Positions 1 to 64,000 of a DNA stretch of 64,000 bases are shown here, piece after piece. The translations under genes were made by a program, and so were the position numbers. Within the stretch, counting starts at the first letter, position 1. Every line of letters starts with the position of its first letter. The stretch is from NCBI RefSeq assembly GCF_039654945.1, contig NW_027361725.1:8742001-8806000 (forward strand), in the 5' to 3' direction. Source of the DNA: Dendrobates tinctorius. Its lineage: Eukaryota. The notes beneath the pieces were generated by a model that saw nothing but the letters and a program-made list of their open reading frames with translations, searched no databases and was not told where the DNA came from.

Positions 1-864
1 GTTTTCGTGCTACTCTTGCACAAGTCTTTTGCTTTCCTTGCTCTGTCCTGAACCTTGTCTCTGTCGTGTTCTGAGTTCTATGACCTGTCCTGTATCCTTG
101 TCTTGCTAGTACCCTGCTCTGTGCTTTGCTCTTTGCCTTGAACCCTGACCTTGGCGTGCCCCTTTGCACGCGCAGGACATCAGTCCTGACCTTCAAAGCC
201 CAACGTGTTCTCTAGCACGTGTGGGACCCACTGCTAACCTTGTACCCTGGCGTGCCTCCTAGCACGGCCAGGACCATTCTTTGTACCGTGCCCCTGGCGT
301 GCCTATAGCACACCCAGGACCTTGAATCTTGAATCCTGGCGGCTCCTGTAGCGCGCCCAGGTCCTTGATCCCTGGCGTGTCCCCTATACACGCACCTTGC
401 CTAGTGTGTTGAACCCTGCCTTGCACCTTGCCATGGACCCTGCCGTGTCCCTAGCATGCACTCTGCCTCGAACTTTGCCTTGAACCCTGGATTGCCTGCC
501 GGATGCCCGGATCCTGCCGATCGCCATCAGAGGTCCGGAATCTGATGACCCTGTTGATCATTGCCTGCTGTCCGGAGTCCGAAGTCATCGTGCCTTTGCC
601 TGTACCCAGGCATGCCATCTAGCACGTACCATGCCATGGACCTTGGCGTGCCCTTGCACGGACCTTGCTGTGTTTTCCCTGTGTTATCACGTCTTGCACC
701 AGATGTTACCCTGAAGTTGTCCTTAATGAAGATACCTTGAACTTACGTCTTGTCTTGTTTCCTGCACGTCCCTGGTCGTCAGACACTCACATTGTGTCTT
801 CCTTGAGCCGGCCGTCTGGTCCCAGCAGTCGTGGTGGCTCACCCCCTTGGTCTTGCCCCTGACA
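1..864. mobile_element. Probable LTR-like repeat (right end) with degenerate internal tandem repeats
   Basis: Repeated ccctggcgtgcc..gcac..caggacc units, pyrimidine-rich, ends ...cccctgACA; the left end is outside the window so no TSD can be checked. Confidence 0.4.
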
Positions 865-1455
865 CTCCCTGTATATGGGGTGGTTCCTCACAAGGTCAGC
901 TCGCCCTCAGTGGGTGGGTGCCACGACCCAGAGGGGCCACTCTAAAGAAAAGTCGACTCAGCTGACTGCTCCCAGCTTTTCATTTGTTTATATCTTGGTA
1001 CCTAGGAAACCGACCACAATTGCGGTCTGGCAGTGGTGGCTGAACAACCAGTGTTATATTGACCTATTAAGCCCAGATTTGAAGCTGGCCAGAATCGCTA
1101 AAGAGCACGGAGACCTCCCAATCCTGTCCAGCTTCAGCGCAGTGCTTACAAACAAACAACAGCGGTGGTCAGTCTCCTAGGCAATGAGCTGTAAATTTCA
1201 GTGTTAATATCTCAACGGCTACAAATTTTAACAAGCAGTAAATGGGAAAAGTGCACGTTTTCACAAGCAAAATCCAACAACGTCCATTAGTCAAGATCAG
1301 AAGAACCTTTTAAATAAATGTGTACTCATTTTTTTCCCCTTTTTAAACGGCTTACAAAAAATTAGAGCCATGAGGGCACGTATAATACAATGTAACATAT
1401 ATAATCGGTTACCCGTGTAAGGCGACCTGAAAGATGTATGGATTCCGCTACTCAC

Positions 1456-1574
1456 TGGCGTTTGTACACCCAGCAGGAAAGTTTGTCCCGAGCGGTTGGT
1501 GGTTGACCCTTAAAATGTTTCACTTGCTTCCAGGTGAACTCCCCCGTGCCAGGTCGCAGATCCACATAATACAG
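1456..1574 (-). CDS. KLHDC1: KLHDC1 coding exon 4
   Basis: LYYVDLRPGTGEFTWKQVKHFKGQPPTARDKLSCWVYKR, AG/GTGAG flanks, 119 bp. Confidence 0.93.
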
Positions 1575-4551
1575 CTGTAGAAATACACGCAAATACAAAA
1601 TGTAATGGTAGGAAACCATAGCGGAACCACACACGGTCTTTATTCCAACACTAAGAATAAAGGCCGCATCCATAACAGGCTGGTCAACCCCTTTAACATT
1701 CTGTCACAGAAAAGTTCATACAAATTCTTTATACCCGATTGCTGTAGGCCTCGTCATCATATCCACCGAAAATATACAGCCGTCCATTCAAACAAGCCCC
1801 ACAACTGCCGGACATGGGGGGGGGCAGGTCGCCGTGTGTTAGGTGCATTTGCCTACAATTAGTGTCAAGAACCTATAATTACTAAGAAGGTAAAACAAAA
1901 CAGTAGTGATTGATGTATTACATGACTGGACGCAGTCATGGATGTATGGGGTAATACAGGACGGCTTACCATAAACCGCTCTCCGTGTCATACACCCAGA
2001 TCTCATCATGGGGAAGGAAAACCTCATTATCCTCAATGGTCTGAAAAAGAAAAAAAAAAAATAATAATTCTATATGCTCTAAGGAAAATCAGTCTGGAGG
2101 AGGACGAGGAAGAGCTGTAGACGAAATCTCTGCAGGAATAACTGTCCTGTGTGCAGGAGGGCCAGGGTATCACAACAGCATGTTACATCCAGAATACGGA
2201 GGAACCCCAACTCTGCCTAAAATATAGATTATCGTTTAGGTGTGAATTTGGCACGGCTGGTGGAGTCCATGGTTACCCGCTGTGTCTTCACCACTTCCTT
2301 TAGATCGCTGATGGTGTCGGCTCGTGTCTCTTGAACCTCGTTTTTCATTAAATTCCTAGCATTTTCCATTGGGTTATGATGGGGGGGGGGGGGGGGGAAA
2401 TTACCAAGCCACTCTAAAATGTTACTGTTCGAGTCACTGAGAACCGCTGTCACGGCCTCGGCTTTGTGGGCAGGGCCGCCATCATGTGTAAGCAATCGCA
2501 CTGATGGATAACCCAAAATTAAGCAAATGTTGTTCCAAAACATTAATAGAACTGTTTGCTTTCATACTTATATTCTTGGGAAACAAGTACAAACCTGCAC
2601 GGCCCATACGTGCACTGATTGCACCCCGCACATCACACCGTATATTTCGGGTCATACCGTGACACCACACTCAGTCGACGCACACTCGGCGAGCCTCCTC
2701 TGACCAGCCCTCATCACTTTCTTCCACTTCTCAGATGCCCGATCTCTATGTTTCTTGCAGAAGTTGCCTTTTCCTCTCCATTGCTGCTGTTAGCGGGGGC
2801 TTCTTTGTGGCATGGCGACTTGGTAGGCCCTTCTGCGGGCGGTGACGGCTTGTCCTAGTTGCCACGTTCTGGAGGAGAGCAGGGGACTTGTTTTTTTTTA
2901 GTTCAGTGGTGGTTATAGAAGGATCTGACATCGCTTCACAAGCCTATCAGTCCTTGGTGGGGTCTTCTTAGATGCACCAAAGCCCGATTTCATCTGCGGT
3001 ACCATCCCAGGTGGCAGCGCCGCCGTCAACCGCTTCAGCTGATAAATTGCCTCTCTCGATACACTCAGATCTGTAGCCACAGCAATCACCAAATCCCTTC
3101 TCCGACACCGGATTTCTCTTCCCTTTTAAGCTTCTTCTGACCCACTAGGGGAGATGACCAAAAAGTGTCAAATAGCAAAACTGGATTAATTTCCCATAGC
3201 AACCCGAGTGCAGCTTTCATTCTATCAAATCAGTGTGAGCAGTGAGAGCTGAGCTTTGATTGCTTGCTATGGGGAATTAAGCCAGTTTTCCTATTAGACA
3301 GTTTTTGATCATCTCCCCCATTGTTTGCACTTTTAAGAAGTGAAATTGTAAAGTTTTTTGGGGGTGTGTGCATGAAGGAGTTGACATTTGGTCATTATCG
3401 TTCCCTTTGTCAATCACTGAAGGGGTTTTCCAAGCTTACCAGATCGATGATCAATATTAGCTTGGTGGGGATCCAACACATGGCACCCCCCCCCCCCAAT
3501 CAGACATTTGCAGCTCTGGCCAGATGTAAACCGGGAACTGCGGTGAGCGGCACATCTCTGCCGTAGTGAGGGGCTCAGCTGCAGTACCTGTGAACGGCCA
3601 CTTCGCATTATACGGCGCTATGCTGTACGGCTCGTCCACATCCCTCGAGAGCTCTAATCAGCAGATCGATAAGTGAGGCTGTCGGACCCCACAGATCTGA
3701 TATTGACGACCTATCATGAGGACACGCCATCAATATCCTGTAAAACAGCTTCACGTCTACATACATTACCAAGAGGAATAACAGGACTCTGCTTTGCAGT
3801 TCATCAAAGTAAAACGACCTTGAAATACTATTTTATGGGGAGTATTCGGATTGGCAAAATAGGACACACGGTTCATGAATGTGGCATAAGTCAAATATGC
3901 TCTTTTTTTTCTTAATATTTATTATTTATTGAAAACTCCTCCAGAAATCTTACTTCAGGCCGAAGACAGGCGACGGCCGTCACCTCACAATTCATGAATC
4001 TGTATATGCAAAAAAAACCATAAAGTGGCCCAAAACAGAGAATAAACTGCAAAAACTACAGCCGCTAAAAACAGAAGAGAGGAGGAACGCCAATGAGAAA
4101 TCCTGGGGCCGGAGGTTTAGTTTTTTTTACATTTTTCTGGAGCAGATTTCTCAGCAAGAGTCATCTCAAAAACTGAGGTAAACTCGTGCAATTCATCCAC
4201 CTTGCTGTTTACTTGCGGTTTTTTCCTGTAGAAAGGCCGGGGGATTCTGCACTTATAAAGGCAATTGCATTTTCCTCAGAGAACCTACAGATGAAGCCCA
4301 GCGCAGACCCGCAGCTGCAGTCACACCCACGGTGCTCAGGGTGACAGGCGGACTTTCTAGGCAGCGGTCACACACGCGTTTCCACTGTGATGTACGCGGC
4401 AGATTTTGGAAGCCATAAGTGCGAAACCTCCGCGCACTGCCCGGCCTCCGCTTACCACGTATCCGCCCCACACGTACAGGCAGTGCCGGTCCATGGCAGC
4501 GCAGTGCCCGCTCCTCTCCTCGGCCACGCAGAAGCGCTGTGCAGCGGCCAT
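1456..4551 (-). CDS. KLHDC1: Kelch domain-containing protein 1, 5' part (coding exons 1-4; gene continues left of the window)
   Basis: join(complement 4456-4551, 1970-2040, 1735-1852, 1456-1574), all GT-AG with consistent phases; translates MAAAQRFCVAEERSGHCAAMDRHCLYVWGGYVTIEDNEVFLPHDEIWVYDTESGLWQMHLTHGDLPPPMSGSCGACLNGRLYIFGGYDDEAYSNRLYYVDL...PPTARDKLSCWVYKR, matching recalled vertebrate KLHDC1; head-to-head with POLE2 as in human. Confidence 0.95.
1735..1852 (-). CDS. KLHDC1: KLHDC1 coding exon 3
   Basis: QMHLTHGDLPPPMSGSCGACLNGRLYIFGGYDDEAYSNR, kelch GG motif, AG/GT flanks, 118 bp. Confidence 0.93.
1970..2040 (-). CDS. KLHDC1: KLHDC1 coding exon 2
   Basis: tttcAG-TIEDNEVFLPHDEIWVYDTESGLW-GTAAG, 71 bp. 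Confidence 0.93.
2229..3100 (-). mobile_element. Degenerate Tc1/mariner transposase remnant in KLHDC1 intron 1
   Basis: Fragments MSDPSITTTELKK, GRAGLYLFPKN, HDGGPAHKAEAV, LEWLGNFP..NPMENARNLMK in shifting frames. Confidence 0.75.
3146..3320. mobile_element. Palindromic MITE
   Basis: Arms GGGGAGATGACCAAAAAGTGTC..TTCCCATAGCAAC and GCTATGGGGAATTAA..TTTTTGATCATCTCCCCC. Confidence 0.65.
4456..4551 (-). CDS. KLHDC1: KLHDC1 coding exon 1
   Basis: ATG at 4551, MAAAQRFCVAEERSGHCAAMDRHCLYVWGGYV, donor GTAAG. Confidence 0.93.
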
Positions 4552-4905
4552 AGCCCGGTCTCAGGGGATGCATGCACTTGTGTGTCCTGAACTGTCACCC
4601 TACGACTGCACGGGTGGCGGTGAGGGACAAACCTCCACTCGGCGTTTACGATAAACGATCTTTAGGGACAGAGCACTGGACCCTAATAAGCTTCTAATTG
4701 GTGTTCAGGAGGTTTCAGGAAAGACGTACAGAAAACGCGGCAGCTGAACAGTGCAAGAATAGCGTTTCAGTCCAGCGAAGTTTGGTCTCCAACAAGATGG
4801 CGGCATCCCACGGACATTGTTGCAGAGCGCAACTTGTGCTCTGGTGTCAGTCTCTTGTGACGTCATCACAGCTGTGTCTACGCGATTTGGCGCGAACGAT
4901 TCGAG
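4552..4905. promoter_or_regulatory. Bidirectional KLHDC1/POLE2 promoter and 5' UTR region
   Basis: Start codons 354 bp apart, CpG-rich; YY1-type CAAGATGGCGGC 4793-4804, CRE TGACGTCA 4858-4865, E2F-type TTTGGCGCGAA 4886-4896. Confidence 0.8.
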
Positions 4906-4973
4906 ATGGCAGCTGACAGACTGAAGAGTAAAGTGTCCTCTGCTTTTAAAATGCACGGTCTCCTCCTGCGGGC
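4906..4973 (+). CDS. POLE2: POLE2 exon 1
   Basis: [23 protein letters not shown], donor GTGAG. Confidence 0.92.
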
Positions 4974-7900
4974 GTGAGTAACTCCGACATGACGGGAGTA
5001 TAGGACGGGGATGAGCGGTCATGTGGGGCTGTGTGTACGATCAGGGGATGATTCCGTTTCAGCAGTTAAAGGGAAGGTGCTGTGATTATTGTTATGGTAT
5101 GATATAGTCAGTTATTAACACATAGGAGCCGCCAGCTGTGATCGGGGCACACTCCTGGCTGTACAGGTCACAGCAGTCGGGGAGACGGGCAACATTTTTC
5201 TTAAGTTCACAGCTGCCCCGTGAGCTACAATTGCCCATTAGCACTCTCCGCGCTAGCAGCGAGTATCAGGGCGGTGATCAGCAGCCTGGCATTGTACTGC
5301 TCTCAGGCTTTTGCACTCCTCTGAACGGTGACAGTATGGCGGGGGCTTCCTTAGCGGTGACAACAAGGGAGCAGCCTGGGATTAGTAGTATAACACCAAG
5401 CTGCCATCCTGTGCTCCCCACCGCTGTCACCGCAGTGTAATCATTGCCCTACTGTGCTGCAGTCACTGAGCTCTGCTATGTCAGTGTAACACCTTATCCA
5501 GATAATCCTGCGCTACTGACATAGCAGAGCAACGGAGAGGCGTGTCTAATCCCGTCCTGTGTGTCACAGCCCGCGGAGGGGCGTGTCTAATCCCGTCCTG
5601 TGTGACACAGCCCGCGGAGAGGCGTGTCTAATCCCGTCCTGTGTGACACAGCCCGCGAAGAGGCGTGTCTAATCCCGTCCTGTGTGACACAGCCCGCGGA
5701 GAGGCGTGTCTAATCCCGTCCTGTGTGACACAGCCCGCGGAGGGGCGTGTCTAATCCCGTCCTGTGTGACACAGCCCGCGGAGGGGCGTGTCTAATCCCG
5801 TCCTGTGTGACACAGCCCGCGGAGAGGCGTGTCTAATCCCGTCCTGTGTGACACAGCCCGCGGAGAGGCGTGTCTAATCCCGTCCTGTGTGACACAGCCC
5901 GCGGAGAGGCGTGTCTAATCCCGTCCTGTGTGACACAGCCCGCGGAGAGGCGTGTCTAATCCCGTCCTGTGTGACACAGCCCGCGGAGAGGCGTGTCTAA
6001 TCCCGTCCTGTGTGACACAGCCCGCGGAGAGGCGTGTCTAATCCCGTCCTGTGTGACACAGCCCGCGGAGGGGCGTGTCTAATCCCGTCCTGTGTGACAC
6101 AGCCCGCGGAGGGGCGTGTCTAATCCCGTCCTGTGTGACACAGCCCGCGGAGGGGCGTGTCTAATCCCGTCCTGTGTGACACAGCCCGCGGAGAGGCGTG
6201 TCTAATCCCGTCCTGTGTGACACAGCCCGCGGAGAGGCGTGTCTAATCCCGTCCTGTGTGACACAGCCCGCGGAGAGGCGTGTCTAATCCCGTCCTGTGT
6301 GACACAGCCCGCGGAGGGGCGTGTCTAATCCCGTCCTGTGTGACACAGCCCGCGGAGGGGCGTGTCTAATCCCGTCCTGTGTGACACAGCCCGCGGAGAG
6401 GCGTGTCTAATCCCGTCCTGTGTGACACAGCCCGCGGAGAGGCGTGTCTAATCCCGTCCTGTGTGACACAGCCCGCGGAGAGGCGTGTCTAATCCCGTCC
6501 TGTGTGACACAGCCCGCGGAGAGGCGTGTCTAATCCCGTCCTGTGTGACACAGCCCGCGGAGAGGCGTGTCTAATCCCGTCCTGTGTGACACAGCCCGCG
6601 GAGGGGCGTGTCTAATCCCGTCCTGTGTGACACAGCCCGCGGAGGGGCGTGTCTAATCCCGTCCTGTGTGACACAGCCCGCGGAGAGGCGTGTCTAATCC
6701 CGTCCTGTGTGACACAGCCCGCGGAGGGGCGTGTCTAATCCCGTCCTGTGTGACACAGCCCGCGGAGAGGCGTGTCTAATCCCGTCCTGTGTGACACAGC
6801 CCGCGGAGAGGCGTGTCTAATCCCGTCCTGTGTGACACAGCCCGCGGAGAGGCGTGTCTAATCCCGTCCTGTGTGACACAGCCCGCGGAGAGGCCTGTCT
6901 AGTCCCGTCCTGTGTGACACAGCCCGCGGAGAGGCCTGTCTAGTCCCGTCCTGTGTGACACAGCCCGCGGAGAGGCCTGTCTAGTCCCGTCCTGTGTGAC
7001 ACAGCCCGCGGAGAGGCCTGTCTAGTCCCGTCCTGTGTGACACAGCCCGCGGAGAGGCCTGTCTAGTCCCGTCCTGTGTGACACAGCCCGCGGAGAGGCC
7101 TGTCTAGTCCCGTCCTGTGTGACACAGCCCGCGGAGAGGCGTGTCTAGTCCCGTCCTGTGTGACACAGCCCGCGGAGAGGCGTGTCTAGTCCCGTCCTGT
7201 GTGACACAGCCCGCGGAGAGGCGTGTCTAGTCCCGTCCTGTGTGACACAGCCCGCGGAGAGGCGTGTCTAGTCCCGTCCTGTGTGACACAGCCCGCGGAG
7301 AGGCGTGTCTAGTCCCGTCCTGTGTGACACAGCCCGCGGAGAGGCGTGTCTAGTCCCGTCCTGTGTGACACAGCCCGCGGAGAGGCGTGTCTAGTCCCGT
7401 CCTGTGTGACACAGCCCGCGGAGAGGCGTGTCTAGTCCCGTCCTGTGTGACACAGCCCGCGGAGAGGCGTGTCTAGTCCCGTCCTGTGTGACACAGCCCG
7501 CGGAGAGGCGTGTCTAGTCCCGTCCTGTGTGACACAGCCCTAACAGTATTGGCTCGTCCTTCCTCAGTGACAGTGTCTACATCTCAGTATCACGTTGCAG
7601 GCACCAATGATGTATCCTCCCGGATGAGACGCCTAGAAGGGGAGGAGACATCACACACGTGAGCATACCCTGCCCACTTTTACTGCAATCGTTATGTGAC
7701 TTAACGCTACACTGGTTTTTCATGGCTCCCCCTTGTGTTTAGAGTACACCTTACCCCTGTTTTGGCTGCTATAAGCTGTGGCCACTGCCTTTCAGGGCTT
7801 ATCTACAGCATTCTGTAATGCTGTAGATAAGCTCCTGGTCCGACCTGCAAGATAAGAAAAATAAGTTTTATTATACTCACCCGGGGGGGCAGTCCGGCAC

Positions 7901-10900
7901 CTCCCATCTTCTTGTGACGCAGTCCTCCTGCTTGCTTCATCACTCCCGGAATCGCGCTCATGCGCAGTTGTACTTCTCTGCCCTATGAGGGCATAGCAAA
8001 GTACTATAGTGCGCAGGCGTCAGGAAAGGTCAGAGAGGCCCAGTGCCTGCACACTGCAGTACTTTACAACTGCGCAGGAGCGCGATGTCTGGAGCGATGA
8101 AGCAACAGGAGGACGGCGTGAAGATGGGAGGCGCCGGACCCGGACCTGTGATGCCCATTGGATCGGAGCACCCCCCCCCGGGTGAGTATAATAGAAACTT
8201 ATTTTTCTTATCTTGCAGGTTAGACCGGGGGCTTATCTACAGCATTATAGAATGCTGTAGATAAGCCCTGAAAGGCAGTGGCCGCAGGTGATAGGTTCGC
8301 TTTAAGGCTGTGTGCCCACATAAGCATTATTTAAGCGTTTTTACTGGCAAAAACGCTTAAAAATCGCTTAAAAGAAGCATCCCATTCATTTTAATGTATT
8401 TTGCACTTTTTGTGCATATTGATGCTTTTTGTCTGCGAAAAAAACGCTTTGCGGTAAAAAACGCAGCATGCTCTTTAATTTTGCGGAAAAGTCTGCGTTT
8501 TTACCTATTTTCTAAGTCTGGGGACGCGCGGAAAAAGCGCATAAAAACATGCGGTTTTGCGCAAAAACGCGCAGAAAAAAAAGCGCGTTTTCTGGGAATG
8601 AGTCCGGTTTTCATGCAGAAATTTTCTGCATACGTGTGCACATAGCCTCAAAGTGGAAAAAATATAAACTTTTAAAATGACTTCATATTTTATACCATTA
8701 AAAAAAGTTTTAAAATAAAATATTAATACTTTACACTTTTTTCAATTGTTTAAAAACAAAAATTTGGCACATTCCCTTTTAGTAGTACATGACGACAATC
8801 ATCTCCTCCTTGCAGAATAATCTGGGGGGTGATGAGCAGCGGCTTCCTCACGTGGGGGATGGAGGGGTTCTCGGTGATTAGATTTAAGAAGAAAAATTCT
8901 GAATGTGTGTATTTCAGGGAGGCTAGCCGGTATCTGAGCGACGCGCTGAGGTCTGTCAATGAAGTGGAGCTCGAGTATGTCATCGACAGTATCATTGATG
9001 CCGTGGAGAAGCAGCCATGTAAGTGTGTTTGTTTGTTGTTGCTTTTTACTTACCTTTCTTCAGACCTCATGTCCACTGTCCTAGTGCAGTGATGTGATAG
9101 CCGGTGGCTCATATTGTACGTCTTATTTTACTTTATTTACTGTATTGTTAACGTTGTTACTTAAGATTTGTGTTTTGAAACTGTAAAGCGCTGCGGAATA
9201 TGTTGGCGCTATATAAATAAACATTATTATTATTATTCTGTTGACCCCTGATTTTATACGCTTTTTTTTCTTATGCAGGCACTAATGAATCTTGACTAAA
9301 ACAGTTACCAAGAAGCACAGTGTATGTAATAAGGCCAAGAGCATAATCACATCAAGCTCTCCCCCAGTTCTAAACAAAATTATAATAGTGGAAGACTCCA
9401 AATGTAATCTCCAGCAACAATGGAAAAGGAGTAATAGCAAGCCACACATAGTACATTTACATATAACATTTATTAGAAAAATTACCATGAAATAAAATTA
9501 GACATGGTATATACCAGAGGTCCCCGATGTCATTCCTCGAGGGCCAAACCAGTGCAGGTTTTCAGGATCTCCTTAGTATTGCACATTAGGTAATGATTCC
9601 AATCCCTGTGCAATAGTAAGGAAATCCTGAAAACCTGCACTGGTTCAGCCCTCGAGGACTGACATTGGGGACCTCTGGTATATACAAACATGATACATGG
9701 AAATAGAGGAGACACAAAGGTAAGCAGGGGATGGATTCAGTGTCAACATTGTAACCTGGGAAAGCTGGGTTAATAAGTGTCATGTGTAAACATGAAGTGA
9801 AGCCCTTAAGGGCTGAAAAGACAAGATATATCTAGTCATCAGTATAATCATACATCATAAAATGTGTCCAGCTTCTTAACCATCATAGGTCCTGACCACA
9901 CCAGCCACCCTTGCGACCCCTGACGCGCGTTTCGTGTGGCTTCTCTTTTTCAAAGGGGAGTATCCTGTTTGTTTATACCATGTCCAATTTGATTTTATGG
10001 TAATTTTTCTAATAAATCTTATATGTAAATTTACTATGTGTGGCTTGCTATTACTCCTTTTCCGTTGTTGCTAGAGACTAAGTGAATCTTGGAGAAAAAA
10101 AATGATATCCTCTGCAGTGGCCCATACATATACAGGCCTCTAGAGACCATAGGTCATATTAAATGCTCTCAGTGCATCCCATGAATCTCTTAAATATTTT
10201 TGTGAAAACTATTCATCGTTAGAAATCTCTGCATCAATATTTTTAGCAAAGGGACTTTCAAGAGGAGATTGGGTTTACGAGTTTAAGAAAAAGAGTAATC
10301 CATTTGTAACATTTATCTGCAGGAAATCCGCAAGAATTTCTATTATTTTTTAATTTCATGTGTATTTTAGATATCCTTGCTGTAATAACGATGAACTGTT
10401 GCTTTTATTACCTAAAACAATATTTTAGTGTCTTCTAACATGATTGAGAAGTCCACAGTGGAGACCGCAGTACAGGAGTGCAGCCGCACTTGTGATGAAA
10501 CCATGTAAGTTTTATAAGGATTTCTGTTCTCCGCATTTCTGGGGACAGTGGACCGATCTTTTTCGGAAGCATAATGACTGGTCCTTGGCAATAGGTGCAG
10601 AAAAATAATCTCTGACTACAAGTTCTCCTGATGGTGACACAAATAATTATTCTTTTTGCTTTCACTTGACTTGTATATGTCTAGACTGGCAAATGTCCAG
10701 ACTATTATGTGGACTGGTATAGCCAATGGAGCCTCCCATCAGAGATGTGTTGGCCAATAGTTCGGATGTTTTCTTCTAGTGAACGGTGCAGACATGATGT
10801 GAAGAATCTGGAAACTAATATTTTATTCATCAGCTAATCCTCCCCATAAATATATACAGTGTGTGTATATCTAGATAGATAAACATGGGGGGGGGGGGGA

Positions 10901-13900
10901 GAAGAGATCATTAGAAAAAAAATGACTTTTATTAATAAATTAAAAGGATAAAATACATAAACAATAATAAAAGAGCAGAGTGCCTCACCAAGGAGACGGC
11001 CCAAACCTTCAAAAGATAACAATCTATAATTAAGGCAATATATGTAACAGTAATAAGGACTATACCTTTCCTAACATTACTGAGGTCACCCAATAGAGAA
11101 GTATGCAAGTATAACCAATAACCAAGAGTTACCTTGAGGTAAGCCAACGGATATCAACTTGTCAGTACAAATAAATAAAGTGCCTAGTGCTGCTTATCAA
11201 GTTTAAATACCCTGAATCAATGTATTCCTATCGTACCTTAAGGCTTTCCCCTTGAAATGGGAGGTATAAGATCCTAGTAAATCAAAAACTCAATGCATGT
11301 AAATAGCAATCCTATACAATGTTTCAGAGTATTTAAACTTGATAAGCAGGACTAGGCAATTTATTTATTTGTACTGACAATTTGATATCCGTTGTCTAAC
11401 ATCAAGGTTATTTTTTGCTATTCGTTATACTTTAAAAACCCTGCGTACTTCTCTATTGGGTGACCTCATTTGTTTTAGGAAAGGTGTAGTCCTTATTACT
11501 GTTAGATATACCAGTATTTCCTTAATTATAGATTATCTCTTGGAGGTTTGGGCCATCTCCTTGGTGAGGCACTCTGCTCTTTTATTATTGTTTGTGTATT
11601 GTCCTTTTAATTTATTAATAAAAGTGAATTTTTGTTCTAATCGAACTCTTCCCCCCCCACACACACACGTTTATCTATACTGGGGTTCTTGGACTTGATA
11701 CTGAAGCGAAGTGCCATTGCATGGTTGTATATGGACACCTTTTTGATAGATATATTGTGTGTTTGTGTTCTCGAAAGACGTTTCTGTTGGTGGCTTATCT
11801 TTATTCGGAGCAGACTATTTGGTATATTAAAATCAAACATGCCCAATCCTTTTTCCCCCGACATACAATAAACATGATTATTCCACCATTAGTTTTCTGT
11901 GTCTGCATGTTATGTTGAATTGTCTCTTATCTATTATAGAGAGCACATCTTCAACATTATAGGAGCATTTGACATCCCGCGATTTATCTATAACTCTGAA
12001 AGAAAAAAGTTCTTGCCGTGAGTTGAGCTTTTTTTTTTTTTATTCTTTTTTACTCTTTCTTGCAAGTGTACTGTATTTTGCGGATTGTAAGACCTTCCGG
12101 ATTATAAGATGCACCTCAAATTTTGAGGCAAGAAATAGGAAAAAATGTTTTAATAAAATGGTGGTGCTTCTTATAATCCATGTGTCTTATTGCTTACCGG
12201 GGGTGGTGGCAGTGGTTAAGCGGTGTCCCAGGGTCACTGCTGGAGGAGGAAAGAGTGCTGCGTTGCTGCAGGCTGGGATGAGGGGGTGTTCGGTGTCTCC
12301 GGTGCTGAGGGGGCTCTGCCGACATTGTGTGAAAGGCCAGAGCCCCTGCAGTTCTATGGTTTCTTATGCAGTGGACCCTGGGAAAATGGCTGCTGGGGTC
12401 CTGGGAAAATGGCTGCTGGGGTCACCGCATGAGCAGATGGAGATCTTGGCACCAAGATCTCGGGAGATGAGATCTAAGCGCTGAGAGCTCATCTCCCAAG
12501 ATCGTGGTGCCGAGATCTACATCTGCAAATGGGCCGCCTCTGGCAGCCATTTTTCCGGAGTTCACCACATAGGAAACCATGGAACTGCGGGAGCGCAGCA
12601 CTGGAGACATCAGCAGCGGCGCAACGCACATCCGAACACTTCCTTATCCCAGCAGCGAACCTGGGACACTGCTGTTCTGTGGCCGCTAAGGTATATCCGC
12701 ATTATAAGACGCACCCCAATTTTCGCCCAAAATTTGGAGGAAAAAAGTGCGCCTTATAATCTGAAAAATGTGGTAAGTGTCATTATTGACTTGAAGGGAA
12801 CCTGTCATCTGATTCATGGCGTTCAAATCATGGGCATCATAAATCAGAGCCTGACTGCATGTTTGCAGACAGATATATATATCGATAGAAGATCTGGCCA
12901 GGAACCATAGGCAGAGATGAGACCAGTCCCGTGCCACCATCAGCTGCTTGTTCCCAGCACTGCTAGAGGTGATTGCCAGATCTCTCCCATAGTGAGAAAC
13001 CCATCAAGCACTTGAAGTGGCGCTGGAAAGAGCCAGCCGGACACCAAATCACTCTAGTCTAGTCCCGGTGATTGTCCTTGCCCAGAGTCTCTTACTGTAT
13101 TTTCTTTGAAACACTGGGGGTGATGTCTTGCTATAATTGAGCAACCTGGCTCTGATTCTGCTGTCTGTGGTTTGAGCATTGAGTTATCTGACAGGTTCTT
13201 AAATATTTTCTTATTTCTTAAATTTATATTGTAAAATAAAAATGTAATTGCTCACACACTCCACCTTATTTCCTTCTTATTGATTGTAATATTGCAATAG
13301 TTCAGTGTAGATGTGTACACAATATTTCATTACTTATACAATACACGAGTCTCCATAACTTTTCCTGTTCTCTGCAGAATCAAAATAGCCAATTATCCTG
13401 AACCAAATCTGTTTGGAAGTGCAAGAGACAAAGCAGAGTTATTCCGAGAGAGGTACACAATACTGCAGCAGGTGAGACAACTGGCTCTGCGAAATACAAT
13501 GCTAAAATATCTGCGTGGGTCTGCCCCATATCTCTGATGGATTACTATGCCAAATGTGTCTCCTGATTATGATAGATTTCCAGCTTTTGAAGTAAGGAAT
13601 TAAAGTAATTAAATGTTCGTTATGTGAATTCCAGAGAACTCACAGACATGAGCTTTTCACGCCGCCTGTTATTGGTGCTAACCCTGAGGAGAGCAGAAGC
13701 AAATTTCAGGTATGGCAAAAGGAAATATTTATGACGTTTTGGCTTGAAAGTTGTACAAGCCATCTATGTGTCCTAATAGGGCAAATGAACATCATGAAGG
13801 CCTGTCTGTGCTCACAATGTCCTCTGTTTGTCAGAACGAAGATTAGTTCCCACTGTTTAATTTATTAAAAGTACCGTATGTGTTTTTCTTTAGCTTAAAA

Positions 13901-16900
13901 CTGTGGAAAACCTTTTAGGCAGTGCAGCAAAGATGGGAGAGGTGATTGTGCTCGGCATGATAACACAACTAAAAGAGGTAAGCGGAAAACAAGTTCTTCA
14001 TTATCCCAGTCTTCTAAGGGAGCTTTGGAAGTGATAATTATTAAATGATGACTTATCACTAGGATTTGTCATCACTTTATGATCTAATCTCTGGAAACGG
14101 TCATTGATCCTATGAATGAGTGGATTTAGTGATGTTTTCCCTGCACAGCGGTCTTCTTGCCGCATCAGCTGTTTAGTTCTGTGCTGCCAGTTTAATTCAC
14201 TTGAACAGGACTCGTTTGCAGTTTCCACTTACAGCAGATGACCAGGTTGTCACTTTGCAGAAAATGTATTGCTTAATCAGCTCTGCTGATTCTTCCTTTT
14301 CATTATTGGGGTGAAGGAGGTCTTAACCCCTTTACGACATGCACCGTACTAGTACGGCACATGTCGTTTCTCCCCCTTTGATGTGGGCTCCGGCGCTGAG
14401 CCCACATCCTTTCCGGCACATGTCAGCTGTTTTGAACAGCTGACATGTGCCCAGAACAGCAGTGGGTGGAATTGCAATCCACCTGTGGCTGTTAACCCGT
14501 TAAATGCCGCTGTCAAACTCTTGTCAACGGCAGTTAACGAGCGCTTCTGGCAATTGCGCTGGAAATCCCGCCCGTAACTTGATTTTGGGTCACCGATGGG
14601 GTCTGCATGACAACCAGAAGTCTCCTGCAGACCTCTCTGGTTGTCACTTCTGGATTGCTATGAGCACGGCCTGGTGGTCGACGCTCATAGCAAGTGGGCA
14701 ATTCTAAAAATTAAAAAAAAAAGGTTCAAATCACCCCCTTTCGCCCCATTCAAAATAAAACAATAGAAAAAAAACATACATACACATATTTGTTATTACC
14801 GCATTTAGAATCACCCGATCTATCAATATAAAAAAAGAATTTGTTAGGCGCCGGATTCCTGCAGCTACACAACAGGAATCCAGAGCCTCACATGCTGCTC
14901 TGCAGCAAGTCATTCCTGAGGCTGTTCCTCTGCCGCTACACTGAGCATGCTCACGAGACGATCTCCCATTGGAGGTCGGGAGTCACGTGCTCAGGTCCTT
15001 CTCCAGATCTGATTGGTCCATCTCAGAGATCTGGAAGGTCCCGGCAGCGCACGGCTATAAAAGGGCCGCTCGGCCATGCGCTAGTATAGGCTCTTCTTGC
15101 TAGATGTGTGAATGGTGATGGATGTATGATTCTGGTGACTGACTTATTATGATTCCCCTCCCTCTGATATTACGCATGTGGATAGGGAACTATAGAAAGA
15201 GTCAGCGCCAGTCAATGGCAAGCCATAGGCCACTGTGCACACCGCACCTCTACACTAGCGTCCGGTGGTGTCACGTCTCTCACGGTGCTATCGCATAGCG
15301 GCTGTGTCTGCTGCCGCGCTGCATTCAGCAGCACTTACCGGCGTCCACAGTAGCGACGCCGCATGCACGGTAGGTCTAGACGGACACCGTCCCCTGTCTT
15401 GGACCCGTGTCCTGTGACCAGATACCGTGCGTGCAATTTCGCTGAGACCTGTGAGTCTAACAGGCTTGGTGTTTATGTTTATGTTACAGCGGCTCTGTGA
15501 GTTAACAGAGTCCGCTCTGTGCACATCGGGTGACGTTGAACCCGTGCGCATTATACCGCCATATAGCGTGTCTGCCATTAATTAGCAGCAGTGTTAACAG
15601 CTTCAGCACGGTGGACCCCGAACGGCGAACGCACTTTATTATTTATTTATTTAGTGTGTTCCGCCGTTCCTAACAGAATTACGGTAACCTGATTGTGTAA
15701 CGAGTAAACAAGTCAACACTAGAATTACATTTTTTTGGTCGCCACAACATTGTATTAATATGCAATAATGGGCGATCAAAAGATTGAATCTGCACCAAAA
15801 TGCTATAATTAAAAATGTTTGCTCGGCATGCAAAAAATAAGCCCTCACCCAACCTGAGATCACGAAAAATGGTGATTTTATGGTTCTCGGAAAATGGCGC
15901 AATTTTTTATTTTTTTTTAAACTTTGGATTTCTCCTACGCCTCATTGGGGGACACAGAGACAGTGGGGTGTTATGCTGCTGGCCACTAGGAGGACACTAA
16001 GTAAACCAGAAAAAAAGTTAGCTCCTCCCCTGCAGTATACACCCTCTCGCTGGCTGAGATTTCTCCAGTTCTTGCTTAGTGTCTATAGGAGGCACTTGGG
16101 TCTGGTTCTGACCCCACCGTTTTTATTTTATTTTTGGTTTTTCTGTAAATTTTTATTTTTTAATTAATGGAGTGAAGGGGGCGACGGTTCCTTTCTACAG
16201 CCCGCTCTCCCCCCGAACCAACAACAGGCAAGGTCGCAGAGTATACCTCCCCGTACACTTTCCTGCGACGATTGGGGCTGATTCCTCTGGCAATGATGGC
16301 GATGATCCTTACGGTCCCGGTAATCCACGGATACGAGGGCAAGCGCATGGAGTGAAATGGAGAAGACTGGAACAGCGCTTCCAAATGCCCTGAATCAGCC
16401 CCATAGCTCTCCATCCCCCTGCCATAGGGACGATCGATTGAGCATACTCCTTTAAGAACCCGCTCAGGAATCAGCCCAGGAGGATGAGAAGACCTGCATG
16501 GATGGCCCCGGACAGCGCGGCCTGCCGAGCACTGGAGTGGAGGTATGGGGTCGGGTCCTGGCCCCCGGGAGAAGCACTGACTTATAGTCAGCGGCGGTGC
16601 ACCGCACCCCCCCCCCGCGCTCTTGACGCTCAGGTAGTCCCCGGCTTTTCCGGCCTACTAGGCCGCAATTTGGATAGCGCCACCCGCGCTAACGTCGCCG
16701 CCCCCCTCCTCTTGGCACCTCTCATTCCTTACGAGACGCGCAATTCTAATCTCGGGGGCCATGTCTGTGAGGCGGGCACTCTGCCGGATACCGGGTGACA
16801 CCATGACACCACAGGGCCACCGCTATTCCTCCCGGAGGACACAGCACAGGACTGTGGGTAAGCTGCATCTGCCCTCAGATGTGCCCGGCACATTCCCTGC

Positions 16901-19900
16901 AGCTGCAGAAAGACTCTGCCGTTAACCCATTCAGGAGCGCTATGTCTCAATCTAAGGAGGCTAAACGGCCTGCTAAGAAGCACACTGCGTTTTTACCGTG
17001 TGTACCACTTGCAAGTCTGCCTTACCCAGTGCACAGACTAATCCGTTATGCACGGCCTGCGACCCGGCCTGCACTCAAACTCCCCTCACCTCCATTGCTG
17101 ACGGGCCTCCTGCGTTTAGTACCCCTGAGTGGGCTGCGTACCTGTCACGGTCGGTGTAGTCTCTTACCCAGTCTATATTCTCGCTCCGGGAGGACTCTTT
17201 AAGTCAGAAAGCGTCCTTACTTCCCGAGGAGGGCTCTGACGTCGGCCTGGAACCGTCCAACAGCAGGGGCCGTACTCCTTCAAGGGATGGTCAGGTCTCT
17301 AGAAAGCGGACCCATGATGCGTCCCCTAGTCACGTTCGCGCCTCAGCATTGGCGACTCCTGTCTCTCACTCTCCCTCTCCTGAGGTTCACAGTGAGCACG
17401 ACCCTGAATTCGAATCTGACACGTCAACCCCTCAGAATCCCCCAACTGATCAAGCATCGCTTGATTCTCTTATAGAATCAGTCAACAGGATTCTGGAGTT
17501 GGATGAGGAAAATATCCCTGCTCCAGCACACCCTATCTCATTTAAGAAAAACAAGCGTGTGCGCAGGTTATTTACTAGCAATCCGGACTTTAAGGAAATT
17601 GTCCAGAAACATAGGGATCGTCTGCATAAGCGGTTCACAGGGCAAAGTCTACTCAGGCTAAAATTTTGATCCAGACCTAATGAAGGATTGGTTATAGTCC
17701 CCTCCGGTGGACCCTCCTGTATCGCGTCTTGCTTCTAAAACGCTCCTATCCGTTTCTGAGGGTTCCTCAGTCAGAAACTCCTCCAGTCGTCAAATTGAAT
17801 ACCTTGCCCGTTCAGTTTTTGAAGCTTCAGGACCAGCGTTTTTTCCATCTTTTGCAACAATGAGGGTCACTAAAGGCCCTGTCACACTAAGCGATATCGC
17901 TAGCAATATCGCTGTAACGTCACCGGTTTTGTGACGTTATAGCGATATTGCTAGTGCTATCGCTATATCTGATACTTACCTCCGACCGGCTCCCCCGCTG
18001 ATTATCGCTGATCGCGCGAGAACGTCCTGGACCGTTTCTCGTCGTCAGCTTCCTGTTGGGCTTCCTGTGGCGCCGACGAGCGACGCGTGGACGCGGGCGG
18101 GAGGATGTCAGGATCGCCTCGTTTGACAGGTAAGTAGCAACCCCCGACCCCTGCTATGTCGCTGATGAGATCTGCCTGTGTGGCAGCTCACTAGCGACCA
18201 CTTAGCGATGCACCAGCGATCCTGACCGCGTCATATCGCTGGTCGTGATCGCTGGTGCATCGCTGAGTGTGACAGTACCTTTAGGCAATGGCCGCTTGGG
18301 CAGAAATCTTGATTACTTCCCTCCAAGGCACCAATCATCCTCCAGAAGCATCCACTGTCGCCAAGAAGATAATTCACGCAGCGGACTTTGTAGTGGACGC
18401 TTCTTTTGATGCCGCCAATTGCGCTGCTCAAACTGCCGCTAATGCGATCTCCATTAGAAGAAGCCCTATGGCTCCGCGACTGGCGGGCGGATGCCACATC
18501 TAAAAGATTGTTGACTTCGCTCCCCTTTCAAACGGGTCTGCTTTTTGGAGAGAAACTGGACCAGCTCATTTCTGATACTGGAAGTAAATTCCTTCCTCAA
18601 CAAAAGGCTGTTCGTCCGTTTCGCAACCAACAGCCGACGCGTTTTTGATCTTTTCGCAACAATTCCGGTTGGTCCTCCTCTACCTTCTCTTCCGGTCCAG
18701 CTTGGTCCCAGCGCGGAGACAGAGGCTCCCAGGTCTCATACAGACCTAACCGCTCTTGGAAACCCATACCTAGGGCTTCTGGATCTAGGGGAGCTAGATC
18801 TACCCAATGACTTGTTGCGTTATCCAGCGGACACCGACAAAGTAGGCGGTCGCCTACTTTCTGTGACGTCCGTCCGCGGATCTGGAATGCAGTAGGGACA
18901 GCACCCCGAGAAACCCAGAGACCCTTAACCCCTATACAGGGATCTGGAATTGTAGCAAGGCCCAGGGGGTGGCTGTCTGGTGGAGCAGTGCGCCAGAGCA
19001 GGACGGTCGCCAATAGGGAAGAAGGCGGGGAACCAAAAACGTAGTCAATAACCGGGAGAGCAGCGGAGGTACAGAAACGGCAGGCAGTAGGAGAGTCGAA
19101 TATCCAGGGCAAGGTACAAAAAACTGCAGGTAGTAGCAGAGTCGAATATCCAGGCCAAGGTCACAAACCGGGAGAATGGCAGAGGTACAAAATAGTCAGG
19201 CAGTAGAGGGGTCAGAAATCCAGACTGAGGTCAGTCAAACAATAGCGTAGCACATAGGGGAACCAAGAATATATCCGGCGGCTTGCATGACAAGTCCCAA
19301 GGTATTTGAGGGATCAGGTCATCCCTCACAGGCTCCCGGACTGATGATGTCATCAGGACCAGGCCAGATGGTGATGCACCAAACCCTTCATGATTGACAG
19401 AGGAGCGAAGCCTGCATCCATCAGATGTCTGCGCAGGAGCCCTTTCTCTGTCCCGCCATCACTCGGGGGCGAACCACGGCGCCTCCCAGTGGCCGAGGCA
19501 GGAACAGCAGGCCCCGAGTCTGACGGCGACGTGACAGTCCGGCGCCTCCTAGTGGCCGACGCCGGGACAGCAGGCCCCGAGTCTGACGGCGGCGTGACAG
19601 TCCGGCGCCTCCTAGTGGCCGAGGCAGGGAAAGCAGGCCCCGAGTCTGACCGCAACGTGACACTTTGCTTCAGCCACGCCTGGCTCGCGGTCGTCCACGG
19701 TTTTTCCTTTCCTCTCCCCCCCAAGAAAAAGACAAGCGTTATCCTTCGGGCTGTTCAGGCTCTGCAAACGGATGGAGTCATCATTCCGGTCCCTCATCAC
19801 GAAGGGTTCAGGGGATTTTATTCAAACCTTTTTGTGGTTCCAAAAATGGACGGGACGATGCGACCCATTCTGGATCTCAAACTGTTAAATCAGTTTGTCA

Positions 19901-22900
19901 AGGTACGGCGATTCCGAATGGAATCTCTCCGATCAGTTGTCGCTTCCATGGAAAAAGGAGAGTTCCTAGCATCCATCGACATCAAGGATGCTTACCTTCA
20001 CATTCCAATCTGCTCGTCCCTCCAGCAGTTCCTGCGTTTTGCAATTCACGAGGAACACTTCCAGTTCGTGGCCTTGCCCTTTGGACTCGCCACCATCCCC
20101 AGGGTCTTTACCAAGGTCATGGCGGCTGTATTGGTCATTCTCCACTCTCGGGGAGTAGTGGTGGTACCGTATCTGGACGACCTGCTCATCAAGTGTACGT
20201 CCATTCCAGTCTGCGAGGACTCCGTGGATCTAACTGTAAATACACTTTCTCACCTGGGGTGGAAGATAAACTTCGAAAAGTCTTTCCCAAAACCGGCTCA
20301 GCAGATTTCCTTTTTAGGAATGATCTTGGACACATCCCGCGGGTTGGTCATTCTCCAGAAAAGACCCAAGCCTTACAACAGGCAGCGCGGACTCTTTCCC
20401 GTCCAGTTTCTCACTCCATTCGTTTCAGCATGAGAGTTCTCGGAAAAATGGTGGCTGCGATGAAAGCAGTTCCATTTGAACACTTCCATCTCTGTCCCTT
20501 ACATCATGCGTTGCTGTTAGCTTGGGACAAGAACCCGTTCTCCCTGGACCGTCGGATCCTTCTGTCCCTGCGGGTCAGACAAGACCTCAGGTGGTGGACA
20601 TTGAGGTCCTCCCTGAATCAAGGGAGGTCTTTTCTCCCAGTAAGATGGTTGGTAGTAACCACCGACGCTAGTTTTCTCGGCTGTGGTGCGGTCTTTCGTC
20701 ACCACACGGCACAGGGTCGTTGGTCAACCTGAGAGTCACGTCTCCCCATCAACATTTTGGAGATACGAGCGATCAGATTAGCTCTACTGAGTTTCCACCA
20801 TCTCCTCGCAGGTCACCCCATCAGGATCCAATCTGACTACGCCACGGCTGTAGCGTATATCAACCGTCAGGGAGGTACCCGGAGCAGGATGGCTATGCAC
20901 AAAGTGAGTCACATCCTCCATTGGGCCGAGACCAACCATTTGCCCATCTCAGCAATCCACATCCCGGGCGTAGAAAATTGGGTGGCAGATTTTCTCAGTC
21001 GCCGAGGCATTGCCTCGGGAGAGTGGTCTTTTCATCCGCAAGTCTTTCAGAAGATTTGTCATTGTTGGGGGACTCCGGATGTGGATCTCATGGCCTCAAG
21101 ATTAAACAACAAGGTTCTTAGTTTCATTGCCCAATCCATGCGCCATCGGAGCGGACGCCCTAGTTCTGCCATGCCACCGGTTCTGGCTCCCGTATAACGT
21201 CCCTCCTCTTCCCTTACTTCCGAGGGTCATCAAGAAGATCAGAGCGGAGGGAGTACCAGTGATCCTAGTCGCGCCAGATTGGCCAAGCATGGTATGCAGA
21301 ACTAATACAACTAGTCGCCGACGTCCCCTGGCGACTTCCAGATCGCATGGATCTACTCTCACAGGGCCCGATTTACCACCAGAACTTTGGGGCCCTGTCT
21401 TTGACGGCGTGGCCGTCGAATACTGGTTTTTAGCACAGGCTGGGTTCTCGCACGACATGATTTCCACCATGATTAGTGCTAGGAAGCCTGTGTCCATGCG
21501 CATCTATCACTGCACCTGGAAAACCTTCTTTTCGTGGTGCAAGGATCATGGTCGATCCCCTCTGGTGTTTTCCATTCTGGCCATATTGGAATTCCTTCAA
21601 TCCGGATTAAAATCAGGCCTCGCGCTTAGCTCGTTCAAGGGCCAAATTTCAGCCTTGTCAGTGCTTTTCCAACACAAAATTGCCACCAAACTTTAGGTCA
21701 AGACATTCATTCAGGGTGTTTCCCATGTGGCGCCTCCTTATAGAAGGCCATTGGAATCATGGGACCTTAACCTGGTTCTCGGGGCCTTACAGGAGGCTCC
21801 TTTCGAACCGCGCAAGGACGTGTCACTAACCGTCCTCTCTTGGAAGGTGGTCTTTCTAGTGGCAATTACGTCAATCAGACGAGTTTCGGAATTGGCAGCC
21901 CTGTCCTGCCGTTCTCCGTTCCTGAATTTTCATCAGGACAAGGTAGTTCTCAGGACCTCTACGTCCTTCCTGCCCAAGGTCGTCTCCTCTTTCCATCTCA
22001 ATGAGGAAATTGTTTTGCCTTTCTTTTTGTCCGGTGCCAGTCCATCGCAATGAGAAGGCCCTCCACACCCTGGATGTGGTTAGGGCTCTGAGACTGTACA
22101 TCTCGCGGATGGCTCCCTTCCGCAAGTCAGATGCCCTGTTCATGCTTCCAGTGGGGCAGAGGATGTATCTAGTCGCTTCAAAAGCAACGCTAGCCAGGTG
22201 GATTCGCTTGGCGATTCAGGAATAATACCGTGTCAGGAACGCGCCTGTCCCAGCAGGGATTAGGGTGCACTCTACCTGCTCAGTGGGCGCCTCGTGGGCC
22301 ATTCGGCACCAGGCGTCGGCAGAACAGGTCTGCAAGGCGGCGACTTGGTCCAGTCTGCATACTTTTACAAGACATTACCAAATTCATTCTCAGGCCTCTG
22401 CGGATGCAGCTCTCGGCAGACGCAGGGCTGTGGAGTCAGTCGATACTCATTTTGGTGGAGTCGGTATAAAATGGACCGACTCCTAAAATATATAAAAAAA
22501 TTGGGTACAGTAGTTCAATGCAGAATTTGCTGAATATTTTTTCATAGGAATTCGGGAAATGTCCTATAAATGGCTGTTCTATTCCTGATCTAAGGCTACA
22601 TTCACACACAGCGTTTTTTCGAGGATACGTTTTTCAGTTGCAAAAGCAGATCAGTTTTTTAAAAAACCGCATCACCTGAAAGATTTTTGAGCTCATAGAT
22701 AATGTTTTCAATAGCAAAAGCAGTTTAGAAAAACGCCTCACAAACTGACACGCTCATTCTTTGTGAGGATCAGTTTTTGAGCCCAAAAACGGATGCTCAC
22801 AAAACGATGTGTCTGAATGTCATATCTTGAGACCCATTGACTTTGCTGGCATGCCCAGAGTCACTGCATTTTACTGCAAAAAACGGATCCTCAAAAACGC

Positions 22901-25900
22901 TGTGTGAATCATGGCCGTAGCCAGCAAGGGGCAGGGGGGGGGCAGCTGCCCCCCCTAGAAGCAGGGGCACGCACCTATAAAAACTCACTTGTATGCTGCA
23001 GTACTCCCTTCCTGCACCGGCTCCAGATTGCAGGGGGCAATCTCCCCTCCTCTGTCCTGGCTTCTGCTGTCTTCACCAGAGAGAGGAGGGGGAGGGGTGC
23101 CTGCCCTGCACAGGATCCGATTCCTGGGCCCCGAGCTGGAGAAAGTGAAAGTACTACTGCTCATCTCTGTCACAGGAAGGTAACTAATGCTTAATATTGT
23201 AGGTGATTATTGGGTGCTCTCTATAAAAGGAAGATCTTAAAAAGACTCTCAAAAGACTCTTCATGTTTCTTAAAATGGATGCTTGCACCCGTCAGTGAAA
23301 TATTTTGCCATCAATGTTCGATATGTTTGTGACAACAAAGAAATTGTTACCAAGACACTGGCAATAAAAGGTACTAAAGCTCATCACAGCAGCCAGTTTC
23401 TCCAGGCCTTAGTGGAAAAATTTCTGCAAGATTACGAACTCAAAAAAGAACAGGTTCTTGCTATTGTAACGGACAATGCTTCAAACATAAGTACAATTTA
23501 AACTGATGAATGAGAGTAATGAATAACAGCTAGAAGAAAATTTAGGATTCAGTATGTTTGAGATGGAAGGCCACAGTGCTGTTCATGTAACTGAGGAGCA
23601 AACAGATATTACAACAGAAGAACAGCAAAATTATACTGTAGAAATAGATGATCTTGTTTAAGCTGCTTCAAAACACTTTCATATTCATCACACGCTGCAG
23701 TTGGCAATAAGAGTCTGCAAGAGGGGACATGCTGGAAATCTGATTGGAAAAGTGAGGAAATTGGTTATTGCCGCCAGAACCCCTAAAATTGATTCCATCT
23801 TGAAGAGACGTGCTGGGAAAGGGGCAATTGTCGATCAAGCCACTCGGTGGGGCAGCACGTATTTAAAGATTGAGCGATTGCTTGAACTAAAACCGTTTCT
23901 TATAGATATGGCAAACCCTCAGGTAACCCTAAATGAAGGTCAATGGACACAGGTGGCTGAATTGAAGGAATTGCTTAATCACCCATTTACCGTGGCTAAA
24001 AAATTACAAGCTGAGGATTTAACTCCTGGCATTTTCATAAGGGAGTGGAAGAACTTCCTATTTTGCCTGTCCCAATGAGGAGGTTTAATCGCAGATGGCA
24101 ATTCTGCTTCAATGAAACGGAGAGAGACACAGCTATTGGAAAATAAAAATTTTCTGGCAGCTGTTTATGTGGACCCAAGTTATCGTATACTGCTTGATGA
24201 TCAACAGCTTACTAAAGGAAAAGAAGCTCTGACTGAGGTAGCAGTTAGGATGAGTGGCCTACAGGAGGACTGCCAGGTGCAAGAGGACTTGGGTCCTGAC
24301 AGTGCTACTGCTGCCATATCTTCATCCTCAACAGATGAGGAGTTTGAACTATGACAAGTATTTGGATGACGTGGAGCAGGAAAAGCGTTGCCGCAAGGAA
24401 AAAAGATTTCACTCCGTCTCCAATAGCAAGCAGATTGACCATATTTCAGCAAAATGTTTTACTTGCTCTCAAAGAAATAGAAAAATTCAACCGTTCATCA
24501 AAACTGACTGTGCATGAGGCAATTCCTTTATACTCGGAAATTGTTGATGTTGCCCATGTGGTTACAGCTTTGCCTCCAACCCAAGTTAGTGTAGGGAGAC
24601 TGTTCTCTGGCCTTAACCTCAAATCTGACCTAATAGTTTTATCTATGAAGGAGGATCCGATGGAGGCAATTCTATTTCTTAGAACAAATTCATAGACTGC
24701 ACAAATGTTATTTAGTATGTTTTTGTTGAAAACTGTTTTTTGCCAGTTACATAGTTTATTACATAGTGAAAATATATATATATGTAATCGATATTACATA
24801 GTGTATTACATATTTACAATTTATTCGTTTTTTGTGTTCTAAAGTTGTATTCCAATAAATATATATTATGTTCTATCTAAATATCTTGATTATTGTATCA
24901 TAAAAGTAATTAAATGTCTGATGTTCACATTGTGCTACGATAAATTTTTCACTTAAATATAAGCAATATATGTCGGTGTAAGGGAAATTGAGAAGTCAGA
25001 GTCGCAGGTTTGGCTTACCGACTCCACATCCCTGGGCAGACGCAGCCTACAATCGGCAGTACCTCAGTGTTGACTCAGTGGTATATGGGGTATTAGCAGA
25101 TGTATGCTTCTCACCCAGGGACTGCTTTAGCACATCCCACTGTCTGTGTCCCCCAATGAGGCATAGGAGAAAATAGGGATTTTTGTGTACTCACCATAAA
25201 ATCCTGTTCTCCGAGCCAATCATTGGGGGAGACAGAGACAGTGGGGTGTTATGCTGCTGGCCACTAGGATGACACGAAGTAAACCAGAAAAAAAGTTAGC
25301 TCCTCCCCTGCAGTATACAGTCATGGCCAAAAGTTCTGAGAATGACACAAATATTATATTTTCACAAGATCTGCTGCTCTCTGGTTTTTATGTGTGTTTG
25401 TCAGATGTTTTTATCACATGCAGAAATATAATTGCAATCATATTATGTGCAATCATATTATGAGTAGCAAAAGGTTATATTGACAGTTAGAATGAGTTAA
25501 TGCAGCAAGTCAATATTTGCAGTGTTGACCCTTCTTCTTCAGGACCTCAGCAATTCTCCCTGGCATGCTCTCAATCAACTTCTGGATCAAATCCTGACTG
25601 ATAGCAGTCCATTCTTGCAAAATCAATGCTTTTATTTTGTCTGAATTTGAAGGTTTTTGTTTGTCCACCCGTCTCTTGATGATTGACCACAAGTTCTCAA
25701 TGGGATTAAGATCTGGGGAGTTTCCAGGCCATGGTCCCAAAATCTCTGTTTTGTTCCCTGAGCCATTTAGTTATCACCTTTGCTTTATGGCAAGGTGCTC
25801 CATCATGTTGAAAAAGGCATTGTTGATCGCCAAACTGCTCTTGGACGGTTGGGAGAAGTTGCTCTTGGAGGACATTCTGGTACCATTCTTTATTCATGGC

Positions 25901-27627
25901 TGTGTTTTTAGGCAAGACTGAGAGAGAGCCCATTCCCTTGGCTGAGAAGCAACCCCACACATGAATGGTTTCAGGATGCTTGACAGTTGGCATGAGACAA
26001 GACTGGTGGTAGCGCTCACCGGGTCTTCTCCAAATAAGCCGTTTTCCAGATGTCCCAAACAATTGAAAAGGGGATTCATCAGAGAAAATGACTTTACCCC
26101 AGTCCTCAGCAGTCCACTCCCTGTACCTCTTGCAGAATATCCGTCTGTCCATGATGTTTTTTCTGGAGAGAAGTGGCTTCTTTGCTGCCCTCCTTGAGAC
26201 CAGGCCTTGCTCCAAGAGTCTCCGCCTCACAGTGCGTGCAGATGCACTCACACCTGCCTGCTGCCATTCCTGAGCAAGCTCTGCACTGCTGGTAGTCCGA
26301 TCCCGCAGCTGAAACACTTTTAAGAGACGGTCCTGGCGCTTGCTGGTCTTTCATGGGCGCCCTGGAGCCTTTTTGGCAACAAGGGAACCTCTCTCCTTGA
26401 AGTTCTTGATGATGCGATAGATTGTTGACTGAGGTGCAATCTTTCTAGCTGCGATACTCTTCCCTGTTAGGCCATTTTTGTGCAGTGCAATGATGACTGC
26501 ATGTGTTTCTTTAGAGATAACCATGGTTAACAGAAGAGAAACAATGATGCCAAGCACCAGCCTCCTTTTAAAGTGTCCAGTGGTGTCATTCTTACTTAAT
26601 CATGACAGATTGATCTCCAGCCCTGTCCTCCTCAACACCCACACCTGTGTTAATGGAGCAATCACTGAAACGATGTTAGCTGGTCCTTTTAAGGCAATGA
26701 TGTTGAAATGTGTTTTGGGGGATAAAGTTCATTTTCTAGGCAAATATTGACTTTGCAAGTAATTGCTGTTAAGCTGATCACTCTTTATAACATTCTGGAG
26801 TGTATGCAAATTGCCATTAGAAAAAATGAAGCAGTAGACTTTGTAAAAATTAATATGTGTCATTCTCAAAACTTTTGGCCATGACTGTACACCCTCTCGC
26901 TGGCTGAGATTTCTACAGTTCGGTGAAAAAAGCAGTAGGAGCATAAACAGTCAACAATAACCATAATTATGTCAAAACCTAAGAATGCTACAGTGAGCCA
27001 ATAGGCTAAACAGGGTGGGTGCTGTGTCCCCCAATTATTGGCTTGGAGAAAAGAATTTTACGGTGAGTACACAAAAATCCCTATTTTTTTTTCACCACTC
27101 AAATAACAAAAAAAAAAGACATATTTGGTGTCAATGAACTCGTAATGACCTGGAGAATCCTAGTGGCAGGTGAGTTTTAGCATTTGATGAACATGGTAAA
27201 AAAAAAACAATTGTGGAATCGCACTTTTTTTGCAATTTCACCGCACTTGGAATTTTTTTCCCCGTTTTTGAGTACACTGTATGGTAAAACCAACTTGTCC
27301 TACAAAAAACAAGCCCTCACATGGCCATGTTGGCCGAAAAATAAAAAAGTTATGGCTCTGGGAAGAAGGGAAGCGAAAAGCGGGAACGCAAAAACAAAAA
27401 AGGGGTACGTCATAAAGTAATGGTGTATCCTAATAATATTAGATGGAAGATCCCTATAAATTGTCTGGACTTCATTATGCTTCTTATTTTATTTGTTATT
27501 GTATTGATGAGTATTTATTCTAAGTATTAGCAACCTTTATATTCTATTGATAGGGCAAATATTTCCTGGAGGATCCCACTGGAACAGTTCAGCTTGATCT
27601 CGGCAAAGCAATATCCTTTCTTCATCC

Positions 27628-27691
<64 letters not shown>

Positions 27692-30600
27692 CGAGGAATA
27701 GGCCCGAAGCTATTGAATCGGGAGTGCGGTGAAATGCACATCTGTGTATCCTTGGTGGTGCTAACATGAGCAGTCTACATGTGTCACACCATTTGCGCTT
27801 TCCAACATACCTGTTCTGTGTCATCCTTCCCCATTTGTGTATTGTATTTGTTGCATCATTTGACTTGACTTGAGAGCGGCAATATCGCTAATAGCTGATA
27901 AATCGGCAACCCGATGGCGGACGACCAATCACATCAGCTGCTAGCGGTATTCAAATTTGGTGCCAATACTGCTAGCAGCTGATTGGTCGCCCGTTTTGGC
28001 GGCTGAGCTAAAGAGTGGCGCGGGATTCAAATCCTCCGCCAAAGCTGTGCAGCACCGCTCATTGGCGGCTCAGCCAATGAGCGGCGCGGGATTCAAATCC
28101 CCCGCCCTGCCGGCTGAGCCAATGAGCGGTGCCGCGTGGGATTTGAATCCCCTGCCAGAGCCGCACAGCCAGGGGTGACTCAGCCAATGAGCAGAGCCGT
28201 GCGCCTTGGCAGGGAATTTGAATCTCGCGCCGCTCATTGGCTGAGCCGGCGGTCGGCTCAGCCAATGAGCGTGCGGGGGATTTGAATCCTGCACGGCACC
28301 ACTCATCGGCTCAGCCGGCAGGCGGCTCAGCCAATGAGCGGTGCACGCGCGGCTTGGCGGTGGATATGAATCCCGGCCGCCATATCGGAATAGCCATAAC
28401 TTGGGTGTTCCAAAATGGCGGTCGGCGTACCTCCGATCGCGGTGCATTGTGGAAGCGACACAAGCGCCGGAAGTGCATGACAGAGTTTATTGGTAATTAT
28501 ATATTAGATATATCACTTGTTTTGCATTTTTCTTTTCACTTTGAATATTTCATGAAATATTTCTTTAATATCATTGCACCAGTTCCACAGCGGCTTGTAC
28601 ACGGAATCCTGCTTTGTTCTTGCAGAAGGTGATATTGCAGTTGACGATTTATCTTCATTGCTCTATAGGGTGGTAGTAATATAGTAGTATAAGGTGTATT
28701 GTGCATTTTACGCAGGCTGGTATGAAGACAAAGTATTTCATGTAAATGCCTTTGGATTTCCTCCCACTGAACCTTCCAGCACAACACGGTAACGATGCTT
28801 GTCTTATTAGTTTTGACATCAGATTGACCTTTCCCATTGTTTTCAGTTCAGTGTTATCATAGATTACATATTAATTTGTACATTGACTCTCCAGTTTATC
28901 ATCATTGAATTATGATCATATTGGATTCCAGACTTATGAGAAAAGTATCGCAAAGCTTTTCAGGTCTAAATGAAAACCTTTTTTGCTCTTCCTTGTTTTT
29001 AAGTTCATATTACGGTAATACTAATTTCTTTGGTGGACCATCCGCAACATCAGTAAAATCTTCAGTCAAGCTGAAACAGCTGGAAGAAGAGAATGAGGAT
29101 GCCATGTTCGTGTTTTTGTCTGATCTCTGGTTAGATCAGGTCGAAGTGCTAGAGAAACTTCATGTAATGTTTTCAGGTATTTTTAAATATCACTTACATT
29201 ATAGGGGTTAGATAAAACGTGGCTACTATTGTCTGGTATTGCGCTGTAATTCAATATCTAAACTTTGGATGGATGGGTGTGGTGCTAGTTCTTGAAGAAA
29301 GCAGCTGCAGTTAATTTTTTTATTTTCTTTGGACAGCTACCTATGGAAATGGATCTGTCATTTTAGACTCTCTTGCTGGTTTAGTGTGGAGCATGGCCAT
29401 CAAGTTCTTCACTCCCTGTAACTCTTTTATTTCCTCCTTTAAAACATAGAAGGGCACTCTCCAACATTGGGATGGCAGCCTATTTGGACGCTGGGAGCAA
29501 GTTTGGGCTTTTCCTTCACTTTGATGTTTTGAGGCATCCTATTATCTACCCATCTACTGTAGTCCATTGGAATAGGTTTATTTGGGGGTCCATCTCTTTT
29601 CTTAGAGAGCTTTTGTTGGACTGCATCCTAGTGCACTGTTTTTTTTTCTTTTGGTGGAAAAATCAGAACTTCAGATTTTCAATAAAAAAATGCATAATCT
29701 CATTAAAATTACACTAAAAAGTACATATACATGCATCAGTTATCAGGGAGCATCCAGGAATAGTTGGGTTTCCTAGAGGGGATAGTGAAGCGAAGGTCAC
29801 ATTATAAGCTGATGACACTTTGTTATTTCTGACTAAAACTCCTGAGTCCCTTCCTACAGCAGTGGAAACGATAGAAACATTTGAAAAATACTCTGGTCTG
29901 AAGATAAATTGGAGCAAATCAGTTATACTTCCCTTAAATAATATAGATGTGAATGCTTCCCACTACATTAACTCGAGCTTACAAGTGGTATCGGAGTTTA
30001 AATATTTAAGCATCAATATATCGGCAAAAATAAATTATGAGAACGTGAATCTTGATCCAGTCTAAATTAAATTTAGAGGTAAACTAGGCGCCTGGTCTAA
30101 GTTACGGTTGTCGGTTGTGGGCCATGCTAACCTGGTCAGAATGATCTGGATGTCACAATTGCTGTATGTTCTACACAACTCCCCAGTATGGATAAATCAG
30201 AGGTTTTTCTTTTAAGTCGGACAAGAGTGTAGAAAATTAATATGGGGCAAACAAACTCCGAGAATTAAACTGGAAACATTGCAAAGGAGCAAAACAACAG
30301 GAGGGCTTGCGGTCCCGAACCCATGGGTATATTATGTGGCATCTCAGCTTCAACATATTCGGGGATGGGACGATGTCTTAGCATTCTCTTAAGGGCCTGT
30401 CACACTAAGAGAGATCGCTAGCAATATCGCTATAACTAGTGACGTTATAGCGATATTGCTAGCGATATCGCTATGTCTGATACTTACCTACGACCCGCTC
30501 CCCCGCTGGTTATCGCTGATCTCGCGAGAATGTCCAGGACTGTTTCTCGTCGTCAGCTTCCTGCGGTGCTTCCTGCTGTGACGACGAGCGACGCGTGGAG

Positions 30601-33600
30601 CCGTGCGGGAGGACGCAGAATCGCCTGGTGTGACAGGTAAGTAGCGATCCCCATCCCCAGCGATGTCGCTGGTGAGATCTGCCTATGTGGCAGCTCACTA
30701 GCGACCATTAGCGATGCACCAGCGATCCTGACCGCGTCATATCGCTGGTCGGGATCGCTGGTACATCGCTAAGTGTGACAGTACCCTTAGACATTATATT
30801 GACAAACCAGCCGATGCGATCAAAAGAGAAATGGGAGAGTGTAATGGGACCCATAGAGGAAAATGACTGGTCAAATATACTGGAAAGAGTTCTGCAGCTG
30901 TCTTTAAGTGAATCCCATAAACTATCCCATTTATATGTGATTCACCAGGTATACAGGACACCTCAATTCTTATTTAACATAGGATTTCGTTCAAGTCCCC
31001 ACTGTCCTAGATGCAAAACTAACATAGCAGATATGCTTCATATGATGTGGAACTATCCTAACTTGGTGTCCTTTTGGAAGAGTGTTGTAGCAATGATTAA
31101 CAGAGTTTTTCAATTGACCTAGGGCTTTCCCCATTAGAATGAATATTGGGATATGTTGAAGATCTGTCTATTGATGAGTATGGCAAAATCGCGGTGGCAC
31201 GCATGTTAATATATGGCAAGAAAATTGATAGGCTCCTGATCTGCTATCCATTTTTGGGCTATGATATCAAAATTTATTGCTAAAGTTAACTGGCTAGTAA
31301 ATTTGGAAAAAGGTATATGCCTAAAAAGAGATACTCTCTCTAAATTTGACAAGATATGGGGTCTATGGATTGGTGGCTCTGGTTTGACATCTAGGGAACT
31401 AAGGAGATTTCTCCTCGGCTTGTTTTGAGTTATGTTAATATGATGCCTCAAATTAAACTTCTTTGAAAATTAGTTAAAATGTTATTAGTACTTCCACAAG
31501 CTGTATGTAATTGGGTTGACTACTTTTACTATGTTCCAATATTTATTCATCTAACTACGCTGGTTTTGCCGAGCCAAGATGTATAAATAACTCATGTTTA
31601 ATGCTTCTTAAGGTTGGGGGGTGGAGAACTGAACTGTGTTTCTCCAATGTTTGTCTCGTTGTTGTTGTTTTTCCTTTGTGTAAATCTTTATAGAAATCAA
31701 TAAAAAAAAGGATATACGGTATACATGATACTTTGAGCTGTAGCTTACAGTCCACATGAATGAAGCTGTTGTGCTAAATTTCTATATGTAGCCCATCTAA
31801 GCGCTGCAATTTACAAATCATTCCTAATAGACACCTTAACCTATAAAAAGTCTCTATAAATAAAATATTTTATTTTTATTCTATTCTCCCCATTGGACAA
31901 TTATTTTTGAGGGTTTCTAATAGGAACCTTGTCTGCAGAAGTTATAATAATAAATGTGTAGCACTTCCCAGCACCTTCCAAAGCTAAAGTAATAAAGAAC
32001 ATTTTTATTTTTTAGGCTACTCAACAGCTCCTCCAACTTGCTTTATCTTCTGTGGCAACTTCTCTTCAGCACCGTATGGGAAAAATCAAAATCGGTCACT
32101 GAAAGGTACAGTTATGGGCATGAGAACACAAAATTACAGGCATAAAAGATCTCACACACATCATGTAGTTCTGCAGTTGTCCTGCTGCTACATTGATTGT
32201 CATGTCTGATAGATGTGCTTTGTATCAATGGATCCCATATCTATTTTTATAATAAGACACTGTAGTGGCGTGAGAACTGACATACTGACCATGATTGCTT
32301 GGCTCTGTGATGAGTCCTAAAAGTTAGTGCACAAGCACTTGGCCATGGAAATTAAATGAAGTATTCCAGAATTATGGCTAAGATCATAAACATAATGAGA
32401 AGAGAATAGTGTTTGATAGGACCTCTTGTAGCCGATGCTGTGGAGTCTGAATCAGGGAAATTAAGGTTTGGCTTACCGACTCCACAGCCCTGCTTGTAGC
32501 CATGTTAGGCTACTTCTCCACGGTCAGTAATCGGCAGCGCTTTGAACACAGCACATGTCTGCTGCATCCCAAGCGCTGCCGGCTTTTGAACATAAGTGAT
32601 TCCGCATGTAATCATTGAACCGAGCGGAATCATCGCATCTAATACATTGGACGGGTGACATTTATCTTGCGGAGACTAGCATCTCCGCAAGATAAATAGA
32701 CCTGCTGCGGTGTGGAAAGACGCACCTCATGTCTGTCTCTGCAGGAAACTCCGCGGGTGTCGGAGCACGCATAGTGGACGTGAGATTTCTTGAAATCCCA
32801 TCCACTATGCTGTACCATTTGGATGCTTCAGGTTGGATGCTGCGGATGTACACAGCGTCCAACCTGCAGCGTTTATGGACCATGGAAATGTACCCTAATG
32901 ATTATTTTTAGCCATGATTGTTATTTCCTCTGAATATCTCCTTCTGAAATTTAGAGTCTTTGAAGAATCTGGCAGACGTGATATGTGAATATCCAAGTAT
33001 ACACAAAAGGTAAGGATGCCATGTTTGCATCATACTTGCTGTGCAGTTTTCTTCAGCTTATTCTACCACTATGAGTGCACTTGAAGGGGTATTCCCACAT
33101 TGTAAAGTAAATAATACAACGTTATTCCATCAGCTAATGATTGGTGATGGTCCGATATTTGGGACTGCTGCCGATCCTGAGATTGATAAAGGACTCTGCA
33201 CTGATGTAACACTGTATCCCTTCTTTAAAAGATAAACTTAATGAGCTCCAGATAGTATAACAAATAATAAAGAAATAACTTCCCAGACTGGCACTGCTCT
33301 TTGCTAGTAAGTACTGTGTCCCCCACCAGTCTGTTATCAACATCTGGTCTAAGGGCCCCGTCACACATAGCGACTCACCAGCGATCCCGACAACGATATC
33401 AACTTGTCAGGATCGCTGGTGTGTCGCTACATGATCGCTGGTGAGCTGTCAAACAGGCAGCTTCACCAGCGTCGCCGAGCGTGCGGCGTCGCTGTGTACG
33501 TTAGTTACCAGCGCGTTGATACAGGGAGCTGGTAACTAAGCTACACATCAGATTTCTAAGCGGCGCGTGTCACTTAGAAGCCCGATGTGTACCTTGGTTA

Positions 33601-36600
33601 CCAGCTCCCTGCATCAGCGCGCTGGTAACTAAGGTACTCATCGGGTTTCTAAGCACCGCGCACTGCTTAGAAACCCTGCGTTTACCTTAGTTACCAGCGC
33701 GCTGATCGCTGGTCTCCCGCCTGTCACTCGCAGCGATGCATGCTGGCCAGCGGAAGACCAGCGATCAAAAAAATGTCCTGGCTATTCCAGGACGATCAGC
33801 GATAACCGGCAGGGGGGGACCGGTTGCTGGTCAGTGTCACACACAGCGATCTCGCTGGTGAGATCGCTGTTGCATCACAAAACTTGTGACTCAGCAGTCA
33901 CGGGGGGCTTAAGACGGGGGCTTAAGACGCAAAGGTGAATGAGTAGTCCGATGATCAGTTGCAGCAGTCACATTTCATCATATCTGAAACATCTCTTCTC
34001 GTTTGACTGCAGCGGTCACGTGTTGATACAGGAAGACTTGTAAAGGAAAAATCAATACTATCTTCAGACTGTCGCTGCTCCTCAGCACCTGCAACTTTGA
34101 TCCCTACACCACACTCGGATCTTTTAGGTTTAACTTTTAAACTATGGTAGATAAAGAAAATGGGTGCCGCTGTGGTACCCTACACATTGCTGGTGGCAGG
34201 GAGTGGTGCTATGCAGAGATAATTTTAAAAGATATGAAACGCTACCCCAGGGCTGCATACTTGTCATTCTTTGTATTGGTGGTAAGCCACAGAGATCAGA
34301 CTCCCACTGATCATAAAGTGATCACGTATCCTAGCGATCTGGCATCACTGTATAATATGATAACGCACCTTTGAAGGCTATTATATCAAAAGTATGATCC
34401 AAAAAATGTCATGTGCCAGACATATATAAAAATCCTGGCTGTATCATCAACTTCTTAGCAATGTGAGAAAAGTGAACAGAAAAAGGACAACGTGCTTCAG
34501 AAAGACCACTTATAGGCAAGCTGTACCCTTCTTTTTTTCACATGTGATATATTTGTATATCTTCTATTGCCATTTATTACTGGCAAAGTGTGTTTAAAGG
34601 TGTCTTTAGCCATTAGTGTCCCTCACATCTGAGACAATTGTTTTATATTTTAAATTGTTCATTTACATCTATTGTATATTTAATAAAAATGGCAATTTAT
34701 TAATTCTTGATAAAAATATCCCCAATATTTGTGCTTTTTCTGTTCACTTTTCTCACATTGTTTAAAGGTTGGTGGTATAGACAGGATTTATATGCGCCTT
34801 TTAAAAACATTCAGAAATGTGTGCCTTCTATGAAGTCTCTTTTAATTGCTTGTCTGGCTTCACGTTACCCAGCAGTCGGTTTGTGTTTGTACCCGGTCCC
34901 GAAGACCCCGGCCCTGGTTTCATCCTACCCAGGTATAATTGCACTTTAATAGTGTTTACGACTTAGCTTCTTTGTATCCATTCTGTTATGTGTAATTCTG
35001 ATACATATTATTTTTGTTGAATTTGAATACTTTCTTCCTTTTCAGACCTCCTATCGCAGAACACATTACAGCAGACTTCAGACAACGCGTGCCTTTCTCT
35101 ATTTTCACTACAAACCCCTGCAGGTGAAGTTTACGTCTCACGTAACCAAGGGATAATTTTTTTTTTTAGAAAAAATAAGTCCAGTGCTGTAAGTCCATAA
35201 AATTCATAGGATTTTATGGACTTACAGCACTGGACTTATTTTTTCTAAGTTCTGAAAACTTGCCGCACAGCAGGATCCGCGCTCTCCAGAAGATGGTGAG
35301 CAGACACTAAACTTTTTTGTATCATTTTATTTTTCTCATTTTTTTTTAAATTGTATTTCCTAATGTCACAAAGAAGTAACTACACAACCCGACCCACATA
35401 CTAGCCAACTTAGAAAATAAGCGCAAATTTTTCTAATGTGTTCCTTTTGGACTGCACTGCCGCTGTTTTCTGTCTTTTTGATACATAATGACAAATATCA
35501 TAATACATTATATTAATTTAGGCTCTGTTCTCATGGTCAGGATTTAATCAGGATTTTTGCACTGGGAAAAATCCATCCTTAATGGGTGGTCCACAGTCAG
35601 TTAACCCCATTGAATGTTACTTGTTTCCATATCTTCGCTGTACATCTCCAGGCTGTGTTCAGACTAATGTACTTTTAGTCATCATGCTTTACCTACATCA
35701 GGCAGCACACGGTCCAGCGTCCACCATTGTGTCAGCCACATGAGTGATTTTGGCTCCACATGGGAGTAAATGACAGTATGCACCAACCGCTTGTTTTTCA
35801 GGACGAGATGGTGCTAGTTTCAGTAGCATGTAGCTTATGCACCCATCCATGATATGACCAAGCACATGGTGCTGTGTCAGGGTACAGTCACATACACAAT
35901 TTGAGGAAATTACTGGTTTGTGAATTGCAACGTTCATCAACTTCTCAATGTGTAAAAAGGCAAAATAAAGAAGTGAATGTGGTGTAATTAATGTGACTTC
36001 TTTCCATTCTCAGAATCCAGTACTGCACACAGGAAATAGTTGTGTTTCGCGAGGATCTGGTGAACAAAATGTGCAGGAACTGTGTGCGCTTCCCTAGCAG
36101 CAGTTTGGATATTCCTAATCACGTGAGTGAAAGTCACAGACACAAACGGATAAGAACCGTTCGCGGGCTGCTATCTCTCTCGACTTCCCCATACACAGGA
36201 GAGGTTGGCCAGCATTGCCTTATTCTCTGAGAGATTGGGGGGGGGGGATCAGCCGTTGGAAATCCAATATACTGAAACGCGCTCTCCTGACATCATCTGT
36301 CTGGGAATAGAGTTAAGTGGCATTTACATTGCAGGATAATTGCGATTCAGCATTGTTAAAAATGCCCATGTCACTATTTTGTTGCTTTGTAAACAGGCTG
36401 CTGATAACCCGATAAATGAGAGAAACCCGCTTCTTCATTGGGTGAAATTATCTTTTCTACAGATTATTGTACTCGATGGTGCATTGTCCAGTGTAAAAAT
36501 GACTCTCACCGTTAGAACGAATGGCATCTTATGCCCACTGAGCAGGCTCGTATAGATCGCTCGGTGTGCATAATTTGCCTGGTTCTACCTGTGTAAACAG

Positions 36601-39600
36601 GCAGTCAGCGTAGTAAGGCTGTGTGCCCACGTTGTGTTTTTTAAGCGTTTCCGCTGCGGAAACGCTTACAAATGCTAACAAAACGCATTCTCTTGCAATC
36701 GTATGAGATTCCGCAGTTGCTGTGCCAATGCTGTGGATTTTTCCGTTGCGAAATCGCATAGAGGTAAAATCCGCAGCATGTCCATTAATTCTGCGGAATC
36801 GCGGCAATTCCTCTGCCATAGGATTGCATTGAAACGCTCACTTTATGCATGTGGCTATGCCCACCATGCGTAAAGTGAGCGCTTCATGTGCAGATGGTAC
36901 CCAGGGTCTGGAGGAGACGAGACTCTCCTCCATGCCCAGGGTACCATATTCCTGTAAAAAATGGAATTAAAATAAATAGGGATATACTTACCCTCTGTCG
37001 GCCCCCGGAGTCCTCCCGGTCCTCATCGGCGCTGCTGGCAACTTCCGTTCCCAGGGATGCATTGCGTGAATGACCTCTGATGTAGCAGTCTCGCCTGACC
37101 GCTACGTCATCAGAGGTCACTTGCGCAATGCATCCCTGGGAACGGAGGTTGCCGGCAGCGCCAATGAGGACCGGGAGGACTCCGGGGGCCGACAGAGGGG
37201 TAAAGTATATCTCTATTTTTTATTTTTTATTTTTTTTAACATTCTATCAATAGTAAAAAGTTGGTCACACTTGTCAAGCGCTATGCTTGACAAGTGTGAC
37301 CAACCTGTCAATCACTTTTCCAAGCGATGCTTCAAATCGCTTGGAAAAGTGCTAGCATTCTGCAAGCTAAAAATGCTTGTGTTTTGTGGGAAAATGCATG
37401 CAAATTCCGCATGAGTTTTACCTGTGGCGGGGAGATGCGGAAATGCTGCGGACAATTCCGCAGCATTTCTGCAATGTGGGCACATAGCCTAAAGAGGTGC
37501 TGGCTGTCCTGGGTAACCAAAGTAGCCGACTAATGAAAATGAACCGAACTGACAGGAAGATCTAGGAATTTTTTATTCGCTGACCCTGGAGCTCACACTT
37601 AGCTTTTCACCTACTTGATAAAAACGGACGGATTAGAACGTCACTTGGCTTGTCACTCTCTGTACCCCTACCCAACATAACTGTGATCTGTTTTGCTTTA
37701 ATAAAATATGAGCATGCTAAACAGACCTTTTAGGGGGGTCTCTACTCACATTAGCCTGTCAGCCCTTATCGGCAGCTTTGGATGATTTTAGCCTAATGTC
37801 TATGGGGACCTTAATTTGCCCCTCGCTCATTTAGCTTCTCTTTAGATGTATTCAGATGTATTTACTTATGCATTTTGTTTATTTTTCTTGACCATTTTGC
37901 TTTCCTTCCTAGTTTGTGAAAACGATCCTGTCTCAGGGACACTTGACGCCTCTTCCGCTGTTCGTGAGCCCCGTGTACTGGGCGTATGACTATACTTTGC
38001 GATTGTATCCTCTTCCTGATTTAATAGTCATCGCAGATAAATACGACCCTTTCTCCATCTCCAATACAGAGTGTCTTACCATTAATCCTGTAAGAAAGCC
38101 TCTTTATTACCTCTGCCTGTTTATTCCTGTTGCTGAAGTTTTCTTTCAGCTCAGTATTTGCAAATTAGCTGCATACATACCGAATCCATAATAGAGCAGC
38201 AGGGTAGGTGAAACTTCCCAGCTCAGAGAATATGCACAGACAATGGTGGTGCCGCTTCCTATCAACAATGTTGTTTTACCCATTGCATATGCAGGGTAGA
38301 GCCGCATTGTTTTCACTCCTTGGTTAGCATCTCAACCTGCTGATCTACAGACCTATTGATGTTAAAATCATGGTGAACAAAGGGGATTTGCATAGTAATG
38401 TAGAGCATTCCTTTCACACATGCACCCAAGCCTGTGACTCAGTCACCTACTGAAATGTTTTAAGATATGTTAAGTCCACTTACATTTTCATTCAGTTTGT
38501 GTTTCTTCCAGTAATAGCCTTTAGTTAAGGCTCTTGTGCCATAAAAAAGGCTTTATGAAAGTATTTGAGCTTAATTGCACAACAACATGACCACTTCTGC
38601 GAGTTATGATCAGAAACCTATTCACTTATAGTTATATACGGTCATCGTGTAAGTAGTTGATGCATTTTGCACACGTGTCACTGAAGATCACATTTGGCAA
38701 TTAATGTCTGGCCTACATAAACTGCGGTTGGTAATTGGTTCAGTATGTCAGTAAATTAGATGTAACCCCTCGCTGAATTATGACTTTGAAAATGTTTAAA
38801 AATATCATAATGTACTAAATTTACCACATGGTAAAGCAGCTGCTCACTTGTCACAGAGGAGAGGTCATTTTGTACTACACAGCATTTATTCCTTCTTAAT
38901 TGACATTTTTGCAGGGTTCATTTCCAAGAAGTGGATTCTCCTTTAAAGTCTATTATCCATCTAATAAAACAGCAGAAGATAGGTAAGAGTCTGGGTAGAA
39001 ATCCAGTACATGCAGGCGCTGCTCCGTTTGAAGCAGGGGTTCAGCGAATATGTCTCCCTACGTAAATCAGGTGGATTTCATGCTATTTCAACTTGTTTTA
39101 AGGATTTCTCCCTTCATTAAAAGTCATCACCTATCCAAAGGATCTGTCTGCTAGTACCCACACTGATCCCGAAAATAAGGCTTTGAAATGCCTGTTTGGA
39201 ATAAGGCCGCATTCACAAATCCATGTCACGATTTAGTGTTGGACCAGAAGTCTCTTCACGCGCCCTCAACAACTCCATACATATTTGCAGCTGTCAGGTT
39301 CAAATTAGGAGACCTGCAGCCGATCCATTCTCCGATTTTGACTCGAGGTTTGAACGCGGCCTAAAGCGATGGCTGCACATACACCCACTATTACATTCAT
39401 TGTCTATTGGACTGAGAAAAAATTTAGATGGGTCACATGTTTTATGCAAAATATATGCTGGTTCACAGCACCTCAATATGAAAATTATTATACAGGTTTG
39501 TCATACTCATTAAGGCGTGCACGTCCTATCCAAGAGTCCTTCTTAGAAAAATAGAGTCCACTATATTCGAAAAACAGCGTTTCACACATTGGTGAAAAAA

Positions 39601-42600
39601 AGAACTTCACATTTAATCCGCCTTCTGTGGCACCGTTTCAATCCCAATGATCTTTATCAAGCCCGATAAAGATCATGGAGTGCTGTTTTTTCATTATTGG
39701 GGTCACATCTTTTAATCATGAGAAAATCATTTTTATATTGGGTGAACATCAGCTGATTCTACCAGTCTTGTTGGGACTGTATGACCATCTGACATGTATG
39801 ATGGTGTCTTGACTTTCTCCAGAATCAGGAAAGATGGATTAATCTATTTGATTTCAATGTTTCTGATACTTGGTCATATCCCACCAAGGACAACATCTGC
39901 AAGGAGTTTGTATGTTCTCCCCGTGTTTGCGTGGGATTCCTCCAGGTTCACTGGTTTCCCCAATGGGGACCATGCCGATAATGTATGTAAAGTGTTGTGG
40001 AATATGATAGCACTATATAAGCAAAGCATAATAAGTAATAATAAACCACATAAAACATAATTGTACCCGATGAATGAGCTTTGCAAGATCATCAGGTGAT
40101 TGGCAGCCAAGATAATAGTCAATGGAGCATTTTTATCTATGCTCATTCAGGATTATCTTGAAGCTTAACTTTTGTCACCCCACTGGGAACATGGGAAAGG
40201 GCAAGGGGTGATACAAGGGATAGATTTCAGCAGTATGAGCACATGTAAAATAGTTCAAATATATGGCTGCCTTTAATGTTATCTTACTGCTAAAAGGTAA
40301 TTAGATTATTTGGAAACACATTGCCTTTCCCTTGCAATGTGATTCTCCCCCTTGATAAAAACTTGCCAAGTGATCACATTTCCTGATTTCCCAGTGCAGA
40401 TGGGTGTCTGATGGCCAGGCATGTGAAGGAGTCTTGGGTGTGAAGTCCATGACCTTTACGAATTTAGCTCCATGGTGGTACACACTTATCACATCATCCT
40501 TATTTCTGACACCACTCTATTGATCTACAGAAACGCACAGCACGTAAAACACATTTAATAGTAGCTTTCATAAGTGCGGCTTGTGCTGGATTTAGAGGCA
40601 TTTTGTGTGGTTTTTTTTGTTGGTAAATCAGGTCTTTTTATATTGTGACCAAGGAAATTAACCAACATTTTGTTCCGTTTTAGAAACAAACATCAAACTT
40701 TATGAAAAACAATAATTGCAAGAAAGAAAAAAGAAATTGCATTTAAATAAAGATTAATAAAATATACATTTTATTGAAACCAAAAAATCTCATAAATAAG
40801 CAAAATAAAAAATGGAAAGTAACAGTGAGTGGCACACCACAGGAGACACACAGTTACATACAGACAAAAATGAATCGGGTATTATATGGTAACAGTCCAG
40901 TAGTACAATGACAAAAAGACACTATATGTACCTACCAATATAATGAATTACAGCAATCGAGTATAACAAGAGAAAAAAGCTCCTTGTTCAATGAGAACTA
41001 ATGCTAGTGAAATGCAAGACCTGTGGTTAGGAGCCAAGTATTTATATTGTAACCAAGAGAATCTTGACAGGACTAAAAAAATCATTATGTATAGGGAAGT
41101 CACAAAAATACTGAATAGATATAATCCATACTATCACATGAATGCCTTGCAGGCCATCAAAGCTATACAGGAGTGCCTAGTTTCCCATAAGTTGGTGTCA
41201 CAATAAACACAGACATAACAAACATGAAATTCAACCATATACAACCTGATTGTGGGATGAAGGTAACCCAACACACGTAACGTGTCAGCTTTTTCGGGGT
41301 ACCCGAAGAACTTCACTATACATAATTTTTTTTTTTCATTGTATTTTTGAGATATTTTTTGGTTTCAAGTAAATGTTCTATTTTATTCATGTTTATTTAA
41401 ACGTAGTAAATATGAATGATCACAATGACGCTCCTGACTAGCCTGTTAACCCAATTGCAGGTAATCCAACCAATCCACTTGTTGCTAAAATTGAAATAAA
41501 ATATCAAATTGTGAGCCTGCGTTTAGGAGGAGATATCGGTATTATCTAAGTATTCCCTCTGCTAGGGATTCTAAAGTAATATGTGTAGACACCACTCAAC
41601 CTACAGTAGTGATGTGCACAGAATAGGTTAGTATCCTTATAGTGTCTTCATAGAAAAATAAAATTAGGCATGTATATTTATTGAAAATGTCTTTTTATCA
41701 CATCTCTAACTTTAAACATCAAAAACCTCAAACTATAATATAATTCAAGATGGGGGACCTATGGATCGACTGGAAAGAAAGGATCCAGAAGGTCCAACAG
41801 TGTTTTGGGGGGCTTAATCCAAAACGGAGCCCACTGTGTGTGCACTCTACACAAATTGCAAATATTAAGAAATCACTTCAAGCACTGGAACAATTGCTGT
41901 TGAAAGATATGTGAGACTTATGGGAGGTTGCTACATTGGAAATATACTTCGCCACAGATGTTTATACCTAAAGGCCTCATGGTGCACAAAACACTCTCCG
42001 GTGACATTGGGGATCCTGATGCACTACGAGAGTGCGATCAGATGTGTAAAGAGTTCTCTAGACAAACTGTATCGTTTATTATATTGTTTATTATCGACAA
42101 CAACTTATGCATGGTAACAATGAGATATCACAATTGTTTAGGCAAATTAAGCCTTTTATTACCTCGAAATATTAATACTAGAATTAAAACTAAGGAGAAA
42201 GAGATTATTGAACGAAAACTTCGCAAATTTGGCAGGGATCTAGTGCCTGGATTCCGTAATAGGCCAGTAATCAATACTGGAGAGTGAGGAACAGCAGAGC
42301 TTATTACCTTAGATGAGCCACACTATAGTTCAGATCTAAATGACGGTATGAGAGTCTTTCTGTACACACTATGTCTTGAACGCATCACAAGTGGTAGAAT
42401 CTGTATATAACCATAGTGAAGCGACTAACTGCTCCCCATTACCCCATGTACCACTATGCAAAACCACTACCACCAGGTACGTGGTGAAATAAAATGAATC
42501 TGACAATATCACCCCAGCAGCAACAATGAAAACTCTAGGGGTAGCACTTAGAAAATCTCGATACCTCCTCCTAAGCGCAGATTCACAATTTCATATTTTA

Positions 42601-44367
42601 TCTAAGTGTAATTGCTTTCTTCTTTCTTGGAATTATTGATTTATCTGGAAGTGCGTATAATAATAGACCAGACTTTGTTTGGATACCTATATGACAATTA
42701 ATTCACAGATTTCTCAACTTTTTCCATATACATCTATATTTGCAAATTACATAGTCACTTAGTGGAAAAACAAATAAATGAATACAGCCTGCCTACTCAC
42801 TGCACTAAAAAAGGAATGTTACTCGGATGGAAATGTGTTTATATTATGCAGCATAATACCTGATGACGTGAATAAATGTTTATGGACCTCTATAAGATTC
42901 TATAGTGTTGTCTAATTTATGATATGGAATTTGATAGTTTAGTGTAGCTAAGATTTTTTTACACCGGGTAATTAGCCATTGTTCCCATATATTTACACTT
43001 TTTTTAGTGCATTTCTTTTAATGTACCCTTTCCATACATAAAATATTATTTTAGCTGGCTGTCTATTGTTAGTTTTTTTATTTACCTTGTTAGGGTGGTA
43101 TGGTCTATCCAATGCAATGTCAGTTTCTAGCTTTCTGGCATTCACAAAATGGCTGTATCAAGAATCTGAATCCACACCCTCCCTCAAAAGACATAGAATG
43201 CTGATTTTTTTATTTTCTTTTGTTCTAGCTGTAATTGTACCCCAAATACATGTTCTATAAGGGCAATAGCCCAATTCCAACAGCTCCCTATATTTATACC
43301 TTCCCACATCATGCGCATTAGGTGGGCTCCCCTGGACATGTATCATCCACCCGTACTCCAATTAAAATACTTTGGAGTCTTATTCACTGTGAATAAGGAA
43401 AAGTTGGGATAACCTTTAGGACTCAGACACAAGGATAGTTTAGATGTTAAGTCCAGCATTTCATTGCTTTGCTTCTCAGATCTGGGACCCAAATCTCCCT
43501 CCTGTTTTGTTGTATCTAGATAGAGATAATTGTGTGTGTATATATAGACAAGACTAAGGGTCCCGTTTCACATAGCGATGTACCAGCGATCCCGACAACG
43601 ATACGACCTGGTAAGGATCGCTGGTGCGTCGCTAGTAAGCTGTCAAACAGGCAGATCTACTCAACGAAGTAGCAATCTGACGGCGATCCGTATAAAGACC
43701 TCGGCGGTCGTTGGTACCTTGTCACACAGCAGCGATTCTGACGACTCACTCCTGCGTCCCTGAGTTCTGTGTCGCCAACGAGGTCTCTCGTCAGCATCAA
43801 ACAGCGATGGGCGCTGGCCAGCGGGACACCAGCGATCAAAAAATGGCTCAGGACATTCGAGCATGATCAGCGATATCCAGCGTGGGGGGGGGGGGCGTTC
43901 GCCACTATTTGTCGCATGTAACGAGATCGCTGGCAAGGTCGCTGTTGCGTCACAAAATCTGTTTCATTTTAACGATTTCGTTATGCGAGACGGGGCCTTA
44001 AGCTCCTTGTATACAGATGTGCTAATTGCGTCAACTAGAATTTGATTTTCTCTTAGTTGTGTACACAATGCAATTGCAAATATTGGTCCAAAAAATTTTT
44101 GGAAAGTTAAAATCGGTGTTTTATTGTTCAAAACTTTTAAGTGAGCAGCCTCAGCAACTGAGATGCCATGAGTATAGCCCTATGTTCCAAATTGCTAAAA
44201 CCTACTAATTTCTATATTTCAGATAGTTCCCAATATTACCTCTACCACACACTGTAGATCATATTTTGAGTCATTCTCTTGGGGAAGTCCAGCTTTAGAG
44301 GCTTTTATTGTTGTGATGTAAAATAACATACTTTTTTTTGTGTTTCAGCAAACTGCAGAATGTGTGA
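4906..44367 (+). CDS. POLE2: DNA polymerase epsilon subunit 2, complete, 19 exons, 527 aa
   Basis: join(4906-4973, 8918-9018, 10429-10504, 11940-12017, 13378-13471, 13635-13709, 13894-13977, 27554-27610, 28580-28628, 28716-28788, 29004-29176, 32016-32105, 32955-33009, 34873-34932, 35046-35123, 36014-36122, 37913-38089, 38915-38982, 44349-44367) = 1584 nt, one open frame; colinear with recalled human POLE2. Confidence 0.97.
5533..7540. repeat. 41-bp minisatellite, 49 copies
   Basis: Unit CGGAGAGGCGTGTCTAATCCCGTCCTGTGTGACACAGCCCG, near-perfect. Confidence 0.97.
7740..8301. mobile_element. Palindromic MITE (T2-like), same family as 50184-50499
   Basis: Long inverted arms sharing GCTTATCTACAGCATT..GTAGATAAGC and TATACTCACC/GGTGAGTATA. 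Confidence 0.75.
8306..8647. mobile_element. PIF/Harbinger-like MITE
   Basis: TAA|GGCTGTGTGCCCACA ... TGTGCACATAGCC|TCA; same TIR as 36617-37489. Confidence 0.7.
8918..9018 (+). CDS. POLE2: POLE2 exon 2
   Basis: [40 protein letters not shown]. Confidence 0.94.
9140..9238 (+). mobile_element. LINE (L2/CR1-type) 3' end
   Basis: ctgtaaagcgctgcggaatatgttggcgctatataaataaa plus (TAT)n tail. Confidence 0.7.
9405..10078. mobile_element. Penelope-like remnant with inverted terminal arms
   Basis: 9407-9513 is inverted at 9975-10078; internal ACGCGCGTTTCG hammerhead-remnant motif at 9923-9934. Confidence 0.55.
9515..9677. mobile_element. hAT-type palindromic MITE
   Basis: CAGAGGTCCCC...GGGGACCTCTG TIRs, 8-bp TSD GTATATAC. 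Confidence 0.85.
10429..10504 (+). CDS. POLE2: POLE2 exon 3
   Basis: [31 protein letters not shown]. Confidence 0.94.
10875..11678. repeat. Long inverted repeat (arms about 340 bp), probably Penelope-like
   Basis: 10875-11218 is inverted at 11321-11678 (e.g. AGAGTGCCTCACCAAGGAGA / TCTCCTTGGTGAGGCACTCT). Confidence 0.75.
11940..12017 (+). CDS. POLE2: POLE2 exon 4
   Basis: [32 protein letters not shown]. Confidence 0.95.
12071..12773. mobile_element. Tc1/mariner (pogo/Tigger-like) non-autonomous element
   Basis: TA|CTGTATTTTGCGGATTGTAAG ... CTTATAATCTGAAAAATGTGG|TA. Confidence 0.7.
13378..13471 (+). CDS. POLE2: POLE2 exon 5
   Basis: [31 protein letters not shown]. Confidence 0.95.
13635..13709 (+). 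CDS. POLE2: POLE2 exon 6
   Basis: [25 protein letters not shown]. Confidence 0.95.
13894..13977 (+). CDS. POLE2: POLE2 exon 7
   Basis: [28 protein letters not shown]. Confidence 0.95.
14842..15675 (+). mobile_element. Solo LTR
   Basis: TGTTAGG...CCTAACA termini, 5-bp TSD GAATT (14837-14841, 15676-15680), TATAAAA near 15056. Confidence 0.85.
16942..18810 (+). pseudogene. DIRS ORF1 (gag-like), frameshifted and interrupted by a MITE
   Basis: [14 protein letters not shown], CxxC..Cxx[33 protein letters not shown]; ends at ATGA. Confidence 0.75.
17874..18280 (+). mobile_element. Harbinger-like MITE nested in DIRS ORF1
   Basis: TAA|AGGCCCTGTCACAC ... GTGTGACAGTACCT|TTA; closely similar copies at 30392 and 46271. 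Confidence 0.85.
18811..21420 (+). pseudogene. DIRS RT-RNase H-methyltransferase ORF, disrupted
   Basis: RT motifs in ORF 19390-20433, RNase H in 19665-20732 and 20757-21197; frameshifts, stops and a solo LTR insertion. Confidence 0.88.
18862..19662 (-). mobile_element. Solo LTR nested in the DIRS RT gene
   Basis: TGTGACGT...ACGTGACA termini, TSD CTTTC/CTTTG; removal restores VGGRLL-CFSHAW; internal repeats of about 60 bp; strand inferred from purine skew. Confidence 0.8.
21420..22422 (+). pseudogene. DIRS tyrosine recombinase, disrupted
   Basis: [60 protein letters not shown]. Confidence 0.88.
22423..25034 (+). mobile_element. hAT DNA transposon with degenerate transposase, nested in DIRS
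   Basis: TIR CAGGGCTGTGGAGTC / GACTCCACATCCCTG, 8-bp TSD GGCAGACG; [16 protein letters not shown] and [16 protein letters not shown] (hAT dimerisation domain) in 23283-24695. Confidence 0.92.
22594..22916. mobile_element. Harbinger-like MITE nested in the hAT
   Basis: TAA|GGCTACATTCACACACAGCG ... CGCTGTGTGAATCATGGCC. Confidence 0.7.
25318..26887 (-). mobile_element. Tc1-like transposon, near full length, nested in the DIRS terminal repeat
   Basis: TA|CAGTCATGGCCAAAAGT ... ACTTTTGGCCATGACTG|TA; transposase 26524-25510 with [14 protein letters not shown] and [11 protein letters not shown]; one in-frame stop and one frameshift. Confidence 0.95.
27554..27610 (+). CDS. POLE2: POLE2 exon 8
   Basis: [19 protein letters not shown] followed by U12 donor ATATCCTTTC. 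Confidence 0.93.
27632..27690. repeat. (AT)n microsatellite in the U12 intron
   Basis: Pure AT run. Confidence 0.95.
27920..28420. repeat. GC-rich degenerate direct/inverted repeat array (CCAAT and TTTGAA rich)
   Basis: Repeated GGCTCAGCCAATGAGC / ATTGGCTGAGCC and GGGATTTGAATC / GGATTCAAATCC. Confidence 0.75.
28580..28628 (+). CDS. POLE2: POLE2 exon 9
   Basis: [16 protein letters not shown] after the AC acceptor. Confidence 0.92.
28716..28788 (+). CDS. POLE2: POLE2 exon 10
   Basis: [23 protein letters not shown]. Confidence 0.95.
29004..29176 (+). CDS. POLE2: POLE2 exon 11
   Basis: [57 protein letters not shown]. Confidence 0.96.
29760..31710 (+). mobile_element. 5'-truncated L1-clade LINE ORF2 remnant
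   Basis: [35 protein letters not shown] zinc knuckle; AATAAA with A tail near 31699. Confidence 0.85.
30392..30786 (+). mobile_element. Harbinger-like MITE nested in L1
   Basis: TAA|GGGCCTGTCACAC ... GTGTGACAGTACCC|TTA. Confidence 0.85.
32016..32105 (+). CDS. POLE2: POLE2 exon 12
   Basis: [29 protein letters not shown]. Confidence 0.95.
32433..32492 (+). mobile_element. 60-bp deletion derivative of the hAT family at 22423
   Basis: GCTGTGGAGTC...GGTTTGGCTTACCGACTCCACAGCCCTG with 8-bp TSD CTTGTAGC. Confidence 0.8.
32509..32896. mobile_element. Harbinger-like MITE
   Basis: TTA|GGCTACTTCTCCACGGTC ... GACCATGGAAATGTACCC|TAA. Confidence 0.6.
32955..33009 (+). CDS. POLE2: POLE2 exon 13
   Basis: [17 protein letters not shown]. 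Confidence 0.94.
33353..33908. mobile_element. Harbinger-like MITE (related to the 17874 family)
   Basis: TAA|GGGCCCCGTCACACATAGCG ... GTCACGGGGGGC|TTA; shared CAGCGATC/GATCGCTG repeats. Confidence 0.7.
34873..34932 (+). CDS. POLE2: POLE2 exon 14
   Basis: [19 protein letters not shown]; CAGCAG tandem acceptor. Confidence 0.93.
35046..35123 (+). CDS. POLE2: POLE2 exon 15
   Basis: [25 protein letters not shown]. Confidence 0.95.
36014..36122 (+). CDS. POLE2: POLE2 exon 16
   Basis: [36 protein letters not shown]. Confidence 0.96.
36617..37489. mobile_element. Harbinger-like MITE with internal hairpin
   Basis: TAA|GGCTGTGTGCCCAC ... GTGGGCACATAGCC|TAA; palindrome about 36990-37202. Confidence 0.85.
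37913..38089 (+). CDS. POLE2: POLE2 exon 17
   Basis: [59 protein letters not shown]. Confidence 0.96.
38915..38982 (+). CDS. POLE2: POLE2 exon 18
   Basis: [22 protein letters not shown]. Confidence 0.95.
39880..40045 (+). mobile_element. V-SINE-like fragment with LINE-type tail
   Basis: GGAGTTTGTATGTTCTCCCCGTGTTTGCGTGGG core and TAA-rich tail. Confidence 0.65.
41880..42290 (+). pseudogene. Degenerate ORF resembling the N-terminus of amphibian Penelope-like elements
   Basis: WEVATLEIY / [10 protein letters not shown] motif recalled from such elements; flanked by AT-rich inverted segments (about 40710 versus 42610). Confidence 0.4.
43558..43997. mobile_element. Harbinger-like MITE
   Basis: TAA|GGGTCCCGTTTCACATAGCG ... 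GCGAGACGGGGCC|TTA. Confidence 0.75.
44349..44367 (+). CDS. POLE2: POLE2 exon 19 (terminal coding part)
   Basis: tttcAG|C AAA CTG CAG AAT GTG TGA = (S)KLQNV*, matching recalled human C-terminus SKLQGF. Confidence 0.88.
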
Positions 44368-44490
44368 CTGGACGACAAGGATAAATTTGTGGTGACCGAA
44401 GATTTTAAGACGCTCTCCATACAAAAAAAGTGTGCTTTTTAATGTACATTTTGTGTATTTTATGTATTTGCGAATTAGAAAATGTTTTGT

Positions 44491-44496
44491 AATAAA
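44491..44496 (+). terminator. POLE2 candidate polyadenylation signal
   Basis: AATAAA about 125 nt after the stop; a second AATAAA near 44526. Confidence 0.6.
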
Positions 44497-44785
44497 CAAT
44501 CAGTAAATTATTGTACTGGGTTCACAATAAATTCAGAAATGATACAAGATGGTTTGCAGGAGTCATTGCATTGTGTTTTCCATTTGCTACTTCCCTTATC
44601 ATAAGTGATTCACAAACACAAATCTATGTAAGAAGTATCTAAGGCTATGTTCACATGTTAATTTTTTTTGTAACTTTTTTTTTAAGATGCACATTTTAAG
44701 CTGTGTTTTACAGCACTAAAAGCTGGCACCATAAATATATTATCTATTATTATTAGATACTTTATCAGTAAGTATATATGAAATA

Positions 44786-45480
44786 CAGGGTGGGCCATTT
44801 ATATGGATACACCTAAATAAAATGGGAATGGTTGGTGATTTCAACTTCCTGTTTGTGGCACATTAGTATATGGGAGAGGGGGAAAACTTTTCAAATTGGG
44901 TGGTGACATGGCAGCCATTTTGAAGTTGTCAAGTCGGCCATTTTGGATCCAACTTTATTTTTTCCAATGGGAAGAGGGTCATGTGACACATTAAACTTAT
45001 TGAGAATTTCACAAGAAAAACAATGGTGTGCTTGGTTTTTAACGTAACTTTATTCTTTCATGAGTTATTTACAAGTTTTTCTTTGTTTACAGCCATTGAC
45101 ATGTCGCAGAGGTTAACACGTGGGGAGCGGATAGAAATTGTGTTGATGTCTAGTGAATGCAGTACCTGGGTCATTGCAGCAGATTTCTTTGCAAGACACC
45201 CTATGCAAGAAAACTGTCACCATTTTATTTAGGTGTATCTATATAAATGGCCCACCCAAAAAAGTTTGCCTCATCACTGAACACAATGTTCTGTGTAAAC
45301 TGAGGGGCCTGTTCCAATTTTTTGTTTTGCCCATTCTGCAAATTCAGCTCGCCGATCTGGGTTATCCTGGTTGAGATGCTGCAGCAGCTGGATTTTGTAA
45401 GGGTGCCATTTGTGAGTAGCTAATATCCGCCGAAGGGATGTTCGACTGATGCCAGATTGGCGCAATGAATTTGGAGAAGG
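44786..45480. mobile_element. Rearranged mariner-like (maT/rosa-type) element remnant
   Basis: TA|CAGGGTGGGCCATTTATATGGATACACC inverted at 45230-45257; minus-strand SRTSLRRILATHKWHPYKIQLLQHL..DRRAEFAEW and FSDEANF. Confidence 0.7.
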
Positions 45481-46270
45481 GGTAAAACAAAAATATAATA
45501 AATGTAAAGGACCAAAGTGATTGGTTAACACCTAACTAATAGGAATCACACAAAAGAAAGAAATGTAGATAACTATATCATGTAGAATAAAAACAACCTT
45601 TATTACAGAATATAAAATAAATAAACATACAACTAGCCAATGTAGTGGTCCACAAACCAGCAAATCATAATAAAGTATGATCAGTCTGGGAACATGATTA
45701 AGTCATAGCAAACCTATTGGAGGTTACAGGACCCCTGGATAACATAATAAATAGTAAATAGAAGTAGTAAATGTGCAATACAGTACTCCATAGATAATAT
45801 ATGTCCCCTCTTACGGCATTCCAAAGACAGACTATTAGCCCAGACCGAAAGATGTGTCAGATAAAAATGAACACAGAAGTAAATCATCTGTATTCATTTT
45901 TATCGGATGCATCTTTCGGTCTGGGCTAATTGTCTGTCTTTGGAATGCCTTAAGAGGGGACATATAGGCCGAGTCGGCACTCAGAAGCGGAGTGTGAGGC
46001 TCCATGTATTGCTATGTGGCCGCATGCTCCGCTCCTGAGTGCCGGGTATTAACGTGTGAGACTCGGCTGTATTCCTCGCAAGTGTGATCCTGGCCTTATA
46101 ACACCAGTTAGCTTAATTAATTTGTGCACATGGTACAAATTCCTCATTTTCTTTCCAAAAAAACATCTGGGCTAAGGCCTTCTGCTGTATACACAGATTT
46201 TCACTAGGATAGAAGGCTGCTATCATACAGATATCATTACATCTCGTCTGCAGAGAAAAATCAAGTGTAA

Positions 46271-46655
46271 AGGTACTGTCACATTTAGCGATGTGCCAGC
46301 GATCCCGACCAGCGATATGACGCGGTCAGGATCGCTGGTACATCGCTAGATGGTCGCTAGTGAGCTGCCACACAGGCAGATCTCACCAGCGACATCGCTG
46401 GGGACGGGGGTCGCTACTTACCTGTCACACTAGGCGATCCTGCGTCCTCCCGCACGGCTCCACGCTCGTCGCTCGTCTCTCCACAGGAAGCGCCGCAGGA
46501 AGCTGACGACGAGAAACGGTCCAGGACGTTCTCGCGCGATCAGCGATAACCAGCGGGGGAGCCGGTCGGAGGTAAGTATCAGACACAGTGATGTCGCTAG
46601 CAATATCACTATAACGTCACTAGTTATAGCGATATCTCTTAGTGTGACAGTACCT
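46271..46655 (-). mobile_element. Harbinger-like MITE (inverted copy of the 17874/30392 family)
   Basis: TAA|AGGTACTGTCACA ... GTGTGACAGTACCT|TAA. Confidence 0.88.
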
Positions 46656-47544
46656 TAAGTTAAACCTGTCTGGATTGTACCCCAATGATCTGTAAGGCCT
46701 CATTCAGACTTCTATCTTTCATGACTAGAACATTTGTCCCTCAAATCTATGGTCACGCATGGATCCTAATTGCTTATGGAAGTCTGTGCAAATCACATGG
46801 AAGGCATTGTGTACGGTCTGTGTGCTGGCTGTAGAGTAATGAATGCTTTTCGGTCTATTTATTCTTCCATATGTGATAGTGAAACTGACCCAACGCCTGT
46901 ATGAGCCACTGATGTACAGCAAGCCACGCTCTAACGCAGGAGGCAAGTCCCGGCTGTCTGACGGTGGAGGGGTTTATAGGACCCCCGATCGGTGGACCTT
47001 TAATAGCCTGCTCATACTATGGGTCAGCGCCCCAGGTAGTTCACAGTGTTAACCAGCGCAGCCGTGTGTACGCAGGATGACAACCATGATCCAAAAAAGC
47101 GAATTCCCCCACGGATGATGGTTTTGCTCATGGGCCGCATTCACTGCACGCTTGAGCTCCTGGGTTCGCCATCTTGGAGTGTAAATGCCCCTTTTTTGTA
47201 CAGATTGACCTGTGGCCCCTTTGCTCCCACCTCGTGTTTGGCTACTGATCATCTTCCACGTGTTAAATGCAGATTTACTCCAGATTTCGATTTGCCAATT
47301 TCATCCTTTATAATGGTAAACGGCAAATTAGCATCGAAAGCAGCAGGAATGCCCCCAGGAGGTGTCCTCCCCCGCCAGCGATCACACAGAAACCTTTCTG
47401 TGGCCCCTGTCACTGTAAATATAACATACAATAGAGCCCCCCATGCTGTGCTGCAGTGCATGCTGGGACACGGCCGCCCCCTCCCGCCTTGTGTATACAG
47501 CACACGCTCTGCGGCCGCTTATTCTGTAAATAACCGCGATCTCT

Positions 47545-47630
47545 GCTCACCATGGCAACCAGCGCAACGCTTTCTCCTCATTGGCTGAGGGCGTGGCTTT
47601 CGCGCCACGTGAATACTTGTCAGCCAATCC
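47545..47630 (+). promoter_or_regulatory. DNAAF2 promoter: RFX X-box-like motif plus CCAAT boxes
   Basis: GCTCACCATGGCAAC 47545-47559 (X-box half-site GGCAAC), ATTGG near 47580, CCAAT near 47624, about 110-200 bp upstream of the ATG. Confidence 0.6.
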
Positions 47631-47739
47631 CCGCCCTGCCTCCGTTCCCCTCTTAAGTCATCAGCCCGTGCCCTGCCGGAGATCTGTTCTTGGCTCATCA
47701 CTGTGCGGCCGTCTCCTAGGTGATCAGTGCACGACTAGA

Positions 47740-49212
47740 ATGGCGGCCAAGCCGGAGGAGCTGAACGTGACCTCGGAGGAGCTGGAGCGGTTTAAGGTCG
47801 CTTTCCAGGACGCCCGTTTCCGGGAGCTTTTCGTTCAGTATGCGGAGGAGCTGAGCGACCCTGAGACCCGGCGCCGCCAGGCGCAGGAGATCCGTGAGAT
47901 GGAGCGGGAGAGAGGGACGGACGTGCAGTTTGTCTATCCCGATGCCGACCATGTGCTGAAGACCAGTGTGGCCGGGCGCCAGACGTGCTACGTGAACGTG
48001 TGCAGTAACGCTTTGGTCCATAAGCCGCACTGTGTGCCTGCGGCTGACAAAGACGGGCGGCTCGGACAGCACTGGATCCTGCCCTGCACCATGACCCTCC
48101 CCCGGGAGGAGAAGGGCCCGGCCGGCTGCAGGGACCTCATCTACGACGTGGTCTTCCACCCGGACACCCTGCGCCTGGCCTCCAGGAGTGAAAAGTTCCG
48201 CTCCATGGTGGACCAGACCGCAGTGAGCACCGTGTCTCAGCAGTTCAATGTGGCCCTGGATGCCACCAACGTCACAACCCTGAGCGAGTATTATATAGGG
48301 ACCCCACAAATTTCCATCCTCCGCAAACCAGTCGCAGGAGCGGCCCCCCAACCACAGGACCCCATTGACCCGCTGCGCTTTCCTTATCCCTATGATGAGA
48401 AGAAAAGGAGCAGGAAGACCACCCGGCCCCTGCCCATTAAGCCTCACCGTGAAAGGCCCACTTCCCTGGAGCCCACTGTCCCACGGTACACCATCCGACA
48501 CCGCTCCTATCCGGACTTGCAGGACTACCGAGACGCCAGGGACTCTGTGCCCAGCCCGGTGCCGAAGGAGCTGGTGATTACCGTGGACCTGCCGCTGCTG
48601 AGCTGCACCGGTGACGTCAACCTTCACATTAAGGACAAAGATCTGACTCTGGAATCCCAGAAACCGGCGGCCTACAAACTTCAGCTGAAACTGCCCTACC
48701 TGGTGGAGGACGAGCGGGGCACGGCCCAATTCAACAAGATCAAGAGGCAGCTGGTGATCACGCTGCCCGTGGTACAGCAAAACCTCCCCAAACTAACGCC
48801 GGCTCATCTGCCAGCCCCCAAAGACGATGACTCCCCCCAGCCCAACGGGACCACTGACTGTGCCGAGATGCCCCCTCTATGTTCCCAACCTCAGGACCAC
48901 CCCGAATGTCCCTTATTTACTTGTTCCCAGGATGCCACCACATTGACTCTCGTCATCCACGTGAAGGATATCGACAAAGACAGCGTCACCTCCGAGGCCA
49001 GCAGTTACCAGTGCGAAATCCGCTTCTGTGTGAAGACGGCGAACTCTCCATACGTTTTATTTGTGTCTTTCCTGCCGCAGTATAACCTGAACACCCACGA
49101 TATCGTAGTCAACGTGTCTGCGGACAACATGGTCATCGAGCTGACCAAATCCTCTGAGTGCTTTGGACCATGGAAGAACCTCTACTTTGGCGTGAACAGC
49201 AATTCTCTACAG
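47740..49212 (+). CDS. DNAAF2: DNAAF2 exon 1
   Basis: MAAKPEELNV...LYFGVNSNSLQ, donor GTGGG. Confidence 0.94.
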
Positions 49213-52200
49213 GTGGGTAGTAAGTTGTATCTGCATTCAGCAGCGTTCACACGTCCATGTTGCATCCGTGTGCTGCCTCACTGTTTTGTTTTTGTTTTTT
49301 GTTTTTTTTGTTCTTTTTATTATTGGACAGCACCCTGCCCCATTAACTAGAATAGATGCATTAAAATCACTTCTCTGAATGAGATCTGTGAGCCCAGGAG
49401 CATGTCCTACTCTTATCCCATCTTGAGGATCAGAATAGGACATGGTCAGTGTGTTGTCCATTTAAAAAGAGTAAAATATTGAGCCGTACACCAACACTAC
49501 ACAAATGAGCACATGTAACCTTAGGCCACATTCACACGTCCCATGTGTCGCTATGCTGCAGGGCTCCTGATCCGAACTCCACAGCCTCATATTCCTATGA
49601 GGCTGTTGAGTTGGAACCTACAACTGTTCTGTGCTACATGGATGTGTGAATGTGGCTCTATAACTGAGTGATGTGTACTGTGGGGTCTGATTACATTATT
49701 GGTTCGTGTTCCGTATTTCTCATGTAATGGGGGTCCAGATGTAAGGACACCACTTATAGGGCCAGAACAATGCATGGTGTCAGTCCACTGCCATAAAGTG
49801 TTCGGTGATGGCTATATTTGTAGTTCCCTAATCTTAAAGGGGTACTCCCATCTCCAAGATCCTATCCCAGTGTATAGTAATAAAATTATTTATTAGCCTT
49901 CAATTTAACTAGAAATGTTTTATAGCTTTTCTAATTTGCTATGTCTCTTTATTCTTGTGCAGGACCTTAGGCATCCATGGTTACGACCGCTAGCAACTAG
50001 CTAACTGTCACTATATTAGTTGTCATAACCATGGATACCTAAGGTCCTGCAATGCCTGCACATGAGTAAATGGACATAGTGAGTCAGGAGAACTATACTA
50101 CATTTCTAATTGGAGGCATTTGTGAATTTTATTATTACGCCAACTACATACATAGGAACTTTGAGATTGGAATACTACTTTAAAGGGAATCTGTCACCCT
50201 TTTTTTGAATATGAGCTGTCGGCACCGACATCAGGAGCTTATCTACAGCATTTTGTAATGCTGTAGATAAGCCCCTGATGTAACCTGAAAGATAAGAAAG
50301 GAAAAAAAAAAAGTTAGATTATACTCACCTGGGGGTCCAGTATATCGGGGGTACATCGATGGACCCCGGGTGAGTATAATCTAACTTTTTTCTTATCTTT
50401 CAGGTTACATCAGTGGCTTATCATTACAAAATGCTGTAGATAAGCTCCTGATGTCGGTGCCGACAGCTCGTATTCAAAAAAAAGGGTGACAGATTCCCTT
50501 TAAGAACAGAGTTGGTCCAGGGAATACTTGGAGTTGTAGTTTCAAAGTATGCAGTGGTACAGGATGCCAAGTTGGATCTATATCAGTGTTTCAAAAGCTT
50601 TGGTCCTTACAGCCCCCCACCACCTCTGTTCTTAAAGGAACCCCTCGCTGCACTGTGCACAGCAAAGGGTGATCAACTGTACCGAGAAGGAGTAACTAAG
50701 CAGGTTTGCTTAGAAAATACCGTCCCATTGTTTATCTGGTAAACAAGTGTGTTGGTTTGGCCCAGTCATTTACCAGTGTTAAAATCCCTATACCTGAGAG
50801 GGTTAATGGCTAATTTCAGAATTGTATGGAAAATGTTATGACTTTTTTTTTTTTTTTTTTTTCAATTTTATAGGAGAGAAAGTTTATCAATGAAGAGAAC
50901 GTGTCTGAGTTCTTAGACAATGGTTCACGCCCGTCTACTATTCCGTGGTCGACCACAGTGGATCCGCCGCTGATTGACGTCATGGAAATGACTGACAAAA
51001 GAGCCCACATTCGGCTGAACGTGAGTCCTGACCTAAATGTTTATTGTTGTTCACCACTTTTCCATTGAACCTATATCATTGTTTTGTTACCGGTGTTCCC
51101 CCCCCCCCCCCCCCCTGCTGTTAACTGTCGTTGGCTGCCGGCGGGAACTCTCTTGAGGAGCTGATCCATCTTCTGGTAGTGACCAATGCAATGCAAATCA
51201 ATAGTGGGTGGATGTGTAGTACCCTGCGGTGGCCACTATCAGAAGATGGCCAGCTCTGAAAGTGACTATTTCCAGACATCTGATCGGCGGGTGTGCTGTC
51301 TGACATTGCTGATCAGACATTGATGACTTATTCGACGGATGGGTAATCAGTAGTGATGAGCGAGTATACTCATTGCTTGGGTTTTCCCGAGCATGCTCTG
51401 GTGATCGCTGAGTATTTTGGCGTGCTCAGAGATTTAGTTTTCGTCATCTCCGCTGCATGATTTGCGACTGCTAGACAGCTTGAACACGTCTGTTAGGGAA
51501 TTCCCACATGTATTCAGCCTGTCTACAAGTCGCAAATCATGCAGCTGAGACGACGAAAACTAAATCTCTGAGCACGCCAAAATACTCTGAGGTCACCCGG
51601 GCATGCTTCGGGAAAACCCGAGCAATGAGTATACTCGCTCATCACTAGTAATCAGTGTAAAAGTAGTGGATGGTCTGTGTGTCTGTGTCATCTGATGCAA
51701 TATAGCTACATGTCCCTTGTAGGCCCAGACAACTTAATGGGTTAGTTCGTTCCCCTGCAGCCTAAAACCAGTCAATAATTCAAAAGCTGCAGGACTATCA
51801 CATAATACATGTGCCATATCTTATAGTTGATTTAGTCCAGACTCCATTTAGAGGAATGAGGAATCAGTATCAGAGTGGTGGTCGGCCGCATCCCCACCCC
51901 CCCACCTCCAATCAGCTGCTACCAGGTCCCATGGCAGCCTGGTGTAGTCACTGAACACAGCTTACCCTTGAATAGAGCTGTTGGCAGCTGATCTGTGCGG
52001 GTGACGTGTCCGGCCCCCACAAATCTGGTATTGATGACCTATGCTAAAGACAAGACACTTAATATTGTGTGATCGGAAAATCACCCTTTAATATGGCTGC
52101 TGACTTTCTTGATGCCAATTTTTGTACAAAAAAAGGAAGGAATTATTTCACAAATACATTTTTGATTAATGGTGTTTGACTGCTGGGACCACCATTGATG

Positions 52201-54644
52201 GCAAGGACAGGTGCCCATATGAATGGAGTGCAAGTGGACATGCACCAACCTTCCCATTTTTGTCTGTGGGCATTCATGCACATGTGTAACTACTGCTCCT
52301 CTGGACAGTGAATGAAGCTAGGATCATGCATATGCACTAACTGCATTCACTTAGAGGACATGATACCACCCGGACTCCTATGTGTATTAGGATCCCCACT
52401 GATCACATTATCACCTGTCCTGTGGACAGATGATGAATTTATTGGGGGTTATCCAGTCTGTATAGTCTTTCCTTTTTTACATAAGTGATCACACTGCGTC
52501 TAACTTTCGGGACCTGTTTGCACCAGATGTCGCTGCATACTTTGATACATGGTCTTTATATACGTTTTTTTACGTCTTGCTCATTATTTAAAGAGACTGC
52601 CTCACAAACATTGAGCTGTTCCCAATTTCAGCTGGTGCCCGACCTGCAATGACAGCAGAGGCCTTGGTTCTCTGTATGGAGCCGCAGCCACCTCTCCTGC
52701 ATGTCGGGCACCAGCTGGATCAGTGGACCCTCGATCCGGAGCCTCTTCTTGTTTTGTTATCTTATCAAATGGAAAAAAATTGCAAAGAGGTCCTTTTTTG
52801 TTCTATAGTTCGTGGCTCATTCCCAACGTTACCGACCACCTCTGCAGTATATAAGAGATTACTGGATTCCTAGGTAAGTAGTGAGCACTTGCAAAGTCTG
52901 CGATATTGTTTTCTGGTTGGTTCCTGCAGCCTCCTCATGGAGACCTGCAAATCCATTACCCTAGAAAACCTGTTGCAGACATATGCCACTTGTGAACATG
53001 GTTTTTATATTAATTGATTTTTCCAACCATCCTCTCATTGTAATGTATTACAATAAGGGGAAGATTAGAAATCCTCTGATGTAAAAACCATAATAAAATA
53101 AACAATTTTTTTTTCTTGCTGGGGGGGGGGGGGGGGGGTGTAATAAGCTAATTGGAAACAGTCAGCCAGGCTGTAGACCAGCACCCACTAACCGTTTAGG
53201 AGTCTGATTTCTGAGAACAAGCGTGTTCTTCAGAAAAGTCCCCCACCTTGTTATATGGGCTAAACTGTTAGTGATTATGGCCTTGCCGGACTGTTTTCAA
53301 TTTGTGTATGGGTATGTGCACACAGTGCGGATTTTTCCTGCGCGGTTTTGGCTATATCCGCAGGTCAAATAACCTTCATTTTACCTGCGGATTTCCCCTG
53401 CATTTTGACACCTGCAGATTCCTATAATGGAGCAGGTGTAAAACGCTGTGGAATCTGCACGAAGAATTGACATGCTGCGTAAATGAACGTTTGTGCATAA
53501 ATGTGTTTATGCGGCGGATTTTTCCGCAGCATGTGCACGGCGTTTTCCATGTTAGATTGACTTTAATGGTACTGTACACTGCAGCAGAATCTACTTCGGA
53601 TCCGCAGTAGAATCCTCAACGTTTGCACAGACCCTATCTGTTGCTACATCTAAAAAACTGGAACAGATTTTGATTGTTTTTATGTTAAAAGGGGTTGTCC
53701 ACTCAAAACCAGCAAGTCTGCAGTCAGTCTGTGTGACTGCAGACTCCTGAATTCCCCCCCCCCCCCCCCAGCACACTGGCTATGGTGATTTGCTTTTTTT
53801 CACACCTGTGACCAAAGGTTTTGTATGAGTTATACATACCCCTGGCCAGTGGGTGCAGCCTCCCTCCATACACTTGTATGGAGCAAAGCCGTACCATCTA
53901 GTCAGCCATGCCCACTGTCGGGGTGCAGCCTTGGCTTCATACAAGTGTATTGAGTGAAGCTGCACCCATTGCCTGGGGGTATGTATAACTCCTAGAAAAC
54001 CTTTGGTCCCGGCTCTGAACCCGGCGAATCTCTGTAGCGTGCACTGGGGAGAATTCATGAGTCTGCAATCACAGTGACTGCAGACTTACTGGTTTTGAGC
54101 GGACAACCCCTCTAATGCGTTTTCTAACCTTCCCCTTGTTGTACTGTAACTGGATGAGGACCAAATTGGTGAATATTTCATGACTTTTCTGTTTCATCTG
54201 CAGAAACCAGAACTGGAGGAGGAATGTTTATTGACCGATGGAGATCAATCATCAGGTCTGAGCGGGGTGACAAACCTGGGGAGCAGCCACTCTGATAACG
54301 CAGACCAATCCAATACTGATGAAACCGCAGAGGAAAAATGTCAAAGTCCACACCCGGCCATAGACTGCCCTATCTCACCCGCTGCACAGCCTCCCATCCG
54401 AATACCGGGCACCGATCACTCTGCTGAGGATAATGAGGATCTCTGCGCACCGGCCAAAGAACTTGATGAAGATGATCTGCCGGATGGTGCAGAACTTGTG
54501 CAAAATCCTACACCCAACCCTTCCAGTACAGAGCATGTCCTAAAGGACGTCTCCTCCTCTGACAGCTCTTCCCTCATCCCCTCCGACCACAGAACACAAT
54601 GTGCCTTTAAGTTCGACAACACCTTGTTGTTTGATCTAGACTGA
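47740..54644 (+). CDS. DNAAF2: Dynein axonemal assembly factor 2 (kintoun/PF13), 3 exons, 686 aa
   Basis: join(47740-49212, 50874-51020, 54204-54644); PIH1 domain (FRELFVQYAEEL...YDVVFHPDTL), CS domain (PKELVITVDLPLL...AQFNKIKRQLVITLPV), C-terminal F.N.LLFDLD; syntenic with POLE2. Confidence 0.95.
49838..50179. mobile_element. T2-like palindromic MITE
   Basis: TTAA|AGGGGTACTCCCATCTC ... GAGATTGGAATACTACT|TTAA. Confidence 0.75.
50184..50499. mobile_element. T2-like palindromic MITE
   Basis: TTAA|AGGGAATCTGTCACCC ... GGGTGACAGATTCCCT|TTAA, near-perfect arms. Confidence 0.9.
50874..51020 (+). CDS. DNAAF2: DNAAF2 exon 2
   Basis: poly-T tract and AG, ERKFINEENVSEFLDNGSRPSTIPWSTTVDPPLIDVMEMTDKRAHIRLN, donor GTGAG. 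Confidence 0.9.
51351..51647. mobile_element. hAT-type palindromic MITE
   Basis: TAGTGATGAGCGAGTATACTC ... GAGTATACTCGCTCATCACTA, 8-bp TSD GTAATCAG. Confidence 0.9.
53690..54111. mobile_element. T2-like palindromic MITE
   Basis: AGGGGTTGTCCACTCAAAACCAG ... CTGGTTTTGAGCGGACAACCCCT. Confidence 0.8.
54204..54644 (+). CDS. DNAAF2: DNAAF2 exon 3
   Basis: ctgcAG|KPELEEE...TQCAFKFDNTLLFDLD*. Confidence 0.9.
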   Translation, partial: KPELEEECLLTDGDQSSGLSGVTNLGSSHSDNADQSNTDETAEEKCQSPHPAIDCPISPAAQPPIRIPGTDHSAEDNEDLCAPAKELDEDDLPDGAELVQNPTPNPSSTEHVLKDVSSSDSSSLIPSDHRTQCAFKFDNTLLFDLD

Positions 54645-57275
54645 TTATTACGGGCAGATATGGTTGGGGGGCAGTGTTCAACTACATCACTATTTAGAGG
54701 TTGCGTTTTTTTTTGTTTTTTTTTCTACATTTTTCTCTTCTGTGTTACATTTGTGTCTCCTCAAACTTGGCAGACATGTGCCGGTACTGAGCATGGATTG
54801 GTTTGCTGGGCTCTCCTGATATGCGAGAAGATGGTGTGTGTGTGTGTGTATATAGGGGATGTGGATTCTCAGCCTCTTGTGGTATTTTCTGATCTGTGTT
54901 ACTGCTGCAATACCCAACCTGAACTAACTGCCTGATAGTCATAAGATATGATGTGTGATGCCGTTAGTTCGTTCAGGTTAGGTGACCTGCGCCTGTAACA
55001 TAGAACTGAAAACACTGAATAAGGCCATACCCAGGAGAGTCCATGTTATGGCCTGACAGTATCAAATTGGTGCTCTGAGTTGTGTCCCTTGTATTTTTTT
55101 GGGGGGGGGGGGGAAGTGAGCACCTGGATCCTCTTGAGTTCTGTCTTCTCATATTTTTGGATCATGCACATTCCCTTAGGGCGATACTGATGTGTTCTGC
55201 CTAGCGCAGGGCGAAACATAGCACACGGATTCGGTCGATGGTGTACATTGATATCTATGCCACGCACCGTCCGCTGCGCTGGGCCGAACATGATCAGTTT
55301 GGCCCGGAGTCTTCCTAACATGTCTAATTTAGTAGCTCTATTCCCACTGTGAAATATTTCCAGGGCTTCTTCTAACTTTGCATTGTGTAGTTCCTCTGTT
55401 AGACCGCCTAGAAGTCTATGATCATCTTGTCAATGATGTTGGGGTGCATCCAATTGTAAAGGATTTGTTTGTTTTTTTTTTAACACCCAGTTAGTGTATT
55501 TATTCATTTCCTGCAGGAATAATAGAGGAACGTAACAATGCAGGGTTATAATAATACAGTTTACTGGAATGGACAATGTCTTCTCTAAAAGGGGTTGTGC
55601 AAGATAACAAAAACATGGCTGCCATCTTCTGAAAAATGGCACCACACCTGTCTGCGGGTTGTCAGCGGTATCTGAGCGCATTCCTATTTTCTTTAGTGGC
55701 GCTGATCTGCAATCCTACACACAACCTGTGGACAGGGGTGGTACTGTGTATAAGCAAAACCAGTCAGGTTTTTGTACTGGTGAACAACTCCTTTAAAGAG
55801 ACTTCATCCCTCATTGCTGACAACCCCACTTGGACCTGCGCGTTGTTTGCTTCTTCAAGAAGATGATTGTGCCTTAATGATAAGTTATTGTGTGCCAAAG
55901 AGATAATGATTTCCTGAGTTTGCGAGCCCGTTTACAAATGTATTTTGTTTTGGTCTTTGTCTCTGCTGTATATTTCTTTGCCAAAACTGTGAACGGATCT
56001 CGGTGAAACAAGTAGAAAATTGCTGCTGGAACCTGGCAACGGCTGAATATTCGGCAGTTACTGGGCCAAAAATCCGACTAATCAAATTGTTAGAAGAATT
56101 CACTGTTTTTGTGTTGCAGATAAAATTTAAAAACCAAAGTCCTGTGTGAAGTCATTTTTCGACCATGTTGACGAGTCTTTAGGTATTGGCTCGCTGCAAT
56201 ACGTCTAACTCTCAGGACCACCAGTCCTTCACACTCGTCATGACATTGGCTGCAAAACTACAACTCCCACAGTGTGATGTCCGCTTTATCAGACCGGTCA
56301 TTCTGGGAGTTGTAGTCTTGCGATAGCTACAAGTTGACTAATGCTTTATTTTATATTGAATCGTATTATCAAAAGTCTGAAATGTGTGTTCAGTTGGTTC
56401 TTAAACCATCAGTCATAGTCCTGCATTCCCTCTGGTATTGTAGGACAATGTCTGTCTGGTTTTATGGAAATCTGTCACCAGGCTTCACATTAGAAACAAT
56501 GTACATTAGAGAAGTCACTTAGACCTGATGAGGCTGGAGTACTTGCTTTACAAGCTGTCAGATTGGTATTGGAAACAAAAAGCCAAAGGGTTAGGCTTGT
56601 AGCAGGTAATGGCCCCTCAAGCAATACATCAGATGTGCATCACTAACCCCTAGATGAGCTATACACATTTTTGAGGATGAAACATGGGGTGCAACTGCAA
56701 TGGTTAATTTATCACACAACGGTGTCACCACTAATCAACACAGGGTAATGAGTCCCCAAAATATATATTACTGTCCAACGGTAGGAAGGCCACAAACTCT
56801 GATGAAAGACTGAGTTCTTTAGAGCATAACAGGACCAGACAGCAAAGTTTTAAGGTTTAATATAAAAAAAAAAATATAGAATATGTAGAAGAAAAAAGTA
56901 TGAAAAGAGAAATGAAGTGGCTCACAAATATGCAAACTGTTATAACATAAATGGGGAGAAAAAAAAGCCTAAATGTTTCCATTGAGAGTTAGACTTCTGT
57001 TTACTTGAGGGAAGGAGAAGGGGGTTTATGGATCAAATCCAGCTCCTGCTGACTCCCACATGCCACTCCTTTCTATTGTGTAACCCATCTAGTATGAAAT
57101 TGCAGGTCTGTAACTGGACCATGGACCAATTTGGGGTGAGCACCTAGCATATTAAATAACTTATTTCTTCCAACCATCCTACTCCTAATAGGTGGATGTC
57201 CAGCCTGGCCTCAAAGGGCCATCTGCTCAAGCTTTGATGCTCAGACTCACCAGGCTGAGGTGTCATGAGTTCCTG

Positions 57276-57307
<32 letters not shown>

Positions 57308-57423
57308 TCTGTGTAGTGTCAGTCATCTTAATGGCAAACTTAGGCTATTATTGTTTTTCTGATGTTATAATTTCCCTTACATGAGCATTTTCTCTTTAAC
57401 CTAACCAGTCTGGAAACATTTAA

Positions 57424-60400
57424 CCCCTTCCTGACATCCGACGTACTATCCCGTCCATGGGACCCGGGCCCCTATGCCCATGGACGGGATAGTACGTCTA
57501 CCGCGATCAGCGGCGCCCACGTGGTGAGCGCCGCTGATCGCGGCTGGGTGTCAGCTGATTATCACAGCTGACACCCGGCACAATGTCGGGCGGTCACGGA
57601 CCACCCCCGACACGTTAACCCCTTGCACACCGCGATCAAACATGATCGCGGTGTACCGGGAGTTAAAGGGAAGCATCGGCAGGGAGGGGGCTCCCTCCTT
57701 GCTTCCCTGAGCCCCCCCACGGCAGCGCAATGTGCAGCGCTGCTGCAGGGGACTCCTTTCCTCCAGGCCCCCGAATCCAAGATGGCGATGGGGGCCTTCA
57801 GGGGCCTACAGGAAGCTGGCTTCCTCAGTGCCTGCAAAGCGCAGGCAAGAGGAAGTCTTCAATGCCTGTGACAGATTGCTGATCTGTCACCGTGATCTGT
57901 GATGTGACAGATCAGCAATCTGTCACAGGACAGTGATGTCCCACCTGGGACTATGTAATAAAGTTAAAAAAAAAAAAAAAAAAAATTTTAAAACGCCAAA
58001 TAAATTAGTAAAAAAAAAAATATTCCCCAATAAATTCATTTTTTGAAAATAAAAAAAACAAAACAAAGTACACATATTAGGTATCGCCGCGTCCGTAACG
58101 ACCCCGCCCTATAAAACTGTCCCATTAGTTAACCCCTTTAGCGAACCCCTTAAAAAATAAAAAACGAAGCAAAAAATAATGATTTATTATCATACCGCCA
58201 AACAAAGTGTAATAATGCGCGATCAAAAAGACGCATAAAAATATCCATGGTACCGCTGAAAACGTCATCTTGTCCCGCAAAAAAACGAGCCGCCACACAG
58301 CATCAGCGAAAAAATAAAGTTATAGCTCGCAGAATAAAGCGATGCAAAAATAATAATTTTTTATATAAAATAGTATTCATTGCATAAAACCGACAAAACA
58401 TAAAAAAAGACAAATGAGGTATCGCTGTAACCGTACTGACCCAAAGAATAAAACCGCTTTATCAATTTTACCGCACGCGGAACGGTGTAAACGCACTCCC
58501 CCGAAAGAAATTCATGAAACGCTGGTTTTTGTTCATTCTGCGTCCCAAAAATCGGAATAAAAAGCGATCAAAAAATGTCACGTGCCCGAAAATGGTACCA
58601 ATAAAAACGTCAACTCGTCCCGCAAAAAATAAGACCTCACATGACTCGGTGGGTCAAAATACGGAAAAATTATAGCTCTCAAAATGTGGTGATGCAAAAA
58701 CTATTTTTACAATAAAAAGCGTCTTTTAGCGTGCGACAGCTGCCAAATGTAAAAACCACCATAAATAGTAAATCAAACCCCCGTTATCACCCCCTTAGTT
58801 AGGGGAAAAATAATAAAATTAAAAAAATGTATTTATTTCCATTTTTCCGTTAGGGTTAGGGGTGTGTTGGGGTTCGGGTTGGAGTTATAATTGGGGGTTT
58901 CCACTGTTTGGGCACATCAGGGGCTCTCCAAATGCAACATTGCGTCTGATCTCAATTCCAGCCAATTCTGAGTTGAAAAAGTCATATGGTGCTCCTTCCC
59001 TTCCAAGCTCTGCCATGCGCCCAAACAGTGTTTTACCCCCACATGTAGGGTATCAGCCTACTCAGGACAAATTGCAAAACAATTTTTGGGGTCCAATTTC
59101 TCCTGTTACCCTTAGGAAAATAAAAAATTGGGGGCAAAAATATCATTTTTGTGGAAAAAAATGATTTTTTTTTTTCACGTCCGAGCGTTATAAACTTCTG
59201 TGAAGCACTTGGGGGTTCAAAGTGCTCACCACACATCTAGATAAGTTCCGTGGGGGTCTCGTTTCCAAAATGGGGTCACTTGTGGGGAGTTTCAATAGTT
59301 TAGGTACATCTGGGGCTCTCCAAACGCACATGACACCCGCAGACCATTTCATCAAAGTCTGCATTCCAAAATGGCACTTCTTCCCTTCCGAGCCCCGACG
59401 TGTGTCCATACAGTAGTTTTCTCCCACATATGGGGTGTCAGCGTACTCAGGACAAATTGGACAACTTTTGGGGTCCAATTTCTCCTGTTACCCTTGGGAA
59501 AATAAAAAAATTGGGGAATAATTGATCATGTTTGTGGAAAAAATACGATTTTTTTATTTTCATGCCCTGGCATTATAAACTTCTGTGAAGCCCTTGGGGG
59601 TTCAAAGTGCTCACCTCACATCTAGATAAGTTCCTTAGGGGGTCTAGTTTTCAAAATGGGGTCGTTTGTGGGGGGTTTGCACTGTTTAGGCACATTAGGG
59701 GCTCTCCAAAGGCAACATGACACCCGCAGACCATTCCATCAATGTCTGCATTCCAAAACGTCACTACTTCCCTTCTGATCCCCGACGTGTGCCCATACAG
59801 TAGTTTTCTCTCACATATGGGGTATCAGCATACTCAGGACAAATTGGACAACAACTTTTGGGGTTCAATTTCTCCTGTTACCCTTGGGAAAATAAAAAAA
59901 AGGTGACTAAAAGATCATGTTTGTGGAAAAAATACGAATTTTTTATTTTCACGCCCGGGCGTTATAAACTTCTGTGAAGCACTGGGGGGTTCAAAGTGCT
60001 CACCACACATCTAGATAAGTTCCTTAGGGGGTCTAGTTTCCAAAATGGTGTCATTTGTGGGGGGTTTCCACTGTTTTGGTACATCAGGGGTTTTGCAATC
60101 GCGACATGATGTCCGATCTCAATTCCAGCCAAAAACGTCAAATGGCGCTGCTTCCCTTCCGAGGTGTGCCATGCGCCCAAATAGTGGTTTACCCCCACAT
60201 GTGGGGTATCAGCATACTCAGGACAAATTGCACAATAACTTTTAGGGTCCTGTTACCCTTGGGAAAATAAAAATTGGGGTGAAAAGATCATTTTTGTGGA
60301 AAAAATATGATTTTTTTAATTGTACCGCTGTACGTTATAAACTTCTGTAAAGCCCTTGTGGGTTCAAAGTTCTCACCACATATCTAGATAAGTTCCTTGG

Positions 60401-61297
60401 GGGGTCTAGTTTCCAAAATGGGGTCACTTGTAGGGGGTTTCCACTGTTTAGGTACTTCAGGGACTCTCCAAACGTGACATGGCGTCTGATCTGAATTCCA
60501 GCCAATTTTGCATTGAAAAAGTCAAACGGCGCCCCTTCCATTCTGAGCTCTGCCATGCGCCGAAACAGTCGTTCTCCCCCCCCCCCCCCCCCCCACACAA
60601 ATCAGGTATCAGCGTACTCAGGACAAATTGCACAATAACTTTTGCAGTCCAATTTCTCCTGTTACCCTTGGTAAAATAAAAAAAATTGAACCTGAAGTAT
60701 TTTTTTTGTGAAAAAAAGTTAATGTTCATTTTTTTTTTTAAATATTCAAAAAAATTCCTGTGACGCACCTAAAGGGTTAATAAACTTCTTGAATGTGGTT
60801 TTGAGCACCTTAAGGGGTGCAGTTTTTAGAATGGTGTCACTTTTGGGTATTTTCTATCATATAGACCCCTCAAAGTGGCTTCAAATGTGATGTGGTCCTA
60901 AAAATAAAATGGTGTTGTAAAAACGAGAAATCGCTGGTCAACTTTTAACCCTTATAACTTCCTAACAAAAAAAAATTTTGGTTCCAAAATTGTGCTGATG
61001 TAAAGTAAACATGTGGGAAATGTTAGTTATCAAGTTTTTTGTGTGCCATATCTCTGTGATTTAAGGGCATAAAAATTCAAAGTTGGAAAATTCCTGTTTT
61101 TTTCACAAATAAACGCAAGTTATTTGAATGAAATTTTACCACTAACATGAAGTACAATATGTCACGAGAAAACAATGTCAGAATCACCGGGATCCATAGA
61201 AGCGTTCCAGAGTTATGACCTCATAAAGGTACAGTGGTCAGAATTGAAAAAATTGGCCCGGTCATGAACGTGCAAACCACCCTTGGGGGTGAAGGGG
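57424..61297. mobile_element. 3.9-kb TTAA-CCCC (piggyBac-like) non-autonomous element with internal tandem repeats of about 380 bp
   Basis: TTAA|CCCCTTC ... GAAGGGG|TTAA; marker ATAAACTTCT recurs near 59190, 59575, 59964, 60337 and 60780; no transposase ORF. Confidence 0.85.
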
Positions 61298-62668
61298 TTA
61301 AAAAAGGATTACAGTATATATCCATTCTGCTTCTATATTGTCAAAGTAAGCACACCAGCCTCATCCAGTGCAGTCTGGCAATGGATACCCTTGTAGGTGA
61401 TAACTAATAGATCAGGGTGAGTCAGATGTCTGGGATCCCCTACAGATCATTAGAAATGAGATCCTGTGAAGAAAAAATACCATGAAACCAGAGATACGAG
61501 CCACTCTGGTTGGTCATGTCTCTAACATAGTTAGCTAGGCCGATAAAAGATATTTGTGTAACGAGTGTGTGGAGTGTGTTTAACATTGCAAAGTATAGGA
61601 GAAGCTCTGGAGTTTGTGGTTTTTTTGTTTCTATTATGGCTTACAAAAAACCAACAGTTGGCAAACGGATCCAAAACACTGACATCAGTACTTTGTTTTG
61701 TTTTTTTTTGTTCTGGTATTATATGGATGTATGAATTGGGCCTTTGAGGTAGGCTGTCAGCAGAGAATGACTGTTCAAACTAAGCACAGGCGCTCAGTGC
61801 ATCATGATGTGGACAATCATTTACATCCTCCTTCCCTCCTGCTTGTACCTCTGTCTCCACTCCCCCACCACCTTTTTCTTTGACAGCTTTGGCTTCATAG
61901 AAGGGTGGATAGATGTAGGTGTATATAAATGATTGGCTGCAGATGATGCATCGAGCGCCTGTGCTTGGTTTGAACAGTCATTCTGTGCTGACAGTCCTTT
62001 TAATGGTGGATGCTCAGGTTTCCCATACACAGGTAAACCTCCGATGTGAGGGCAGCCTTACACCGTGTGTCTCTTGACACTCCCATGTACTGTAACATCT
62101 CGTGTAATAAACCCCCTGATGCGCGCTGCAGCCCCCTGAGCACTATAACTCTGGATTTTGAGGGATTCTCAGCAGCTCTCATCACAACGAGCATTTTTTT
62201 TCCCCAGGAAATGAGCAGAGTCCGGAAGGATATGGCCATCAATCATACATGGGGCAGGGGTCAGATTACTTTTTGCCTGTTTCGTCCTCTTCTGAGGGTT
62301 CACTGACACCAATGTTTTTCTATAATTCGTGCAGATCAGGCTCCAACCAGAGCACAGAAAAAGCACATACAGAAGTGGCAGGATGGATTATCTCCACCCA
62401 AAAATGGAGATTCTTCACGCGGGTGTGCAGGTGGACATCAGAGTAACAGCCTCTGATCATGGGCTGGTGGTCACTGCAAACAGAGCCGCTCTGCAGCCGT
62501 ACCACTAACGGGTGGAGGGCACTAAAATGTCAGCCTCCTCAGATCTGGAGTGCTAAACTTATTGGAGACAGGCCTGTTGTATAGGAGCACAGCCATATTT
62601 CAGCTGTAAATCCTGCTTAAAGGCCGATCCTCCTACCCCTTATTAAAGGGGTTTCCAGTACTTTTCTA

Positions 62669-63031
62669 GAAAAATACTCAGAATTGAGAGTCCTCAGTGG
62701 TTGATACCTTTTAATGGCTAACTGAAAAGATGGTAACACATTGCAAGCTTTCCAGACTACTCAGGTCTTTTCATCAGGCTAGACTAATGCAAAATCTGAA
62801 GAGTCACATATTTATGTACAACACAGCACAGAAAAAATGCATAAATGTGACCCTTCAGATTTGGCATTAGTCTATGCCTGATGAAGAGACCTGAGTAGTC
62901 TCGAAAGCTTGCAATGTATTACCATCTTTTCAGTTAGCCATTAAAAGGTATCAACCACTGAGGACTCTCAATTCTGAATATTTTTCTATCTACTGGCTAA
63001 CACGGTACAAAGATATACATCTTTCCTGTGT
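62669..63031 (+). mobile_element. Penelope-like short element with inverted arms, each carrying a hammerhead motif
   Basis: 13-bp TSD CAGTACTTTTCTA (62656-62668, 63032-63044); arms about 62667-62816 and 62840-62988. Confidence 0.8.
62875..62913 (+). ncRNA. Minimal hammerhead ribozyme-like motif
   Basis: UGC-CUGAUGA-A-GAGAC-cugagua-GUCUC-GAA-AGCU-U-GCA: intact core boxes, stem II, palindromic stem III, 3-bp stem I. Confidence 0.6.
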
Positions 63032-63246
63032 CAGTACTTTTCTATTGATTCAATAGTGTGCGCTGTACACTGTCTACAATCTGGTGTTGAGAGTCATATT
63101 TGATGTCTAGTTGTAGAATGACCCTTGGGCAGCGCTGTACCTCAGGGGTTCTCTCCATGGCTTTGCAGTTGTCCCGAGTTCAGCTCTGACTGAGGACAAT
63201 GAGATTCCAGCTCTCAGGTTTATGCTAGAAACAGCAAAAAGGGAAC

Positions 63247-63915
63247 TGTCAGGAACACCGCACTACACTCGCTCACTGAGCCAGGGCGCATGTCCTGAGT
63301 ACAAAAAACCGTGCTCAAAGATACCTGTGGAGCAGTGCAGCAGCGACGATGCGTGCTTCAGACTATCAGGACCTGAATCACGTGACTGCTGGGTGAGTGA
63401 CCTAAGTTCCACAGAGCTAGGAGCTGCAGGGAAACTCCTAGAAAGGCAACGACGGGACAGGTTACCAAGGGGCATAGACAGGGGCGGAAACCAGATCATG
63501 CTGGGGTCAATGCACGAGATAGCAGGACAGTACCAAAGGGTTAGACAGAGCGGATAGTCAGGAGGTAGCAATAGGTCAGAAAACCAGAACGGGCAATAGA
63601 CGGTACAAAAGGGGGCAAACGGTAGCGGGGTAACAATAGCCAAGCCAGGAGGTCAGAACCAGAGAAGACAATAGTACCTAAAACGTGAGACGGAGTTCAG
63701 AGCGAAGGGACAGGCCGGGTCATACACGGGAATCAAACAAGCAATGCAGAATACGCACACCAGGGGGGGCGGTCAGACACACAGCCAGAATAACAGTATA
63801 GCTGACAGAGAAAGCTAGTCTGGAGTGAATATAAATACCCCTCCCAGATCCAAAGAGAGGCCGGCAAAAGTTAACCCTGTGAGAACAGGAAATTAACCAT
63901 GTCCTAACCATGACA
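63247..63915 (-). mobile_element. Solo LTR
   Basis: TGTCA...TGACA termini, 5-bp TSD GGAAC (63242-63246, 63916-63920); strand inferred from purine skew. Confidence 0.8.
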
Positions 63916-64000
63916 GGAACCTGCTCCATCTTCTCATGAAGCACCCACAGACAGCTTATTAATGACTCCCAGCACCCACAGATAGGTAATTCATATGATT

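What the first reader, a model, noticed from the sequence alone, without database searches (positions are those of the whole stretch)
25136..27086. DIRS right terminal segment is flipped between its own inverted repeats (possible flip-flop isomer)
Seen in the sequence: 25136-25172 is complementary to the element's 5' end (15929-15967), and 25171-25235 is complementary to the 3' end (27022-27086). This is a normal DIRS internal complementary region (ICR). However, the terminal-repeat copy after it (25220-26921, ignoring the Tc1) is a DIRECT repeat of the left terminal repeat (15942-16071) and is followed by the unique spacer. Established: DIRS1-type elements have ICR, spacer, then an INVERTED right terminal repeat. 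Inverting 25236-27021 between the two inverted repeats of about 65 bp restores the canonical layout. Inference: the segment is invertible, through template switching on the panhandle during reverse transcription or through the element's own tyrosine recombinase. That would give two isomers and could re-orient the terminal promoter from antisense to sense. I do not know whether this has been described.
Basis: partly seen in the sequence, partly recalled or inferred. Interest (0 to 1): 0.8.

Follow-up and report, generated by a model that had tools for sequence, protein, structure and literature searches.

The report
One-off flipped end in frog DIRS
An old, dead copy of a frog DIRS jumping gene has the short segment next to its right end turned around between two 66-base inverted repeats, but all 17 related copies examined have the normal layout, so this looks like a single accident, not a working flip-flop switch.

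Summary
The DIRS1-like element at 15929-27087 has a normal internal complementary region (lICR 25128-25172, rICR 25170-25235, overlapping on AAA). The copy of the terminal repeat that follows it is direct rather than inverted, and it is split by a Tc1.

Turning 25236-27021 around gives a sequence that aligns without breaks to canonical relatives. Against its closest relatives (Dendrobates tinctorius copies, about 90% identical), the window is colinear everywhere except this segment.

The direct layout is not the family norm. All 17 right ends read in 12 loci from three dendrobatoid frogs are canonical, and none is flipped. That rules out a 50:50 flip-flop and puts the flipped share below roughly 16%.

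The copy is old and inactive. It has frameshifts and four foreign insertions, and its arms are only 91% alike. It sits as a clean single integration in a T-run of another repeat.

The best reading is one unprogrammed inversion across the rICR/rTer arms. Whether it happened at birth or after integration cannot be decided here. A recombinase-made inversion in the circular intermediate would leave the same product.

No reads from the source animal were available, so assembly and heterozygosity are unchecked. Interest is low to moderate. The copy is a rare example of a hybrid between the ITR/ICR and direct-repeat layouts.

The parts
15929..16071 (+). Left terminus. The outer ~13 nt plus the start of the repeat are mirrored in the lICR. 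The 130-nt terminal repeat L is 15942-16071.
   Evidence: 93% identical to the left terminus of L001 and 91% to that of L004.
17874..18282 (.). ~410-bp insertion absent from L001 and L004, bounded by 26-nt inverted repeats (MITE-like)
   Evidence: pair I7; alignment gap
19390..20433 (+). Reverse transcriptase ORF remnant, preceded by three 63-nt tandem repeats (19477-19665)
   Evidence: Pfam RVT_1 E=3.7e-19. Homologues are dendrobatid frog DIRS pol fragments. tblastn.
20430..21412 (+). RNase H and methyltransferase-region remnants, frameshifted
   Evidence: tblastn of frog DIRS pol proteins in several frames. The intact relative L010 has RT_RNaseH and a weak Dam match.
21382..22420 (+). Tyrosine recombinase remnant in at least two frames. 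The HxxR motif reads HSTC, and the ...HTFTRHY motif is kept.
   Evidence: tblastn of the L010 ORF3 C-terminus, 63-66% identity. Motifs read.
22425..25031 (.). ~2.6-kb foreign insertion absent from L001 and L004; identity unresolved (only a weak DUF659 match)
25128..25172 (+). lICR, complementary to the left terminus
   Evidence: pair I2
25170..25235 (+). rICR, the left arm of the inversion. It overlaps the lICR on the AAA circular-junction triplet (25170-25172).
   Evidence: (pair I1)
25236..27021 (.). The inverted segment. It is 1786 bp now and was 214 bp before the Tc1 insertion. It aligns to the minus strand of canonical relatives.
25220..25317 (+). Direct copy of the terminal repeat L, first part
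   Evidence: family D2, 97%
25318..26887 (-). Tc1/mariner insertion with 40-nt terminal inverted repeats and a TA duplication
   Evidence: (pair I3). A very high-copy family in other frog runs.
26890..26921 (+). Direct copy of the terminal repeat L, last part
   Evidence: family D6, 97%
26922..27021 (+). Subfamily-specific spacer. It is 97% identical to the minus strand of L001 13841-13938 and L004 14035-14133.
27022..27087 (+). Right terminus (last 16 nt of the inverted L plus the right extension), the right arm of the inversion
   Evidence: The end of the element is fixed by the empty-site comparison.

Best explanation
This is a canonical DIRS1-like tyrosine-recombinase retrotransposon that suffered one unprogrammed inversion. 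The inverted piece was the ~214-bp stretch (spacer plus right inverted terminal repeat) between the rICR and the complementary right terminus. Those two 66-nt sequences form an inverted repeat in every member of the family.

Shown here:
- The inversion itself and its limits inside the arms.
- The canonical state of all relatives read.
- A clean single integration.
- The age and decay of the copy.

Inferred: the arms paired, as a hairpin in single-stranded DNA or a cruciform in duplex DNA, and the loop was re-joined in reverse.

The timing is unresolved. I lean towards the extrachromosomal intermediate or shortly after integration, when the arms were still nearly identical (about 45% of total probability). 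That could occur by two homology-guided reverse-transcriptase template switches, or by the element's recombinase acting between the circle junction and the ICR. A later chromosomal event, by replication template switching or recombination, takes about 35%.

The flipped copy has direct instead of inverted terminal repeats. Under the Cappello model the left repeat is rebuilt from the inverted right repeat, so this copy was probably unable to replicate and is a dead end.
For: - Repeats confirmed.
- Window versus L004 and L001 (same subfamily, ~90% identity): all blocks are colinear on the plus strand, except 25170-25319 and 26888-27086, which match the minus strand.
- The un-flipped window sequence aligns without breaks to five canonical right ends.
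- 17 of 17 right ends in 12 loci (353 kb) of D. tinctorius, Ranitomeya imitator and Anomaloglossus baeobatrachus are canonical. tblastn found no further DIRS bodies in those loci.
- Empty sites in paralogous copies of the flanking repeat show one integration into a T-run, with no target duplication and proper ends.
- Age: repeat-to-repeat identity of 95.5% and arm identity of 90.9% resemble the old copies L001 and L004. The ORFs are frameshifted.
- The right module of L004 folds as single-stranded DNA into the arm stem with the ~212-nt loop (-69 kcal/mol, z = -7.7).
- The canonical layout, the TTT/TTT/AAA junction and the ICR sizes match Xenopus DIRS1-like elements (PMC3266345).
- The ICR is essential, and the left repeat is restored from the right one (PMC7192593).
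Against: - The 17 comparison copies come from other genome assemblies (D. tinctorius, R. imitator, A. baeobatrachus; whether the window comes from one of them is unknown), and none is known to be from the window's own assembly.
- The sample is small, so a flipped share of up to ~16% is not excluded.
- No reads of the source animal were served. The best run held 47% of the sampled words, most likely the Tc1 (58% of the stretch). Assembly correctness and heterozygosity at this locus are therefore unchecked.
- The crossover point and the timing cannot be read from the sequence. The only candidate diagnostic site in the arms is a CpG that decays in parallel.
Confidence: 0.8

Rival explanations
1. 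Programmed or frequent flip-flop. The segment is invertible in living elements, by the tyrosine recombinase or by reverse-transcription template switching, and gives two isomers with different promoter orientation.
For: - In duplex DNA the ICR has the same sequence as the circle junction, in inverted orientation. Recombinase crossover between the two in a circular intermediate would therefore give exactly the observed product (inference from the anatomy).
- The arms are conserved in every relative.
Against: - 0 of 17 relatives are flipped. An equilibrium flip-flop would predict about half.
- The only flipped copy is old and dead.
- Arm conservation is already explained by the ICR's essential role in replication (PMC7192593).
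- Earlier scan notes on this genome record no second flipped copy, though this is weak evidence.
Confidence: 0.07
2. The direct arrangement is simply this family's normal structure.
For: None beyond this one copy.
Against: The same-subfamily copies L001 and L004, and 15 other relatives, carry the inverted right repeat.
Confidence: 0.01
3. Assembly artefact: the segment was mis-oriented between the two arms.
For: Inverted repeats can confuse assemblers. No locus-specific reads could be laid.
Against: - The arms are only 66 nt long and differ at 6 positions.
- The inverted piece is 1.8 kb and carries a Tc1 with intact junctions.
- Reads longer than about 2 kb would span it.
- Both seams are clean.
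Confidence: 0.04
4. Composite of two copies. A second element integrated in reverse into the resident ICR, and most of it was then deleted exactly at its own junction-like site.
For: Recombinase integration of a circle into a resident ICR would place b'-L-spacer-b directly after the lICR (inference). DIRS-1 is reported to insert into other DIRS-1 copies (PMC7192593).
Against: - It needs a second, exact deletion.
- The sequence after 27087 continues the same target repeat as the left flank, as the empty-site copies show. The right end is therefore the original integration boundary.
Confidence: 0.04

Closest known systems
DIRS1-like retrotransposons of vertebrates (e.g. Xenopus tropicalis XtDIRS and Anolis AcDIRS, as annotated by Piednoel et al. 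2011, PMC3266345)
   Same: - RT/RNase H/methyltransferase-region and tyrosine recombinase remnants.
- A left terminal repeat of ~130 nt.
- A two-part ICR of about 40 + 66 nt overlapping on AAA.
- Termini TTT...TTT, a right extension, and no target duplication.
   Different: The right terminal repeat and its spacer lie in direct instead of inverted orientation, so the element has no inverted terminal repeats as it stands.
PAT and Ngaro elements with split direct repeats (A1 ... B1 A2 ... B2)
   Same: The left-end repeat recurs in direct orientation near the right end, immediately after a copy of the right-end sequence.
   Different: - The internal copy of the right end (rICR) is inverted, not direct, and an lICR is present.
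- By sequence the element belongs to a DIRS1-like family.
- It is a hybrid of the kind that Szitenberg et al. 2014 (PMC4157794) say must have existed but is 'not observed'.
Inversion systems between inverted recombinase sites (Flp/FRT isomers of the yeast 2-micron plasmid; from my own knowledge)
   Same: A segment bounded by inverted repeats lies in an element that encodes a tyrosine recombinase. The ICR is an inverted copy of the recombinase's presumed site.
   Different: There is no evidence of two co-existing isomers, of recurrence, or of recombinase action at the ICR.
Small inversions made by inverted repeats or by replication errors (e.g. L1 5' inversions by twin priming; template switching at quasi-palindromes; from my own knowledge)
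   Same: A one-off inversion bounded by short homologous inverted sequences in a single copy of a repeat.
   Different: Here the arms are functional parts of the element (ICR and terminus). Every copy of the family therefore carries the substrate.

Membership tests
DIRS1-like retrotransposons (order DIRS) | Reverse transcriptase/RNase H of the DIRS type | tested here: met
   RVT_1 E=3.7e-19. Best homologues are frog DIRS pol fragments. tblastn at 52-64% identity over RT-RNase H.
DIRS1-like retrotransposons (order DIRS) | Methyltransferase-like domain after RNase H | tested here: inconclusive
   The window region 21133-21412 aligns to the C-terminal part of frog pol proteins. The intact relative L010 gives only a sub-threshold Dam match (E=2e-4, 21.5 bits against a cut-off of 28.1).
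DIRS1-like retrotransposons (order DIRS) | Tyrosine recombinase | tested here: inconclusive
   Pfam and PDB sequence searches of the intact L010 C-terminus found nothing. The R...HxxR...W...Y-type motifs are readable in L010 ([31 protein letters not shown]). They are also readable in the window remnant ([31 protein letters not shown]), and the two align at 63-66%. No fold was predicted.
DIRS1-like retrotransposons (order DIRS) | Internal complementary region matching both termini, with the two halves overlapping on a 3-bp junction | tested here: met
   (pairs I1 and I2); overlap AAA at 25170-25172
DIRS1-like retrotransposons (order DIRS) | Inverted terminal repeats | tested here: not met
   The ~130-nt repeat is direct in this copy (families D2 and D6). 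Only ~16 nt of inverted repeat remain at the right end. The feature is met once 25236-27021 is inverted, and it is met in all 17 relatives. The copy is therefore a rearranged member by descent, not a member by present structure.
DIRS1-like retrotransposons (order DIRS) | Integration without target-site duplication, at a trinucleotide matching the junction | tested here: met
   Empty-site comparison...TTTGGA | element | TTTTTCACCAC..., inside a T-run
PAT/Ngaro-type split direct repeats | A1 ... B1 A2 ... B2 with B1 and B2 direct | tested here: not met
   A1 and A2 are direct, but B1 (rICR) is inverted relative to B2
Site-specific invertible segment (flip-flop) | Both orientations occur among copies or molecules | tested here: not met
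   0 of 17 relatives are flipped. No second orientation of this locus could be looked for, because no source reads were served.

The most novel reading that the evidence does not exclude
DIRS elements occasionally flip their rICR-to-terminus module in the extrachromosomal intermediate. The cause would be their own tyrosine recombinase acting between the circle junction and the ICR (an inverted copy of the same site), or homology-guided template switching. This would yield 'born-flipped' insertions with direct terminal repeats. It would be a low-rate side reaction of DIRS replication, and a one-step natural route from the ITR/ICR architecture towards the split-direct-repeat architecture of PAT and Ngaro elements.
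Probability: 0.15. Interest if true: 0.6.

Novelty: new member of a known kind. Interest (0 to 1): 0.28.

Why it matters
As found, it matters little: one rearranged fossil copy. Two points give it some value.

First, every DIRS1-like copy carries a 66-nt inverted repeat around its right terminal repeat. This copy shows that the repeat can mediate a clean inversion that turns inverted terminal repeats into direct ones in a single step. Szitenberg et al. 2014 (PMC4157794) inferred that such ITR-to-direct-repeat transitions need intermediate forms that 'are not observed'. This is one, though probably inviable.

Second, the anatomy predicts that the element's recombinase could make the same product from the circular intermediate. 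That is testable in the Dictyostelium DIRS-1 retrotransposition assay and would bear on whether a double-stranded circle really is the integration substrate.

Tried and rejected
1. Reads. The one run search returned only runs holding at most 47% of the words, apparently the Tc1. The one read-laying run was swamped by Tc1 contigs. It listed no strand-change joints at the arms and gave no locus-specific pieces. There is therefore no read-level test of the assembly or of family-wide orientation. I should have laid a stretch without the Tc1.

2. Metagenome scan for the inner end of the rICR: 0 matches.

3. Protein search with the recombinase ORF piece 21127-21696: no hits.

4. Crossover mapping. 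The only position where the rICR and rTer arms seemed to differ consistently (CGAG versus CAAG) is a CpG that has decayed differently in L001, L004 and the window. I rejected it as a marker.

5. Timing from divergence. The arms (6 of 66 positions differ) are somewhat more diverged than the long repeats (4 of ~130). The old canonical copies L001 and L004 show the same pattern, so this is not informative.

6. Pfam and PDB sequence searches for the tyrosine recombinase of an intact relative: nothing. Only motifs were read.

7. Literature. No description of a flipped ICR-to-terminus module was found in the searchable library. Key reviews (Poulter and Goodwin 2005; Poulter and Butler 2015) were not retrieved or read.

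8. I first called the 22425-25031 insert hAT-like. Pfam does not support this.
Full report
**Observation.**
- The element runs from 15929 to 27087.
- Its left end (15929-15973) is complementary to 25128-25172. Ungapped identity is 82%, but with a 2-nt indel the first ~30 nt differ only at one CpG.
- Its right end (27022-27087) is complementary to 25170-25235 (66 nt, 91%).
- The two halves of this internal complementary region (ICR) overlap on AAA, and the element begins and ends with TTT.
- The 130-nt terminal repeat (15942-16071) recurs in direct orientation at 25220-25317 and 26890-26921 (97%).
- That direct copy is split by a Tc1 (25318-26887) with a TA duplication and an HTH_Tnp_Tc3_2 match at E=5e-17.
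- Shuffled controls expect no such matches.

**What the element is.**
- An RT ORF remnant (RVT_1, E=3.7e-19) has its best homologues in DIRS pol fragments annotated in Ranitomeya imitator and Dendrobates tinctorius.
- RNase H, methyltransferase-region and tyrosine-recombinase remnants follow in shifted frames. The recombinase keeps IRRVSEL and ...HTFTRHY, but its HxxR motif reads HSTC.
- Compared with its closest relatives, the copy carries four foreign insertions or expansions: 17874-18282, about 18861-19742, 22425-25031 and the Tc1.
- It is an old, inactive copy.
- The junction triplets, ICR sizes and repeat lengths match those tabulated for Xenopus and Anolis DIRS1-like elements (PMC3266345).

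**Is the direct layout the family's structure? No.**
- I fetched 12 loci (353 kb) around homologous RT fragments and mapped window-derived probes onto them. One distant young copy was checked with a self-repeat search.
- All 17 right ends have the canonical order: ICR on the plus strand, then spacer and terminal repeat on the minus strand, then the right extension.
- The breakdown is five from D. tinctorius, eleven from R. imitator and one from Anomaloglossus baeobatrachus.
- tblastn found no further DIRS bodies in these loci.
- Two D. tinctorius copies, L001 and L004, belong to the window copy's own subfamily (~90% identity). They share its otherwise unique spacer at 97%, on the opposite strand.
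- L001 and L004 share a right flank and may be one event, which leaves 16 independent right ends.
- With 0 of 17 flipped, the 95% upper bound on the flipped share is about 16%, and a 50:50 equilibrium is excluded.

**The inversion itself.**
- Window versus L004 or L001 is colinear on the plus strand up to 25228. It then matches the minus strand for 25170-25319 and 26888-27086, and the plus strand again for 27022-27089.
- A sequence built by reversing 25236-27021, with the Tc1 removed, aligns without breaks to five canonical right modules.
- The inverted piece was 214 bp before the Tc1 arrived. L004 has 212 bp between its arms.
- Both breakpoints lie somewhere inside the 66-nt arms.

**One clean integration.**
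- Both flanks belong to another repeat family.
- Uninterrupted paralogues in R. imitator show the two flanks adjacent. The integration is inside a T-run (...TTTGGA | TTTTTCACCAC...) with no duplication, as expected for DIRS.
- The right end is therefore the original boundary. This argues against a composite of two nested copies.

**Mechanism.** In single-stranded DNA the right module folds into the arm stem with the ~212-nt loop. Three routes give the same product.
- (a) Chromosomal replication template switching or recombination between the arms.
- (b) Two homology-guided reverse-transcriptase switches, via a second cDNA molecule.
- (c) Recombinase crossover in a double-stranded circle, between the junction (right end joined to left end) and the ICR. 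In duplex DNA the ICR is the same sequence inverted, and on paper this inverts exactly arm-loop-arm.

I could not separate these routes. The one apparent diagnostic site in the arms is a CpG with parallel decay. Divergence patterns match those of old canonical copies.

All six arm mismatches look like private changes (three on each arm), so the arms show no recent homogenisation. At 91% identity, with a longest perfect run of 26 nt, they are now poor recombination substrates. That mildly favours an early event, at or near birth.

In the Cappello model the left repeat is rebuilt by copying the inverted right repeat, and the ICR is essential (PMC7192593). The flipped copy would therefore probably not replicate, which fits its being a singleton.

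**Not tested.**
- No run held this locus. The best share of words was 0.47, most likely the Tc1.
- The single read-laying run was dominated by Tc1 contigs and gave no orientation data.
- Assembly correctness, heterozygosity and family-wide frequency in the source genome therefore remain open.
- A metagenome scan found nothing.

**Comparison with known systems.**
- By descent this is a DIRS1-like element. By present structure it fails the 'inverted terminal repeats' criterion. It resembles a hybrid between the ITR/ICR and split-direct-repeat layouts.
- Szitenberg et al. 2014 (PMC4157794) argued that such transitions need sequential inversions whose intermediates 'are not observed, possibly due to their inviability'. 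This copy is such a form, and it is dead.
- I found no description of a flipped ICR-to-terminus module in the searchable literature. That search is incomplete.

**Verdict.** The structural interpretation is right, and the flip-flop interpretation is not supported. This is a one-off inversion in a fossil DIRS copy, of low to moderate interest, with a testable side hypothesis about recombinase action on the ICR.

Noticed in passing
L002:30381-30486: A 107-bp 'termini-only' DIRS derivative in R. imitator. The first ~46 nt of the left terminus are joined directly to the last ~60 nt of the right terminus, with no body and no ICR. It could be a deletion across the paired terminal repeats or a mini-element.
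   Followed up: partly
L009:24028-26176: The left terminal repeat plus ~180 nt of leader occurs twice in the same orientation, 1835 bp apart, ahead of one DIRS body. This is either a tandem duplication of the 5' module or a nested fragment.
   Followed up: no
L011:9548-11851: A deleted DIRS copy in which the first third of the recombinase region is joined directly to the last ~48 nt of the right terminus. It lies immediately after another copy's right end.
   Followed up: no
L001:12992-13840: About 850 bp of extra sequence lies between the rICR and the spacer of a canonical D. tinctorius copy. It is absent from its near-twin L004. L001 and L004 also share their right flank, so they may be a segmental duplication.
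   Followed up: no
window 15629-15928 and 27088-27387: The DIRS copy sits inside another interspersed repeat that is also present, uninterrupted, several times in R. imitator loci (L003, L007, L008). Contigs from other frog runs cover the right flank at high depth.
   Followed up: partly
window 19044-19231 and 19477-19665: Tandem repeats (units of ~46-116 nt and 3 x 63 nt) lie just upstream of and inside the N-terminal part of the RT ORF. This region is about 880 bp here versus about 120 bp in L004.
   Followed up: no
window 27058-27070 and 25187-25199 (complement): The conserved ACGGTGAGTAC, a splice-donor-like word noted by an earlier finding, lies inside both arms of the inversion.
   Followed up: no
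window 22425-25031: A 2.6-kb insert in the DIRS body carries several 70-125-aa ORFs and only a weak DUF659 match. Its identity is unresolved.
   Followed up: partly
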